A DNA stretch of 60,669 nucleotides, filler included, from 3 parts of 3 records of this genome joined end to end with filler, not necessarily neighbours in it; one strand, 5' to 3'. Positions 1 to 60,669 are shown, numbered from the whole stretch's first letter. The notes: generated by a model from the sequence alone, not told the origin. Made by a program: numbers and translations.

Positions 1-528
1 TCCATCTTTTGAAATATCAGTACAGATAATGGTTTTTACTCCTTTTTTCTGATACTTCTCTAAAAATTGATACAAGTGATAATCCGAATCTTCCTGCCAT
101 CCTGAGATTGAAACCATTTCGTTTCGCACATCAGCCCCCAAAATAATTTTATCAGCTCCATATTTTTCCAACCAGGCTTCAAATAATTCCGGATTTGATA
201 CAGCAATACTTCCTCCTGTTACCTGCGCAGCACCCGATTCAAAAGCCAATTCTATATCCTGATCAGACTTTACGCCTCCTCCAAAATCAATTTTCAGATT
301 TGTTCCAGAAGAAACTCGCTCTAGCACTTTCGAATTGCAAATGTGTCCCGATTTTGCACCTTCCAAATCAACCAAATGCAAACGTGTAATTCCTAAATCC
401 TCAAAATCTTTGGCTACTTGCAAAGGATCTTCACTATACACTTTCTCAGTGTCATAGTCTCCCTTAGTCAACCGCACACAACGACCTTTTATGGTATCTA
501 TAGCTGGTATAATTTTTATTCTAGACAT
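1..528 (-). CDS. hisA: ProFAR isomerase HisA (3' end runs off the window)
   Basis: Not in the ORF track. Manual translation from ATG at 528 gives [25 protein letters not shown], the HisA N-terminus; lies directly downstream of hisH. Confidence 0.93.
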
Positions 529-536
529 TTGTTTCT

Positions 537-1127
537 TTATAAATTGATAAAATTCTCAATAATTCTTACACCCACATCTCCCGATTTTTCAGGATGAAAT
601 TGGCAAGCATAGAAATTATCCTTCTGCAATGCAGCGCTATATGGCAGAATGTATTCGCATTGAGCTGCTGTATTTTCTATAATAGGCACGTAATAAGAAT
701 GTACAAAATAGACGAACTCATCACTTGTAATTCCCTTGAACAGTTCACCATTAAAATCAGTTAACTGGTTCCACCCCATGTGTGGTACTTTACGTTCATT
801 TGTAAATCGCTTTACCAGAACAGGAAAAATCCCCAGAGAACTTGTCTCTCCTTCTTCAGAACTTTCGCACATCAACTGCATACCCAGACAAATTCCTAAA
901 ACAGGTTGTTTTAAATCCGGAATCAATTTATCCAATCCACTTTTACGAAGTGAATTCATTGCCCAGGAAGCTTCTCCAACACCAGGGAAAATAACTTTAT
1001 CTGCATTTCGAATCACCTCCTCATCTTTCGAAACAATTGGAGTAACTCCTAATCTCTCAAAAGCATATTTTACCGATTGAATATTTCCGGCTTCATAATC
1101 AATAATTACAATATCTTGCTTTTTCAT
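537..1127 (-). CDS. hisH: Imidazole glycerol phosphate synthase glutaminase subunit
   Basis: PGVG, GICLGMQ, VPHMGWN, YFVHSY and QFHPEKSG motifs; his operon context. Confidence 0.97.
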
Positions 1128-1130
1128 ACG

Positions 1131-2276
1131 CTACAGTTTTCCTTTAGTAGATGGCAATTGCAAACAGTTTACATCTCTTCTTATTGCCATTCGAATTGCT
1201 CGCGCTAATGCCTTAAAAATTCCCTCAATCTTATGATGCTCATTAGCTCCTTCAGCTTTAATGTTCAAATTGCACTGCGCTCCATCGGTAAAAGATTTGA
1301 AAAAATGGTAGAACATTTCCGTTGGCATTCCTCCAATCATTTCCCGATTAAACTCTACTTCCCAAACCAACCAGTTTCTTCCGCCAAAATCAATTGCGAC
1401 TTGTGCAAAGCAATCATCCATTGGCAAGGAAAAACCATATCGATCCAAACCTAACTTATTTCCTAATGCTTTCTTGAAAGCTTCGCCCAAAGCTATTGCT
1501 GTATCCTCAATGGTATGATGTTCATCCACCTCCAAATCTCCATTCACCACCACCTTTAAGTCGATTCCTGAATGTTTGGCTATTTGATCAAGCATGTGAT
1601 CGAAAAAGCCAATTCCCGTATCAAACTCACCATTTCCTTTTCCATCCAAATCTAAATGAATGCTGATTTGAGTTTCCTTGGTATCCCTAATTATCTTAGC
1701 TGTCCTCTGATCTAACCTTAAGCACTCAAATATCTTTTCCCAACTTTCTGTTTTAAGAGCCACAAATGTTTCAAGATCATTTTTTGATTCAGATAATTCA
1801 TCATCACCAATGTCTCCACTAGCAGTTATAAAAATAGATTTGGAATTTAAATTCTTTGCCAATTCAACATCTGTCCATCTATCTCCTATCACAAAAGAAT
1901 TTTCCAAATCATACTCTTCAGATAAATATTTGGTCAGTAATCCTGTACCTGGTTTACGTGTTGGAGCCTTTTCTTCAGGAAAAGTTCTATCAATGCAAAC
2001 ATCTGTAAATTCAATTCCTTCATTTAAAAATGTTTTCATCATTTTATTGTGAGCTGGCCAAAATGTATCTTCCGGATATGATGCTGTTCCTAAGCCATCC
2101 TGATTGGTAATCATCACCAATTCATAATCTAGTTGATCAGCAATTTTTGAAAGATTTCGAATCACTCCAGGATAAAACTCAAGTTTTTCTAAACTATCCA
2201 CCTGATAATCCACAGGCGGCTCAAGAATTAAGGTTCCATCTCTATCTATAAAAAGCACTTTCTTTTTTGTTGTCAT
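1131..2276 (-). CDS. hisB: Bifunctional histidinol-phosphatase / imidazoleglycerol-phosphate dehydratase
   Basis: N-terminal HAD motif FIDRDGTL and TNQDGLGT; C-terminal [26 protein letters not shown]. Confidence 0.97.
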
Positions 2277-2279
2277 ATC

Positions 2280-3332
2280 CTAAAATTTTGAATCATAAGT
2301 TAAAAGAGCCTTACGAAGCATCTCATTCTCTGTGTTGGTTCCTATACTAATTCTTACATATTGTTCCAATCCTTTAATTTTAGATCTGTCCCGAATAATT
2401 ATTCCTTTGCCAAGCAAATAATTGTATAAATCTTTAGCGTCACAGACTTTCACCAGAACAAAATTTGAATCTGAATGAAATACTTTTTTAACAAAAGCTA
2501 AATTGGTTAGAAAATCAATTAATTGATTTCGTTCCTTCACAATCTCAGTAATCTGCTTTATAAAAGTATTTTCCTCCTTTAAACCTTCCAATGCTTTTTC
2601 CTGCGTAAGACTATTCACATTATAAGGAGGCTTAATTCGATTCAAAATTTTAATAATTTCTAGAGAAGCAAGTCCAATTCCTAAACGAATTCCCGCCATA
2701 CCCCAGGCTTTCGAAAGAGTTTGCAAAACCACCAAGTTAGGATATTCAAACAATTTCCTGGACAAACTCTTGTTCGGCGAATAATCAATATATGCCTCAT
2801 CAACAATCACAATTCCATTAAACTTTTCCAGCAACTCTTCAACTTTGGATTCCTCAAACAAATTAGCAGTTGGATTATTCGGCGAACACAAAAAGAGCAT
2901 TTTTGAATTCATATCTGCTGTCTGAATAAGTTTTTTAATATTGGGTTGAAAATCCTCATCAAGATTAACTTCCTTTATTGCAACTGCATTTACACCTGCA
3001 GCAACTTCGTACATTCCGTATGTTGGTGTACAAATCACCACATTATCCTTATTAGGTTCGCAAAAAGCCCGAAACAAGAGGTCAATAATTTCATCACTAC
3101 CATTTCCCAAAATCATGTTCTCAGCATTCACGCCTTTAATTTCACCGATTCTCTTTTTTAGTTTTTTTTGCAGTGGATCAGGATATCTGTTAATGCCATT
3201 TTCATTTGGATTTTCATTGGCATCCAGAAATACGGATCCATTTCCTGAAAATTCATCTCGAGCAGAAGAATATGGCGTCATTTTTTTTACATTTTCACGT
3301 ACAAAATCCTCCAAATTAAATTTTGATCCCAT
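2280..3332 (-). CDS. hisC: Histidinol-phosphate aminotransferase
   Basis: LDANENP, NRYPDP, GNGSDE, CSPNNPT, DEAY and TLSKAWGMAGIRLG (PLP lysine). Confidence 0.97.
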   Translation of the reverse strand: MGSKFNLEDFVRENVKKMTPYSSARDEFSGNGSVFLDANENPNENGINRYPDPLQKKLKKRIGEIKGVNAENMILGNGSDEIIDLLFRAFCEPNKDNVVICTPTYGMYEVAAGVNAVAIKEVNLDEDFQPNIKKLIQTADMNSKMLFLCSPNNPTANLFEESKVEELLEKFNGIVIVDEAYIDYSPNKSLSRKLFEYPNLVVLQTLSKAWGMAGIRLGIGLASLEIIKILNRIKPPYNVNSLTQEKALEGLKEENTFIKQITEIVKERNQLIDFLTNLAFVKKVFHSDSNFVLVKVCDAKDLYNYLLGKGIIIRDRSKIKGLEQYVRISIGTNTENEMLRKALLTYDSKF

Positions 3333-3336
3333 AATT

Positions 3337-4626
3337 CTATTCCGATTTAATCTTTTTCAAACGAACACTTACAGCATTACTATGAGCATCCAACTGCTCC
3401 GCTTTTGCCATCGTTTCAATAACAGGTCCGAGCTCCAACAATCCTTTTTCACTAATCTTCTGAAAAGAAATACTCTTCATAAATGATTCCAAATTCACTC
3501 CTGAATACGCTTTAGCATATCCGTTAGTAGGTAAAGTATGATTGGTTCCTGAAGCATAATCACCAGCACTCTCTGGCGTATAATTTCCTAAAAATACCGA
3601 TCCGGCATTTTGAATAAGGCTCACAACTTCTTCTTCATTTTCAACAGACACAATAAGGTGTTCAGGGCCATACTCATTCGACATTTCCAGAGCTTCTTCC
3701 ATTGATTCTACTAAAATGATTTTTGAGTTTTTCAGAGCCAATTCCGCGACAGTTCTTCGAGAGAGTGCCGACAATTGAAGTTCCACTTCTGCAACTACTT
3801 TATCAACCAAATCTTTATCCCAGGTAAGCAGAATAACCTGGCTATCTGCACCGTGTTCAGCCTGCGAAAGTAAATCAGCCGCGACAAAGGATGGTTCAGC
3901 GCTTTTATCTGCCAAAACTAAAACTTCCGAAGGTCCTGCAGGCATATCAATAGCTACGCCAACTTTATTCACTCGCTGTTTTGCTGCAGTTACAAACTGG
4001 TTACCCGGACCAAAAATTTTAAAAACATTTGGAATCGATTCTGTTCCGAATGCCATTGCTCCAATTGCCTGAATTCCTCCAACACGAAACACTCTATCGA
4101 TTCCTACCAGCTTGCTGGCATATAGTATTGCAGGATCAATTTTTCCATCTTTACCAGGAGGAGTACAAAGAATCACCTCTTTACAACCAGCAAGTTTTGC
4201 TGGAACACCTAGCATCAAAACGGTTGAAAAAAGTGGTGCACTTCCACCTGGAATGTACAAACCCACCTTTTCAATTGCTGTCGCTTTTCTCCAACAACTT
4301 ACGCCTGTAGTTGTTTCTATTATTTTAGATTCGGGAAATTGAGATGCATGAAAAAGCTCAATATTTTTTGCGGCAACAGCCATAGCCTGCTTCAAATCTT
4401 CACTAATCAATTGAGCAGAAGCGTCGATTTCTTCACGACACACTTCCAGTTCATCAATTTTTATTCTATCGTAAAACCATGTATATTTTAATAATGCTTT
4501 GTCTCCATCACACTTTATTTCTTTGTAAATCTGATTTACAACTTCTTCCAACTCATCCATATCAATTGCTGGACGGGTTAAGATTTGTTGCCAATCCTGT
4601 TTTTGCGGATATTTTATTACTTGCAT
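3337..4626 (-). CDS. hisD: Histidinol dehydrogenase
   Basis: GLYIPGGSAPL, IFGPGNQFV, IDMPAGPSE, LSQAEH, PEHL, GDYASGTNHTLPT. Confidence 0.97.
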   Translation of the reverse strand: MQVIKYPQKQDWQQILTRPAIDMDELEEVVNQIYKEIKCDGDKALLKYTWFYDRIKIDELEVCREEIDASAQLISEDLKQAMAVAAKNIELFHASQFPESKIIETTTGVSCWRKATAIEKVGLYIPGGSAPLFSTVLMLGVPAKLAGCKEVILCTPPGKDGKIDPAILYASKLVGIDRVFRVGGIQAIGAMAFGTESIPNVFKIFGPGNQFVTAAKQRVNKVGVAIDMPAGPSEVLVLADKSAEPSFVAADLLSQAEHGADSQVILLTWDKDLVDKVVAEVELQLSALSRRTVAELALKNSKIILVESMEEALEMSNEYGPEHLIVSVENEEEVVSLIQNAGSVFLGNYTPESAGDYASGTNHTLPTNGYAKAYSGVNLESFMKSISFQKISEKGLLELGPVIETMAKAEQLDAHSNAVSVRLKKIKSE

Positions 4627-4662
4627 AACTTTTTTCTCTAGCGTTTGAATATATCGAACTGT

Positions 4663-5523
4663 TTACAACACCATCTTTTGAATAGGGATTATTAGAATAC
4701 CTTCAGCTCCACTTAATTTTAACTGATCAATAACTCCCCAAAAATCATTCTCGGTGATTACAGAGTGTAAGGAACTCCATCCATCCTTCGCCAATGGCAT
4801 CACGGTTGGGCTATTCATTCCCGGAAGAACTTTTATGATATCATCAATTTTATCATTAGGGGCATTCAGTAAGATGTACTTGTTATTTTTAGCTGCCAAA
4901 ACCGATTTCATCCTAAACAGCAGACGATCCAGAATAGCACTTTTCAAATTACTGATATTCTTATTGGCAACCAAACATGCTTCTGACACAAGAATTTCTT
5001 CAACTTCAGTTAATCCATTCTTAAATAAGGTACTACCAGAACTTACCAAGTCACAAATTCCATCAGCAAGCCCAATATTAGGTGCAATCTCTACAGAACC
5101 TGAAATTTCGTGAATTTCGCAATCCAAATTATTCGCATCAAGAAATTGTCGCAATGAATTTGGGTAAGAAGTAGCTAACTTTTTGCCATTAAAATACTCC
5201 AGTCCACTATAGTCAACATCTTTCGGAACAGCCATTGCCAATCTACACTTGGAGAATCCAAGTTTTTGAAGCACATCTAATTCCTTCTGTTTTTCAATTA
5301 CAACATTCTCTCCTACAATAGCTATATCAGCTACTCCATCTTCCACATATTGAGGGATATCGGAATTTCTAAGATACAAAACCTCTAAAGGAAAATTAAA
5401 AGCACTAGCCTTTAATTGATCCTTTCCATTGTCTATTGAAATTCCGCATTCTTTAAGGATTTTAAGAGAATCTTCTTTAAGTCGTCCTGATTTTTGAACT
5501 GCAATCTTTAATTTTTCGCCCAT
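4663..5523 (-). CDS. hisG: ATP phosphoribosyltransferase (long form)
   Basis: KIAVQKSGRL, ATSYP, ISGSVEIAP, DLVSSGSTL, PGMNSPTV. Confidence 0.97.
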   Translation of the reverse strand: MGEKLKIAVQKSGRLKEDSLKILKECGISIDNGKDQLKASAFNFPLEVLYLRNSDIPQYVEDGVADIAIVGENVVIEKQKELDVLQKLGFSKCRLAMAVPKDVDYSGLEYFNGKKLATSYPNSLRQFLDANNLDCEIHEISGSVEIAPNIGLADGICDLVSSGSTLFKNGLTEVEEILVSEACLVANKNISNLKSAILDRLLFRMKSVLAAKNNKYILLNAPNDKIDDIIKVLPGMNSPTVMPLAKDGWSSLHSVITENDFWGVIDQLKLSGAEGILIIPIQKMVL

Positions 5524-5565
5524 GGTTATTTAAAATTTTGATTCCGACTGAGTACAGAAATAGGC

Positions 5566-5599
5566 AAAAAAAAATGCCCACCTGAATCAGGCGGGCATT
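5566..5599 (-). terminator. his attenuator terminator hairpin
   Basis: Minus strand AATGCCCGCCTGATTCAGGTGGGCATTTTTTTTT: GC-rich stem plus U-run, between leader peptide and hisG. Confidence 0.88.
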
Positions 5600-5622
5600 A
5601 ATAATGTTAGATTATATATCTT

Positions 5623-5700
5623 TTAGAATATGGCACAACATCGTAAGCTCACCTTGTGGTAAGTATAATGATGATGATGATGTAGTGCTACTAAATTCAT
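5623..5700 (-). CDS. hisL: his operon leader peptide MNLVALHHHHHYTYHKVSLRCCAIF
   Basis: Manually read 25-aa ORF with five consecutive CAT codons, followed by a terminator upstream of hisG. Confidence 0.88.
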   Translation of the reverse strand: MNLVALHHHHHYTYHKVSLRCCAIF

Positions 5701-5721
5701 TTTTTCTCTTTTTATGTGCTA

Positions 5722-5753
5722 CAAAGATTAGTATTAAATTTTAAGTGAGCAAA
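5722..5753 (-). promoter_or_regulatory. Putative Bacteroidota sigma-A promoter of the his operon
   Basis: Minus strand TTTG-N20-AATCTTTG (one mismatch to TAnnTTTG) just upstream of the leader ATG. Confidence 0.6.
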
Positions 5754-5795
5754 TTTTTTAGATAAAGTATTGAAAAATTAATTTTCCAATAACAT

Positions 5796-6075
5796 CCCCC
5801 TTCATTATAATACCAATTAAAATTTCCAATCATTTCTGTAAAATTTCATTTTAAAATTAAGGGGTCTCCACATGAAAATAAACTTTTTTTTAACTCACCC
5901 CCTAATCGAAAACGTTACAACAAATAAAAATTCATTTTTTTGAACATCACCCCCTATTTTAATGTGGCGAATTAATTTTTATTTATACTTTTACAGAATC
6001 AGACCCTAAAATACATGGGGTCGTTTTGAAAAAAAACCACATAATTTCAAACGACACACCCAAATAATAAGGGGT
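5796..6075. promoter_or_regulatory. Array of six phased 19-bp CCCC-W9-GGGG-type boxes upstream of glnK-amtB
   Basis: Boxes start at 5796, 5847, 5898, 5950, 6003 and 6057. Best copies: ACCCT-AAAATACAT-GGGGT and CACCC-AAATAATAA-GGGGT. Confidence 0.6.
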
Positions 6076-6130
6076 TGAATTTTAAAAAACTAATTATTAC
6101 TAACTATTAGTACTATCTAATTTTAATCGT

Positions 6131-6244
6131 ATGAAAAAGAATTACATCAATTTTCGAATAGACTCAATTATTCTCGACGAAAGAATCAAAAAACAATCAC
6201 TTTCTTCAATTTATCGACAACAGTCGAATTTTCGCTTGGTTTAA
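6131..6244 (+). CDS. Possible 37-aa leader/small ORF upstream of glnK
   Basis: MKKNYINFRIDSIILDERIKKQSLSSIYRQQSNFRLV*; ATGAAAAAG start after an AT-rich stretch, followed by a hairpin. Confidence 0.35.
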   Translation: MKKNYINFRIDSIILDERIKKQSLSSIYRQQSNFRLV

Positions 6245-6252
6245 AACGAAAT

Positions 6253-6281
6253 CCGAGATTCCTTAATCCGGGGAATCTCGG
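6253..6281 (+). promoter_or_regulatory. GC-rich hairpin in the glnK leader
   Basis: CCGAGATTCC-N9-GGAATCTCGG, perfect 10-bp stem with only a weak U-tract. Confidence 0.55.
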
Positions 6282-6335
6282 CATTTCCAAAACAAAAAAT
6301 TAAGTTAATTACATTATTACAAAATCTATTAGTTT

Positions 6336-6683
6336 ATGAAAAAGATTGAAACAATAATACGCAAAACAAAATTTGAAGAAGTAAAGAAAGGTCTGCACGA
6401 AATCGGAATTGATTACTTAACATTTTGGGATGTAAGAGGTGTAGGTAAATCTGTAGAAGAAAGAGTGTATCGTGGTGTTATTTATGATACAAGCAGTATT
6501 GAGAGAACTCTCATATCTTTTATTGTGAGAGATAAATTTGTTGATAGCTGTGTTGTAAGCATTCGTGAAAATGCATACACCGGAGAAATAGGCGATGGTA
6601 GAATTTTCATTTATGACGTTCAGGACGCCTATAGAATCCGTACGGGACATTCTGGAGATCGTTCATTATACGATGAAGAGTAA
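6336..6683 (+). CDS. glnK: P-II nitrogen regulatory protein
   Basis: MKKIETIIR, VRGVG, T-loop YRGVIY, TGEIGDGRIF, RIRTG; directly upstream of amtB. Confidence 0.93.
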   Translation: MKKIETIIRKTKFEEVKKGLHEIGIDYLTFWDVRGVGKSVEERVYRGVIYDTSSIERTLISFIVRDKFVDSCVVSIRENAYTGEIGDGRIFIYDVQDAYRIRTGHSGDRSLYDEE

Positions 6684-6725
6684 AAAAAGCAGCCCCTTAT
6701 TTTCACGAATTAAAATTATTTTATC

Positions 6726-7967
6726 ATGGAAGAAACACTAAACTTAAATACAATACAGACAACAGTAACTGCTACCGCGCACTCCATAGATGTAGTGTGG
6801 GTATTATTATCAGCAGCACTAGTAATGTTTATGCAGCCAGGTTTCGCGATGGCAGAAGCTGGTTTTACAAGAGCAAAAAATACAGCCAATATCCTAATGA
6901 AAAATCTATTGGATTTTGGTGTTGGCTCGATATCATTCTTTCTAATTGGCTATGCTTTAATGTTCGGAACCGACATTGGAGGATTAATTGGTAAACTTCC
7001 TTTTATGGAAGATATTGCTCCAGATATTGACTACTCCTTTCTAATGTTTCAAACTGTATTTGCTGCAACGGCAGCAACAATTGTATCGGGAGCTGTTGCA
7101 GAAAGAACTGAATTTAAAACTTATTTATTTTTTAGTATAATTACAACTGCAATTATTTATCCAATCTCAGGTCACTGGGTATGGGGTGGCGGATGGTTAA
7201 GCAAACTTGGTTTTCACGACTTCGCAGGCTCTACAGTTGTACACTCTGTAGGTGCATGGATGGGTTTAATAGGAGCTGTTCTCATTGGACCTCGTATAGG
7301 AAAGTACAATGGCAAGGCAAACGCAATACCTGGTCACAACTTAACCTTCGCTGCACTTGGCGTATTTATCCTCTGGTTTGGATGGTTTGGTTTTAACGCC
7401 GGATCACAACTTGCAGCGGCAGGAACCGACAATACAATAGCAATCTCTCACATTTTCCTTACAACCAATCTTTCCGCAGCTGGTGGTACATTAGCCGCAT
7501 TAACTGTAAGTTGGTTAAGATACAAACGCCCAACATTATCATTAACCTTAAATGGTGCTTTGGCTGGTCTGGTAGCTATTACGGCAGGCTGTGATATTGT
7601 GAGTCCACAAGCTGCCATCATTATTGGTATTCTTGCAGGTATCACTCTTGTATTTTCAGTCGAATTTATTGATAAAATATTAAAAATTGATGATCCTGTT
7701 GGAGCAATTACCGTACACGGAGTAAATGGTGCACTTGGTACTATTTTAGTAGGATTTTTTGCAACTGATGGAGGAGTATTCTACGGAGGTGGATTAAGCC
7801 TTCTTGGAGTACAGGTATTGGGTGTTCTTGCTGTAGCTGCATGGGCTCTTGGAACAGCCTACGTGTTATTCAAAATACTAAAAATTACAATTGGCTTACG
7901 CGTACCAGCTGTTGTAGAAGAAGAAGGTTTAGATATCTACGAACACGGAGAAAAAGCATACCATTAA
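6726..7967 (+). CDS. amtB: Ammonium transporter
   Basis: MQPGFAMAEAG, DFAGSTVVH, LWFGWFGFNAGS, IDDPVGAITVHG, EEEGLD. Confidence 0.97.
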   Translation: MEETLNLNTIQTTVTATAHSIDVVWVLLSAALVMFMQPGFAMAEAGFTRAKNTANILMKNLLDFGVGSISFFLIGYALMFGTDIGGLIGKLPFMEDIAPDIDYSFLMFQTVFAATAATIVSGAVAERTEFKTYLFFSIITTAIIYPISGHWVWGGGWLSKLGFHDFAGSTVVHSVGAWMGLIGAVLIGPRIGKYNGKANAIPGHNLTFAALGVFILWFGWFGFNAGSQLAAAGTDNTIAISHIFLTTNLSAAGGTLAALTVSWLRYKRPTLSLTLNGALAGLVAITAGCDIVSPQAAIIIGILAGITLVFSVEFIDKILKIDDPVGAITVHGVNGALGTILVGFFATDGGVFYGGGLSLLGVQVLGVLAVAAWALGTAYVLFKILKITIGLRVPAVVEEEGLDIYEHGEKAYH

Positions 7968-7993
7968 TATTTTTAAACTACTCGTTTCTCATC

Positions 7994-8030
7994 AAAGTGG
8001 CAGGAAGATTTAATTCTTTCGCCACTTTTT
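7994..8030 (+). terminator. Intrinsic terminator after amtB
   Basis: AAAGTGGC...GCCACTTT followed by Ts. Confidence 0.7.
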
Positions 8031-8177
8031 CACTTTTCTGCTTACATATTTTAAAATACTTTGTAATTTCAATTTATCAATTAAACGATATTTTAGGAAT
8101 AATAATATCCTAATTTTATCGTTTCTTTGATGTTTATGAGAATTTCAACACACAATATTTAATTTAAATTGATTATT

Positions 8178-8759
8178 ATGAAAAAAGTAAATGTCTTTCT
8201 TTTAGCTTGTTTGTTCTTTACTCTAAGTATCGGTCAAACGGGATGCTATGGTCCATTTCGACTAACAAAAAACCTACACGAATGGAATAGTACAGTGGGC
8301 GATAAGTTTATAAATGCTTTGGTATTTTTTGCTTTCATAGTTATACCCGTTTACGAGGTTGCTGTTTTGGTCGACGGTATTGTTTTAAATACTATTGAAT
8401 TTTGGACTGGAGATAACCCTGTAGCTATGAAAGATGGAGACAAAGATGTTCAAATCGTAAAAAAGGATGGCAAAAAATATCGTATCACTGCCACAAAAAA
8501 TAAATTCCATATCGAACAACTACAAGGACCTGATAAAGGTAGATTTGCTGAATTAATTTTTGATCCAACGACTGAATCCTGGAACTTAAAAGACGGCGAC
8601 AAAGATTTACAAAAGCTAGTTAGCATTCAGGAAGAAGCAAACTTAATCGAAATATACAAACCGAATGGAGATGCTATTTCTGTTAACCCAGACAGTTATA
8701 ATTTAGCGGATATTAGAAGTCAAGTGAATACAAGCTCAATTAATTGGGCATTAAGATAG
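8178..8759 (+). CDS. DUF3332 family protein
   Basis: Signal peptide then GCYGPFRLT..EWN and NTIEFWTGDNP, as in DUF3332; ATG at 8178 preferred over TTG at 8169. Confidence 0.8.
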   Translation: MKKVNVFLLACLFFTLSIGQTGCYGPFRLTKNLHEWNSTVGDKFINALVFFAFIVIPVYEVAVLVDGIVLNTIEFWTGDNPVAMKDGDKDVQIVKKDGKKYRITATKNKFHIEQLQGPDKGRFAELIFDPTTESWNLKDGDKDLQKLVSIQEEANLIEIYKPNGDAISVNPDSYNLADIRSQVNTSSINWALR

Positions 8760-8768
8760 AAATTATAG

Positions 8769-8795
8769 ACCCGGCTTAAATAGTCGGGTTTTTTT
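8769..8795 (+). terminator. Intrinsic terminator
   Basis: ACCCGGCT-taaat-AGTCGGGT followed by a T-run. Confidence 0.75.
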
Positions 8796-8868
8796 ATTCT
8801 TCCTTCAAAAAATTTTTTTCATTACTACTATAAATGTAACTTTAGTACTAGTCCAAAAACTAGTAGTT

Positions 8869-11800
8869 ATGAACAAAGCTCCAACTCTCAACTTCTCCTT
8901 ATTTCGTACAATTTTAGTGATATTTTTACTATTGGCTTTTGTTCCCCAAATACACTCAAACACCACACACAAAACACCTCAACCAGATAAAATTAAGTTA
9001 CAATTAAAGTATTATCATCAATTTCAGTTTGCAGGATATTATGCAGCATTACACAAAGGCTATTATAGCGAAGAAGGATTAGATGTTGAACTGCTAGAGG
9101 GTGGTAATATCAATTCTATACAAATGGTACTTGAAGGTAAAGCCGATTACGGTATTGCCGCCAATGATATTTTAATTGAAAGAGTTAACAATAAACCAAT
9201 CGTTCTTTTGGCATCTATTTTCCAAAGCTCTCCTTCCATTTTCCTATCTCTAAAGGAATCGAATATTCATACGGCTCACGATTTAATAAACAAGCGGATA
9301 ATGCTATTGGATCAATTTCGTGATCCGGAATTACTTGCCATCTTCTATCAGGAAGGAATACAATTGTTTAATATTCAACGACAAACTACCTCCTACAATA
9401 TTAATGATCTGATAAATAAAAAAACGGATGCCTTAAATGCTTACTCCACAAATGAACCCTATTTTTTAGAAGAACAAAATATTCCCTATTCTATTATCTA
9501 TCCGCAGAGTTACGGAATTGATTTTTACGGAGATGGCATATTCACCAGTGAAAAAGAAATAGAAAACAACCCCAAACGCGTAGATGCATTCATTAGAGCC
9601 AGCAAAAAAGGTTGGGAATATGCACTTGCTAACTCGGAAGAAATCATCGATCTGCTAATTACCAAATATGACGTAAAAAAAAGTAAAAATCATTTAAGAT
9701 TCGAAGCCAACCAAATCAAAAAATTAATCCTGAATGAGTACGTTGAAATAGGTCATATTAATCCAGGTAGATTAGATAATATCGCAAAAATATGTGCACA
9801 AATGGGTATGATAAAACCCAATTACAATCTAGATGGATTTGTTTACCAACCCGAACAATTTAAAACACCATTCTGGTTAAAATGGACATTAATCATCATT
9901 ACTCTTATTTGTTCTATTGTTATAATTTTCTCTCTGTATTTATTTATTTTTAATCGACAACTTAAAGTGGCTGTGATGAAGCAAACCTCATCATTAAGTA
10001 TTAAAAATAAGGAGTTAGAAAATGAAATAAGTGAAAGAATAAAGACGGAGGAAGCCTTAAAAATATCGGAGAAGCGATTCCGGGAAATGATTGAAAACCT
10101 GCCATCGGGTGCGATTATTATTGAAGGAGACAAACTCTTTACCAACAAAAAGGCTTATGAAATAACTGAGTATTTAAATGAAGAAACACCTGATATTGAA
10201 TCATGGTTTGCTGCTCTTTATAAAAACAAAAAGGATGTTAATTTTCAAACCTATTTAAAAAGTAAAACTGAAAACTTTAAACTGCCAACTGTCAAGAGCA
10301 TTACGACAAAAAGTGGATTAAAAAAACATGTGGAATTTCATGCTTATAGTTTCGACAATAAAGAAATATGGCTGATGAATGACATAAGTCAAAGAATTGC
10401 AACAGAAAAAGCTCTTATTACCAGTGAATACAAACTAAGAACATATATTGATGAATCCCCAAATGGATTAGTCATTTTTAATCGAGAAACCAAAGTCTCA
10501 TTCTCAAATTTTTCTTTTACAAAACTTCTGGAATTAGAATCTGATTTGGATAAGGTTTACTACATCAGGGACTTTTTTGCTCCTATAGAAATGGAGAAAA
10601 ACATAGGTATGTTGAAACAACTCCTTACCACTGGTAAAGTTCAAGGAGAAGTAATAATCCAAACTGCAAATAAAACAACACTTCCTGTATTCATAAATGC
10701 GGTCCAACTTAATAGCAACGAGTATTTAGCATTTGTAATGGACACCTCACAAATTAAAAAAGTTGAAAATGATTTAAAATTAGCGCTGAAGAAAGCTGAA
10801 GAGAGTGATCGATTAAAATCGGCATTCTTGGCAAATATGAGTCACGAAATAAGGACTCCTATGAATGGAATTTTAGGTTTTAGCCAGCTTCTACTAAAGA
10901 ACAACTTAACTAAAGAAAAGAAAGAAAAATATGTTGACATTTTAAATCAAAATGGGAAACAATTGCTTGATATTATCAACAACATAATTGACATCTCTTA
11001 TCTGGAGGTACAGCAATTAAAAATTTTCTCTTCAATATTTTCTATCTCCAAATTATTCAATGATTTAGAAATATTATTCAAACTGGAAAAATTAAAATAC
11101 CAAAAGGAACATCTAAACATCTCATTTATAAATAATGTTTCCGAGGAATATGACCAAATTAATTCGGATTCAGGAAAAATAAAACAAGTTCTTATAAATT
11201 TGGTGAATAATGCCTTAAAGTTCACTGCTGATGGCTTCATTAAGGTAACGGTTGACCTATTCGAATCAAAACTTGTTTTTAAAGTTGAAGATAGTGGTAT
11301 TGGCATTCCGAAACACAAGGAAAATATCATTTTTGAAAGGTTTGGACAAATTGAAAATGTATATACAAAACAATTTGGCGGTGCTGGTTTAGGACTTCCA
11401 ATTTCCAAAGGATTGATTGAATTATTAGATGGAGAAATTTCTCTTTCATCAACAGTAGATAAAGGTTCTAAATTTGAATTTTTTATTCCCATTACTAAAA
11501 TAGATGTCAAAGCTCAAAATGTAGAATTAAGAACAGAGGTATTTAATTGGACTGGTAAAAAAATCCTAATCGTAGAAGATGTTGATATCAATATCAGTTA
11601 CTTTACAGAACTTTTTGAAAATACTCAAGCCGAATTGCTTATCTGTAAAAATGGGAAGGAAGCAATCGATCTGTGCGAGTCCGGACTTGAACCTGATTTA
11701 ATATTAATGGATATTCAAATGCCAGAAGTAAACGGAATTGAAGCCACTAAAACAATAAGGAAAACCCTAACAAATACACCAATCATAGCACAGACAGCAT

Positions 11801-11922
11801 ACGCATCCATCAGTGATAAAGAAAATGCAATATTAGCCGGATGCAATGATTTCTTTGCTAAACCACTGGATTCTGAAAAACTACTAATGAGAATTAATCA
11901 ATTTTTAGAAACATCAACCTGA
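8869..11922 (+). CDS. Hybrid sensor histidine kinase (NMT1/THI5-like periplasmic domain, PAS, HisKA, HATPase, REC)
   Basis: LQLKYYHQFQFAGYYAA sensor signature, TM helix, NMSHEIRTPMNGI, NLVNNALKFT, GAGLGL, LMDIQMP. Confidence 0.92.
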   Translation: MNKAPTLNFSLFRTILVIFLLLAFVPQIHSNTTHKTPQPDKIKLQLKYYHQFQFAGYYAALHKGYYSEEGLDVELLEGGNINSIQMVLEGKADYGIAANDILIERVNNKPIVLLASIFQSSPSIFLSLKESNIHTAHDLINKRIMLLDQFRDPELLAIFYQEGIQLFNIQRQTTSYNINDLINKKTDALNAYSTNEPYFLEEQNIPYSIIYPQSYGIDFYGDGIFTSEKEIENNPKRVDAFIRASKKGWEYALANSEEIIDLLITKYDVKKSKNHLRFEANQIKKLILNEYVEIGHINPGRLDNIAKICAQMGMIKPNYNLDGFVYQPEQFKTPFWLKWTLIIITLICSIVIIFSLYLFIFNRQLKVAVMKQTSSLSIKNKELENEISERIKTEEALKISEKRFREMIENLPSGAIIIEGDKLFTNKKAYEITEYLNEETPDIESWFAALYKNKKDVNFQTYLKSKTENFKLPTVKSITTKSGLKKHVEFHAYSFDNKEIWLMNDISQRIATEKALITSEYKLRTYIDESPNGLVIFNRETKVSFSNFSFTKLLELESDLDKVYYIRDFFAPIEMEKNIGMLKQLLTTGKVQGEVIIQTANKTTLPVFINAVQLNSNEYLAFVMDTSQIKKVENDLKLALKKAEESDRLKSAFLANMSHEIRTPMNGILGFSQLLLKNNLTKEKKEKYVDILNQNGKQLLDIINNIIDISYLEVQQLKIFSSIFSISKLFNDLEILFKLEKLKYQKEHLNISFINNVSEEYDQINSDSGKIKQVLINLVNNALKFTADGFIKVTVDLFESKLVFKVEDSGIGIPKHKENIIFERFGQIENVYTKQFGGAGLGLPISKGLIELLDGEISLSSTVDKGSKFEFFIPITKIDVKAQNVELRTEVFNWTGKKILIVEDVDINISYFTELFENTQAELLICKNGKEAIDLCESGLEPDLILMDIQMPEVNGIEATKTIRKTLTNTPIIAQTAYASISDKENAILAGCNDFFAKPLDSEKLLMRINQFLETST

Positions 11923-13367
11923 AGTTTTCGCTGCTTTTTCTCTTTGCGGTGCTTGAATCCTTTACGCTCCATTTTACCCCATTTTCTATTACCCATGGCA
12001 TACTGAATGTTCCCCTTAATAGAAAAAAACAAACAAATTGGGTGCAATAAAAATGGCTCTAAAACAGCGGCAATCCATAATTTAAAAACATCTCCTTTTC
12101 GTTCGTAACGATGAAAAGTTAATTCTTCATACAAAATAGCCCAAGTGGTAAAAAACAAGGCAAACGTATAAACAAAAAGAAATGTGATTAAAATAAAATT
12201 AAGGCTTAAATTTCCCGTTGCATATAAAACAATGGCATAAATTATACCTATCAACTCAACAATTGGCGCTAACCATTCGAAGATAAACCAAAATGGATAT
12301 CCCATCATACCCATGGCTCCATAACGAGGAGAAAAAAATATTTTAGAATGATCGGTAAGCGTTTCAATCGTACCTCGAGTCCATCTACTTCGCTGACGTC
12401 CGAAAGTCCCTAAATCCACCGGAGCTTCAGTCCAACACAAAGGATCAGGTACATACTCTATCTTATATTTCTCACGTTGTTCCGACATGTAACGACGAAT
12501 GCGAACCACCAATTCCATATCTTCACCAATAGTATGTGCATAGCCTCCACTCTGAACAACGACATCACGATCGAACATTCCCATGGCTCCTGAAATAATG
12601 ATTAAACCATCTAATTTTGCCCATGCCATTCTACCCATTAAAAATGAACGAGTATACTCCAACACTTGCATCCTGGCTAGCAAATTACGTGGCACTCTAA
12701 CTTCAGATATTCGACCATCCTCAACAATACATGAGTTTACAATACGTACCACACCTCCTGCTGCAATCACTCTTCTATCGGTACGCTCTAAAAATGGCTT
12801 AACCAATTTTAAAACAGCATCGGGTTCAAGTATTGAATCAGCATCAATCGCCATAAACAGATCACGGTCGGAAATGTTAATTCCAGCATTTAAAGCATCA
12901 GCTTTTCCACCATTTTCTTTATCTACAACAATTAAATTGGAATAAGAATTTAACTTCGACTTGTATACACCTCTAATTTCTTGTGTAGGTACTTCAATAT
13001 TCACAGCGAAATTTACTTTCTCCAATTTGAAGGCTTCCTCCAACTCTTCAAAGGTTGAATCTGTGCTTCCATCGTTGATTACAATTACGTCAAAATTATT
13101 GTAATGTATGGTATAAATGGACTCCACATTATCTACTATAGTTTTGGCTTCGTTAAAAGCTGGAACCAATACAGAAACCGAAGGTGCCAAAGGCGAATCC
13201 AGAATTACACTGTAATCCACGAAGCTATTTTTTTTCAGATAATGCCTCAATGAAATTCCAGAAATTATACTCAAAGCCGTATAACTGAATATCAAAAGAA
13301 ATGCATAAGATATGAATATCTTATCCAAAAAATAACTTATAAACCTTATCAACTCGTCGTAATTCAT
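11898..13367 (-). CDS. Membrane glycosyltransferase family 2 (processive synthase-like)
   Basis: VPAFNE, INDGSTD, GGKADALNAG, IDADS, GEDMEL, QRSRW; N- and C-terminal TM helices. Confidence 0.92.
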   Translation of the reverse strand: MNYDELIRFISYFLDKIFISYAFLLIFSYTALSIISGISLRHYLKKNSFVDYSVILDSPLAPSVSVLVPAFNEAKTIVDNVESIYTIHYNNFDVIVINDGSTDSTFEELEEAFKLEKVNFAVNIEVPTQEIRGVYKSKLNSYSNLIVVDKENGGKADALNAGINISDRDLFMAIDADSILEPDAVLKLVKPFLERTDRRVIAAGGVVRIVNSCIVEDGRISEVRVPRNLLARMQVLEYTRSFLMGRMAWAKLDGLIIISGAMGMFDRDVVVQSGGYAHTIGEDMELVVRIRRYMSEQREKYKIEYVPDPLCWTEAPVDLGTFGRQRSRWTRGTIETLTDHSKIFFSPRYGAMGMMGYPFWFIFEWLAPIVELIGIIYAIVLYATGNLSLNFILITFLFVYTFALFFTTWAILYEELTFHRYERKGDVFKLWIAAVLEPFLLHPICLFFSIKGNIQYAMGNRKWGKMERKGFKHRKEKKQRKLQVDVSKN

Positions 13368-14563
13368 ATTCTAGGATCTAACACATGGTTTATAATGGAC
13401 TTTAACTGCTCATCAGCATCTTCCAATTTTTCTTTTAACTTATTTACTCCAAACTCACCAATCATTGCTATGGATTTACAAGCCTCCATTTGAATTTTAA
13501 ACTCCTCATCGTTTAATTTATCTAATAAGAAATTGATCTCACTTTCCATTCCCAATTTCCCAATGGAACGAATGATATTCAACTGATTGGGCAACTCCTC
13601 TAAAACAAATATTTCTTTCAATTTACTTACCGCATCTCTATTTTCCAGATCAATAAGAGTTTTTATCACCTTTCCTTTAACCAAGTCGTTATCATGATCA
13701 ATTAACTCCATAACCTTTGCTGCAGCTTCCTTTTGTTTCAATACACGAATCATATCCAAGCAAAACATTACAACAGAGTCATTCCAATGATCTAACCAAA
13801 GATGAAATTCAGGAATCTCTATCCGATTCTTACGAATTAAATCGAAAACATTTATTTGCTCCCAAACCGTAAAAGGCTTTTCCTGAGAATCGAGAAAAGC
13901 AAAGGGCACAAAAGGCAACAACTTTATCAATCCCATTTGAGATTCAATTCGCAACACTTCATTCGACTTTTGCTGAAACCCCATAATTCTTCTGTTCTCA
14001 GATTTCACCCTCATATGACTCAGTTCCCGAATACCAAATATTTTTTTATTCCAAGCCCTTCTATTCAACTTCTTAACTGAATCTCTATCTAACTTCAATT
14101 CCGTATAAAGCATTCGAATTTTGTCACTCACCTCTTTGTTCTCAGCTTTATCAATCGACATTAAAACATGAATCATTACATTTCGATGAAATGTCTTTGA
14201 TTCTAAACCTTTTAATTCTTTAATATCTTCTTTGGATTGGTTTCCTATTAAAAAGCCAATTACGTATTGCGAATATTTTTTATACAATTCATTGTATTTA
14301 CTCTTTCTATAGGCAATGTAAAGCTTCGATATCAAAATCGAAGGCAACAAAATCAGCAGTGAAAAGAAGAATATCAAGATTAAATAAACAATTAGTCTAT
14401 TTAACGCATTGTAAGGTAATCTTTCAAAGGTAAAATTCAAGATTCCTTTTATCGAATCGATTATTCCTTCAAAAAAATCGAACACAATAAAACACGTATC
14501 AGGGAGCATGCTAATTACCTCCTGAAGATCAAAATGGCTGATATGTTCTAATAGTAAAGACAT
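13364..14563 (-). CDS. Membrane-anchored HEAT-repeat protein
   Basis: One TM segment followed by helical repeats (..LLDKLNDEEFKIQMEACKSI..); overlaps the GT2 start by 4 bp. True start uncertain. Confidence 0.75.
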   Translation of the reverse strand: MSLLLEHISHFDLQEVISMLPDTCFIVFDFFEGIIDSIKGILNFTFERLPYNALNRLIVYLILIFFFSLLILLPSILISKLYIAYRKSKYNELYKKYSQYVIGFLIGNQSKEDIKELKGLESKTFHRNVMIHVLMSIDKAENKEVSDKIRMLYTELKLDRDSVKKLNRRAWNKKIFGIRELSHMRVKSENRRIMGFQQKSNEVLRIESQMGLIKLLPFVPFAFLDSQEKPFTVWEQINVFDLIRKNRIEIPEFHLWLDHWNDSVVMFCLDMIRVLKQKEAAAKVMELIDHDNDLVKGKVIKTLIDLENRDAVSKLKEIFVLEELPNQLNIIRSIGKLGMESEINFLLDKLNDEEFKIQMEACKSIAMIGEFGVNKLKEKLEDADEQLKSIINHVLDPRI

Positions 14564-14564
14564 C

Positions 14565-15857
14565 TTAATCTCTCTTCTCCTTTTTTAATTTTAACTCCAA
14601 TCTTACTGCTTCAAGTCTCTTTCGAACAAATGGTTTTAAGCCTGGAATAAAAGCTCCTGGATCTAAAACATCCCCCAAAGCCGTATTCAAATTATCATCA
14701 AATTCTGTATTTGTATACATCTTATGATTGTCGGCATAAACATGCTTTTTAATTCTTATCGAGAGTCTATCAATTTCATTATTGATATCCTTCTCAATAT
14801 TCTTCCTATGTAGTAATTCCTTGATATATCCGCTGTAAAATTCCCGGTACTTTTTCACACCAAATAATGTTCTCAAGAGAGGAACATCATGATTATTTTT
14901 GATATAAAACACACTCAAATTTTCCGCCTCGCTTAAAGTAAATACAGAACTAAAAGCACAAAACGAATAGTTTGCATCGTATGGAATCCACTCAAACTTT
15001 TTCGTACTGGTATTTTTATAGAGATAATAATTGTGTCGATGCAATAGATTATAGGAATCAACATTCATAAACAGAGATGTTATTGCAAAAATCTTTAAAC
15101 AATCCTCTACATTAAAAACACTTTCAAGATCTCCCTGATCATTCGATATTCTAATCAAATCAATCAATTCAGAATATCCTTCTATAGATTTTGTTTTATT
15201 CTTATAGTCGCTTTGGTACTCCAAAATATTTTCACCCATATATTTAAAGGTGGCCTTAGGTTCGCCCTTAAAAAACCAACCTTTTTTGTTTCCAAAATTG
15301 TGTTTCAAAAATCCTCTATTTATTTCTTCAACCAATACATATAATCCCAACAATTCGTTGTTTAAATAGACATTTGCATAAGCACATCTTGGAGCGGCAA
15401 TTTTTTCCGAACGTAAGAAATCCAAAAAAAGTTTTTCACGCATAAAGCTTGGATCTCTAAATGCATTGTTCAGGTTTATCGTTTTTAATCCATTTAGCTT
15501 TTGCTTTTTAACAAATTCTCCAAAATTAATTTTCAATGATTTTTTCTTCCCGGGATAAAAATCATAAGATGACTCCCCCTTTATTCTCACACCACATGAA
15601 TAATAAGTTTTCCCATTCACCTCAACATTTCCCTGGAGATATCTTTTGATATTTAAAGAATCTCTCATTTCCTTGTGTTGAATCAAGCTATCCCATGCAG
15701 CGTTCTGCAGAAAATTAATTCGAATCTCATGTACTTTCTCCGTATCAAATATTTCACTACCAGGTATATTTTTCCCTTCATCCTTCGGCTGCTGTGAATA
15801 AGCATTAGAAACAAAAACACATAGTAAAACTGATATGAATAGAATTTTCCGCCTCAT
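14565..15857 (-). CDS. Secreted CotH-family kinase
   Basis: Signal peptide; RIKGESS, KKSLKINF, NLNNAFRDPSFMRE, GLYVLVEE, DSY..HNYYLY, WIPYDANYSF. Confidence 0.88.
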   Translation of the reverse strand: MRRKILFISVLLCVFVSNAYSQQPKDEGKNIPGSEIFDTEKVHEIRINFLQNAAWDSLIQHKEMRDSLNIKRYLQGNVEVNGKTYYSCGVRIKGESSYDFYPGKKKSLKINFGEFVKKQKLNGLKTINLNNAFRDPSFMREKLFLDFLRSEKIAAPRCAYANVYLNNELLGLYVLVEEINRGFLKHNFGNKKGWFFKGEPKATFKYMGENILEYQSDYKNKTKSIEGYSELIDLIRISNDQGDLESVFNVEDCLKIFAITSLFMNVDSYNLLHRHNYYLYKNTSTKKFEWIPYDANYSFCAFSSVFTLSEAENLSVFYIKNNHDVPLLRTLFGVKKYREFYSGYIKELLHRKNIEKDINNEIDRLSIRIKKHVYADNHKMYTNTEFDDNLNTALGDVLDPGAFIPGLKPFVRKRLEAVRLELKLKKEKRD

Positions 15858-15859
15858 CC

Positions 15860-16531
15860 TTATAAATTGTATGAGAGTTTAATTGACAAACTCAAGATAT
15901 TCCTATTGTCATTAAGCCTATATTCCTCTTTTTCTATTCCTGCACGCAACAAATAAGTACATCGTTTATCTAAGAATTGATCCTGATAAGCCAACCTTAA
16001 CTTGTAGCTATCGGATGTATAGGTTTCAAAATTTGAGGTATTTCCACGAAACTCATCCGGAGAAGTTCCCAATCCAACTTCCACTCCGATGTATTGCTTA
16101 GCATCACTCAAATATCTTCTTGTGGTAAACAGAAATGATTTTGATACTTTACTGTTTTTAGGGGTAAAATAGCCACGAAGAGAAAACCAATAATTTCGAT
16201 AGTATTTTCCTATAGATCCTGTATAGATGTATACATTTTTACTTCCGCTACTGCCATTAAATTTCATAAATCGAATTCCTGCTGAGGCTTCAAATTTCGA
16301 AGGCAATTTCTGATACCATTCCGCACCGGCTCTGTGTTCTGGAAATAAATTATCCGGCGAATAACCATAATTTAAGTACATATAACTCGTTCTGGTTACA
16401 CGAGGATATGCATCCAATTCAAATTGTTTGGAAACTTCTTTCGACCATAAACTTTCGCCACCTGAAACCAAATCTCCAACATTCACTTTTCCTATTAAAC
16501 TACCCCATGAATTCTTTCTACTTACTTGCAA
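15860..16531 (-). CDS. YaiO-family outer-membrane beta-barrel (C-terminal part of interrupted gene)
   Basis: ELDAYP, YMYLNYGYS, LFPEHRAGAE, YTGSIGKYYRNYW, GTSPDE; in frame with the upstream TPR ORF. Confidence 0.8.
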   Translation of the reverse strand: MQVSRKNSWGSLIGKVNVGDLVSGGESLWSKEVSKQFELDAYPRVTRTSYMYLNYGYSPDNLFPEHRAGAEWYQKLPSKFEASAGIRFMKFNGSSGSKNVYIYTGSIGKYYRNYWFSLRGYFTPKNSKVSKSFLFTTRRYLSDAKQYIGVEVGLGTSPDEFRGNTSNFETYTSDSYKLRLAYQDQFLDKRCTYLLRAGIEKEEYRLNDNRNILSLSIKLSYNL

Positions 16532-16549
16532 TGATGTGACATGCCATCT

Positions 16550-17158
16550 TCAAATATATGGCTCCTTGAAGTGTTCGAAATCGTGTTTTAAAGCCAATGT
16601 ATATCTTCGTGATCCAGATTTATACTTCTTGAATAATCTTATTCCCTCACTACTTGCGGGGTTTATTTCTAACAATTCATTTATTGCTTGCAGCGATTTA
16701 CTTTCCAAACCTTTATCCTGCAGCAATCCAATTTTCTTGATAATAATTTTCTCCTCTCTAGGATAAAATGATAATCCATAATCGCAATAATACAATGCCT
16801 TGGAAAGCTCTCCCGACCATTTTTCACAATCTATACTAGCCAGAATAGCGTCTTTATTATCAAAATCCAGATCTAAAACCTTTTGCAATTCAAGTCTGGC
16901 TTCATCATATTTTTTATCCCAGGAAAACGTTCTTCCAATTAGAATTCGTGCAGGAGTAAAATTCGGCTTCTCTTTGAGTAAGGCATAACAAATTGCTCTG
17001 GCATCTTCCCTTTGTCCATTAAAAGCTAATTCTCTGGCTTTAGAAAACTCATTTTTGAAATTCTTAACACCAGGCATAGCATTTTCCTGAGCAAAAGAAA
17101 CATCCATTTGCACTACGGAAAAAACAATTGTAAATATGAGAGTATAAATTTTTATCAT
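16550..17158 (-). CDS. Signal peptide + TPR repeats (N-terminal part of interrupted gene)
   Basis: ARELAFNG..ARILIGRTFSWDKKYDEAR helical repeats typical of the N-terminus of YaiO-type proteins. Confidence 0.75.
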   Translation of the reverse strand: MIKIYTLIFTIVFSVVQMDVSFAQENAMPGVKNFKNEFSKARELAFNGQREDARAICYALLKEKPNFTPARILIGRTFSWDKKYDEARLELQKVLDLDFDNKDAILASIDCEKWSGELSKALYYCDYGLSFYPREEKIIIKKIGLLQDKGLESKSLQAINELLEINPASSEGIRLFKKYKSGSRRYTLALKHDFEHFKEPYI

Positions 17159-17176
17159 ATAATCGAATTGACTTAT

Positions 17177-18349
17177 TTAATCTGCATAATTCATTTTATT
17201 TGCACTTCGCAACGAAATACTATCCATAACCGTCCCCATAAATGGGCGATAGTATTTCCAAAAGAACATTTTTCTATCCTTTACTTGATTCGGACTATAG
17301 AAAGCCCCACTTAATTTTTCAATTCCGTCAAAATATGAAGAATAAATCCCCATGTTGTTATCTGAAAAATCACAGGCGAAATAAAGAAAATTATAATCTT
17401 TTTCGTGTTCTATAATTGCAGGGAAAGTACTTGGTATATTCAAAGAATCCAGCAAACTTTTTCCATTCTTATTCACATCTAAATTAAAATTGGCAAGAAC
17501 ATGATTTCGTGAATCCGTTGAGTTAATATCAAACCAAAAGGGATAATAAATTTCTTCAGGAACATTGTATTCCAATTGAGTGCTTAATTCGCTTTTTAAA
17601 ATAGGAAAACGAGTATTTAAGTGCCTATCCTCTTCTAAAATTACAATTCGCTCTCTGTTGTCGACCAATACAATTCCTCCTTTTTTAAAATCATATTCTT
17701 CTTTATAATTCTTTTGATACAAGTCCGGAACCCATTTCGGAATTTCGGGATCCAATAGCGTATCAAGCGTATGGTAATATTTACCAACCCATCCACTCCA
17801 TTTGACACCAAACAATTGCTCCGTCTGTTTTCGCAATACTGGTGAGGTTGGCGATGCAAACAAATTAAATTCTGCAATTATCGTTTTTCCTTTCCGCTTT
17901 AACTCTCTTAATAAATTAAATTCTTCTGACTGTAACCCCCCATAAAATAAAGAGATCGTATCTTTTCCATAGTCGGGATGATCTTTCCAATTGGAATTGT
18001 AAATTCCATATGTATCCGCAAAAAAAACAACATCCAAAGAATCTGCCATCTCAACAATAGCATCCTTTCCAAACAATTTTAAATCCTTAATAAAGTAATC
18101 CCCTTTCTCATCTGGGTGAAAACCTAAAAAATCAACAGCATAATTATACTCTTCACCATTCTTTTTTACCCATTTGTTCTGATTGGCAACCCAGAAAAAA
18201 GAAAGATGTTCTGAAAAGTTTTTATCCGGTGTTGTTTTATCAATCACCAAAAGATTTATCGGAATGTTTTTTTTAAGTTTCCAGCTAATCCATGATACTA
18301 CAGGAATCAGTAAAAACAATAAAATTAACACTCGTAATAGCTTCCACAT
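17177..18349 (-). CDS. Membrane-anchored protein of unknown function, first gene of the GT2/YaiO operon
   Basis: 390-aa ORF with one N-terminal TM helix, co-oriented and closely spaced with downstream genes. Confidence 0.75.
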   Translation of the reverse strand: MWKLLRVLILLFLLIPVVSWISWKLKKNIPINLLVIDKTTPDKNFSEHLSFFWVANQNKWVKKNGEEYNYAVDFLGFHPDEKGDYFIKDLKLFGKDAIVEMADSLDVVFFADTYGIYNSNWKDHPDYGKDTISLFYGGLQSEEFNLLRELKRKGKTIIAEFNLFASPTSPVLRKQTEQLFGVKWSGWVGKYYHTLDTLLDPEIPKWVPDLYQKNYKEEYDFKKGGIVLVDNRERIVILEEDRHLNTRFPILKSELSTQLEYNVPEEIYYPFWFDINSTDSRNHVLANFNLDVNKNGKSLLDSLNIPSTFPAIIEHEKDYNFLYFACDFSDNNMGIYSSYFDGIEKLSGAFYSPNQVKDRKMFFWKYYRPFMGTVMDSISLRSANKMNYAD

Positions 18350-18549
18350 TCGCTTTTTTACTTTAAATTACTTATTATTCACCTTTATAACGGTGATACC
18401 TATAAATAAGTTATATTTTTTTGATAAGTATTTTTAATTGCTCCATATAAAGCTCTATTTCATATTCGACTGAAATGAGGTATTTTTTCAAAAATCCTCT
18501 TTTTTATTTGAAAACAACATTTTGATATATTAATTATATTTAATCATCC

Positions 18550-18999
18550 ATGAAGCATATTTCAATTCAAATTCTGTTCGTAATATTTATCGCTTCTTTT
18601 TTATCGATAAATTGTAGTGCTCAAAACTCTAATAATGACAAAATCAATACAGAAATGAGTCAATCAAATAAACTCGCTGTACTTTGGACAAGTGCGGATA
18701 AAGATGTTGCAGAAAAAATGGTATATATGTATACCTATAATGCAGCAAAACAAGAATGGTGGGATGAAGTCGTATTTATAATTTGGGGTCCCTCCTCTAA
18801 ACTTTTGAGTGAAGATAAAGACTTACAAGTTTACTTAAAAAAAATGCAACAAGTTGGCGTTAAACTCTATGCTTGTAAAGCCTGTGCTGACATGTATGGT
18901 GTTTCCAAAAAGTTAGAAAGCCTTGGAATTGAAGTAAAATATATGGGACAAGACCTAAGTGAGTATTTAAAAACAGATTATAAAGTAATAACTTTTTAA
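18550..18999 (+). CDS. DsrE-family protein
   Basis: VLWTS.DK, WWDEVVFIIWGPS, ACKACADMYGV; N-terminal signal-peptide-like extension. Confidence 0.8.
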   Translation: MKHISIQILFVIFIASFLSINCSAQNSNNDKINTEMSQSNKLAVLWTSADKDVAEKMVYMYTYNAAKQEWWDEVVFIIWGPSSKLLSEDKDLQVYLKKMQQVGVKLYACKACADMYGVSKKLESLGIEVKYMGQDLSEYLKTDYKVITF

Positions 19000-19003
19000 G
19001 AAT

Positions 19004-19687
19004 ATGCTGAATCATTCAATTTACGATTTTCTTCTTGAGCTGCGTGAGAACAACAACCGCGATTGGTTTCACGCTAATAAAAAGAAATATGAACAAGCGA
19101 AAAAAGATTTCCAATTATTCGTAGAACTCTGCATTGAGCAGATTAAGGATATCGATCCTGATGTATCGGGATTACAAGCTAAAGATTGCATGTTTCGAAT
19201 TTTTCGTGACGTTCGCTTTTCAAACGACAAAAGACCTTACAAAACCAATTTCGGGGCTTTCCTGGCTAAAAATGGTCGCAAAAGTAGATTTGGAGGCTAT
19301 TACATTCACATTGAACCAGAACAATGTTTCTTAGGAGGTGGCTGTTACATGCCTGCCGCCAATGTATTAAAAGCCATACGTACTGAGATTTATCATCACT
19401 CTGATGAGTTTCGTGAGCTAATTGAAAATAAAAATTTCAAACAACATTTTCCTGAAATGTATGGCGATAAGCTAAAAACCGCTCCCCGGGGCTTTCCAAA
19501 AGATTTTAAAGATATTGATTTACTCAATTACAAACATTACGCTGTGGGCAAATCGGTTCGTGATGAGCTTGTTCTATCGAATGAGTTCTCCAATGAAATT
19601 GAGAATACATTTAAAGCTCTGTACCCATTAAATCGATTTCTTAATGAAATCGTATTGGATTTAAAGACAATTAAGTTTACTTATTGA
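19004..19687 (+). CDS. DUF2461 family protein
   Basis: NNNRDWF, FRIFRDVRFSNDKRPYKTNF, LKTAPRGF. Confidence 0.92.
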   Translation: MLNHSIYDFLLELRENNNRDWFHANKKKYEQAKKDFQLFVELCIEQIKDIDPDVSGLQAKDCMFRIFRDVRFSNDKRPYKTNFGAFLAKNGRKSRFGGYYIHIEPEQCFLGGGCYMPAANVLKAIRTEIYHHSDEFRELIENKNFKQHFPEMYGDKLKTAPRGFPKDFKDIDLLNYKHYAVGKSVRDELVLSNEFSNEIENTFKALYPLNRFLNEIVLDLKTIKFTY

Positions 19688-19694
19688 TAACATT

Positions 19695-19740
19695 TTATTC
19701 AAAATACCGTTTTACGAATATAAAACGGTATTTTGAATAA
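19695..19740. terminator. Perfect 20-bp inverted repeat / terminator-like hairpin
   Basis: TTATTCAAAATACCGTTTTA-cgaata-TAAAACGGTATTTTGAATAA. Confidence 0.7.
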
Positions 19741-19839
19741 TAACTTCGAGGCTGCATTAACAAAGAATAACATCTTTTAAATAATTTGATTTGTTGATCA
19801 ATGAAATGATTGCTTATTTAGCCGTCGTAAAATTTAAGA

Positions 19840-20439
19840 ATGCATAAAAGTAAGTACATACAAAAAGTAGAAGATTACATTATTGATTTACTGTGCGATT
19901 TGCCTGAGAGTTTGTGTTATCACAATCTTAAGCATACACAAGAAGTTGTTGAAGCAAGTAGAGTTTTGGCAAGTAGCAGTAAGTTATCTGATGTTGAAAC
20001 TGAAATTGTTGTTATTTCTGCCTGGTTTCATGATGCAGGACACACCACCACTTATTTCGGACACGAAGAAGCTGGAGTAGAAATTGCAAAAAAATTCTTA
20101 AATGATATCAATTATCCTACACATAGAATTAAAGAAGTCTTAAACTGCATCTTAGCAACACACTACCCACCTAAGCCAAAAAATGAAATCCAAAAGGTAC
20201 TTTGCGATGCAGACATGTTTCATCTAACATTAGATGATTATGAATCGAGAAGTATGAAGTTAAAAGAAGAAATTGAATCGGTAACCGATAAAGAAATTCC
20301 CTTGCGTTACTGGTGTGATCAAAATATTGAATTTTTAAATGATCATTGTTATTTCACTTCCTATGGCAGGAAATTCCTGAACTTCCTGAAAGAAAAAAAC
20401 TTAAATAAATTTTTTCATAATTATTGCAAAAACCAATAA
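19840..20439 (+). CDS. HD-domain metal-dependent phosphohydrolase
   Basis: YHNLKHT, AWFHDAG, GHEEAG, LCDADM. Confidence 0.88.
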   Translation: MHKSKYIQKVEDYIIDLLCDLPESLCYHNLKHTQEVVEASRVLASSSKLSDVETEIVVISAWFHDAGHTTTYFGHEEAGVEIAKKFLNDINYPTHRIKEVLNCILATHYPPKPKNEIQKVLCDADMFHLTLDDYESRSMKLKEEIESVTDKEIPLRYWCDQNIEFLNDHCYFTSYGRKFLNFLKEKNLNKFFHNYCKNQ

Positions 20440-20617
20440 GTTATCCATTAGAAAATCAAATAGCACACTCACAAACCGCCTATAATACACACTTGTCCAA
20501 CCACAAAGAAATATCACCACCTTCAATATATTAACTCTCATAAACTTATCAATATAGAATCATTCTTAAATTTTGCTTTACTATTTTTATAATACTGTAA
20601 ACCTATATTTAAGAGCT

Positions 20618-22591
20618 ATGAAACACCTTACTATCTTTAAATTTTTAGTTTTATCCTTTGTATTTATTAGTGGCACATCCAATCTATATGCCATAAAAGA
20701 TCCAATTAAATATGGTAAAGTGAGTATGGATGAGTTAAAAATGACTACTTATGAAAAAGATACTACTGCCACTGCCGTGTACTTGTGTGATTATGGAGTA
20801 AGTAAAATTCAATATGAACCAGCTGTAAAAGATTTCAAATATACCTACACTAGAATTTACAGAATAAAAATTTTAAAAGATGAAGGTTTGGATTACGCCA
20901 ATCTGGAATTTGGATTTAATAAAAACAGATATGATGTTAGTATGGTAAAAGGTTGTACTTACAATCTTGAAAATGGAAAACTATCCAAAACCAAAATTAA
21001 TTCAAAAGATAGAATTCTAGAAAAAACATCGGATGACTATTTTACCTATAAACTTGCTTTAGCAAATGTAAAACCCGGATCAGTAATCGAATTTAAATAT
21101 CAATTGTCCTCAGATATTCCATGGAATCTGGATCCATGGTACTTCCAAAAAGACATTCCCGTTCTACACAGCGAATTTAGAGCCAATATTCCCGAATATT
21201 TCGACTATAAAAAAAATGGCAAAGGCTATTTGCCTTTTAAGGTAAACGAACACACCTATTCAACTGGAAATATAGGAAGCAGGACCTACACTGTGGACAA
21301 TTACAGATTTGTTGTCAACGATGCACCTGCTTTTAAAAAGGAGCCATACACCACCACAAGTAAAAACTATAAATCGGCAATCGAATTTGAAATTGCCGGA
21401 ATAAAAGATGGATACGGAGTGTATCATGATAAAACAGGAAACTGGGATCAAATTAATACAAGTTTAATGGAACATTCCTATTTTGGTTCTCAACTAAAAG
21501 GTGGTGGATTTTTGAAAGAGGTCGTTGAAGAAATAAACTCGACTCAAAGCAGTGATGAAGAGAAAATGTTAGCTGCCTTCAATTACATTAAAACAAATAT
21601 GAAATGGAACGAATACTATGGAAAATTTGTTACTACATCACTTAGAGCAGCTTTTAAAGAGAAAAAAGGGAATGTTGCTGATATCAACTTAATGCTTGTT
21701 GTCTTATTGAACAAACTAGGTTTAAATACCGATCCCGTAATTTTAAGTACCAGAAATAATGGCTTGCTTAGCCTTTTCTCGCCTAGCCAGTCGAAATTCA
21801 ATTATGTAATTGCCAGTTGCAAATTGAACGATAAAAGATTTTTTCTTGATGCAACTGAAAAAAATTGTCCTTGTAATTTATTGCCAGAACGTTGTATTAA
21901 CGATAAGGGAAGAGTGATCTCAAGCTCAGGCTCCTATTTTGTGGATATTAAAACGAATAGCATTTCCAAGACTGCTACAATTGCAAAAATGAATCTATCA
22001 GAAGATGGAATCGTATCTGGAAATTTAAGTCTATCCCTTAATGGTTTTGCTGCTTTTGAATACAGAGAAGCCCTACAAGATCAGTCGGAGAATGAATTGC
22101 TGGAAACAATGGATGAAGCCTACAAAACACTTAATGTAGAGAGTGCTGAGTTCAAAAATTTAAAAGCTCCCGAAAAGAATTTAACTAGTAGTATGGATGT
22201 TGAATTAGTTGAAGAATTAGATATCACGAACAACTTAATTTATTTCAATCCATTTGTAGTTAGCAAAATAGAATCCAATCCGTTTACATTGGAAGAGCGT
22301 AAATATCCGGTTGACTATACTTATCCTACCGATAAAACATTTCTACTTGAGTTGATCATTCCAGAAGGTTACACTTTAGAAAGTAAACCTGCACCTACAA
22401 GAATAAATTTACCAGAAAAATCAGGACAATACTTTTATAATGTTGCTGCAGCAGGAAACAAAATAATGGTTACAAGTCGATTTAAAATTAATAAGAGGCA
22501 ATTCTTATTTGATGAATATGCTAACCTTAAAGAATTTTACAATTTGGTTGTAGCAAAGAATGCAGAAATGATTGTTTTGAAGAAAATGTAA
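20618..22591 (+). CDS. DUF3857 + transglutaminase-like protein (catalytic Cys absent)
   Basis: RIKILKDEG, VKPGSVIE, WYFQKDIP, ERKYPVDY; GNVADIN where the GDCK motif is expected. ATG at 20618 preferred. Confidence 0.85.
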   Translation: MKHLTIFKFLVLSFVFISGTSNLYAIKDPIKYGKVSMDELKMTTYEKDTTATAVYLCDYGVSKIQYEPAVKDFKYTYTRIYRIKILKDEGLDYANLEFGFNKNRYDVSMVKGCTYNLENGKLSKTKINSKDRILEKTSDDYFTYKLALANVKPGSVIEFKYQLSSDIPWNLDPWYFQKDIPVLHSEFRANIPEYFDYKKNGKGYLPFKVNEHTYSTGNIGSRTYTVDNYRFVVNDAPAFKKEPYTTTSKNYKSAIEFEIAGIKDGYGVYHDKTGNWDQINTSLMEHSYFGSQLKGGGFLKEVVEEINSTQSSDEEKMLAAFNYIKTNMKWNEYYGKFVTTSLRAAFKEKKGNVADINLMLVVLLNKLGLNTDPVILSTRNNGLLSLFSPSQSKFNYVIASCKLNDKRFFLDATEKNCPCNLLPERCINDKGRVISSSGSYFVDIKTNSISKTATIAKMNLSEDGIVSGNLSLSLNGFAAFEYREALQDQSENELLETMDEAYKTLNVESAEFKNLKAPEKNLTSSMDVELVEELDITNNLIYFNPFVVSKIESNPFTLEERKYPVDYTYPTDKTFLLELIIPEGYTLESKPAPTRINLPEKSGQYFYNVAAAGNKIMVTSRFKINKRQFLFDEYANLKEFYNLVVAKNAEMIVLKKM

Positions 22592-22665
22592 TTGTCCAAA
22601 ATCAAACTGATCACTTTGATCTACTTTACATACAATCAAGGATATTATTCTATAAATTGAACACC

Positions 22666-24579
22666 ATGAATACTCGTTACATAAATATATTAATCGTTTT
22701 TCTTTTAGTATCAGTAAGTTCGTTTGCAAAAAAAACGCCTAAGTATCCGAGCTCCGAAATTTCGGAGGATTTAAAAGTTAATGCTGACGCAGTGATTAGA
22801 ACTGAATCCAACTCCCTGGAGATCATCTCTATTAATAAAGTTATATTCAGGCATCAATCTGCCATTACCATTCTTAATGAAAATGGGAATAGTTTTGGAG
22901 AAATTGAACTGTACTACGATAAAACAAATCCCATATCGGAATTGCAGGCAGCTATTTACGACTCTTTCGGTTATCTTATCGAAAAGGTGAAAACAAATGA
23001 GGTAAAAGATTATAGCGCTTCAGGATCCTCACTTTTTAGCGATTCCAGAGTGAAGCATTACGAGCCCATTCAAAAAAACTATCCATACACCATAGTTTAC
23101 AGCTATAAAAAAGTATATGACAGTTATATCAATCTGCGAGGCTGGTATCCATATCCAGGTTACAGATGCGCTGTTGAAGAGTCTAAATTTGATGTTAGCG
23201 TAAGCAATGCAGACAATTTCAGATTTAAATCGTATCACTTAGAGGCTGAACCCAAAATTAAGGAAGAAGATAATGGAACTTCTTATCACTGGGAACTCAA
23301 GAATCTTCACGCCTTAAAGAAAGAGCCCTACTCTCCTCCATTTTATGAAACAGTACCCAAATTAGTTTGTGCTCCTAAAGATTTTCAAATGGATAAGATC
23401 AATGGTCACATGTCTTCATGGTCTGAATTTGGAAATTGGAGGTACAAATTAAATAAATCAAGAGATGTGTTGGATCTTGAAAGTCAGGCGAAAATTAAAA
23501 ACCTGGTAAAAGATTGCAAAACAGATGATGAGAAAGTTGAAACTCTTTATAAATACCTGCAAAACAAGACAAGATACATTAGCATTCAGGTGGGAATTGG
23601 TGGCTGGCAAGCTTTTCTGGCTCAAGATGTAGAAGATAAAGCTTATGGCGATTGCAAAGCGCTATCAAACTATATGAAAGCCTTACTCAAAGTTATCGAC
23701 ATTCCGTCTTATTACACTATTGTTAATGCAGGAAGTAATGCAGGGCAGATGGATACATCATTTGTACACAACTTCTCTAATCATGCCATTTTAATGGTCC
23801 CGCTGGAACAAGACAGCATATGGCTGGAATGCACCAGTAAAACTCAACCTTGTGGATTCTTAGGCTCATTTACCGATGATAGAGAAGTGCTGTGTATGAC
23901 TGAGGAGGGTGGGAAATTAATACATACGCCCGTGTACAACATGAAGGACAATGTGCAAGAACGAATTGCACAAGTCACGATTAAGCCTGATGGCAATGCA
24001 TCGGCAAGCGTATCGACAAGCTATCAAGGAATACAGTATGAAAATATAGAATATCTATACGATATTAGTTATGAAGATCAGAAAAAGAAACTCTATAAAA
24101 ATATTGATTTACCCGATTTTAAAATCATTGATATTAGCGTATCCCAAACCAAAACAAGAATACCAAAATCAGAATTGCAATTGGATCTGGATATAAGAAA
24201 TTATGCTTCCAACTCGGGTGATCGATTGTTTATTCCATTGAATCTGCTGAATCGATCCACTTATATTCCTAAGAAAGTAAAGAATAGAAGAACTCCAATC
24301 TACTACAAAAGAGCCTATTGCGACATGGACAGCATTCACTTCACCATTCCATCAGGATTTACTATTGAGAGTCTTCCTGAAAAAAAGACAATTGAATCCG
24401 ACTTTGGAAAATACAGCAGTGAGGTGATTCAATCGGAAGGTAAAATCACTTATATCCGTAAACAAGAATACTATAAGTTTACCGAAGCGGCTGAACGATA
24501 CAACGAGTTTCGAAATTATAAGAAAGCGATTGTTAGAGCGGATAAAGCGAAGTTGGTGTTAAAGAAATCCCAACAGTAA
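22666..24579 (+). CDS. DUF3857 + transglutaminase-like protein
   Basis: RYISIQVGIGGWQ, YGDCKALSNY, NHAIL, WLECTS; signal peptide. Confidence 0.88.
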   Translation: MNTRYINILIVFLLVSVSSFAKKTPKYPSSEISEDLKVNADAVIRTESNSLEIISINKVIFRHQSAITILNENGNSFGEIELYYDKTNPISELQAAIYDSFGYLIEKVKTNEVKDYSASGSSLFSDSRVKHYEPIQKNYPYTIVYSYKKVYDSYINLRGWYPYPGYRCAVEESKFDVSVSNADNFRFKSYHLEAEPKIKEEDNGTSYHWELKNLHALKKEPYSPPFYETVPKLVCAPKDFQMDKINGHMSSWSEFGNWRYKLNKSRDVLDLESQAKIKNLVKDCKTDDEKVETLYKYLQNKTRYISIQVGIGGWQAFLAQDVEDKAYGDCKALSNYMKALLKVIDIPSYYTIVNAGSNAGQMDTSFVHNFSNHAILMVPLEQDSIWLECTSKTQPCGFLGSFTDDREVLCMTEEGGKLIHTPVYNMKDNVQERIAQVTIKPDGNASASVSTSYQGIQYENIEYLYDISYEDQKKKLYKNIDLPDFKIIDISVSQTKTRIPKSELQLDLDIRNYASNSGDRLFIPLNLLNRSTYIPKKVKNRRTPIYYKRAYCDMDSIHFTIPSGFTIESLPEKKTIESDFGKYSSEVIQSEGKITYIRKQEYYKFTEAAERYNEFRNYKKAIVRADKAKLVLKKSQQ

Positions 24580-24611
24580 AAATGTAGAAAAGTAGAAATG
24601 TATAACAGTTA
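24572..24611. repeat. Degenerate 8-bp tandem array (about AAAAGTAG x5) upstream of the four-helix-bundle gene
   Basis: AACAGTAA AAATGTAG AAAAGTAG AAATGTAT AACAGTTA. Confidence 0.65.
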
Positions 24612-24618
24612 GGAAAAA

Positions 24619-24978
24619 ATGGCAAGCATTAACTATTTTGAAGAGTTAATTATTTGGCAAGATGCCAGAATCTTAACAAAGGAAATTTATTCTTCCTTTC
24701 ACTCTTTAAAAGATTTTGGTTTTAAAGATCAAATTCAGCGTGCCTCTGTATCTGTTATGAATAATATAGCTGAAGGATTTGAACGATACTCAAATAAAGA
24801 ATTCGTTCAATTTCTTCGAATAGCTAAATCTTCCTGTGCTGAAGTCCGCAGTATGTTGTATTTGGCCGAAGATTTAAATTACATATCTACGGCAGAATCA
24901 AATGATTACAGAAAAAAGTGTATGTACATTTCAGGTAGTATCCAAAACCTTATCAAGAAGCTACAATCACGAAAGTAA
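24619..24978 (+). CDS. Four-helix-bundle protein (23S rRNA IVP / bAvd-like family)
   Basis: FEELIIWQDAR, DQIQRASVSVMNNIAEGFER, EFVQFLRIAKSSCAEVRS. Confidence 0.92.
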   Translation: MASINYFEELIIWQDARILTKEIYSSFHSLKDFGFKDQIQRASVSVMNNIAEGFERYSNKEFVQFLRIAKSSCAEVRSMLYLAEDLNYISTAESNDYRKKCMYISGSIQNLIKKLQSRK

Positions 24979-25000
24979 TTAGGTAGATTTTGTAGTAATT

Positions 25001-25080
25001 CTACTTTTCCACCTTTCTACTTTTCTACCTTTCTACCTTTCGACTTTTCTACCTTTCTACTTTTTGACCTTCTGACTTTA
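25001..25080. repeat. 8-bp tandem array (CTACYTTT x10) downstream of the four-helix-bundle gene
   Basis: CTACTTTT CCACCTTT CTACTTTT CTACCTTT CTACCTTT CGACTTTT CTACCTTT CTACTTTT TGACCTTC TGACTTTA. Confidence 0.9.
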
Positions 25081-26247
25081 ATACTGAGGCAATAAAAATG
25101 ATACCTTCACACCACCTTCGCTTCTATTTTCGACATCCACTTTGGCTTTGTGAAGATCCATAACCAATTTTACCACCACTAAACCTGGGGTAAATCTTTT
25201 AAAGTTTTTGCTGTCCTCATCTTTTTTGAGTTCATAAAATCGGAAGGTATAGTTCACCTCACCATCAGCGAAATGCGCACCACTATCCTGAACGAAAACT
25301 TTTATTTTATTCCCTTGTAGTTCTGCTCCGATATTAATTTCGGATTTAGATGGGGCATTGGTAATGGCGTTTTCGAGAATTTTTTCCATGCAAATTTCAA
25401 GCAATCGCTCATCCCCTTTCACAATAAAGTTTTTAGGAATATCAACCTTAAGCTTTACCTTACGTTCCGAGATCAATGGTTTTAACTTCTCTGAACTGAG
25501 CTTAACAATTTCGGAAACGGGTATGCCCAAAACCTTCAATTCGTAACGATCGAAACGCAAGGCTGATAACAACAAAGCAATATCCGAAATTCCAATCAAC
25601 TTCTCACAAGCTTGTTTTATGAATCGAACGTATTTCAAATTCGTTTTATTCTTGATCGCATATTCAAGCATATCGGCAAAGCCTACAATCCCATTTAAAG
25701 GTTCGCGCAACTCTGTTGACATTAAGGATAGGAAATCATTTTTCGACTCTTCCAATGTTGACAACTGGCGATTGGCTTCCTCCAAATTCTTGTTTGAATC
25801 CTCCAATTCCATTGTTCTGGCAGCAACTCTCTCTTCCAGCTGCAGATTCATGAATTTTAAGGCTTCATTCTTGTGTTTTAGATCCAAATGCGTATCTACA
25901 CGTGCAATCAACTCCTGAGCATTAAACGGCTTGGTGACGTAATCCTGGGCTCCAATCTCGAAACCTTTGATAATATCCTCGCTATCAACCTTAGCGGTAA
26001 GAAAAATTACTGGAATATCCTTTGTCTTGTCTTTCGATTTAAGATACTCACAGACTTCATAGCCATCCATTTCCGGCATCATAATATCCAAAAGAATCAA
26101 ATCGAAACTATGTGTTACACACAGCATAATTGCATCTTTACCATTTAAGGCATAATGAACTTCATAAGATTTGTTGGAAAGAATAGCTTGTAAAACCTTT
26201 ATGTTATCAGGAATATCATCAACTATTAGAATACGGTTTTTCTTCAT
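25078..26247 (-). CDS. REC-HisKA-HATPase hybrid regulator with degenerate kinase motifs
   Basis: Intact REC (ILIVDD, LLDIMMP, FLTA, KPF); H-box reads MSTELREPL, with Thr in place of His. Confidence 0.88.
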   Translation of the reverse strand: MKKNRILIVDDIPDNIKVLQAILSNKSYEVHYALNGKDAIMLCVTHSFDLILLDIMMPEMDGYEVCEYLKSKDKTKDIPVIFLTAKVDSEDIIKGFEIGAQDYVTKPFNAQELIARVDTHLDLKHKNEALKFMNLQLEERVAARTMELEDSNKNLEEANRQLSTLEESKNDFLSLMSTELREPLNGIVGFADMLEYAIKNKTNLKYVRFIKQACEKLIGISDIALLLSALRFDRYELKVLGIPVSEIVKLSSEKLKPLISERKVKLKVDIPKNFIVKGDERLLEICMEKILENAITNAPSKSEINIGAELQGNKIKVFVQDSGAHFADGEVNYTFRFYELKKDEDSKNFKRFTPGLVVVKLVMDLHKAKVDVENRSEGGVKVSFLLPQY

Positions 26248-26591
26248 CGCCGCTTAATTATTTGTAGTAGATTAGTTTTATTGTGTAAAAGAATTTGGTA
26301 ACGATTAAATTGAATACATACACCAAATTAAAGTCTAAATATAACATATAAATTCAAACTATAAAGAATAAAAAGGAAAAAGCTACTGCTTGTATAGCAA
26401 TATCAGGTAAAATGGAATAAAAACTATAGAAAATATAAGCATAAACAAGAAAAATAGAACTGCTTTGAAAAAATGAACTACAAAGTGCTTTCAAAACTAA
26501 GTTAAATTAATTGTAATGATTAAGCAATCGTTTTCGATGGTAAAACATAGATATATTTACACTTAGAAATTAAATTGGCAAACTTGACAGC

Positions 26592-26621
26592 TTGACAGTA
26601 GAAATTATTTTAATACATTTG
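26592..26621 (+). promoter_or_regulatory. Bacteroidota sigma-A promoter
   Basis: TTG-N19-TACATTTG; a CTTGACAG direct repeat overlaps the -33 element. Confidence 0.7.
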
Positions 26622-26655
26622 TAAGATCATTACACTACTATTACAATTTTTTAAA

Positions 26656-26793
26656 ATGGAAAATTTACCTAAAGAGATAGCTGAAGCTATCAAAAGCGGC
26701 TTAGAAGACAATCAATTGATTCAAATGGCTCAGGATCTGCTAGATCATGGTGACCAGGAAAACGCCGCAAAAGTTTTGGATTTCTGTTTCTAA
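26656..26793 (+). CDS. Small 45-aa acidic helical protein (not in ORF track)
   Basis: MENLPKEIAEAIKSGLEDNQLIQMAQDLLDHGDQENAAKVLDFCF*, with its own promoter and terminator. Confidence 0.7.
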   Translation: MENLPKEIAEAIKSGLEDNQLIQMAQDLLDHGDQENAAKVLDFCF

Positions 26794-26810
26794 GATCCAA
26801 TCCAGTTTAC

Positions 26811-26858
26811 AAAAACAAAAGCCAAAAGAAATTCTTTCTTTTGGCTTTTGTTTTTTTT
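26811..26858 (+). terminator. Intrinsic terminator (bidirectional-type)
   Basis: AAAAACAAAAGCCAAAAGAAA...TTTCTTTTGGCTTTTGTTTTT. Confidence 0.8.
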
Positions 26859-26945
26859 AAACCACTCCACTCACCCCTTACTCCCCTAAAGGGGAAATCT
26901 TCCTACAAAGCATACACTAATCTTACTAATTGAGATTTGGATTTT

Positions 26946-26985
26946 GGAACTTTCTACCTTTGAACTTTTATACTTTCATACTTTT
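26946..26985. repeat. Second degenerate CTACYTTT-type 8-bp array near the contig end
   Basis: GGAACTTT CTACCTTT GAACTTTT ATACTTTC ATACTTTT. Confidence 0.55.
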
Positions 26986-27002
26986 CCATTGATGAAAAGT
27001 AA

Positions 27003-27102
27003 NNNNNNNNNNNNNNNNNNNNNNNNNNNNNNNNNNNNNNNNNNNNTTAATTAATTAANNNNNNNNNNNNNNNNNNNNNNNNNNNNNNNNNNNNNNNNNN
27101 NN
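27003..27102. other. Artificial contig-joining spacer
   Basis: N44-TTAATTAATTAA-N44, giving stops in all six frames. Confidence 0.98.
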
Positions 27103-27104
27103 TT

Positions 27105-27881
27105 TCAATTTATAGTATTATCTATGCATATAAAAACGATATTCCAACTGAACCTAAAGCTTCTTGGAAACAAAGAGCTTTAGCAGTTTATCATGCTTTA
27201 TGGCCTTTAGGTTTCCCTACTATTATTGTTGGTGGTATTTTTGGAGGTATCTTTAGTCCAACTGAAGCTGCCGCTGTTAGTGTTGCTTATGCAATTTTCT
27301 TAGAGGGTATTATTTTCAAAACAATGAAACTGCAAGATCTTTACGCAACTGCAAAATCAACAGGTCTTGTAACTGGTGTAGTATTTATCTTAGTTGGTGC
27401 GGGTGCTGGTTTTGCTTGGGTTTTATCTTTTGCACAGGTACCACAACAAGTATTAAGTGCAATTGGAATAAGTGAAATGGGACCTTATGAGGTGCTATTT
27501 GTAATCTCTATTGCATTCTTTGTTGGTTGTATGTTTGTTGACCCTATTGTTGTAATACTTGTACTAGTTCCAATTTTTGCACCAGTTGTAAACTCTGTTG
27601 GATTAGACCCAGTTTTAGTTGGAACAATTATTACCTTACAAGTTGCTATTGGTTCTGCCACCCCACCATTTGGCTGTGATATCTTTACCGCTATTGCAGT
27701 ATTTAAAAGACCATATTTAGAAGTGATAAAAGGAACACCTCCATTTATTTTTATTTTATTAAGTATCTCTGTAGCTTTGATCTTTATTCCTGAGATTGCA
27801 TTATTCTTAAGAGACCTTGCTTTTAGAGATATAACTTTAATGGAAATGATACAAAATGCATTAGGCATTGCAGGTAAATAA
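27105..27881 (+). CDS. teaC: TRAP transporter large permease (DctM, TeaC-like), 5'-truncated at the contig edge
   Basis: Frame is open from the contig edge: ..GGIFSPTEAAAV.., FVDP, QVAIGSATPPFGCDIF; followed by a TeaD-like USP. Symbol is by resemblance and context. Confidence 0.8.
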   Translation, partial: SIYSIIYAYKNDIPTEPKASWKQRALAVYHALWPLGFPTIIVGGIFGGIFSPTEAAAVSVAYAIFLEGIIFKTMKLQDLYATAKSTGLVTGVVFILVGAGAGFAWVLSFAQVPQQVLSAIGISEMGPYEVLFVISIAFFVGCMFVDPIVVILVLVPIFAPVVNSVGLDPVLVGTIITLQVAIGSATPPFGCDIFTAIAVFKRPYLEVIKGTPPFIFILLSISVALIFIPEIALFLRDLAFRDITLMEMIQNALGIAGK

Positions 27882-27900
27882 ACTATTCTAAGGAGATAAA

Positions 27901-28353
27901 ATGTTTAAAAAAATTTTAGTACCAACTGATGGGTCAGACCAAGCAAACCAAGCTTTAAAGCTTGCTTGTCAAATGGCTTTAGATAATGGGGCACAATTAA
28001 ATATTTTATCAGTTTTTAGACATCACAGTTTTATTGAGGGTTCTTTATCTATGTTTCCAAGAAGAATAAATGACAAAGTATTTAACCTTGATGATATATT
28101 AGGAGAGTATTCAAAAGAGATTGTAGGAGAAGCAAAACAGATTGCATATGATGCAGGATTAGAAAAAGAAGATGTAAAAGGTTTTGTTAGGATTGGACCA
28201 GTTGTAAAAGAGATTTTAGAGTTTATAAAAGAAAATGATAATGACATTATTATAATTGGTAAGCAAGGGAAAGGCGATTTAACTGGTTATTTATTAGGTG
28301 GTGTTTCCCATAAAGTTGCAGGTTTAGCAAAAACACCTGTTTTGGTTGTGTAA
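27901..28353 (+). CDS. teaD: Universal stress protein, TeaD-like
   Basis: ILVPTDGS, VFRHHSFIEGSLSM (resembles Halomonas TeaD), LLGGVSHKV..PVLVV; AAGGAG Shine-Dalgarno. Confidence 0.8.
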   Translation: MFKKILVPTDGSDQANQALKLACQMALDNGAQLNILSVFRHHSFIEGSLSMFPRRINDKVFNLDDILGEYSKEIVGEAKQIAYDAGLEKEDVKGFVRIGPVVKEILEFIKENDNDIIIIGKQGKGDLTGYLLGGVSHKVAGLAKTPVLVV

Positions 28354-28527
28354 TGACAAAAGTAATCAGAGTAAAAAAAATACTTAGTATTTATAGCTTT
28401 AACCGAGTATATTCAAAAGTAGCATACTCGTCCAGTTAATCAAAAAGGGTTTTATCCAAAAGATTTAATCCCGTAAATGTAGTTTTACAAATTGACTTTA
28501 TTAAAAAATCATTTTACTGGAGTAATT

Positions 28528-29685
28528 ATGGAAGATATTACAATGAAAGCTATGGTCTTAACAGGTCATGGGGGAATAGAGAATTTACAATATAAAGATG
28601 TTGCAATACCAAGTCTAAAAAAAGATTATGTACTTATAAGAGTAACGGCAACAGCAAAAAATAATACAGATAGAAAAGCAAGAGAGGGTTTATACCCTGT
28701 TGATGATAATAATAAAAATGAAGTTACCTCTTTTAATATGACAGGAGATGATACTTTTCAATTTCCACGAATTCAAGGTGCTGATATAGTTGGAAAAGTT
28801 ATTGAAGTAGAAAACCAAAAAGATAAAGAGCTTATAGGAAAAAGAGGTTTAGTAGATTTTAATATCTATTTAGGAGAGAATCCAGATTTAAACCTTACGC
28901 CAGATTATTTTGGACATGGAGCCGATGGCGGATATGCCCAATTTGTTGCAGTTCCAAGTGAAAACTTCTATGCAATTGATAATAAAAACTTGTCAGATAC
29001 ACAATTGGCATCTTTAGGTATGTGTTCATACCAAACAGGTTTTAGAATGTTAAATGCCTCAAGAGTAAAAGAGGGAGATAGAGTTCTCATAAGTGGTGCA
29101 AGTGGCGGTGTTGGTACTGCACTTATTCAGATGTGTAGAGTTTTAGGAGCAATCCCTTATGCAATTAGTTCAGAAGATAAAGAGGATGCACTTTTAGAAT
29201 TAGGGGCACATAAAGTTATCCATAGAGCAGAAACTTCAACTTTAAAACAAAGAATTTTAGAAGCAACTGCTGGTAAAAACATAGATGCAGTTATGGACTT
29301 AGTAGGAGGTTCTTTTACAAATATTTTTATTGATACAATGATTGTTGATATGAAAAATAGAGATGATTATCCAAGATTAAGTATTGCAGGTGCAAGTTCA
29401 CACAATATCACAGAGATTTTATGGTCTAAAATATATCTATATCAAGTTGAGATTCATGGTGTATCACATGGTACTAAAAATGAAGCAAAACAATTAATGA
29501 AATGGATAAAAGAAGATAAGTTAAAACCTATTTTACACGCAACTTTTAAATTATCAGATTTACATTTGGCAGAAGAGTATTTTGTATCTAGAAGCAAAGC
29601 TTATCTTGGGAAAATAGTAATAGTTCCAGATTCCCAATGGGAAGAGCATGGAAAACAATATGCACTAAAGGACTTCTATGAATAA
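28528..29685 (+). CDS. MDR-family (zinc-binding/quinone-type) dehydrogenase
   Basis: MKAMVLTGHGG, FPRIQGADIVG, VLISGASGGVG, GKIVI; GGAG before ATG at 28528. Confidence 0.85.
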   Translation: MEDITMKAMVLTGHGGIENLQYKDVAIPSLKKDYVLIRVTATAKNNTDRKAREGLYPVDDNNKNEVTSFNMTGDDTFQFPRIQGADIVGKVIEVENQKDKELIGKRGLVDFNIYLGENPDLNLTPDYFGHGADGGYAQFVAVPSENFYAIDNKNLSDTQLASLGMCSYQTGFRMLNASRVKEGDRVLISGASGGVGTALIQMCRVLGAIPYAISSEDKEDALLELGAHKVIHRAETSTLKQRILEATAGKNIDAVMDLVGGSFTNIFIDTMIVDMKNRDDYPRLSIAGASSHNITEILWSKIYLYQVEIHGVSHGTKNEAKQLMKWIKEDKLKPILHATFKLSDLHLAEEYFVSRSKAYLGKIVIVPDSQWEEHGKQYALKDFYE

Positions 29686-30709
29686 CTCTCATAAAATAGG
29701 TCTTATTGATACCCATGCAAGTGGAGATGTAAGTAGAATCGTATTTGATGGAATAAAAAAATTAAAAGGAGCTAGTGTAAGAGAGCAAATGCTTTACTTA
29801 CAAAAAGATGCTGATGAGTTAAGACAAACTCTACTTTTTGAGCCTTATGGTATTCCTGAGATGTCAATAAACTTAGTGGTTCCTTCTAAAAACAAAGAGG
29901 CTGTTGCTGGTTATATTATAATGGAAGTTATGGGGTATCCAATTTACTCAGGCTCAAACACAATGTGTACAGCAACAGCAGTTATAGAAAAAGGTCTTGT
30001 AGAAAAAAAAGATGGGATACTCAATTTTAAACTAGAAGCTCCTGCTGGACTTGTAGATATTGAAGCAAAAGTTGAAAAAGGTATTGTTGAGTCAATAACT
30101 TGTGAAGGTTTACCCTCTTATATTTATCAGTATAAACAAAAAATTACCATAAAAGAGCTTGGAGAAGTAACTTATTCTATTGCTTATAGTGGAGGTTTTT
30201 ATATTCTTGTTGATGCAAAAGAATTAGGTTTTGATTTAGATATTAAAGAGGAAGAAAAGTTAAAAGAAACTGCATTTTTAATAATTGAAGCAGTAAGAAA
30301 AAAGCAAAACTTAGAGCATTATTTATTAGGAGATGTTGGACCTGTACCTTTTTTACATTTTATGGGTGAAGTAAAACAAAAAGAAAAAGGATTTTATACT
30401 TCAAAATCTACAACTTATGTTCATCCAAATGTGATTTGTAGAAGTACAACAGGTACAGGAACATCTGCAAGGTTGGCTTTTTTAGAGTATGAAAATAAGA
30501 TTAAGCCAGGAGACAGACTAGAAACTGTAAGTTTAAGAGGTACTAAGTTTATTGGTACCTTTGATGCAGTTGAGAACTGTGAAGGTTATAAAGTAATTAA
30601 GAATAGAACAACAGGCAAAAGCTATGTTATTGCAAAGTCTAATATTTTTGTAAATGAAGATGATTGTCTTGCAAAATATGATGGACTAAGTAAAATAATT
30701 AAAAAATAA
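29678..30709 (+). CDS. Proline-racemase superfamily protein (Ser/Thr-type active site)
   Basis: IDTHASG, YSGSNTMC, LEAPAGLV, IAYSGGFY, CRSTTGTGTSAR. Confidence 0.85.
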   Translation: MNNSHKIGLIDTHASGDVSRIVFDGIKKLKGASVREQMLYLQKDADELRQTLLFEPYGIPEMSINLVVPSKNKEAVAGYIIMEVMGYPIYSGSNTMCTATAVIEKGLVEKKDGILNFKLEAPAGLVDIEAKVEKGIVESITCEGLPSYIYQYKQKITIKELGEVTYSIAYSGGFYILVDAKELGFDLDIKEEEKLKETAFLIIEAVRKKQNLEHYLLGDVGPVPFLHFMGEVKQKEKGFYTSKSTTYVHPNVICRSTTGTGTSARLAFLEYENKIKPGDRLETVSLRGTKFIGTFDAVENCEGYKVIKNRTTGKSYVIAKSNIFVNEDDCLAKYDGLSKIIKK

Positions 30710-30720
30710 AAGGAGTCGGT

Positions 30721-31875
30721 ATGTATAAAAATTTTGATGAAGTAGTTGAGTTTGCTACTAATTTTAGACATAATTTACATAAAAACCCAGAATTAACTTG
30801 GGAAGAAACAAATACCGCAAAAGCTATTAGAAAGATATTAGAAGCACACAATATAACTTATAAAACTTATGCTTCTACAGGAACAGTTGGGTTATTAGCT
30901 CAAGATAAAAAAGGACCTCATATTGCACTTAGAGGAGATATTGATGCTCTTCCATTAGAGGAGAAAACTCAAGTAGATTATAAATCAACAAAACCACAAT
31001 GTATGCATGCTTGCGGACATGATGGTCACACAGCAACACTTATTGCTGCTGCTATTTGGTTAAAACAAAATGAAGATAAACTTGAAAACCCAGTATCGCT
31101 TGTATTTCAACCAGCTGAAGAGGGAGGTCATGGTGCTAAGAAGATGCTTGAAGAGGGAGCATTAGAGGGTGTTGATATGATTTTTGGTTGGCATAATTGG
31201 CCAGCAATACCATTTGGACAAGCTGTTTGCCCAGATGGAACTGTTATGGCAGGAAATGGAACTTTTCATATTACACTTAAAGGTTTAGGTGGACACTCAT
31301 CTCAACCTGAACTTTGTAAAGACCCAGTTTTAGCAGCTTCTGCACTAACTATGGCTTTACAACAAATTGTAAGCAGACAAGTAGCACCACAAGATGCAGT
31401 AGTTGTGTCTGTTACATCTATTGATGCAATTAGTGGTGTTACTGTTATTCCTGATAGTGCAAAAGTTGAAGGAAGTATTAGAGTTCCAACAAATGAACTA
31501 AAAACAAAAGTCTTTAAACAAATAGAAGAGATTTCAAAAGCTATTGCAACCTCTTATAATGTTGATGTAGATATAGATTTAAGGGATAGATATCAACCTA
31601 CAATAAACCATAAAGAACAAGCTTCAAAGATGAGAGAAGTATTAAAAGATACCCTTGGAGAAAACTGGCAAAGTAATATTGCAACTCCAATTATGGCAAG
31701 TGAAGATTTTAGTTATTACTTAAATGAACTTCCAGGATGTTTTGCTTTAATTGGTAGTGATGATGGTATAGAAAAACACCAAAAACCTTGTCACAATGTA
31801 CACTATGATTTCAATGATAAACTTATCAAACCAGTTAGTATATCTTTAATGAAATTAGCAAATTTTGATTTCTAA
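30721..31875 (+). CDS. doeB2: M20D amidohydrolase, probable N-alpha-acetyl-diaminobutyrate deacetylase (DoeB2-like)
   Basis: LHKNPEL, RGDIDALP, MHACGHDGH, FQPAEEGG, WHNWP, ASEDF. Family is solid; the DoeB2 call rests on recalled resemblance and TeaCD context. Confidence 0.65.
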   Translation: MYKNFDEVVEFATNFRHNLHKNPELTWEETNTAKAIRKILEAHNITYKTYASTGTVGLLAQDKKGPHIALRGDIDALPLEEKTQVDYKSTKPQCMHACGHDGHTATLIAAAIWLKQNEDKLENPVSLVFQPAEEGGHGAKKMLEEGALEGVDMIFGWHNWPAIPFGQAVCPDGTVMAGNGTFHITLKGLGGHSSQPELCKDPVLAASALTMALQQIVSRQVAPQDAVVVSVTSIDAISGVTVIPDSAKVEGSIRVPTNELKTKVFKQIEEISKAIATSYNVDVDIDLRDRYQPTINHKEQASKMREVLKDTLGENWQSNIATPIMASEDFSYYLNELPGCFALIGSDDGIEKHQKPCHNVHYDFNDKLIKPVSISLMKLANFDF

Positions 31876-31886
31876 AGGAAACTTAG

Positions 31887-32444
31887 ATGTTTCCTTTGGT
31901 TATTGCATTTTTAGGAGTTTTAGGAATTATTCTAAATGCAATAGGTATGGCAATAAAAGATGTAATAAAAACTAAGATTTTATTAGGAACATCTGTATTA
32001 CTCATAATTCCAGACTTATATAATAGCAGTGGTATTCATGGAGTTTATCAATCTGCAATTATTGTATTGATGTATTATGTTGGGGCATTAGAGTATAAAA
32101 AAGTTGAAAAACTAATCTTATATTCGATTCCATTTTTTTCTGTTTTTTTATTAGTTGGATTAAAAGAGTATGAAGGCTTGTTGTTGGTTTTAGCATCAAT
32201 TACAACTCCACTTGCAACTATCTCTAAAGATTCATTTAAAATGAAACTTCTACTTCTTGTATCAACCCTTTCTTGGGGAGCTTATGCATTGTTAGTTCAA
32301 GCGTGGTTTGCTTTAATGTTTGATGTTTTAGGTGGTTTGGCATTGATATACTTTTTTGGTCAATATAGAAGAGAAAAAAAAGCAAAACAGATGTTAGAAA
32401 CTGTGTACACAGAAGTTGAAAAAACAAAAGAGATTTTTAAATAA
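31887..32444 (+). CDS. Small multi-TM inner-membrane protein (possibly YgjV-like)
   Basis: 185 aa, mostly hydrophobic helices; last gene of the operon. Confidence 0.6.
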   Translation: MFPLVIAFLGVLGIILNAIGMAIKDVIKTKILLGTSVLLIIPDLYNSSGIHGVYQSAIIVLMYYVGALEYKKVEKLILYSIPFFSVFLLVGLKEYEGLLLVLASITTPLATISKDSFKMKLLLLVSTLSWGAYALLVQAWFALMFDVLGGLALIYFFGQYRREKKAKQMLETVYTEVEKTKEIFK

Positions 32445-32452
32445 AACCTCTT

Positions 32453-33133
32453 TTATAAAAGTGTATATCCCTCTAAAGGAACATTTTTGATTACATTTTC
32501 AGGCATCTTTGCTCTTAACTCTTTGATAAAAGATTTAAGGGCATGAGTTGTCATCTCTTTATCAACCCAAAGTTCAGTTTCAATTTCATAGTAAGTAAGT
32601 ATTGCACCTTTTTTTTGATATAAAAGATGTAAAAACTCTTTTTCTCTTTTTCTTAAAGCAATAACCTCTTCATCTTTAAATATTAATTCTCTTTTTTTCA
32701 AGTCTAATAAAAGATTTTCGGATAACTTTACTGTTTGTAAATTTGTACTTAAAAGTTTCACTAAAGCTTCATTTAACTTTTTTGAGTTTAAAGGTTTTAA
32801 AATAAAATGATCAATATTTAAGTTAATTAAGTCTATTAAATACTCCTCATTTGAATATGCTGTTAACATAATAATTGAAGTAGTTTTATCCTCTTTTCTA
32901 ATTCTTTTTACAAGCTCAACACCATCACAATTTTTCATTTGGATATCACTTAATACAATTTTGGGCTTATAATCTTGGTATATTTCAAAGGCTTCTTCTC
33001 CATCTCTTGCTTCGTAAACTTCATCAAAATAATATTTTAATGTATCTACTATAACCTCTCTAATACCATCTTCGTCTTCTACACATAATATTGAATAATC
33101 TTTTAATTCATCTAATAATTTGCTGTCCATCAT
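32453..33133 (-). CDS. OmpR-family response regulator
   Basis: ILCVEDE, SDIQM, LTAYS, KP; C-terminal winged helix IKELRAK..IKNVPLEGY. Confidence 0.9.
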   Translation of the reverse strand: MMDSKLLDELKDYSILCVEDEDGIREVIVDTLKYYFDEVYEARDGEEAFEIYQDYKPKIVLSDIQMKNCDGVELVKRIRKEDKTTSIIMLTAYSNEEYLIDLINLNIDHFILKPLNSKKLNEALVKLLSTNLQTVKLSENLLLDLKKRELIFKDEEVIALRKREKEFLHLLYQKKGAILTYYEIETELWVDKEMTTHALKSFIKELRAKMPENVIKNVPLEGYTLL

Positions 33134-34255
33134 TTATCCTACCACTACTATTTTAAAAACTGCACCCTCTTCATCATTACATACAGTAAGCTCTCCACCC
33201 ATATTGTTTTCAATAATAAGTTTTGAGATGTAAAGACCAAGTCCAGTTCCTTTTGAGGAGTCTTTTGTACTAAAGTAAGGGTCAAATAATTGTTCAAAAT
33301 TCTCTTCAGGTATTCCACCTGCGTTGTCCTTAACTTTTATAATACTATTTAATCCTCTTCTTTCTATATTCAACTCTATTTTTGGATTTGTGATTTTTCT
33401 CTCAACTAAAATATCATTTGCATTTGTTAACAAGTTTAAAATTACTTGTGAAAACTCTGTTGGATATCCAAAAATTTCTCTGTCATCATTTGCATTTATT
33501 TTATATTTTATATTATTTTCTTCTAATGTTGCATTGATAAGATTCAACGCCCTATTACAAGAATCCAAAATATAAAAATGCTCTCTTTTTTTATCTGGTT
33601 TATAAAAATTTCTAAAGTCATCAATTGTTTTTGACATAAACTCAATCATTTTATCACTTCTATCTATTGAGTTTAAAATATGAGACTCATTTACTTTTTT
33701 AAACCTTGTTGCTGTTTCAAGTTCCATTAAAATACCAGATAACTCTGTTAATGGTTGTCTCCACTGATGGGCAATCATACTAATCATTGAACCCATTCTT
33801 GCTAATTTTGATTGTTCTAAAATAGCTTTATCTTTTCGTTTTGCCTCTTCAATACCTTTTGATACTTTTGAAGCTAGATTTTTATTTAGATTTTGTAGTT
33901 TTTTCTCTTTTACTTCAACTTGCCTTATATATTTTTTTACAATATCATTGATAATTGACATCATTAATAAAATAAAAAGTGCCATAAACCCTAAGATTGA
34001 AGCTGTAAGAATTATCATAAAGTGAGTAAAGTCATCTATTTTCTGTTCTAACTTTGCTCTTTTCTTTTTTTCAATTACATCAAAGTTTTTGGGTGGATAG
34101 TGCTTGATATAAACTACCTTATATTCTTGTAACTCTTTTTCAAAATCATCCTGAGTTATTTTCATATAATAAGATACAGTGAAAAAAGCAATAAATATAA
34201 CACTTAAAAAAGGAATCATAATTACGAAAAATGGAATCCCCTCTTTGTTAAACAT
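33134..34255 (-). CDS. Membrane sensor histidine kinase
   Basis: Two TM helices, IAHQWRQPL H-box (Campylobacterota type), DNAGGI, FDPYFSTK, GTGLGL. Confidence 0.92.
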   Translation of the reverse strand: MFNKEGIPFFVIMIPFLSVIFIAFFTVSYYMKITQDDFEKELQEYKVVYIKHYPPKNFDVIEKKKRAKLEQKIDDFTHFMIILTASILGFMALFILLMMSIINDIVKKYIRQVEVKEKKLQNLNKNLASKVSKGIEEAKRKDKAILEQSKLARMGSMISMIAHQWRQPLTELSGILMELETATRFKKVNESHILNSIDRSDKMIEFMSKTIDDFRNFYKPDKKREHFYILDSCNRALNLINATLEENNIKYKINANDDREIFGYPTEFSQVILNLLTNANDILVERKITNPKIELNIERRGLNSIIKVKDNAGGIPEENFEQLFDPYFSTKDSSKGTGLGLYISKLIIENNMGGELTVCNDEEGAVFKIVVVG

Positions 34256-34291
34256 CCTAAACCTTTTTTTACATATAATATCTAATTTGGT

Positions 34292-34978
34292 TTAAAAACT
34301 TTTGTCAATAAGCTTTTTAGCTAATAAATTTGTAACATCTATTAGATTTTTACTTTGTTGAGTTATGTTGATTAACGGAAGTTCTGTACAAGCTAAGAAA
34401 ATATCTTTTGCTTTTATATCATAAACTATATGCCTAAAATCATCAATTGTAATATATGAATTTCCACCGTACTTTTTTACATCATAAATCAATTTATGTA
34501 CTTTTTTAAAATCTTTAGGAACCTCAATTTTATATTTTTTTGATAAAGGCTGAAATACAGAAAATTCTTTCATTTGAATTACAGGCAAAGCACCAATTAT
34601 ACAAACTTCTTTAAGATTGTTTTCTTCAATATATTCTTCTAAGACATCTAAAGTTGAAATAAACTTATCTTCATAACCTATCTCTTTGATTTTATTTGCA
34701 TATAGATTTAAAGTATTACAAGCAATAACAAAATAATCTACATGTTTAGATATATCTTCAACAGTACTTTTTAATGTTTCCCAAACACTATCATAGTTTT
34801 TTTCTAGTTCCATTGAGTGTCCTAACTCAGGTACTGAAAAAATAGTTACATTTGGAGCATCAAGGTCGCCATTAAACTTTTCACCTAAAACCTCTTTGTT
34901 GATTTTTAAAACTTTTTGCCATAAATCAACACCCGCTTCTGGACCTGAACCAGTTATAATTCCAATTTTTTTTCTCAT
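34292..34978 (-). CDS. Aspartate/glutamate racemase family protein
   Basis: GIITGSGPEAG, IACNTL and LACTELP (two catalytic Cys). Confidence 0.88.
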   Translation of the reverse strand: MRKKIGIITGSGPEAGVDLWQKVLKINKEVLGEKFNGDLDAPNVTIFSVPELGHSMELEKNYDSVWETLKSTVEDISKHVDYFVIACNTLNLYANKIKEIGYEDKFISTLDVLEEYIEENNLKEVCIIGALPVIQMKEFSVFQPLSKKYKIEVPKDFKKVHKLIYDVKKYGGNSYITIDDFRHIVYDIKAKDIFLACTELPLINITQQSKNLIDVTNLLAKKLIDKSF

Positions 34979-34983
34979 AAATA

Positions 34984-35013
34984 AAAAAAGTGTAAGCTTA
35001 ACGCTTACACTTT
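34984..35013 (-). terminator. Terminator hairpin overlapping the stop of the upstream partial gene
   Basis: AAAGTGTAAGC..GCTTACACTTT with a T-run on the minus strand. Confidence 0.7.
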
Positions 35014-35145
35014 ATCCTTTGCTCTTATGTCATTGATATTATCAACAATCTCTTTCCAAATATTTTTATCGATTTTGAATTCACTGTAGTCATTATATCG
35101 AAGAACTGGGTTTTTACCCTCTTTTAATTGTCTATCATAACCTTT
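35005..35145 (-). CDS. C-terminal fragment of an unidentified gene cut by the contig edge
   Basis: Open frame KGYDRQLKEGKNPVLRYNDYSEFKIDKNIWKEIVDNINDIRAKDKV* ending at the hairpin. Confidence 0.55.
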   Translation of the reverse strand, partial: KGYDRQLKEGKNPVLRYNDYSEFKIDKNIWKEIVDNINDIRAKDKV

Positions 35146-35146
35146 G

Positions 35147-35246
35147 NNNNNNNNNNNNNNNNNNNNNNNNNNNNNNNNNNNNNNNNNNNNTTAATTAATT
35201 AANNNNNNNNNNNNNNNNNNNNNNNNNNNNNNNNNNNNNNNNNNNN
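35147..35246. other. Artificial contig-joining spacer
   Basis: N44-TTAATTAATTAA-N44. Confidence 0.98.
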
Positions 35247-35380
35247 CATGTTATTAATAACATGTCCTCTTTTTTTTCGTAGTAAAATTAGTCTTTGTTA
35301 TGAGTTATACTCTATTAAGGACACAATATTGGTGGTATTTTATATATTTACCGACTAATAAAAAATAAACAATAGCAAGT

Positions 35381-38300
35381 ATGAAGTTAAGCCAGATATC
35401 CTCACTTTTTATTTTGATAATTTTATTACTTGTTGTTAACTTAACTTATTCGCAAACCATAAATGGTATAGTGAATAGTTATGCTAGAGTAACAAATATT
35501 GCAGGAAATCAATTTACAATTGGTACTCCTGCTGGTAAAGCCGGAGCATCATTAAGTGATTTTGATACTGGAAAAAAAGTACTTATTTATCAAGCTAAAG
35601 GTGCAAGTATTAATACTGGTAATAATTCTTCATTTGGACAAGTAAGCACCTTAGGAAATGCTGGTCGTTACGAAATAGCAACTGTGCAATCGAGAAGTGG
35701 GAGTACAGTCACATTCACCAGTGTAGTTAATTCCTACTCTACGAATGGAATGGTTCAATTGATTAGTATTCCACAATATAACAATGTAACTACGAATGGA
35801 ACTTTAACATCTCAGGCATGGAATCAATCCAATGGCTATGGAGGTGTGTTAATACTACAAGCTAATACTCTTACATTAGGAGCAAATATTAGTGTTGATG
35901 GTCAGGGGTTCGCTGGTGGTACAAGAAGCAGTAACAATGGAAATGGTTGTACAACAATTTATAGAAGTAACAGTAGTATCTACGGAGGAAAAGGAGAAGG
36001 AATATCTACTTATTCATCAAATTTGAGAGGTCAAGGTCCTTTAGCTAATGGTGGAGGTGGAGGATCTACTCATAATGCAGGTGGAGGTGGAGGATCTAAC
36101 CACGGACAAGGTGGGCAAGGAGGAATAGGTTGGAATTGTACCTCATCTAATTATGCTGGAGGAACAGCAGGAGATGCCATGACTTATAATAAAACTAGTC
36201 AAAGATTATTCTTTGGTGGTGGTGGTGGTGGTGGTCAGCAAAATAACTCCGTTGGAACTAATGGTGGTAATGGTGGTGGTATAATTATATTAATTGTAAA
36301 TACTTTAACTACAAATTGCAGTGCGAATCATGTAATTTCAGCTTTAGGAAATTCTGTAGGCAATTCTGGGAATGACGGCGGCGGCGGTGGAGGAGCAGGA
36401 GGAGTTATATTAATTCACACACAAAATTATCAACCTAATTCTTGTCAGATAAATTTAACTGTTGATGGTGGTGATGGTGGAAATGTTGGTTCAAGTGCTG
36501 CTCATGGTGGTGGCGGTGGTGGTGGATCAGGTCTGATCTATTCATCAATAGCTTTTCCTTCTGGAGTGAATACTTCAGGTAGTAATGGTGCAGATGGTGA
36601 AGATAATACTGGGGGAAATCATTCTGGAAATGAGGGAACGGATGAACCGATTGATATTGTTATTGATCCTGAAGTGCCTGGAGTTAATCCAGTAAGAGGT
36701 CCTGGTGGACATTTGGATGGTCTAAGAATTTGGTTTATGGCAGATCCAAATTACATTTTTCCAAATGACAATTTATCTGGAAGTATTGGAGATGGACAAC
36801 AATTGAAATCATGGGAAAATTTAGCTGCTTTTAATAATTATTTAAAGATACAGGGAGCAAATACCAATGCATCTTTCGAAAATTCAAGTGGAGATTTATT
36901 GAATTATAATGCAGTGATTCGAATGAATAATACGAATCGAAATCTTATGTCAGAAGAGAATGTTGAGGCACAAACTGTTGTTGTTGTAACAAAATCAAAT
37001 TCTACCAATAGTCTTGCAGGTCTTGTTGGGTTAGAAGGTGATAAAGGAATTCGAAAAGCTGATGACAGTAATTATTGGGGAAGTTATAATAATGATGATT
37101 GGAATAGTGGTGGAAATTCATTTATTAATGGTTCCGCTGGATATCAGCATGATAGAGAGTGGCATATTGTTTATCAGGAAAGGGGAAATTCACACACAAA
37201 TAAATTTTATGCTGGTGGATATTATAATAATAGAGGATATTATGGAGATATCGCTGAGATTATTTCCTATGACGACCGTTTATCTAATCAGGAACAAAAT
37301 CAGATCGAAACTTATTTAGCCATTAAATATGGAATTACTCTTGTAAACAAAAATTATATTGATTCAGATGGTAGTATAGTTTGGAATGCCACATCGAACA
37401 ATAGCTATAATAATGATATTTTTGGTATTGGTCGTGATAATATTTCTCTTTTAAATCAATTTCAATCAAAAAGTATTAATGGTGATGCAGTACTTGATAT
37501 TCAAGCTGAATCAACCTTAAGTGATAGGGTTTACTTGATATTTGGAAATGATAATGCTACCCTAACAGATAGAAGCACGGAGGTGCCATCAAGCAGAGGA
37601 GAGAGAATTGCAAGAATATGGAAAGTAGCCAGGTCTGGTAATCCTGGAACTGTAGAATTGAGTTTTGATTTGGCAAGTTTGGGGATAAGTTCTCCAAATG
37701 TTAATGATTTTGCATTATTGATTAGTTCTTCAGAGGATTTTACAAGTGCAACAGAACATGTTACAGGTATAAGTTTAAATGCTAGTCAGGATGTACTTAC
37801 ATTTACAAATGTATCAGTAACAAATAATCAGTATATTACTTTAGCGACAAAACCAAAGCCAGCTCCCGGAGGTGGAGAAGCAAATCTGGAATTTTGGCTT
37901 AAAGCTGATGCTGGAACTAGTACAACAACGGATGGAGTAGCTGTTACAACTTGGTCAGATCAATTAAATACCAATAATGCTGTTCAAAGGTCTGGTATTT
38001 CTCAGCCTATCTATCGAACTAATAGGTTAAATTTTAATCCTATTTTAGACTATTCAGGTTCTACAAATAGAGTATTAACCATTCCGGATTCAGATGAGCT
38101 GAATAATATGACTTCTACTTTAGAGAAGGCTTTTAGTATTGTATTTACTACGGGTGGCGATATAAATACTAGACAGGTTATTTATGAAGAAGGAGGAACA
38201 GCTCGAGGTATCAATACATATATTTTTAATGGTGAATTGTATATTGGAGCCTGGAATTTGAATAACGATGGAACAGGTTCACCTTGGGGATATTTTTCAG

Positions 38301-39568
38301 AAAAAATAAGTATTGTTGCTAATAAAACATATCTGTTAACATTTAACTATAAAGGGACCAACGCGGAAAGCGGAATTATTGAGCTAGTTGAGGCGGGAGT
38401 TGTAAAACAGACCATTTCTAGTGTAGGTCGATTGTATGCTCACGGAGCAGATATTGGAGTTGGAGGTATGGTTGGAGATTCCTACTTTGAGCCCAATGTT
38501 AACAATCAATCAGGTAATAATTATTTTTTCAAGGGACATTTTGCAGAAATTTCTTACGCAAAAGAGTATCTGTACACAGATAAACGAAATAAGATTGAAA
38601 CTTATTTAGCTTTAAAATATGGTATTACTTTAGATCAAAGTAGTGCTCAAAATTATATGTCGTCAAACGGAACTGTCGTATGGAATGGAACTGATAATTC
38701 GTTATTTAACAATGATATTACTGGTATTGGTTTGGATGTAAATACTAGTTTGGCTCAATTTAAATCCAAGAGTATTAATTCTACAGCAATAGTAACAATC
38801 GCAAATGGTACAGATATAGATAATCCTACAGCAATTTCGACTGATAACTCTTTTTTAATCTGGAGTAATAATGGTGGTACTTCTGGCGATATGACAGGAG
38901 ATTATTTAGGTGTTACCAATAATGGAATTAACAGAATATGGAGAGTATCTGAAACGGGAACTATTGGAACTGTTACTCTTCAGATACCAAAAGGTAGTGT
39001 TGCCGCAGGAGTTACCACACTTTTTGTAAGTTCAGATGCATCATTTCCAAACACTAGCGCAACTGAAAAAATAGCATTAATCTCTAATGGAGCCAATTGG
39101 GAAGTAACTTTTGATTTTGATGACGATAAGTATTTCACATTTGGAAAGTTAAATTCGGCTCCTGAATTAACTAATATTGAAGCTGCAAACTTAAATTACT
39201 GTAGTGGTGACGAGGTAATAAGCAGTACAATTAAGGTTACCGACAATGATAATGATATGATAACAGCTACAATAACTATTTCAGGAGGTTTTATTGCTGG
39301 TGAAGATCAATTGATTTATTCAACAGTATCGGGTGTTACTGCAACAATAACAGATCAAACCATTCAATTAAGTTCTTCAAGTGTTACTAACATCCAGAAT
39401 GCATTAATCACGGTTAAATATAGAAATACTAAAAATGATAGTTCAAGAACTACTGGCAATCGAACAATTAGCTTTATTGTTAATGATGGTGTTGAATCTA
39501 GTAATCAACTAACCAGAGATATAGAAGTATTTCTCATTCCCGCTCCTATTGGTATATTTCATGAATAA
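35381..39568 (+). CDS. Large secreted Gly-rich, adhesin-like surface protein with duplicated beta-rich (LamG-like) modules
   Basis: Signal peptide; poly-Gly region; two copies of IETYLA(I/L)KYGITL..VWN..NNDI.GIG..QF.SKSIN; C-terminus PAPIGIFHE. Confidence 0.8.
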   Translation: MKLSQISSLFILIILLLVVNLTYSQTINGIVNSYARVTNIAGNQFTIGTPAGKAGASLSDFDTGKKVLIYQAKGASINTGNNSSFGQVSTLGNAGRYEIATVQSRSGSTVTFTSVVNSYSTNGMVQLISIPQYNNVTTNGTLTSQAWNQSNGYGGVLILQANTLTLGANISVDGQGFAGGTRSSNNGNGCTTIYRSNSSIYGGKGEGISTYSSNLRGQGPLANGGGGGSTHNAGGGGGSNHGQGGQGGIGWNCTSSNYAGGTAGDAMTYNKTSQRLFFGGGGGGGQQNNSVGTNGGNGGGIIILIVNTLTTNCSANHVISALGNSVGNSGNDGGGGGGAGGVILIHTQNYQPNSCQINLTVDGGDGGNVGSSAAHGGGGGGGSGLIYSSIAFPSGVNTSGSNGADGEDNTGGNHSGNEGTDEPIDIVIDPEVPGVNPVRGPGGHLDGLRIWFMADPNYIFPNDNLSGSIGDGQQLKSWENLAAFNNYLKIQGANTNASFENSSGDLLNYNAVIRMNNTNRNLMSEENVEAQTVVVVTKSNSTNSLAGLVGLEGDKGIRKADDSNYWGSYNNDDWNSGGNSFINGSAGYQHDREWHIVYQERGNSHTNKFYAGGYYNNRGYYGDIAEIISYDDRLSNQEQNQIETYLAIKYGITLVNKNYIDSDGSIVWNATSNNSYNNDIFGIGRDNISLLNQFQSKSINGDAVLDIQAESTLSDRVYLIFGNDNATLTDRSTEVPSSRGERIARIWKVARSGNPGTVELSFDLASLGISSPNVNDFALLISSSEDFTSATEHVTGISLNASQDVLTFTNVSVTNNQYITLATKPKPAPGGGEANLEFWLKADAGTSTTTDGVAVTTWSDQLNTNNAVQRSGISQPIYRTNRLNFNPILDYSGSTNRVLTIPDSDELNNMTSTLEKAFSIVFTTGGDINTRQVIYEEGGTARGINTYIFNGELYIGAWNLNNDGTGSPWGYFSEKISIVANKTYLLTFNYKGTNAESGIIELVEAGVVKQTISSVGRLYAHGADIGVGGMVGDSYFEPNVNNQSGNNYFFKGHFAEISYAKEYLYTDKRNKIETYLALKYGITLDQSSAQNYMSSNGTVVWNGTDNSLFNNDITGIGLDVNTSLAQFKSKSINSTAIVTIANGTDIDNPTAISTDNSFLIWSNNGGTSGDMTGDYLGVTNNGINRIWRVSETGTIGTVTLQIPKGSVAAGVTTLFVSSDASFPNTSATEKIALISNGANWEVTFDFDDDKYFTFGKLNSAPELTNIEAANLNYCSGDEVISSTIKVTDNDNDMITATITISGGFIAGEDQLIYSTVSGVTATITDQTIQLSSSSVTNIQNALITVKYRNTKNDSSRTTGNRTISFIVNDGVESSNQLTRDIEVFLIPAPIGIFHE

Positions 39569-39784
39569 GAATTAACGACATACACCGATATATTATAGAT
39601 AAAAATCGATTCTAAAACCAAAATTCTCGTATTTTTAATGGAGTAAACCTCTTTATTCTCGTTTACATATCTCGCTAGGTAATTATTGATAAGCTTTTTA
39701 CATTCTTCTATATTTAGAGGTATAAGAGGAATTCCTCTTTCTATGAAAATGTAACTATCAAATATTAACCTTATATTCTGGATT

Positions 39785-40840
39785 ATGAAAAAAGCTCGCT
39801 TGTTTTTTCAACTTATAGGAATTGGAATATTCACTATATCATTAATTATTGTTGGTTGTACAAAGGAGGGACCAATGGGACCAGCAGGTGCTGATGGAAC
39901 CGATGGAACGAATGGAACGGATGGAACCGACGGAACAACTTCATGTTTGGCTTGTCACAATACTACTGTTGAGGCGACAATAAATGCTCAGTATGACATG
40001 TCAACACACGGAGGAAGTCAAAATTTTTATCCGGGTAGTCCATTAGTTTCAGATTATGCTGGAGCAAGAAATGATTGTGCAAAATGTCACTCACATGAAG
40101 GGTTCATAGAAACTCAAAAAACGGGTAGAGATACAACCGCTGCAGATTTCGAGATTCCAACCAATATCACTTGTAATACTTGCCATTCAACTCATAGTAC
40201 TTTTGATTTTGAGACTGATGGTCAGGATTATGCGTTAAGCACAAATGCTCCTATTGCATTGTTAATTGATAAGAATGCAGAAATTGATTTTGGCAATAAC
40301 AGTAATCTTTGTGTGAATTGTCACCAACCACGAACAGCTGCTCCTGTTGACGATGGTACTGGTAATTTTACTCATGGTAGTATTCGATTTGGACCTCATC
40401 ATTCACCGCAAGCAACTATGGTCTATGGTATTGGAGGTTATGAAACTTTGGATGGAGACTATTCTGGTGCCCGTAATTCGACACATAATACTGCAGGGTC
40501 GTGTACTTTATGTCATATGAATGAGAAAGACGATGTTGCTTCTCACGATTGGGTACCTACAGTTGAGTCATGTCAGGAATGTCACACTTCATTAACGGAT
40601 TTTGACTTAAATGGTGTTCAAACTGATGTATTGGCTAAAATGGCAACACTTAAAGGTTTATTAGAAACTAATGGTTTGTTAGATGCAACTAGTGGAAATA
40701 CAATCGCAGGAACATTCCCAATTGCTCATGCAGGAGCTTTATTTAATTATAAGACAGTTCTTGAAGATCAAAGTAATGGAGTTCATAATCCAGCTTATAC
40801 AAAAGCCTTATTAGATGAATCTATTGCGGCATTCGATTAA
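39785..40840 (+). CDS. Hexaheme cytochrome c lipoprotein with collagen-like stalk
   Basis: Lipobox IIVG-C, G-X-Y repeats GPMGPAGADGTDGTNGTDGTDG, six CxxCH (CLACH, CAKCH, CNTCH, CVNCH, CTLCH, CQECH). Confidence 0.9.
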   Translation: MKKARLFFQLIGIGIFTISLIIVGCTKEGPMGPAGADGTDGTNGTDGTDGTTSCLACHNTTVEATINAQYDMSTHGGSQNFYPGSPLVSDYAGARNDCAKCHSHEGFIETQKTGRDTTAADFEIPTNITCNTCHSTHSTFDFETDGQDYALSTNAPIALLIDKNAEIDFGNNSNLCVNCHQPRTAAPVDDGTGNFTHGSIRFGPHHSPQATMVYGIGGYETLDGDYSGARNSTHNTAGSCTLCHMNEKDDVASHDWVPTVESCQECHTSLTDFDLNGVQTDVLAKMATLKGLLETNGLLDATSGNTIAGTFPIAHAGALFNYKTVLEDQSNGVHNPAYTKALLDESIAAFD

Positions 40841-40867
40841 ACATTCCTAGAATATCATTATAGAATT

Positions 40868-40932
40868 AGGGCTGATGAATTTCATCAGCCCTTTTTATGT
40901 GTAAAAAAAGCTTGCAATTACTGCAAGCTTTT
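40868..40932. terminator. Two adjacent terminators between convergent genes
   Basis: AGGGCTGATGAA-T-TTCATCAGCCCT + Ts (plus strand) and AAAAGCTTGCA..TGCAAGCTTTT (minus strand). Confidence 0.8.
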
Positions 40933-40951
40933 AATTTTTCCGAAGGGTAAA

Positions 40952-41266
40952 CTATTGTTTTACTTCTTCAACCTTAAATTTCATTTTTTCCAATGCCTTC
41001 TTAAGGTTTTCTTTGTTGGTTTTATCTGTTTTATAGCTAATCGTTACTTTTTGATTCTTAAAATCAACTTTTAACTCTTTAACTCCTTTTTCATAAGGAA
41101 TGTTTTTTTCAATTTTACCGGCACATCCCATGCAGTCCATTTCAACTTTAAATACAACTGACTCTACTTTTTTTGCATCTTTGCTCCCCGCAAATGCCAT
41201 ATTTGAAAGTAAGATAATGCTTAGGGCTAGAATTGTGCTTTTTAAGATTTGTGTTAAATTCTTCAT
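40952..41266 (-). CDS. Periplasmic heavy-metal-associated (HMA) domain protein
   Basis: Signal peptide; MDCMGCAGKIE motif. Confidence 0.88.
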   Translation of the reverse strand: MKNLTQILKSTILALSIILLSNMAFAGSKDAKKVESVVFKVEMDCMGCAGKIEKNIPYEKGVKELKVDFKNQKVTISYKTDKTNKENLKKALEKMKFKVEEVKQ

Positions 41267-41301
41267 GTTTAAATTTTTTATGGTTTAGGTATTAGTATTG
41301 T

Positions 41302-43527
41302 TTATTCTCGGTCAATTGTGAATCGTACGCCAACATAAAACTTGCGTTCTTGTATTGGTCCCCAAATCATTGAGGCATCGAAATTTTCATTAAAAGGATT
41401 GTCTGCAGAAATAATAGGATCTTTCTGGGTATAATTACCTAAGTTTTCAGCTCCTACATAAATTTCCCAAATTCTGAATCTCTTTGTTACCTGTGCATTC
41501 ATCAGTGCATAAGTTGGAGACTTCTCCCTTCTCTGGTGTTGTGTTGGGTTTTCCTGAGTAGAAGGTATTCTCATATCACCATTGAATTGTGTCGTAAAAT
41601 CAAATTGCCATTTGTTAAAGTTTGTGGCATAAGATAAATTGATTAAACCTTTATATTGATTTACATATGGAACTTTTTGAAATTCATTATTGATATCTGC
41701 TTTTACATCAGAAAAACGAATTGCCGTTGTTACATCAAACCTTTCAATCGGCTCAAATTTTAATTCTACCTGATAATTGTTTGCCCACGATTTGCCTTCA
41801 AGATTATAAAATTGCACAGCGTTTACACTATGGTCCAGATCAACAATAACTTGATTTTCGAAGGAAGTTCTATAAAAATCGGCAGATAGTGTAAATCCCT
41901 TTCCGAATAAATCGAAATACTGAGTCATACTCAAACCAAAATTCCAGGCTTTTTCCTGTTTTAAATCTTCCAAAATTTCGAATGAACGATTCGATGCCAA
42001 CAAGAAACTATTCTCGGCAATTGGATTTGATGTTCTTCTTCCACTACCAGCAGCTAAACGCATTGTGGATTTAGGAGCAAATTGATATCTGAAATGAATA
42101 CGAGGTGTTAAAAATCCATCGTAGATATTGTGATTGTCATATCTTAAGCCAGTTTGTAAGGTAATGTTATCGTTAGGTAGCCAGGTGTATTCCAGGTAAG
42201 CTCCACCAACTTTTTCTGTTCTATTGGTGCTTAAATTATCACCAGTTAAGTGATCTTTAAAATCATCATATACAAAGGATAAACCTGCAGTGTATTTGTG
42301 TTTTAAATTGCCAATATAAGATTGAAACAATAAATTCGCGTAGAAATACTTCTGGTCTGCATCGTAATTTCTTAGTCCATAAAAGGAATTTTGCTCATGT
42401 GATGCAAAGTTGGTAATCAAAGCGATACTCTTATCGTCATCGTTTGGAAAGATATAGCCAAATTTAGCAAAAGCTTCATATCTTCTGGTATCAATATCAA
42501 TCCGATAAGCATTATTAGAATCATTAGGTTTGCTTTCATCAAACCCTTTTTGACCTCCAATTCGCTTCTCATCAATAAATTTTGCACCAAATTGTACTTT
42601 TAAAAACTCACTTGCATCCCAATTCCATCGGTTGATAAAATTGTATTGCGTTACCATTGGATCATCTAAGAAATCATCATGATTTTTGTCAATTTCTTTA
42701 TCATTATCCTGAACATGTGCCAATATAGAAGTAGACAATTTAGGTGATAATTTGGCTGATGTAATAATATTTGCCTCAGCCATTCCCATACTATTTGCAT
42801 AGGTATTTAAATAGAATTTTGGTGAATTTTGTGGTTTTTGATATTCAATATTAATTTGTCCGGTGATGGATTCATATCCATTTATAACCGAGCCTACACC
42901 CTTTGATACTTGAATTGATTCCATCCATGGACCAGGAACATATACCATTCCGTAAACTGAAGCTAAGCCTTTAAAATTGGGGTTTTTCTCAGTCATCATT
43001 TCGATGTACTTACCGGTTAGTCCCAATAATTTAATGGATTTTGCACCAGTAGCTGCGTCGGCATACGAAACATCAACAGAAGCATTGGTCTCAAAACTTT
43101 CCGAAAGATTACAGCAGGCAGCTTTACAAAGTTCTGCACCTGTAATGCTTTGCGATTGTATTGGATTATCTCGGTCTAAAACAGTTCCCAGTTTTCTTTT
43201 AGAAATTACCACTTCATTTAAAGAAATGTTTGGAACTAATTCTACCAGAATCTCATCTTTGTTACTTTCATTTATTGATATTTCTTTGGTTTCATATCCA
43301 ACGAACTGCACAACCAATGTGTTTGATTTAGAGGTTGAGCTCAAGTTAAATACACCATCAGCATTGGCTGCAGTACCAATATTGGTATTTTTCCAGAAAA
43401 CAGAAGCTCCCGCTAACGGGATGATTTCTCCTGAATTAGGTTTTTCTATAATTTTCCCTTTTATATCTTTTGCAAAGCATATACAGGGAACTAGAGAAAG
43501 GATTATCGTAATAATTCTAATCTTCAT
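41302..43527 (-). CDS. TonB-dependent receptor (probable metal uptake)
   Basis: N-terminal CarboxypepD_reg-like domain, plug ELCKAACCNLSESFETN, C-terminal GAENL..FYVGVRF. Confidence 0.9.
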   Translation of the reverse strand: MKIRIITIILSLVPCICFAKDIKGKIIEKPNSGEIIPLAGASVFWKNTNIGTAANADGVFNLSSTSKSNTLVVQFVGYETKEISINESNKDEILVELVPNISLNEVVISKRKLGTVLDRDNPIQSQSITGAELCKAACCNLSESFETNASVDVSYADAATGAKSIKLLGLTGKYIEMMTEKNPNFKGLASVYGMVYVPGPWMESIQVSKGVGSVINGYESITGQINIEYQKPQNSPKFYLNTYANSMGMAEANIITSAKLSPKLSTSILAHVQDNDKEIDKNHDDFLDDPMVTQYNFINRWNWDASEFLKVQFGAKFIDEKRIGGQKGFDESKPNDSNNAYRIDIDTRRYEAFAKFGYIFPNDDDKSIALITNFASHEQNSFYGLRNYDADQKYFYANLLFQSYIGNLKHKYTAGLSFVYDDFKDHLTGDNLSTNRTEKVGGAYLEYTWLPNDNITLQTGLRYDNHNIYDGFLTPRIHFRYQFAPKSTMRLAAGSGRRTSNPIAENSFLLASNRSFEILEDLKQEKAWNFGLSMTQYFDLFGKGFTLSADFYRTSFENQVIVDLDHSVNAVQFYNLEGKSWANNYQVELKFEPIERFDVTTAIRFSDVKADINNEFQKVPYVNQYKGLINLSYATNFNKWQFDFTTQFNGDMRIPSTQENPTQHQRREKSPTYALMNAQVTKRFRIWEIYVGAENLGNYTQKDPIISADNPFNENFDASMIWGPIQERKFYVGVRFTIDRE

Positions 43528-43678
43528 AAAAAGTAATTGTATAGTATTAGAGCCTTAAGATCAAGTTAAATAGATCTTTAGTCTAATAAGTATTTCCAGA
43601 ATAAATGTTTGTTGTTATTAGAATATTGAATGATTTCAAATTATTTTGAAATCATAAATCAAAGTATTTGATTGAATA

Positions 43679-44131
43679 TCAACAAAGGAAGCAACAAAGG
43701 AATTCCTGCATGATCTTATCTGAAGAATCTAAATAAGAATCAAAGTATTCCAATGATGGAATTTCAGGAGTTAAAAATGAAAGAATTTTAAAATTATCGG
43801 TAACAAATAGATTTAACTCCAATATATTAGGAGCTTTACTATTTTTACTAATTGTAGTTGTTGGATTAGTTTTTAGAAAAACAAAATCGTAATCACAGCA
43901 TATTTGAGGTGTGTCAGAAGTTGGTTCAATATGAGACTCACGAGAATGATCATGACTCTCACAACAACAATGTTCACTTCCCGCTGCGAAATTATCAGCA
44001 CTAAGCGTTATGTGAAGATCTGAATGATTACATGAAAAACAGCTATGTTTAATGAAATGAATACCGCAAATTCCTGTTAGGTAAAAAACCAACAGAATCA
44101 TTGAAAAAATATTTTTAAGCGGTTGTTTCAT
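43679..44131 (-). CDS. Cys/His-rich small protein (HYC_CC_PP-like) preceding the TonB receptor
   Basis: KHSCFSC, HCCCESHDH, ICCD, terminal CCFLC. Confidence 0.7.
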   Translation of the reverse strand: MKQPLKNIFSMILLVFYLTGICGIHFIKHSCFSCNHSDLHITLSADNFAAGSEHCCCESHDHSRESHIEPTSDTPQICCDYDFVFLKTNPTTTISKNSKAPNILELNLFVTDNFKILSFLTPEIPSLEYFDSYLDSSDKIMQEFLCCFLC

Positions 44132-44358
44132 TAGTTCACTCGATACTTAACTATTTAATGTACTTAATATATAGACAGGCAAAATTATAAAAAGGGTGAA
44201 AGAAAACGACTAATTTTTTGTTATTTTTTTCATAAATAAATCGAATTGGTTGATTTTAAGTACGTATGTAGACTTAATAATGTTGTGAATTCTATTATTC
44301 TTAGGAATAAATTAACAGTTTATAACTCATTTTGAAGTTGATTATGTTTTTTCACCAT

Positions 44359-44390
44359 AAAAAAACCGAACTGCTTAAAGTCCGGTTTTT
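44359..44390 (-). terminator. Terminator after cytochrome b gene
   Basis: AAAAACCG..CGGTTTTT with a longer T-run on the minus strand. Confidence 0.65.
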
Positions 44391-44413
44391 AATATTTTAA
44401 ATTATAGATTTAA

Positions 44414-45028
44414 CTAATGCCAACCAGTTATCATACTTTTAAAGTTACTGCTGATCGAACTTCCTATTGTACACACATATATATGAATAAATAAGAATAG
44501 GGAAAGTACAAATCCAATGATCACATGTACAAGGGCAGTTATTAATAATCCACTCAGCCCAAAAATCTGAGGAAGAATTATTTCGGGAAATAACATGGCT
44601 ATGCCGCTTGCAATTATTATTGGAAATCCAATATACATCGCAGTGGAATATATGAACCTTTGAAGAGGATTGAATTTGTTTTCAACAGTAATAGGGAATG
44701 GAGCTTCTTGTTTTTTGAACATTCCAAACAGGTAAAAAATGGATTGATCAAACAATCTTTTAAATAAGCCTTTGGTTTTCATTTTGTATTGTTTCCCATT
44801 TGAAGTGAACAAATTACCGATTATAAATATCAGATAATTTATGCTTATAATGATACCACAAATATTATGAAGCTGCACAGATAATTCAAATGGAATTAAT
44901 AACGGATTTTCAGGATTTGAATACTGCATACTAACTCCGGTTAAAAGCAGTATAATGAATAGAATAGCATTTAGCCAGTGCCAAATTCGAATCCAAATAG
45001 GATATAAATATAATTTTTCGTCAGCCAT
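44414..45028 (-). CDS. Di-heme cytochrome b (Ni/Fe-hydrogenase b-subunit / FdnI-like fold)
   Basis: RIWHWLNA, QLHNICG, KFNPLQR, LVHV..IHIY, SMITGW; probable start MADEKLY at 45028. Confidence 0.88.
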   Translation of the reverse strand: MADEKLYLYPIWIRIWHWLNAILFIILLLTGVSMQYSNPENPLLIPFELSVQLHNICGIIISINYLIFIIGNLFTSNGKQYKMKTKGLFKRLFDQSIFYLFGMFKKQEAPFPITVENKFNPLQRFIYSTAMYIGFPIIIASGIAMLFPEIILPQIFGLSGLLITALVHVIIGFVLSLFLFIHIYVCTIGSSISSNFKSMITGWH

Positions 45029-45029
45029 A

Positions 45030-45971
45030 TTATTTGCGTTTAAAAATTCGGAAAATACTGTGGGTAAATATTCCAACCAATACTAGCCCAAAAAGAATTA
45101 CACTTAATATGTTTAGATATTGATTCCTATTTGCACCAATTACATATGAATCGTTTAGAATTACGGCATTTAAAAATCCGCCACTTTTTCTTGATTCTAA
45201 ACTCTTATACTTGTACAAACTTGCCATTAAATGTGAATTCTCCGAATGACATGAAGTGCATTCACGAATCGCATTTTCTTTAGGCATTACAACATGACTA
45301 ACTAATAAACTATCATTTAATTGGGTATGACATTCAATACACCTAACATTTTTAAAGTGTAACTCTTGATTTGGCAACCAGTCATGTGTTTTAAGAATAT
45401 TAATATCTTCTCTTTCTGTTAATAGCTCATATTTACTGATATCGGCGTGACAGCTTAAGCAAATATTATTATCATACAAGACTGTTTCTGTGATTTTTTC
45501 ACTAACTCTTGCTTGTGTTTTATATGAGTGTGGATTGTGGCAACTCCAGCATGTAAATGCATCAGGAGAGCGATTGTAATGCATACTCTCATAAAATGCC
45601 TCTTCGATAGCTTCGAAATGAAATTTTTCATATTCTGGATCACCTGCATGACAATCGTTACAAGCATACATCATCTCCATACGAAGATTTCCTGCGTGAG
45701 GAAAAGTTTCATAGTCTGGCGAATGACAATCAGTACATTTAAACATTCCATGATTAGATTGTGCATAGGCAATGGTGTCTATCATTCTGTTAGCACACAT
45801 CGACTCTTTGATTTCCATTCCGAAATCTTCGTTCATGTACTTATATGTTCTGTTTCCGTGACACTTCAGGCATTCCTGGTTCTTTTTTGTATCAACAGGA
45901 GGATTATCTTGAGCGTGTAGCACGGTAACGGTCAAGATTAATCCGATAAAAACCGTTAAATGTTTTAGCAT
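45030..45971 (-). CDS. Heptaheme cytochrome c with C-terminal membrane anchor
   Basis: Signal peptide; CLKCH, CTDCH, CNDCH, CWSCH, CLSCH, CIECH, CTSCH; C-terminal TM helix containing a His. Confidence 0.9.
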   Translation of the reverse strand: MLKHLTVFIGLILTVTVLHAQDNPPVDTKKNQECLKCHGNRTYKYMNEDFGMEIKESMCANRMIDTIAYAQSNHGMFKCTDCHSPDYETFPHAGNLRMEMMYACNDCHAGDPEYEKFHFEAIEEAFYESMHYNRSPDAFTCWSCHNPHSYKTQARVSEKITETVLYDNNICLSCHADISKYELLTEREDINILKTHDWLPNQELHFKNVRCIECHTQLNDSLLVSHVVMPKENAIRECTSCHSENSHLMASLYKYKSLESRKSGGFLNAVILNDSYVIGANRNQYLNILSVILFGLVLVGIFTHSIFRIFKRK

Positions 45972-46020
45972 ATTGGTTTTATTACATGGGTTAGTTACAA
46001 ATCAGGTCTGACAAAAGACA

Positions 46021-46056
46021 AAAAAGGGTATAATGCAATGTAATTATACCCTTTTT
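46021..46056. terminator. Hairpin between monoheme and heptaheme cytochrome genes
   Basis: AAAAAGGGTATAAT..ATTATACCCTTTTT. Confidence 0.7.
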
Positions 46057-46072
46057 TATCCTTAAAATAATT

Positions 46073-46477
46073 TTACTTTTTAAATGAGCGCATGTAATTT
46101 ACAACAGCCCATCTGTCTTTCTTGCTAGGTATCTTTTTCTCATAATTTGGCATTTCATCTCTACCAATGATAGACTTGTACAAAATTTCGCCATCTTTTT
46201 GAGCGTGAAATTCGGCTGAAGAGAAGTCACCTGGGAAAGTTTTAAGACGAGCTGCCTTTGGTCCATCACCTAAACCTTGGTTCCCGTGACAAGAGCGACA
46301 ATGTTTCATGTATACCATTTTACCTTTTTTAATGCTGGCTTGATCATCTGCAATTGGGTTTTCCAAACTCTTATACTCTGCAGGAACTTCCCATGGTCCC
46401 GCCTTCTTTTGTTGAACTGTAAATGCAAAACCAACTATTGCAATGGCAATTAAGGTAAAAATTTTTATCGTTTTCAT
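46073..46477 (-). CDS. Monoheme cytochrome c
   Basis: Signal peptide, CRSCHG..GDGP, distal Met in GRDEMP. Confidence 0.9.
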   Translation of the reverse strand: MKTIKIFTLIAIAIVGFAFTVQQKKAGPWEVPAEYKSLENPIADDQASIKKGKMVYMKHCRSCHGNQGLGDGPKAARLKTFPGDFSSAEFHAQKDGEILYKSIIGRDEMPNYEKKIPSKKDRWAVVNYMRSFKK

Positions 46478-46501
46478 AAGCTTAATTTTTTATGAGAGAT
46501 T

Positions 46502-47410
46502 TTAAAATCTTACTAAGATGTTGAATCCAACAAGAAAATCTCCGTCACTAATTTTATTTTTATTGTATAAAGCATTCCTTTGCGGAGTAATTCCCTCATA
46601 GTTCGACATAAACACTTGGAATACATGTGTACTAGTACCAATTTCTATACCAAAAGATAGATTTGCTTCAGGATCGTTATCATCCGATTCATATTCCCTC
46701 ATATCATCAATGTTTAAAGGCTGATCATATTCAAAAAATACTGACATTGACGGAGTAACTTTAGCTCTACCTGCTAGTGAAATGGCAAACTTATCGTGTT
46801 CAACCAAAGAATCTGTTTTATTAAAGTGTGTAAAACTTGGAGCTAATTGCAGCGAAATGTTATCATTGAATTTATGCGCAACAATGATTTGTGAGAAATA
46901 AGCTAATCTGTCTGAGAATGTATAATCATTTCCAAAAACAACCTTATCTTGAGAATTAATAGCTAAATTACCATACAAAGCGACTGACACAGGAATAGAA
47001 TTCGATTCAGTTTGTGTAAAAACTCTGTACTTACCATGAAATTCCTGTAGTTTGAACTCTTTGGTATAACCATAACCAATCATGAATTTTTCGGTTATAC
47101 CATAATCAATACCCATTCGGATATTAGATGTAGAATATATGCCGAAAACATCTTCCAAGCCATTTTCGATTAAACCAAAACGATGCTGGATATGCAAACC
47201 AAATTCACCTGCATATGGAGTTTCAGTAGTTTGTGTTTCACCTAATAAGCCTGATTCGAATGTGCCACTTACAGGTTCGTTAGCGAATTCATCCTCTTGG
47301 GCAAGAGTAGGTATCGACATTCCAATAATAAAAGTCAATATTAATAGACATGGAAGGAAAATCGATAAAAAGGAATATTTATCTCTTTTACTGATATATT
47401 TTGTATTCAT
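46502..47410 (-). CDS. DUF5777-family outer-membrane beta-barrel
   Basis: IQHRFG, NIRMGIDYG, GIEIGTSTHVFQ, C-terminal GFNILVRF. Confidence 0.85.
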   Translation of the reverse strand: MNTKYISKRDKYSFLSIFLPCLLILTFIIGMSIPTLAQEDEFANEPVSGTFESGLLGETQTTETPYAGEFGLHIQHRFGLIENGLEDVFGIYSTSNIRMGIDYGITEKFMIGYGYTKEFKLQEFHGKYRVFTQTESNSIPVSVALYGNLAINSQDKVVFGNDYTFSDRLAYFSQIIVAHKFNDNISLQLAPSFTHFNKTDSLVEHDKFAISLAGRAKVTPSMSVFFEYDQPLNIDDMREYESDDNDPEANLSFGIEIGTSTHVFQVFMSNYEGITPQRNALYNKNKISDGDFLVGFNILVRF

Positions 47411-47421
47411 AGTCTTAATTT

Positions 47422-47793
47422 TTAGTTGTTGTTAGCACCTCGGGTTATCCATTCAAGAATCAACTGCTTTTCGGTGGCAGAAGCCCTTGTACTATGAGAT
47501 CCTTCCAGTAAAACCTTATACAGTTCGCTATCGGCAGGTGTTTCGGTGTTGATGTAACCACCATTTTGTAGAGCAGTGTATGCATTTGCTTCTCTTAAAT
47601 CCGGATCTATTCCACCATCATGACAATCAACACAATTAGCATTGAATATCGGTTGGATATCATTACCAAAAGTAACCTCTTGATCTGGTGGAATTACAAT
47701 TTCATCGAATTCTACTGTATCGTACTCACAGGAGACAAAGCAGAGCAGTGCCGCAAAAATCGGTAACAGGTGTACTAATTTGCTCTTTTGCAT
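47422..47793 (-). CDS. Monoheme cytochrome c lipoprotein
   Basis: Lipobox FVS-C; DIQPIFNANCVDCH; EWITRGANNN. Confidence 0.85.
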   Translation of the reverse strand: MQKSKLVHLLPIFAALLCFVSCEYDTVEFDEIVIPPDQEVTFGNDIQPIFNANCVDCHDGGIDPDLREANAYTALQNGGYINTETPADSELYKVLLEGSHSTRASATEKQLILEWITRGANNN

Positions 47794-48125
47794 AGTATTT
47801 AGATTTTAGATTAAGTACTGATTAGGTTCTTTAAGGTTTTTCACCTCATTCTAAAGGTAAAAATTTGGAATTATAGCAGCGATTATGGCGTGGCGAGATT
47901 TATTTTATGAAAAAAAGGAATTTGTCTCTTTCAAATCGACATTTATCAGTGTTTCACTAGGCTTATCTCACTCTTTTTTCTATATTTAATAGTTGTTTGA
48001 TAGAAAATATTAATTACGAAGCATATGATTCACTAGTATTTTGGGTGAAAAATGATTTGATTTTAATTTTTTTTAAAATAGCTTTAAATACCCATTTTTG
48101 AAACCCCTATTTCTAACCTAATACT

Positions 48126-48830
48126 ATGGCTAAATTTTCTAAATCTGATAATTGCAAAAACTGTGTTGATTGCAATATGAGAATCCCCCAATTGAGTTTG
48201 CTTTCACATGATGAGTTAATTGAATTAAATAAAAGCCGATTTGAAGTTAAATTTAAAGCTGGCGAAACAATTTTTAAACAAGGTACCTCAGCTACTCATT
48301 TGCTAATATTAACGACAGGATTGGCAAAATTGTATGTTGAAGGCGTTCAAGATAAGCAATTAATAATTAGAATTGTAAAACCCTGGGAGATTGTTGGTCA
48401 AGCATCATTGTATTTTGATAATAGACACCACTATTCTATTGCGGCATTGGATGATTGTACAGCATGCTTTATTGATATTGAGTCATTTAAAAGTTTGATC
48501 AAATCAAATTCATTGTTTGCAGAAGAGTTTATTCGAAATTGTACTCAAAAAGGCATTTATTCGTTTGAAAAAATGGTTAGTCTTTCACAAAAACAAATGC
48601 ATGGAAGAATTGCAGATGGATTGATTTATCTTACGAATAAAGTTTATGAAAGTGTCGAGTTTAATTTGCACCTTTCGCGGCAAGATGTTGCGGATCTTAC
48701 GGGAATGTCTAAGGATAGTGCGATTCGAATCCTTAAAGAGTTCCATAACGAAGGAATTATAAAACTTGATGGACGAAAGCTTAGTGTTCTAGATTTTGAT
48801 CAGTTGGAACGAATTAGTGAAACCGGATGA
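48126..48830 (+). CDS. Crp/Fnr-family transcriptional regulator
   Basis: N-terminal CKNCVDC, GETIFKQG, GRIAD, HTH LSRQDVADLTGMSKDSAIRIL. Confidence 0.92.
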   Translation: MAKFSKSDNCKNCVDCNMRIPQLSLLSHDELIELNKSRFEVKFKAGETIFKQGTSATHLLILTTGLAKLYVEGVQDKQLIIRIVKPWEIVGQASLYFDNRHHYSIAALDDCTACFIDIESFKSLIKSNSLFAEEFIRNCTQKGIYSFEKMVSLSQKQMHGRIADGLIYLTNKVYESVEFNLHLSRQDVADLTGMSKDSAIRILKEFHNEGIIKLDGRKLSVLDFDQLERISETG

Positions 48831-48837
48831 TATTTAG

Positions 48838-48868
48838 AAAAAACGAGAGCCTCGGCTCTCGTTTTTTT
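48838..48868. terminator. Bidirectional terminator
   Basis: AAAAAACGAGAGC-ctcg-GCTCTCGTTTTTT between convergent genes. Confidence 0.85.
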
Positions 48869-49829
48869 ATTTACTAAGTTCATTCAGATTTTTTCGAATT
48901 GCTTCTTGATTTAAATCCTTCCCGATAATAACAATTTTACTTTCTCGTATTTCGTTATTTTGCCAAACTTTTCCTACGGTTGCTTGTATCTGTGTATGTA
49001 CCGATTGTAGTACTATTCGATTGTCAACACCCGAAATGTTTAATATACCTTTAACCCTATAAATAGTATCTTGATTGAATTGGAGGAATGCATCGAGCCA
49101 CATGCCGATTTTAAATTGATCCAAAGGCTCTACTGAAGTGTAAAGCATACTTTGAATTCCATGAGAATTAGTAGTGGATGACTCTTTCCTTTCAATCCCT
49201 AAAATATGCTGGAATATATTGGAAGGTTTGTAGGCAAATCGATCCAATATGTTTTTTGACTTTGGCTTGGAGTGAACACAATTTACAATTTGGGCAAAAT
49301 TGTTCTTCCTTTGCAAAGAACTTTTCAACTCAAGCAAATGCTTTTCATTCGCCAAATCGGTTTTGTTGATTAAAAGTAGATCAGCAACGGCAATTTGCTT
49401 GTTTAAGATGTCATCCTTTTCTTGATCTACTTTCGAAACGGAGACATCAACCAGACAAATTACACTATCAAGCTCAAATTCTTTTTTAACAATTGGATCG
49501 CTTATGAATAAAGCCAAAATACTTCCTGGATCAGCAATACCAGTTGTTTCAATTAACAGATGATTGAATGAATGTTTCGAATCAATCAGTTTTTGTAACA
49601 CAAGAAACAATTCCTGATTTAAATTACAACAAATACAGCCATTACTCAATTCAAAAATATCTTCATTTTGGATGTTCTCAACCAATTGGGAATCAATATT
49701 CTCTTCGCCAAATTCATTTTCGATAATGGCAAATTTCTTTTCAGGATAAGTATCAATTAAATGGTTGAGTAAGCTGGTTTTGCCTGCTCCTAAAAAGCCC
49801 GTGATTACTGTAACTGGAATTTTTTTCAT
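48867..49829 (-). CDS. CobW/COG0523-family GTPase metallochaperone
   Basis: TGFLGAGKT, NEFGE, GCICC, ETTGIADP, NKTD, YRVKG. Confidence 0.92.
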   Translation of the reverse strand: MKKIPVTVITGFLGAGKTSLLNHLIDTYPEKKFAIIENEFGEENIDSQLVENIQNEDIFELSNGCICCNLNQELFLVLQKLIDSKHSFNHLLIETTGIADPGSILALFISDPIVKKEFELDSVICLVDVSVSKVDQEKDDILNKQIAVADLLLINKTDLANEKHLLELKSSLQRKNNFAQIVNCVHSKPKSKNILDRFAYKPSNIFQHILGIERKESSTTNSHGIQSMLYTSVEPLDQFKIGMWLDAFLQFNQDTIYRVKGILNISGVDNRIVLQSVHTQIQATVGKVWQNNEIRESKIVIIGKDLNQEAIRKNLNELSK

Positions 49830-49832
49830 TAA

Positions 49833-50348
49833 TTAAAATTTTTCCCAATGGACAATTTCTTCTAAGGCTTTTCTCTTTTTTACAGGAATTTTATCATCAT
49901 TTGGATATCCTAATGAAAGAATTGCAATTGGTTCAATATGATCAGGAAGATTAAAGAATTCTTTGCATTTTTCAACATAGAAATTGCATATCCAACAGGT
50001 TCCTAATCCTAGTTCTACCGCTTGCAAGGTCATGTGATCAATGGCAATTGCCGTATCAACATCAGTATGATCTTTTCCATCTTCCTTTCTTTTCCAGGCT
50101 TGTTCATGGTCTCCACAAACAACAATATATACAGGTGCTTCTTTAAACCAATCTCGATGATATATTTCTGAAAATTTTTCTCGATTTTCAGATTCCCGCA
50201 CTACTATAAAGTGCCAGGGTTGGAAATTTACAGCAGAGGGAGCAATTTGTCCAGCTTCAAGAATTTTAATTAATTTCTCTTCTTCAACTTCTTTAGGTAA
50301 ATAGGATCGTACAGAATAACGATTTGATATCAATGTTTTAAAATCCAT
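49833..50348 (-). CDS. Nitroreductase family protein
   Basis: RYSVRSY, APSAVNFQPW, LGLGTCWI. Confidence 0.92.
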   Translation of the reverse strand: MDFKTLISNRYSVRSYLPKEVEEEKLIKILEAGQIAPSAVNFQPWHFIVVRESENREKFSEIYHRDWFKEAPVYIVVCGDHEQAWKRKEDGKDHTDVDTAIAIDHMTLQAVELGLGTCWICNFYVEKCKEFFNLPDHIEPIAILSLGYPNDDKIPVKKRKALEEIVHWEKF

Positions 50349-50496
50349 GTCTATGTTTTATTGATTTAAGTACAAAATTGAGAAATAAATGATCAAGTCA
50401 AAAGCCTTATGCGAATTTATCTTTTCCTGAGCTAAAGAAACTGTTCTGTGCTTTCATTTTATTAACTTCGCGACTCAATAATTATTGAATATAGGA

Positions 50497-51639
50497 ATGA
50501 CTAGAGAGCTGAGAAAAAATATCATGTACCAATACCTAATGTTATTGGTAATTGCGGCAACGGCGGGGCATCAGGGATGGAGAACATTGTTTAATAACTT
50601 TGCGGTTGATCAGATTGGAATTAATGGTTTTCAAGTTGGAATTATACAATCAGTACGTGAGATTCCAGGATTCTTGGTTTTTTTGGTTATCTATTTGTTA
50701 TTGATTATTAAAGAGCATCGCTTATCAGCAATTTCTGTTTTGTTTGTTGGTTTGGGAGTTGCCCTTACCGGATTTTTTCCAAGTTTTTGGGGTCTAGTTT
50801 TTACCACTCTAATTATGTCGGTTGGTTTTCATTACTTCGAAACAACTAATAAATCACTTACACTTCAATATTTTTCGATTGAACAGTCTCCATTTGTGTT
50901 TGCAAAACAAAAAAGCTGGACAGCCGTCGCAAACATTAGTATGGGAGCCTTTATTTTCGGAATTTCCCAAATTTTATCATTACAAGCCAGTTTTATACTA
51001 ATTGGTATTGCTGTGTTTGCGCTTGGAGTATGGGCTTTATTTTGGGATCCTGTTGATAAGAATATCATCCCACAGAATAAAGGAATGGTGCTTCGAAAAA
51101 GATATTGGTTGTTTTATGTGCTTAATTTTTTGAGTGGTGCAAGAAGACAGATATTTGTGGTTTTTGCAGTATTCATGCTGGTGGAAAAATACAATTACAC
51201 AGTAAGTAATATCGCTGTGCTATTCGTTGTAAATAATATAATTACCTATTTTATATCGCCATATATTGCCAAAGGGATTAATAAATTTGGAGAACGAAAA
51301 ATGCTGTCCGCAGAATACTTTTTTCTGATCTTTGTTTTTCTCGGCTATGCTTTTATCGAAAATGGAATTGTGATTGCTGTTTTATACATTATCGATCATG
51401 TCTTTTTTGGATTTTCAATGGGAATTAACACCTACTTTCAAAAAACAGGAGACAAAAAGGATATTGCTCCATCTATGGCTGTTGGATTTGGAATTAATCA
51501 CATATCGGCGGTTGTAATTCCTATAATTGGAGGGATTTTATGGATGATAAATCCGCAAATACCATTTTTAGCAGGTGCAGTACTAAGTGTGGTATCCTTG
51601 GGATTTGTTCAATTAATTAGAATAAATAAATCAAAATAG
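50497..51639 (+). CDS. MFS transporter
   Basis: About 12 TM helices; VREIPG, LSGARRQIFVVFA, INHISAV. Confidence 0.88.
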   Translation: MTRELRKNIMYQYLMLLVIAATAGHQGWRTLFNNFAVDQIGINGFQVGIIQSVREIPGFLVFLVIYLLLIIKEHRLSAISVLFVGLGVALTGFFPSFWGLVFTTLIMSVGFHYFETTNKSLTLQYFSIEQSPFVFAKQKSWTAVANISMGAFIFGISQILSLQASFILIGIAVFALGVWALFWDPVDKNIIPQNKGMVLRKRYWLFYVLNFLSGARRQIFVVFAVFMLVEKYNYTVSNIAVLFVVNNIITYFISPYIAKGINKFGERKMLSAEYFFLIFVFLGYAFIENGIVIAVLYIIDHVFFGFSMGINTYFQKTGDKKDIAPSMAVGFGINHISAVVIPIIGGILWMINPQIPFLAGAVLSVVSLGFVQLIRINKSK

Positions 51640-51640
51640 T

Positions 51641-52492
51641 ATGCAGACAAGTAAGGAAACATATCAGTCTTTAATTGAGTTGTACAATAAAGGAATTCAA
51701 GAAAAAGATCCGAAAATTATTCGTCAATTTATAGATGACAATAGAGTAGATGAACTTAAAGAAGAGGCTCAATTCTATTTAGAGATTTTACAGTTACGTG
51801 CAGGAGCATATTCTCTGTTTGGAGAATTAAACGAGGCAGGTGAAGAATATGCAAAGGGATACTCTTCATGTTCTAAGCTCGGAAAATGGGTGTATGGATT
51901 GAATTGGGCTCTACAGTACATGGCTGAATTTTCTTTTAAACGTGGTGAGGATAAGATTAAGGAAGCGATGACAAAGGGAGGTGAGGTTCTAGATAAAGCT
52001 TTACTTGATTTGCCTGAAGATAAATATCAGGAATTTTATCAATTGAGTTTGATAAATGTTCGTGCTTTTATGTATCTAACAGCTGGAAATAAAGAGAATG
52101 CAATTAATGTGTATGAGAACTGCAAGTTTACTCCAGTTCCAATTCCTGAATACAACGATAAGGAGTCCCTACAGATGTTATTTGCCAACTTTACCAAAGG
52201 GTTGGCTGTAGCTGTCGAATTAAAAGATAAAAAACTTTTAATGAATTTACTTAAGGTGATTTCTATCGATGATCAGGTTTTGTATAGTGATGCTGGTTTG
52301 TTTAGAGTTTTCTACGAGACTTTGGTAAGTTCTTTTGATATGCGCGCAGAGTTCATTACTGAATTTAATGCTATGTTTAAGATCAAAGAATCTTTAGAAA
52401 GTATTACACCTAATTTTGCCAATTTTTTAGGCTTAATTGGAGAGCAGGATTTCGATAAACTGGATCAGTTTTTTGCGAAATTCGAAAATTAA
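51641..52492 (+). CDS. Hypothetical helical protein
   Basis: 283-aa ORF tightly spaced between MFS and YchJ genes; no recognised motif. Confidence 0.75.
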   Translation: MQTSKETYQSLIELYNKGIQEKDPKIIRQFIDDNRVDELKEEAQFYLEILQLRAGAYSLFGELNEAGEEYAKGYSSCSKLGKWVYGLNWALQYMAEFSFKRGEDKIKEAMTKGGEVLDKALLDLPEDKYQEFYQLSLINVRAFMYLTAGNKENAINVYENCKFTPVPIPEYNDKESLQMLFANFTKGLAVAVELKDKKLLMNLLKVISIDDQVLYSDAGLFRVFYETLVSSFDMRAEFITEFNAMFKIKESLESITPNFANFLGLIGEQDFDKLDQFFAKFEN

Positions 52493-52498
52493 ATAACT

Positions 52499-52984
52499 AT
52501 GGATGAATTTTGCTATTGTGGTAATAGTTTAATTTACGAGGAGTGTTGTGGGGCAATTCATAATGGCACTCGAGAAGCTAAAACATCCGAAGAATTAATG
52601 CGAAGCAGGTATTCTGCCTTTGTACTAGCGGATATTGACTATATTCTAAAAACTTATGCTTCTGAAAACAGACCAGTTAAGGATAGACAAGAAATTTTGA
52701 ATTGGACGAAATCTGTAAAATGGATTAAGCTGGAGGTTTTGAAAACCAAGTTGGGTACTGAAACCGATAATGAAGGATTTGTTGAATTTAAGGCGCATTA
52801 TATTGAAAATGATACAAGTCAGGTATTGCATGAAAACTCCTATTTTAATAAAGAAAATAAATCTTGGGTTTATGTTTCTGGAGAATTTCCTAATACAATA
52901 ACGAAAGAAAGTTTACCAGGTAGAAATGAGCCTTGTTTTTGTGGAAGTGGTAAAAAGTTCAAGAAGTGTTGCTTTGGCAAATAA
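52499..52984 (+). CDS. YchJ-family protein with SEC-C motifs
   Basis: CYCG..CC, LMRSRYSAF, VEFKA, HENSYF, GRNEPCFCGSGKKFKKCC. Confidence 0.92.
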   Translation: MDEFCYCGNSLIYEECCGAIHNGTREAKTSEELMRSRYSAFVLADIDYILKTYASENRPVKDRQEILNWTKSVKWIKLEVLKTKLGTETDNEGFVEFKAHYIENDTSQVLHENSYFNKENKSWVYVSGEFPNTITKESLPGRNEPCFCGSGKKFKKCCFGK

Positions 52985-53001
52985 GATAAAAGGGGAATCT
53001 A

Positions 53002-53661
53002 CTAATGATTCCCCATATTTTTTAGAACAGAAAATGTCTTATCTATATCGGCATCGTTAACAACTAAAGTAAATTCGTTTGTTGTAGAAACTACTTCTTG
53101 TATGTTTATGCCAGCCCAGGCAATATTTTTTAGAATAAAATAATAAAAACCAAGTTGTTGGCTATTGGTAGCAGGTAATTTTAAGGTTACCGAAGATAGC
53201 TGCTGACTTCTTGACACCAGGTATTCGCCAGAAAAAGCTTCTTCAACCTTTTCCTGTAAGGAACTTGAAACAACCAGATTCGATTCAAAAACACCTTGTA
53301 CCATTGTGTAAAAAAACTCTTGGTTTGGACCAATAGATTTTAACAATTCTGTGTGTTTTTCAATCAGTGTATTTGAGTTTTTATAAGTGAAATCAACAAG
53401 ATGAGATCGCACAATTATGTCACCTACATTTGTGATTACTTCTTTTAATCCAGGATTAATTTTTACCTCAAGATTAGGAGCCAATCTATTTAGAGCCATT
53501 ATAATTGCACCAATTTTCACAGGTTTCTTTACACTTTGTTCAACTTGATTCTGTATTTTGCGGGCTAATGATGAAACATTGATCAAACCTTCAACCAAAG
53601 CTTCTGCTAAAAAGGGTTGAGCACTTACAATTTTTTCTACAACTTGTGGAATTGTTATCAT
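53002..53661 (-). CDS. ACT-domain protein (aspartokinase regulatory-domain-like, no kinase domain)
   Basis: Probable start MITIPQVV at 53661; GLINVSSLAR..GAIIMALNR N-terminus; GINIQEVVSTTNEFTLV ACT-like C-terminus. Confidence 0.7.
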   Translation of the reverse strand: MITIPQVVEKIVSAQPFLAEALVEGLINVSSLARKIQNQVEQSVKKPVKIGAIIMALNRLAPNLEVKINPGLKEVITNVGDIIVRSHLVDFTYKNSNTLIEKHTELLKSIGPNQEFFYTMVQGVFESNLVVSSSLQEKVEEAFSGEYLVSRSQQLSSVTLKLPATNSQQLGFYYFILKNIAWAGINIQEVVSTTNEFTLVVNDADIDKTFSVLKNMGNH

Positions 53662-53938
53662 TATTCTTAATGTTTGTTGAATTTCCCTACAAATATGTTG
53701 AAAAACTAACAGAATGTAGAATTTTTGAATAAATTTTCTAAAAATTTTATTGATATCCCTACCCATTCTATATTTGCAGCCGTAAACCACAACCCTACAT
53801 TAACCAAGTAGGATTTTTAATCAAGGAATAATACCAATAAGCTTCTGTTTGTTTTGTATATTGATGTAATGTAAATCAGGAGTTTATTGGGGTTATTTTA
53901 AAGTTCAATTCATATTATGAATTATTAAAAGAAGTAAA

Positions 53939-54859
53939 ATGAGAAAAAACTGGCAGGGATCAATTGTTGCTGTGGTAACACCTTTTAATGCAGATGGAAG
54001 TATTGATTACGCATCATTCGACGGTTTAATTAATTTTCATCTGGAAAATGAAAGCGACGGTATCGTTGTGTGTGGCACAACAGGTGAGGCAGCAACTCTA
54101 TCGAAAGAAGAGTATGCTGAAGTAATTCAATTTGTAATTAAAAAGGTGAATAAACAGGTGCCTGTAATTGTTGGAACTGGATCAAATTGTACCAATTCAG
54201 CAGTTGAAAATTCCCTTTTGGCCGAATCTTTAGGAGCTGATGCAATTCTTGCCGTTGCTCCTTACTACAATAAACCTACTAGAAAAGGATTGATTGACTA
54301 TTTTTCGCAGATTGCAACAGCGATTAGCATACCTGTAATCATGTACAATGTACCTGGTAGAACGGCTTGCAATATTCCTTGCGATGTTGTAATAGAATTG
54401 GCTAATAAATTTGATAATATCGTCGGTATTAAGGAGGCATCAAGTAATTTAGAGCAAATGGCTTGTATTTTAAGAGATAAACCAAAAGATTTTATGGTTT
54501 TCTCAGGAGATGATGCTTTGGCTTTTCCAGCTGTATGTTTAGGTGCTGATGGTGTGATTTCTGTGGTTGCAAATCTCTTTCCAAAAGAATTTCATGATTT
54601 AATGGATTTTGCTTTAAAAGGTGATTTAATAGCGGCAAGAGACCTACATTTAAAATATCTTAAGATTATTCAATTGTGTTTTATCGAATCAAATCCTATT
54701 CCTGTTAAAACAGGTTTAAGCCTTATGGGAAAAGTTAAGGAAGAATTTCGATCACCAATGAGCAGAATGGAAGAGGAGAATAAAACAGAACTTTTGGTAG
54801 AATTGCAAAAGTTACTAGTTCATACTTCGGAATACATGTCTGAAATAGAAGAACTATAA
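53939..54859 (+). CDS. dapA: 4-hydroxy-tetrahydrodipicolinate synthase
   Basis: VTPF, GTTGE, GTGSN, PYYNKP, YNVPGRT, GIKEAS, SGDD, ESNPIPVK. Confidence 0.96.
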   Translation: MRKNWQGSIVAVVTPFNADGSIDYASFDGLINFHLENESDGIVVCGTTGEAATLSKEEYAEVIQFVIKKVNKQVPVIVGTGSNCTNSAVENSLLAESLGADAILAVAPYYNKPTRKGLIDYFSQIATAISIPVIMYNVPGRTACNIPCDVVIELANKFDNIVGIKEASSNLEQMACILRDKPKDFMVFSGDDALAFPAVCLGADGVISVVANLFPKEFHDLMDFALKGDLIAARDLHLKYLKIIQLCFIESNPIPVKTGLSLMGKVKEEFRSPMSRMEEENKTELLVELQKLLVHTSEYMSEIEEL

Positions 54860-54889
54860 ATAGAATTCAATTATTACTATCAAGCCATT

Positions 54890-56182
54890 TCAATCCGAAG
54901 TGGCTTTCTTTTTAGTGTAATTTTCGATAATTGCAGCACCTACGCTATCGCCCCAAACATTCACTGTCGTTCTGAATCTATCCAATAACCAGTCTATTGA
55001 TAGTATTAAACCAATGCCTTCTATTGGCAAGTGAACAGCTTTTAGTACAATAACCATAGTAACCAGTCCGGCTTCTGGAATACCCGCGGCACCAATTGCT
55101 GCCAGTGTTGCAGTTAAAAATATTACTGATTGCTGGGCAAAACTTAACTCTAACCCATAAAGTTGAGCAATGAATATTGCGGCAACAGCTTCGTAAAGAG
55201 CTGTTCCATCCATGTTTATTGTTGCACCTAAAGGGAGTACAAAATTACTGGTTTTTTCGGAAATTCCATTTTGTTGATTTACACCTTGTAATGTTAGTGG
55301 TAGTGTTGCTGTACTTGAAGCTGTAGAAAAGGCATTCATTAGTGCCGTTGCAACACCTTTGGCATAAGTAATGGGATTTCGTTTTCCAAATACCTTGAGA
55401 GAAATACATAAAATTACAAGGGCATGAATTGATAATCCTAATAAAACTGTAAGACTAAATTTTCCAAGTGAAAGCAATTCGGGTAAGAATCCTTCGTAGC
55501 CACCCGCTTTACCAATCCTGGCGGTTATTAATCCAAAAATTCCAATAGGAGCAAGGTACATTACCCAATTCACCAATTTCATAATTCCATCGTTTAAAAC
55601 GGATATAAATTCAATGGTTCTTTTTGCTTTTTTACCTAATGACGCTATAGCTGCTCCAAAAAAGAGCGAGAACATTATTAAAGGAAGAATATCCATTTTA
55701 GCCATGGCTAAAAATAGGTTGTATGCAACTATACCTTGCTGTTCATTTTCAGGATTTCCAACAATTAATTCTTTTAAGGTTTCTGAAATTTGTGCGTCTT
55801 TAGATAGTATACTAACTCCACTATCAGGAAGAGGTAGGTTGATGTGATTACCAGGCTGAATAAGATTCACCAAAAGAATTCCAATACAGACAGAAATTCC
55901 GGTTGTTAGCATATAATAAAGAAGAGTTTTACTGCCAATGTTACCAAGATTTCTTAAATCATCAAGTTTAGAAATTCCGACCAGCATAGATAATATTACC
56001 ATGGGAACAACCAGCATCATAAGGATATTTAGGAATATTTCTCCAAATATTGAGAATTTGGAAGCTATATTTGGTAAAAATCCACCAACTAAAAATCCAG
56101 CAAGAATAGCAATAATTATACTGAACAATAGAGTATTGCCTGATGATGAACTTTTATGATGGAAAATATTTTTAAAAAACAT
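54890..56182 (-). CDS. Dicarboxylate/amino acid:cation symporter (GltP/DAACS family)
   Basis: AFSTASSTATLP, LGATINMDGTA, IGAAGIP, DRFRTTVNVWGD. Confidence 0.94.
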   Translation of the reverse strand: MFFKNIFHHKSSSSGNTLLFSIIIAILAGFLVGGFLPNIASKFSIFGEIFLNILMMLVVPMVILSMLVGISKLDDLRNLGNIGSKTLLYYMLTTGISVCIGILLVNLIQPGNHINLPLPDSGVSILSKDAQISETLKELIVGNPENEQQGIVAYNLFLAMAKMDILPLIMFSLFFGAAIASLGKKAKRTIEFISVLNDGIMKLVNWVMYLAPIGIFGLITARIGKAGGYEGFLPELLSLGKFSLTVLLGLSIHALVILCISLKVFGKRNPITYAKGVATALMNAFSTASSTATLPLTLQGVNQQNGISEKTSNFVLPLGATINMDGTALYEAVAAIFIAQLYGLELSFAQQSVIFLTATLAAIGAAGIPEAGLVTMVIVLKAVHLPIEGIGLILSIDWLLDRFRTTVNVWGDSVGAAIIENYTKKKATSD

Positions 56183-56421
56183 GCTGATTTTATGAAACTA
56201 AATGAACAATAATTAGTACAATGTGTTTGATAACCAAGAATGCTTAAAATTGCTGAATAAGCATCGAAATAATTAGGAGGACAAGGTTTAATGAAATAGG
56301 ACTTTTATTATTAACAACATAAACTTTTGCGAAGTAAAAGTCAATTGTTTTTTGATTAAAACTGAATATCGTATAAACTAAAATTTTCCTGAATACTATT
56401 GTTTAAGATCAAAACTACTAC

Positions 56422-57210
56422 ATGAATAAAGATTTACTCTTTGCACTTATTCAAAATCCGAATTTAATTCCAGGCATATACAATTATTGCGATGGTTGGT
56501 GTGAACGTTGTGATTTTACTGGTAATTGTCTTAATTTTAAGATGATGGAAGAGGGTGTTCCTGATATTAAATCTACAGAATCAGACTCTGAAGCTTCTTC
56601 AGCAATGGAGAATCTTGATGAGATGTTTGAATTAAGTATGGAGCTTCTAAATCAAGCAGCTAAGGATTTGGGTATGGAATTGCCCAAAAAGGCATTGGAT
56701 TTTGATGCTGAAGAAGAGGAAGAAAAGGATGAGTTGATTTTTAAGAGTCAAATTATGCTACAGGCGGATAAATATTCTGAATTGGTTGATGCATGGTTTT
56801 CTGATTACGAGACATTAATATATGTAGGATCGAATAGCTTGAAAGAACTTTTTGATTTTAAGGAGGAAGAGGAAATGAATGAGGATGAGCGAATGATTTT
56901 TAATGTGTCAGAAATTATTCGATGGTATCAGTTCATTATTCCTAGTAAATTATTTCGTTCGTTAAGAAGTCGTGCCAATACCGAAGAAACAGGAAATGAA
57001 TTTTATAAACACGATAGTATAGCTTCAGGAAAAGTAGCATTAATATCCATTGATAAATCTATTGATGCCTGGACTTTGTATTTGAATCGATTTCCGGAAT
57101 CGGAAGACAGAATGTTGCCAATGTTATTATTACTTTCTGGTATGAGATCATTGGTTGAAGAAGTATTTCCTAATTCAAGAGATTTCGTACGACCGGGATT
57201 TGATATTTAG
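56422..57210 (+). CDS. Hypothetical acidic protein with N-terminal Cys cluster
   Basis: YNYCDGWCERC....C; C-terminal FVRPGFD. Confidence 0.8.
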   Translation: MNKDLLFALIQNPNLIPGIYNYCDGWCERCDFTGNCLNFKMMEEGVPDIKSTESDSEASSAMENLDEMFELSMELLNQAAKDLGMELPKKALDFDAEEEEEKDELIFKSQIMLQADKYSELVDAWFSDYETLIYVGSNSLKELFDFKEEEEMNEDERMIFNVSEIIRWYQFIIPSKLFRSLRSRANTEETGNEFYKHDSIASGKVALISIDKSIDAWTLYLNRFPESEDRMLPMLLLLSGMRSLVEEVFPNSRDFVRPGFDI

Positions 57211-57290
57211 AAAGATACTGATGATTTTAATGAACTCAATGAAAAATTATTTTATTGGGTTTTATTTTTTGTAAGTAAAAATCAAAATTA

Positions 57291-57321
57291 TTTGAGTATT
57301 TCATTAAAAAAATTACCTTCG
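57291..57321 (+). promoter_or_regulatory. Bacteroidota sigma-A promoter upstream of the EamA leader
   Basis: TTTG-N19-TACCTTCG. Confidence 0.6.
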
Positions 57322-57601
57322 CAACAGATTGAGCATCTATAAGAATTACAGTTGATGATATTCCATGCTATGGAAGACCTCGAATATCATCTTAGCTCAT
57401 CACAGATCTACACTGTGTACCATAGCTTCTCTTATTAATTGATAAGATATGAAGCTAATTTTGAACAATTTCTACAAGCTATTTTTGATTTTTTTTGCCA
57501 GTAGAGTGCTGAGCGGATATTGCATTCGGTCTCACGTGCTTAATTGAATAGTTCAATTAAAATGTGAATAAATTACATGTAAATATCAAATCAGTTGAAA
57601 T

Positions 57602-58477
57602 ATGAGTATAAAAAACAAATCAATATCATTACTTCTGTTAGGAACCATTTTTTGGGGAATGACATTTGTGTTTATTAAGGATGCCGTATCATTAATTAGT
57701 GTTGCTGGCTTTCTTGGCTATCGCTTTTTACTGGCAAGCCTTGTTCTCAGTCTTATTTTTATAAAAAGACTGAGAAAAATTAACTTGGAAACTTTTAAGA
57801 ATGCTTCTCTTTTATCACTTCCACTACTATTTAGTTTTCTGACTCAAACCATCGGGTTGCAATATACCAGTGCATCAAAAGGCGGTTTTATTACTGGCTT
57901 GTCGGTTGTTTTTGTGCCAATTATTATGGCCATAATTCAGAAGAAGTTACCTTCGATTAATATTTTAATAGCTGTTATTTTAGCAACTTCGGGACTAAGT
58001 TTGTTAACATTAGGGAGTAAAATAGATTTTAATATAGGTGATAGCTGGGTGTTTTTATCGGCGATTTTATTTGCCATTTATATAATCATGGTTGGGAAAT
58101 ACAGCAAAAAATGTGATGGTGTTCTATTATCGCTTTTACAATTTTTACTGGTTGGAATTGTATGCATTGTTTATGCGGGAATAAATGGAGATTTGTATGT
58201 GCCAACTCAATATAAACTATGGCAGGCAATTTTGTTTACTGCCTTATTTGCTACAGCATTTATGTATACGATACAAAACTATTATCAGAAATATATATCA
58301 GAGATTACAACTTCCATTATATTTTCATTTGAACCCTTGTTTGCTGCAATTACCGCTTATTTCTACTTAAACGAAGCATTGACTGAGAGAACAATTATAG
58401 GAGGATTATTGATTTTCTGCGGGATTCTGTTTGCAGAGCTAAAATGGAAGGATTTAAAACAGATGGTCATTAAATAA
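57602..58477 (+). CDS. EamA/DMT-family transporter
   Basis: IFWGMTF, YRF, GLQYTSAS..FITGL.VVFVP, IFSFEPLFA; 10 TM. Confidence 0.92.
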   Translation: MSIKNKSISLLLLGTIFWGMTFVFIKDAVSLISVAGFLGYRFLLASLVLSLIFIKRLRKINLETFKNASLLSLPLLFSFLTQTIGLQYTSASKGGFITGLSVVFVPIIMAIIQKKLPSINILIAVILATSGLSLLTLGSKIDFNIGDSWVFLSAILFAIYIIMVGKYSKKCDGVLLSLLQFLLVGIVCIVYAGINGDLYVPTQYKLWQAILFTALFATAFMYTIQNYYQKYISEITTSIIFSFEPLFAAITAYFYLNEALTERTIIGGLLIFCGILFAELKWKDLKQMVIK

Positions 58478-58561
58478 AAAAGTCGGGAACCACCCCGACT
58501 TCTTTCTATTCACTTTATAACCCTATTCTCTTCTATGAAAAAACCACTTTTCTGTTTTGTC
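58474..58561 (-). ncRNA. Candidate ~85-nt sRNA
   Basis: Minus-strand TACATTTG (-7 box, 58567-58574), internal UUUUUUCAU, ends in AAGTCGGG..CCCGACTT + U-run. Boundaries inferred. Confidence 0.45.
58476..58505. terminator. Terminator hairpin after EamA (better U-run on the minus strand)
   Basis: AAGTCGGG-aaccac-CCCGACTT. Confidence 0.75.
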
Positions 58562-58921
58562 TATTACAAATGTAGCTGAGATTGGGGTTAAATGGACTGA
58601 AAAAGTGTTAAAGAAGTTTAAAACTTTAATTATCTTGCTTTTTTAGATTAATTCAAGATAGATTTTAGTGCTAAATTCAATGATTTCAATCGAATGTTCA
58701 TAGTGAAATCACATTTTAAAATCAATTGACAAGATTCTTATTGTATTTAAATAGTTTATTTCAAAAATTGCATTTGTGATTGATTTATGAAATGATTGAA
58801 TATTATTTAGTTGAATTTGTACTCTTTTGAAAATTGACAATTCTAATAAAATATCGGTTTACATTTTAATAATCGACAGGAATAGTTTGTTACATTTGTT
58901 TTAATAATAAAAATATTAGAA

Positions 58922-60669
58922 TTGGACGTATCTCTTGTAACACAAAAATCTTTATGGTGGTTATTGCCTATAATATTAGTTTCCTTAGGACTTGTATATT
59001 GGCAGTATTTTCACAAAAATAAATATCATAATAACTTGTCTCGATTGCAAGTTTTAATGCTGTCAGGTCTTAGGTTTACAGCCTATTTTTTAATCTTATC
59101 TCTTCTTTTAGAACCACGGGTAAAATACAATAAAAGAGTAGAGAATAAACCTATTCTAATTTTCGCTCAGGATAATTCTTCATCCATACGTTTTTCTAAA
59201 GATTCCTCTTATTATTTAAATCAGTATCCTAATGAAATCACAACTTTTTTAAAGGATGTAGAAGGGAAATACAAAATCAATAAATTCACATTTGGCGAAA
59301 ATGTAAAAAACCTGGATACTTTTCAGTTCGAAGATTCGCAAACAGACTTTTCAGAATTCTTGACTTTTTTAAAAGATAATTATGGTGCAAATGAGAACAT
59401 TCAGGTTCTTCTAGCTAGTGATGGATTGTACAATACCGGAAAGAGTCCAGCTTATGAGGTAAATAAACTAGGAATTCCTATACATACAATACAATTGGGT
59501 GATACAAATGCAATAAGTGATGTCTCTATCTATTCTGTAAAATCGAATAAAATTGCATTTACAAATAATAAAATGCCGGTTAGAGTTGGTATTAAAGCAA
59601 ATAATATCACTCCTGGTAATTTTAAAATTGAGATTAAAAGAGAAAATAAAGTATTAATCCAGGATGAAATCAGTTCTGAAAAAACATCATTTTATATTGA
59701 AAAGGATTATTTCATACAAGCAGATCAAAAAGGAATTCAACGATTTGTGGTTAATGTAGTAAGTGATTCCGAAGAGTATACTTTAAAGAATAACTCAAGC
59801 GAATTTGTTGTAGAAGTATTGGAAAGTAAAAGAAAAATAGCAATTTGTTTTGATCAATATCATCCTGATCTTGCGGCTATAAAATCGGCTTTGGATGAAA
59901 ACAAAAACTTCAAATCAGAATTAATAGATGTATCGGAGAAAAATGTTGATTTAAAAAATGTGAATTTGTGCGTGATGTATCAGATTCCATCTATAGAGAA
60001 TTCTTATGCTGCTTTATTTCAAAGAGTGCTTCAGCAAAAAATTCCTTTGTTGATGATTATTGGAGGAAGTTCAGGCTTAGCAGAATTAAATAAATTGGAA
60101 TTAGGTGTAAACTTTCCCCAAAATAGTGACTTGGTTCAGAATGCAGTTTATGATGGAAATAAGTTATTTAGTTTGTTTCAATCTGATATTTCTAAGGATA
60201 ATATTTTTGAAAAATTGCCGCCACTTCAAGCTCCATTTGGAATGGTAAATTTTAATGTGGAAAATCAAGTTTTGGCAAATCAGAAAGTGAAAGGAATTAG
60301 TACTAACTATCCTTTAATTTCTTTTAGTTCTATCTACGATCAAAAAATTGCCTGGATTTTTGGAGAGGGAATGTGGCGATGGAAATTACATGAATTTCAA
60401 ATGTATGATTCGAATGATACATTTAACGAACTTTTTAATAGAATTACTCAATATCAGGCTCTTAAAGTGAATAAAGATCAATTGATTTTGAATCATGCTA
60501 AAGATTTTATTAAAGGCGATGTGATTAAAATTGATGCGGAATTGTATAATAAAAGTTATCAGGTTACGAACAAACCGGATTTAAATATTGTTTTAACAGA
60601 TAGCAAAGGGAAAAATTACAATTATAATTTTAACAAAGATGATCTTGCTTATTCTTTATCTTTAAATTT
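58922..60669 (+). CDS. Membrane-anchored VWA-like domain protein (runs off the window end)
   Basis: Not in the ORF track. TTG start: LDVSLVTQKSLWWLLP..GLRF..LLLEP..FAQDNSSSI..LASDGLYN..HPDLAAIK..GEGMWRW; TACATTTG promoter box at 58891-58898. Confidence 0.8.
   Translation, partial: MDVSLVTQKSLWWLLPIILVSLGLVYWQYFHKNKYHNNLSRLQVLMLSGLRFTAYFLILSLLLEPRVKYNKRVENKPILIFAQDNSSSIRFSKDSSYYLNQYPNEITTFLKDVEGKYKINKFTFGENVKNLDTFQFEDSQTDFSEFLTFLKDNYGANENIQVLLASDGLYNTGKSPAYEVNKLGIPIHTIQLGDTNAISDVSIYSVKSNKIAFTNNKMPVRVGIKANNITPGNFKIEIKRENKVLIQDEISSEKTSFYIEKDYFIQADQKGIQRFVVNVVSDSEEYTLKNNSSEFVVEVLESKRKIAICFDQYHPDLAAIKSALDENKNFKSELIDVSEKNVDLKNVNLCVMYQIPSIENSYAALFQRVLQQKIPLLMIIGGSSGLAELNKLELGVNFPQNSDLVQNAVYDGNKLFSLFQSDISKDNIFEKLPPLQAPFGMVNFNVENQVLANQKVKGISTNYPLISFSSIYDQKIAWIFGEGMWRWKLHEFQMYDSNDTFNELFNRITQYQALKVNKDQLILNHAKDFIKGDVIKIDAELYNKSYQVTNKPDLNIVLTDSKGKNYNYNFNKDDLAYSLSLN

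Follow-up and report, generated by a model that had tools for sequence, protein, structure and literature searches.

A candidate FNR-controlled electron pathway to extracellular acceptors, with a DUF5777 outer-membrane barrel, in a Marinifilum-like bacterium

Introduction

Does a run of cytochrome genes grouped around an outer-membrane barrel of the DUF5777 family carry electrons out of the cell, and if so, by which route? The Bacteroidota are abundant fermenters of anoxic sediments and some of them reduce Fe(III)/Mn(IV), and no tested pathway for this reduction in the phylum was named in the literature found. The locus studied here lies in a window (the whole stretch of DNA analysed) of 60,669 nt including filler, joined from 3 parts of 3 records. 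Its host is a Marinifilum-like bacterium (Bacteroidales). An original prediction, covering positions 44414..48830, had proposed an undescribed extracellular electron transfer (EET) chain with DUF5777 as its porin.

Results

All six predicted reading frames, five co-oriented genes on the minus strand and a divergent Crp/Fnr gene, were found in place. In order of transcription, the five encode a monoheme lipoprotein cytochrome c (47422..47793; 123 aa, lipobox Cys22, one CxxCH), a DUF5777 outer-membrane beta-barrel (46502..47410; Pfam PF19089, 254.6 bits), a soluble periplasmic class I monoheme cytochrome c (46073..46477; PF13442/PF00034), a CbcA-type heptaheme cytochrome c (45030..45971; seven CxxCH, signal peptide, C-terminal helix), and a CbcB-type di-heme cytochrome b (44414..45028; PF01292, 98.5 bits), with gaps of 11, 24, 101, and 1 bp between them. 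The most likely start of the cytochrome b is ATG 45028, not TTG 45076; the resulting 204 aa equal the length of its closest homologues. An inverted repeat between the monoheme and heptaheme genes (46020..46057; perfect 15-bp arms, 8-nt loop, T run) resembles a putative terminator or stabiliser, and was absent from the list of the terminator scan.

The unit was larger than these five genes and their regulator, because a hexaheme cytochrome c lipoprotein with a collagen-like linker (39785..40840, plus strand; six CxxCH, lipobox Cys25, PF22113 above cut-off) belongs with it; this sixth gene had been overlooked and is separated from the operon in the window by a TonB/HMA module. It is the hypervariable member of the gene set, showing 79% identity to its counterpart in locus L001 compared with 96-100% for the other five genes and the regulator. 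The usual order in 80 related loci was Crp/Fnr, then hexaheme, lipoprotein, barrel, (monoheme), heptaheme, and cytochrome b: the heptaheme gene was present in 80/80, barrel and lipoprotein in 74/80, Crp/Fnr in 61/80, the class I monoheme in 57/80, and the hexaheme within ~10 kb of cytochrome b in 59/80 (39 of those 59 upstream on the same strand). The recurrence of heptaheme, barrel, and lipoprotein shows that the grouping is not due to chance. As predicted, no hydrogenase or molybdopterin catalytic subunit was seen among the top 22 recurring gene clusters of these loci.

The regulator (48126..48830, plus strand; PF00027 + PF13545) has Cys13, Cys16, and Cys114 conserved at 97-100% in 60 orthologues; a fourth Cys, as in the four-Cys Fe-S sensor of FNR, is only 30% conserved, and the score falls under all NCBIfam Fnr cut-offs. 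The operon is probably oxygen-regulated, judging by a degenerate FNR-type box ~140 bp upstream (47933..47952; matrix score 9.0), by the best FNR-type site lying 139-142 bp upstream in 13/13 Marinifilaceae promoters, and by TTGAT-N4-ATCAA (at most one mismatch) upstream in 64/96 other loci versus 4.9 in shuffles. The hexaheme gene of the window has a weak box only (score 3.9), and sigma-70 promoter matches were no more frequent than in shuffles (44 versus 47.7). In four marine-sediment RNA runs from two studies, contigs matched each of the five genes and the hexaheme over part of its length; these contigs give neither an expression ranking nor proof of a single transcript, and may include DNA carry-over.

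The cytochrome b was confirmed as a four-His protein, with membrane residues His17, His54, His168, and His182 invariant in 108 homologues, and its best NCBIfam match is thiosulfate reductase cytochrome b at 176 bits, under the cut-off of 204. A further His, His304, sits in the C-terminal membrane anchor of the heptaheme protein (77/77 orthologues), which has seven further invariant His in addition to its seven CxxCH and matches PDB 28pb, an entry titled 'Cytochrome c' (E 8e-6). The pair has the anatomy of CbcBA, the Geobacter precedent named in the original prediction: CbcBA (GSU0593-0594) of Geobacter sulfurreducens is a quinol oxidoreductase of a seven-heme c and a cytochrome b (10.1101/2021.04.15.440034), and the likeness to GSU0593/GSU0594 is one of architecture and published description. 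Its Discussion lists Labilibaculum, Prolixibacter, and Marinilabiliales among CbcBA carriers and treats CbcBA as a possible extracellular-respiration marker. The link between CbcBA and Bacteroidetes is already published there, and the barrel and extra cytochromes are absent from that paper.

In the monoheme lipoprotein, a near-obligate partner of the barrel, C54, C57, and H58 are invariant in 69 sequences and His100 is the probable distal heme ligand; in CbcBA operons this position is His in 46/69 and Met in 20/69, against Met in 52/57 phylum-wide. The class I monoheme has the ligands His64/Met109 (Met109 in 57/57 orthologues). Such a His/Met class I cytochrome would suit a substitute complex III, in which CbcBA and the monoheme feed cbb3/Cox oxidases or peroxidases in microoxia and the barrel is merely co-regulated, and carriers do encode cbb3 and Cox oxidases (PMC5760507). 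I regard this as highly improbable: an alternative-complex-III-type subunit is already present in 3/5 carrier genomes, no oxidase genes occur among the recurring neighbours of the 80 loci, and the barrel co-evolves tightly with CbcBA.

Surveying 401 Bacteroidales genomes, I found CbcB in 88, leaving out weaker cytochrome b matches (~30% identity, <145 bits). Strong DUF5777 matches were present in 86/88 CbcB genomes versus 84/313 others (twelve genome matches with E >1e-10 were scored negative), and the hexaheme in 77/88 versus 21/313. The p-values overstate this association because the genomes are related. Locus regions were retrieved for 80/88 CbcB genomes, with G002 already represented as L006. 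Seven weaker cytochrome b loci that were inspected (L135-L141) contain an octaheme and small membrane proteins and were set aside as a different system.

A same-strand barrel gene lay upstream within 5 kb in 72/80 genome loci, and likewise in 24/25 of the metagenome loci whose upstream sequence reached 5 kb or more. In the barrel tree, CbcBA-linked members form one clade (74/74 plus 5 others, support 0.79) without any of 58 YceI-linked barrels; in four loci, with 7-10 kb of sequence upstream, CbcBA stands without a barrel, and G045, a genome whose cbcBA is fused, gave no barrel match. Across a phylum sample, DUF5777 was found in 65/151 genomes versus CbcBA in 3/151, YceI adjoins 59/79 of the phylum-wide barrel genes, and only 1/79 had a protein with at least four hemes in the retrieved locus. 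Phylum-wide, the barrel is widespread without CbcBA or multihemes; being far commoner than CbcBA, and mostly beside YceI, DUF5777 alone is no EET marker. ImcH-type proteins adjoin 27/80 loci, with none in this window; all 27 have one CX3CH and six CX2CH, crude hydropathy gives three helices in 20 and four in 7, and their lengths in the locus maps fit the published description (495-519 aa, three N-terminal helices, one CX3CH and six CX2CH). Proteins with 19 hemes are also among the partners of the CbcBA clade.

The structure model of DUF5777 (pLDDT 91.9) has 12 strands, and its best fold matches are KdgM, FapF, COG4313, NanC, and LpxR (Z 16-18; LpxR 16.2), with OMPLA at Z 11.3. His76 on upper strand 1 and His262 at the periplasmic end of strand 11 are near-invariant (78/78 and 73/73; 137/140 and 130/136 at the 50%-identity level), and in the model both fall in the outward, lipid-facing register, from which the direction of their side chains was deduced; Arg/Lys are conserved on the inward side. 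The proposal of an MtrAB/PioAB-type porin with a lumenal heme or cytochrome is not supported, given only 12 strands and outward His, compared with 18-22 strands in Pcc porins and 28 predicted in MtrB (PMC4245776), and a heme inside the lumen was rejected on the same register and strand number. Neither the MtrB family nor one Pcc-type porin query (the latter without positive control) gave a match in five carrier genomes, the relatives G002-G005 and G135, which does not prove absence. Full-text literature searches returned no paper on DUF5777 and no description of the whole operon (subscription journals mostly outside the search), and Atlas searches named no function.

Two tandem double-barrel DUF5777 proteins keep all four His, and natural fusions join the barrel to the monoheme lipoprotein family (L119 and L121) or to the class I monoheme family (P0532). 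His invariance, outward register, tandem barrels, and cytochrome fusions together allow a bold and rather unlikely reading of DUF5777 as a 'cytochrome b' of the outer membrane with a beta-barrel scaffold that itself binds heme; heme binding and the oligomer are what I infer here. With His76 and His262 on one face, a dimer would ligate two b hemes, one deeper than the other, as a transmembrane wire that would need no threaded multiheme. Barrel and lipoprotein would then be a phylum-wide redox unit. In most species its electrons would come from quinol carried by YceI; in roughly one Bacteroidales genome in five they would come from CbcBA, and there the OcwA-like hexaheme would discharge to minerals. 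For two barrels with two hemes, complex prediction reached scores of 0.20 and 0.24 (mark, 0.32), with the alignment unused and contacts not reported; this weighs neither way.

The outward His also resemble those of two enzymes: LpxR and OMPLA, both 12-strand barrels, have their catalytic His on the outer barrel wall. Together with the many YceI neighbours, this could make DUF5777 a cytochrome-fed lipid-facing enzyme or redox-maintenance protein (lipid modification, peroxide detoxification, or quinol handling) without extracellular respiration. I consider this quite unlikely, as a His-x-Ser motif is found at neither His76 nor His262, the CbcBA clade lacks YceI (present in 4/80 loci, where two belong to a second barrel and two are weak distant matches), and OcwA-like multiheme, ImcH-type, and 19-heme partners would be needless for maintenance chemistry.

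The hexaheme protein matched the 6i5b profile with E 1.3e-10, and its model (pLDDT 87) returned 6i5b and 6qvm as top Foldseek matches (OcwA: Z 15.8, rmsd 3.3, 236 aligned, VIA; OmhA: Z 15.5), ahead of NrfA (Z 12.8), octaheme nitrite reductase, and MccA (Z 9-13). In the model, its fold is thus nearest to two surface Fe(III) reductases, OcwA and OmhA, and the protein is a candidate terminal (outer) cytochrome. NrfA nitrite reductase has CxxCK as its catalytic heme motif. The hexaheme has six CxxCH with the His of each invariant, and six further invariant His, enough for full heme ligation. His205-His/Tyr206 is conserved in 58/58 (position 206 is His in 38 and Tyr in 20), in a stretch outside the OcwA alignment. 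Elsewhere, homologues adjoin a 12-14-heme cytochrome in 9/10 other loci, 8 of which also have a 425-434-aa barrel-like protein.

These features bear on an unlikely alternative of periplasmic respiration, in which the hexaheme, fed by CbcBA, would be a reductase of the NrfA clan acting on a small substrate (N, S, or organic) for which the barrel would be the channel. The NrfA, octaheme nitrite reductase, and MccA folds fit this, as do the solute channels KdgM and NanC as nearest folds of the barrel, its inward Arg/Lys, and the incomplete export signal of the hexaheme: its mature start, C-T-K-E-G, is only part of the C-X-K-(D/E)2 signal, and K-D alone failed as an export signal in a published study (PMC5080379). 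Moreover, His205-His/Tyr206 recalls, if the residues correspond as presumed, the HH distal pocket over the five-coordinate hemes of OcwA, which reduces nitrite, slowly (PDB 6I5B, PMC6703420). Against it, CxxCK is missing and the further His could ligate every heme fully, Labilibaculum does not reduce nitrate, nitrite, or sulfate (PMC5760507), and a channel would leave the invariant outward His and the cytochrome fusions unexplained.

The five genes and the hexaheme are also present in two cultured species, L. manganireducens and L. filiforme. Both reduce Fe(III); NrfHA or a ferric reductase was the route suggested in the study of these strains, in which only 2-16% of electrons went to metals (PMC5760507). 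An ImcH-type match was found only in the Mn(IV) reducer (two species, one query, draft genomes). Fe(III) reduction by the carriers, the ImcH partners (reported only in reducers), FNR-type control, and the shift of the lipoprotein heme to His/His all favour outward flow over an inward chain in which Fe(II), reduced humics, metal, cathodes, or partner cells would pass electrons to menaquinone, generating proton-motive force. Cytochromes b of the FdnI/HydC type are electrogenic when they run inward, reducing menaquinone, and the monoheme-on-barrel fusions resemble the Cyc2 layout. CbcL-type homologues also occur in Fe(II) oxidisers (PMC6295460), but I rate the inward direction as very unlikely.

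Discussion

The explanation I favour, with moderate confidence, is that the cell disposes of electrons by an FNR-controlled, anoxia-induced route leading from menaquinol to the cell surface or past it, where oxides of Fe(III) or Mn(IV), chelates, or humic-type shuttles would accept them. This would be an auxiliary electron sink for a fermenter. The EET interpretation is supported by the CbcBA-type oxidoreductase tied to DUF5777 and cytochromes, the OcwA-like lipoprotein, the ImcH neighbours, and the Fe(III)-reducing carriers, and is not supported in the porin role of DUF5777. Cytochrome b and heptaheme would oxidise menaquinol by analogy with CbcBA, which does so at low redox potential, with one b-heme ligand supplied by His304. 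In PhsC/FdnI/HydC-type cytochromes b, the quinone site lies towards the cytoplasm; if this applies here, outward flow would therefore cost proton-motive force and suit low-potential acceptors. Heptaheme and soluble monoheme may bridge the periplasm, barrel and monoheme lipoprotein may form the outer-membrane step through cofactor site(s) at the outward His without a multiheme threaded through the lumen, and the tethered OcwA-fold hexaheme may be the terminal reductase. Since the core of barrel and lipoprotein is paired with YceI, a lipid carrier, in most other Bacteroidota, its electron inputs would be interchangeable.

The operon is a complete candidate pathway in culturable strains and in 88/401 sampled Bacteroidales genomes. 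If true, it would add a large group to metal cycling, provide a marker gene set, give DUF5777 a function, and show that electrons can pass the outer membrane in a way that the porin-cytochrome model does not cover.

Comparison with known systems

As in Geobacter CbcBA, an adjacent seven-heme c has a His-bearing C-terminal membrane anchor, its C-terminal part would supply an extra b-heme His (here His304), the cytochrome b is 'thiosulfate reductase-like' with four helices and conserved His, and a regulator gene is divergent. Here, however, the regulator is Crp/Fnr with an FNR box rather than the sigma-54 BccR, the host is a fermenter, and the pair shares its operon with an outer-membrane barrel and three further cytochromes, an arrangement absent from the CbcBA paper. 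BccR is a trait of the Geobacter operon and not of the CbcBA enzyme.

The hexaheme shares the NrfA-clan heme core, a C-terminal helical bundle, and a GVHN motif with OcwA (Thermincola potens, PDB 6I5B, PMC6703420) and OmhA (Carboxydothermus ferrireducens, PDB 6QVM, PMC7829351). It differs from them in having six hemes instead of 9 and 11, ~25% identity, a diderm host, and a lipoprotein anchor with collagen-like tether; from NrfA, it differs in lacking the CxxCK motif.

DUF5777 has the fold of the 12-strand barrels KdgM/NanC, FapF, COG4313, LpxR, and OMPLA (Z 11-18) at an identity of only 5-12%; to my knowledge, none of these is a cytochrome partner, and I know of no precedent for a 12-strand barrel as an electron conduit. 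Like Pcc (OmbB/OmaB/OmcB) and MtrCAB/PioAB, the locus clusters a barrel, a lipoprotein multiheme, and periplasmic cytochromes with a quinol oxidase (PMC4245776), and Pcc-like clusters of other genomes contain homologues of the hexaheme. Unlike Pcc/Mtr, with 18-28 strands, the barrel has 12 and carries its own invariant His, its obligate partner has one heme, and the system is without a soluble 5-14-heme periplasmic insert: no such gene was found among the recurring neighbours of the 80 loci, and the heptaheme is anchored in the inner membrane. Cyc2-type proteins are fused cytochrome-porins associated with iron oxidation. The fusions in L119, L121, and P0532 are like them in placing a monoheme domain N-terminal of the barrel, but the DUF5777 barrel is smaller, belongs to another family, is mostly encoded by a separate gene, and is tied to a quinol oxidase and not to iron oxidation.

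Operon structure in the window and its relatives

The six ORFs of the original prediction were all present: on the minus strand the lipoprotein (47422-47793), the DUF5777 outer-membrane barrel (46502-47410), the monoheme (46073-46477) and heptaheme (45030-45971) cytochromes and the cytochrome b (44414-45028), and on the plus strand the divergent Crp/Fnr gene (48126-48830). For the cytochrome b the likely start is 45028, 1 base past the heptaheme stop, and the operon unit includes a sixth gene, a hexaheme lipoprotein on the plus strand (39785-40840). Against an uncultured Marinifilum protein the barrel shows 99% identity; with further proteins from Marinifilum and Labilibaculum its identity is 78-88%. 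Wherever a Marinifilaceae locus extends as far as the cytochrome b (14 loci), barrel, monoheme and heptaheme are present; lipoprotein and Crp/Fnr are present in 13, the contig of the remaining case being truncated. A 15-bp perfect hairpin with a T run lies between the monoheme and heptaheme genes (46020-46057), and could give the first three genes a higher level.

Among Marinifilaceae, the hexaheme gene is relocated downstream on the opposite strand, usually past a TonB/HMA module; in the related locus L005 it is the next gene. The module (40952-44131 in the window) encodes a Cys/His-rich 150-aa protein, a TonB-dependent receptor and an HMA protein, resembles a metal-uptake module, and separates cytochrome b from hexaheme in most Marinifilaceae, being absent from that place in L005. 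A secreted 1395-aa protein (35381-39568) has no Pfam match and contains a Gly-rich domain resembling AgmC_N (182 bits, under the cut-off). Of the other Marinifilaceae loci displayed, only L001 has it beside the hexaheme. The segment 27103-35146, with N gaps on both sides and lower GC (0.28-0.32 in 3-kb bins), encodes a proline racemase-like protein, DoeB2, a two-component pair and a presumably UspA-like protein; possibly it is foreign DNA or was mis-scaffolded.

Regulation

In 64/96 non-Marinifilaceae loci the first gene had the FNR consensus, TTGAT-N4-ATCAA, no more than 300 bp upstream and with at most one mismatch, compared with 4.9 in shuffles; the motif was the top dyad in a de novo search as well. 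The window copy (47933-47952) is degenerate, at a position shared by 13/13 relatives, and the regulator keeps three Cys. From these sequence features I infer that the operon would be induced by anoxia.

Distribution and recurring neighbours

Set apart from paralogues by a score gap (206 to 143 bits), the CbcB-type cytochrome b was found in 88 genomes of a 401-genome Bacteroidales sample. Strong DUF5777 matches accompanied it in 86/88 genomes vs 84/313 others, which bears out the expected tie between barrel and cytochromes, and the hexaheme in 77/88 vs 21/313. About 10 kb on each side was fetched for 80 of the 88 genomes, revealing the heptaheme in 80 loci, barrel and lipoprotein in 74 each, Crp/Fnr in 61, hexaheme in 59 and monoheme in 57, with the hexaheme as first operon gene in the commonest order. 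Two of the six barrel-less loci were cut within 1 kb and four were true exceptions; among 80 fetched metagenome loci, the barrel was in every one of the 25 whose upstream sequence reached 5 kb or more.

ImcH-type proteins, recognised by a published description (PMC6295460), recur near 27 of the 80 loci, as do an FeS/NrfD trio (20-21 loci), cytochrome c maturation genes and a 19-heme/cytochrome b fusion (12 loci). The fusion (L225:4396-7194 and 11 other loci) is a ~930-aa protein with 19 CxxCH motifs, a cytochrome b561-like domain and a CbcL-like layout; a tetraheme c554-type partner often accompanies it. In three loci heptaheme and cytochrome b are themselves fused (L126:8432-9997, L289 and L291; 521-549 aa). 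Loci L135-L141 place a cytochrome b paralogue (~30% identity) beside an octaheme and small membrane proteins, presumably of tetrathionate-reductase/YeeE type.

The DUF5777 barrel

In the predicted model (pLDDT 91.9) the barrel consists of 12 strands plus an N-terminal segment; its nearest folds are KdgM, FapF, COG4313, NanC and LpxR. Porins of porin-cytochrome conduits (Pcc) have 18-22 strands and MtrB is predicted to have 28 (PMC4245776); therefore, the proposal that DUF5777 is the porin of such a module does not fit. A role in outer-membrane lipid chemistry, as in LpxR or OMPLA, is unlikely.

Among 151 genomes across the phylum, DUF5777 occurred in 65 and CbcB in 3. The phylum-wide set comprised 79 barrel genes: 63 had a heme-motif neighbour belonging to the lipoprotein/monoheme cluster, 59 had YceI and one had a multiheme in the locus. 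CbcBA-linked barrels form a separate clade, and the probable distal ligand of their lipoprotein is His in 46 and Met in 20 of 69, vs Met in 52/57 phylum-wide. Barrels of a third operon type, comprising barrel, lipoprotein and an EB_dh lipoprotein of the heme b DOMON type (L097:7021-8382, L105:4216-5448, L107:4096-5427), group with the CbcBA clade.

His76 was invariant in 78/78 and His262 in 73/73 barrel sequences, and in 137/140 and 130/136 of the sequences covering each site among 145 representatives at 50% identity. Strand register was taken from periodicity rather than coordinates: outward positions are mostly 84-100% hydrophobic (247 aligned sequences), and His76, in phase with F70, L72, I74 and F78, and His262, with F264, V266 and M268, fall in the outward register, as does His195 (76%). 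Strands 11, 12 and 1 make up one face. Natural fusions place a lipoprotein-type heme domain (loci L119 and L121) or a monoheme-type domain (protein P0532) ahead of the barrel, and two proteins made of tandem barrels (L060 and P0397) retain all four His. That the barrel itself bears heme is rather unlikely; if true, it would be categorically new.

Proposed electron route

The reading I favour, at somewhat better than even chances, is an anoxia-induced electron sink in fermentation. Menaquinol would reduce CbcB and, through it, CbcA (the heptaheme), from which electrons would pass through the periplasmic monoheme to a barrel/lipoprotein unit, the hexaheme and an extracellular acceptor. The chain would be switched on without oxygen, as fermentation's electron sink. 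That it serves to feed oxidases is very improbable.

In cultures of Labilibaculum manganireducens and L. filiforme, Fe(III) receives 2-16% of the electrons from glucose, and L. manganireducens also reduces Mn(IV) (PMC5760507). Both species carry the locus (L006, L016). Operation inwards, as electron uptake, is improbable. Within this cultured pair an ImcH-type match came from the Mn(IV) reducer alone, a small point of fit; ImcH is the Geobacter high-potential route (10.1101/2021.04.15.440034).

The hexaheme lipoprotein combines a collagen-like linker with six CxxCH motifs. Its profile matches OcwA (E 1.3e-10), and its predicted model (pLDDT 87) is structurally closest to OcwA (Z 15.8) and a Carboxydothermus undecaheme (Z 15.5; PMC7829351), then NrfA (12.8). 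OcwA is described as a terminal reductase at the surface, with slow activity on nitrite as well (PMC6703420). A reductase for soluble substrates, with the barrel as its channel, is unlikely. The export signal (PMC5080379) is only partial, which bears on the membrane side of the two lipoproteins. Across close relatives (L001-L016) the hexaheme is 35% to 85% identical and adjoining genes ~80% or more; this disparity in sequence suggests allele exchange or diversifying selection.

Comparison with known systems

Literature searches returned no account of this operon, of a role for the barrel or of the link to the hexaheme; supplements of the CbcBA preprint could list neighbours. That preprint names Labilibaculum, Prolixibacter and Marinilabiliales as cbcBA carriers and treats cbcBA as a potential indicator of extracellular electron transfer (10.1101/2021.04.15.440034). 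CbcBA homologues in these bacteria are already published.

In ten chosen other loci, the hexaheme homologue adjoins a 12-14-heme cytochrome in nine and a 425-434-aa barrel-like protein is also present in eight, a Pcc-like layout. The latter protein had no match in Pfam or NCBIfam, so its label rests on sequence pattern. Loci L128-L133 and L142-L144 are large Pcc-like clusters holding Rieske/cytochrome b, 11-heme and 12-14-heme cytochromes, a 6-heme lipoprotein, the hexaheme homologue and a barrel-like protein without Pfam match.

CbcA is described as a seven-heme cytochrome in which one His for a b heme comes from the C-terminal anchor; its partner CbcB is a cytochrome b of four helices, resembling 'thiosulfate reductase' (10.1101/2021.04.15.440034). 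Compared by description, the window's pair has all of the published defining features, with His17, His54, His168 and His182 of the cytochrome b and His304 of the heptaheme invariant; by these features the pair is CbcBA-like.
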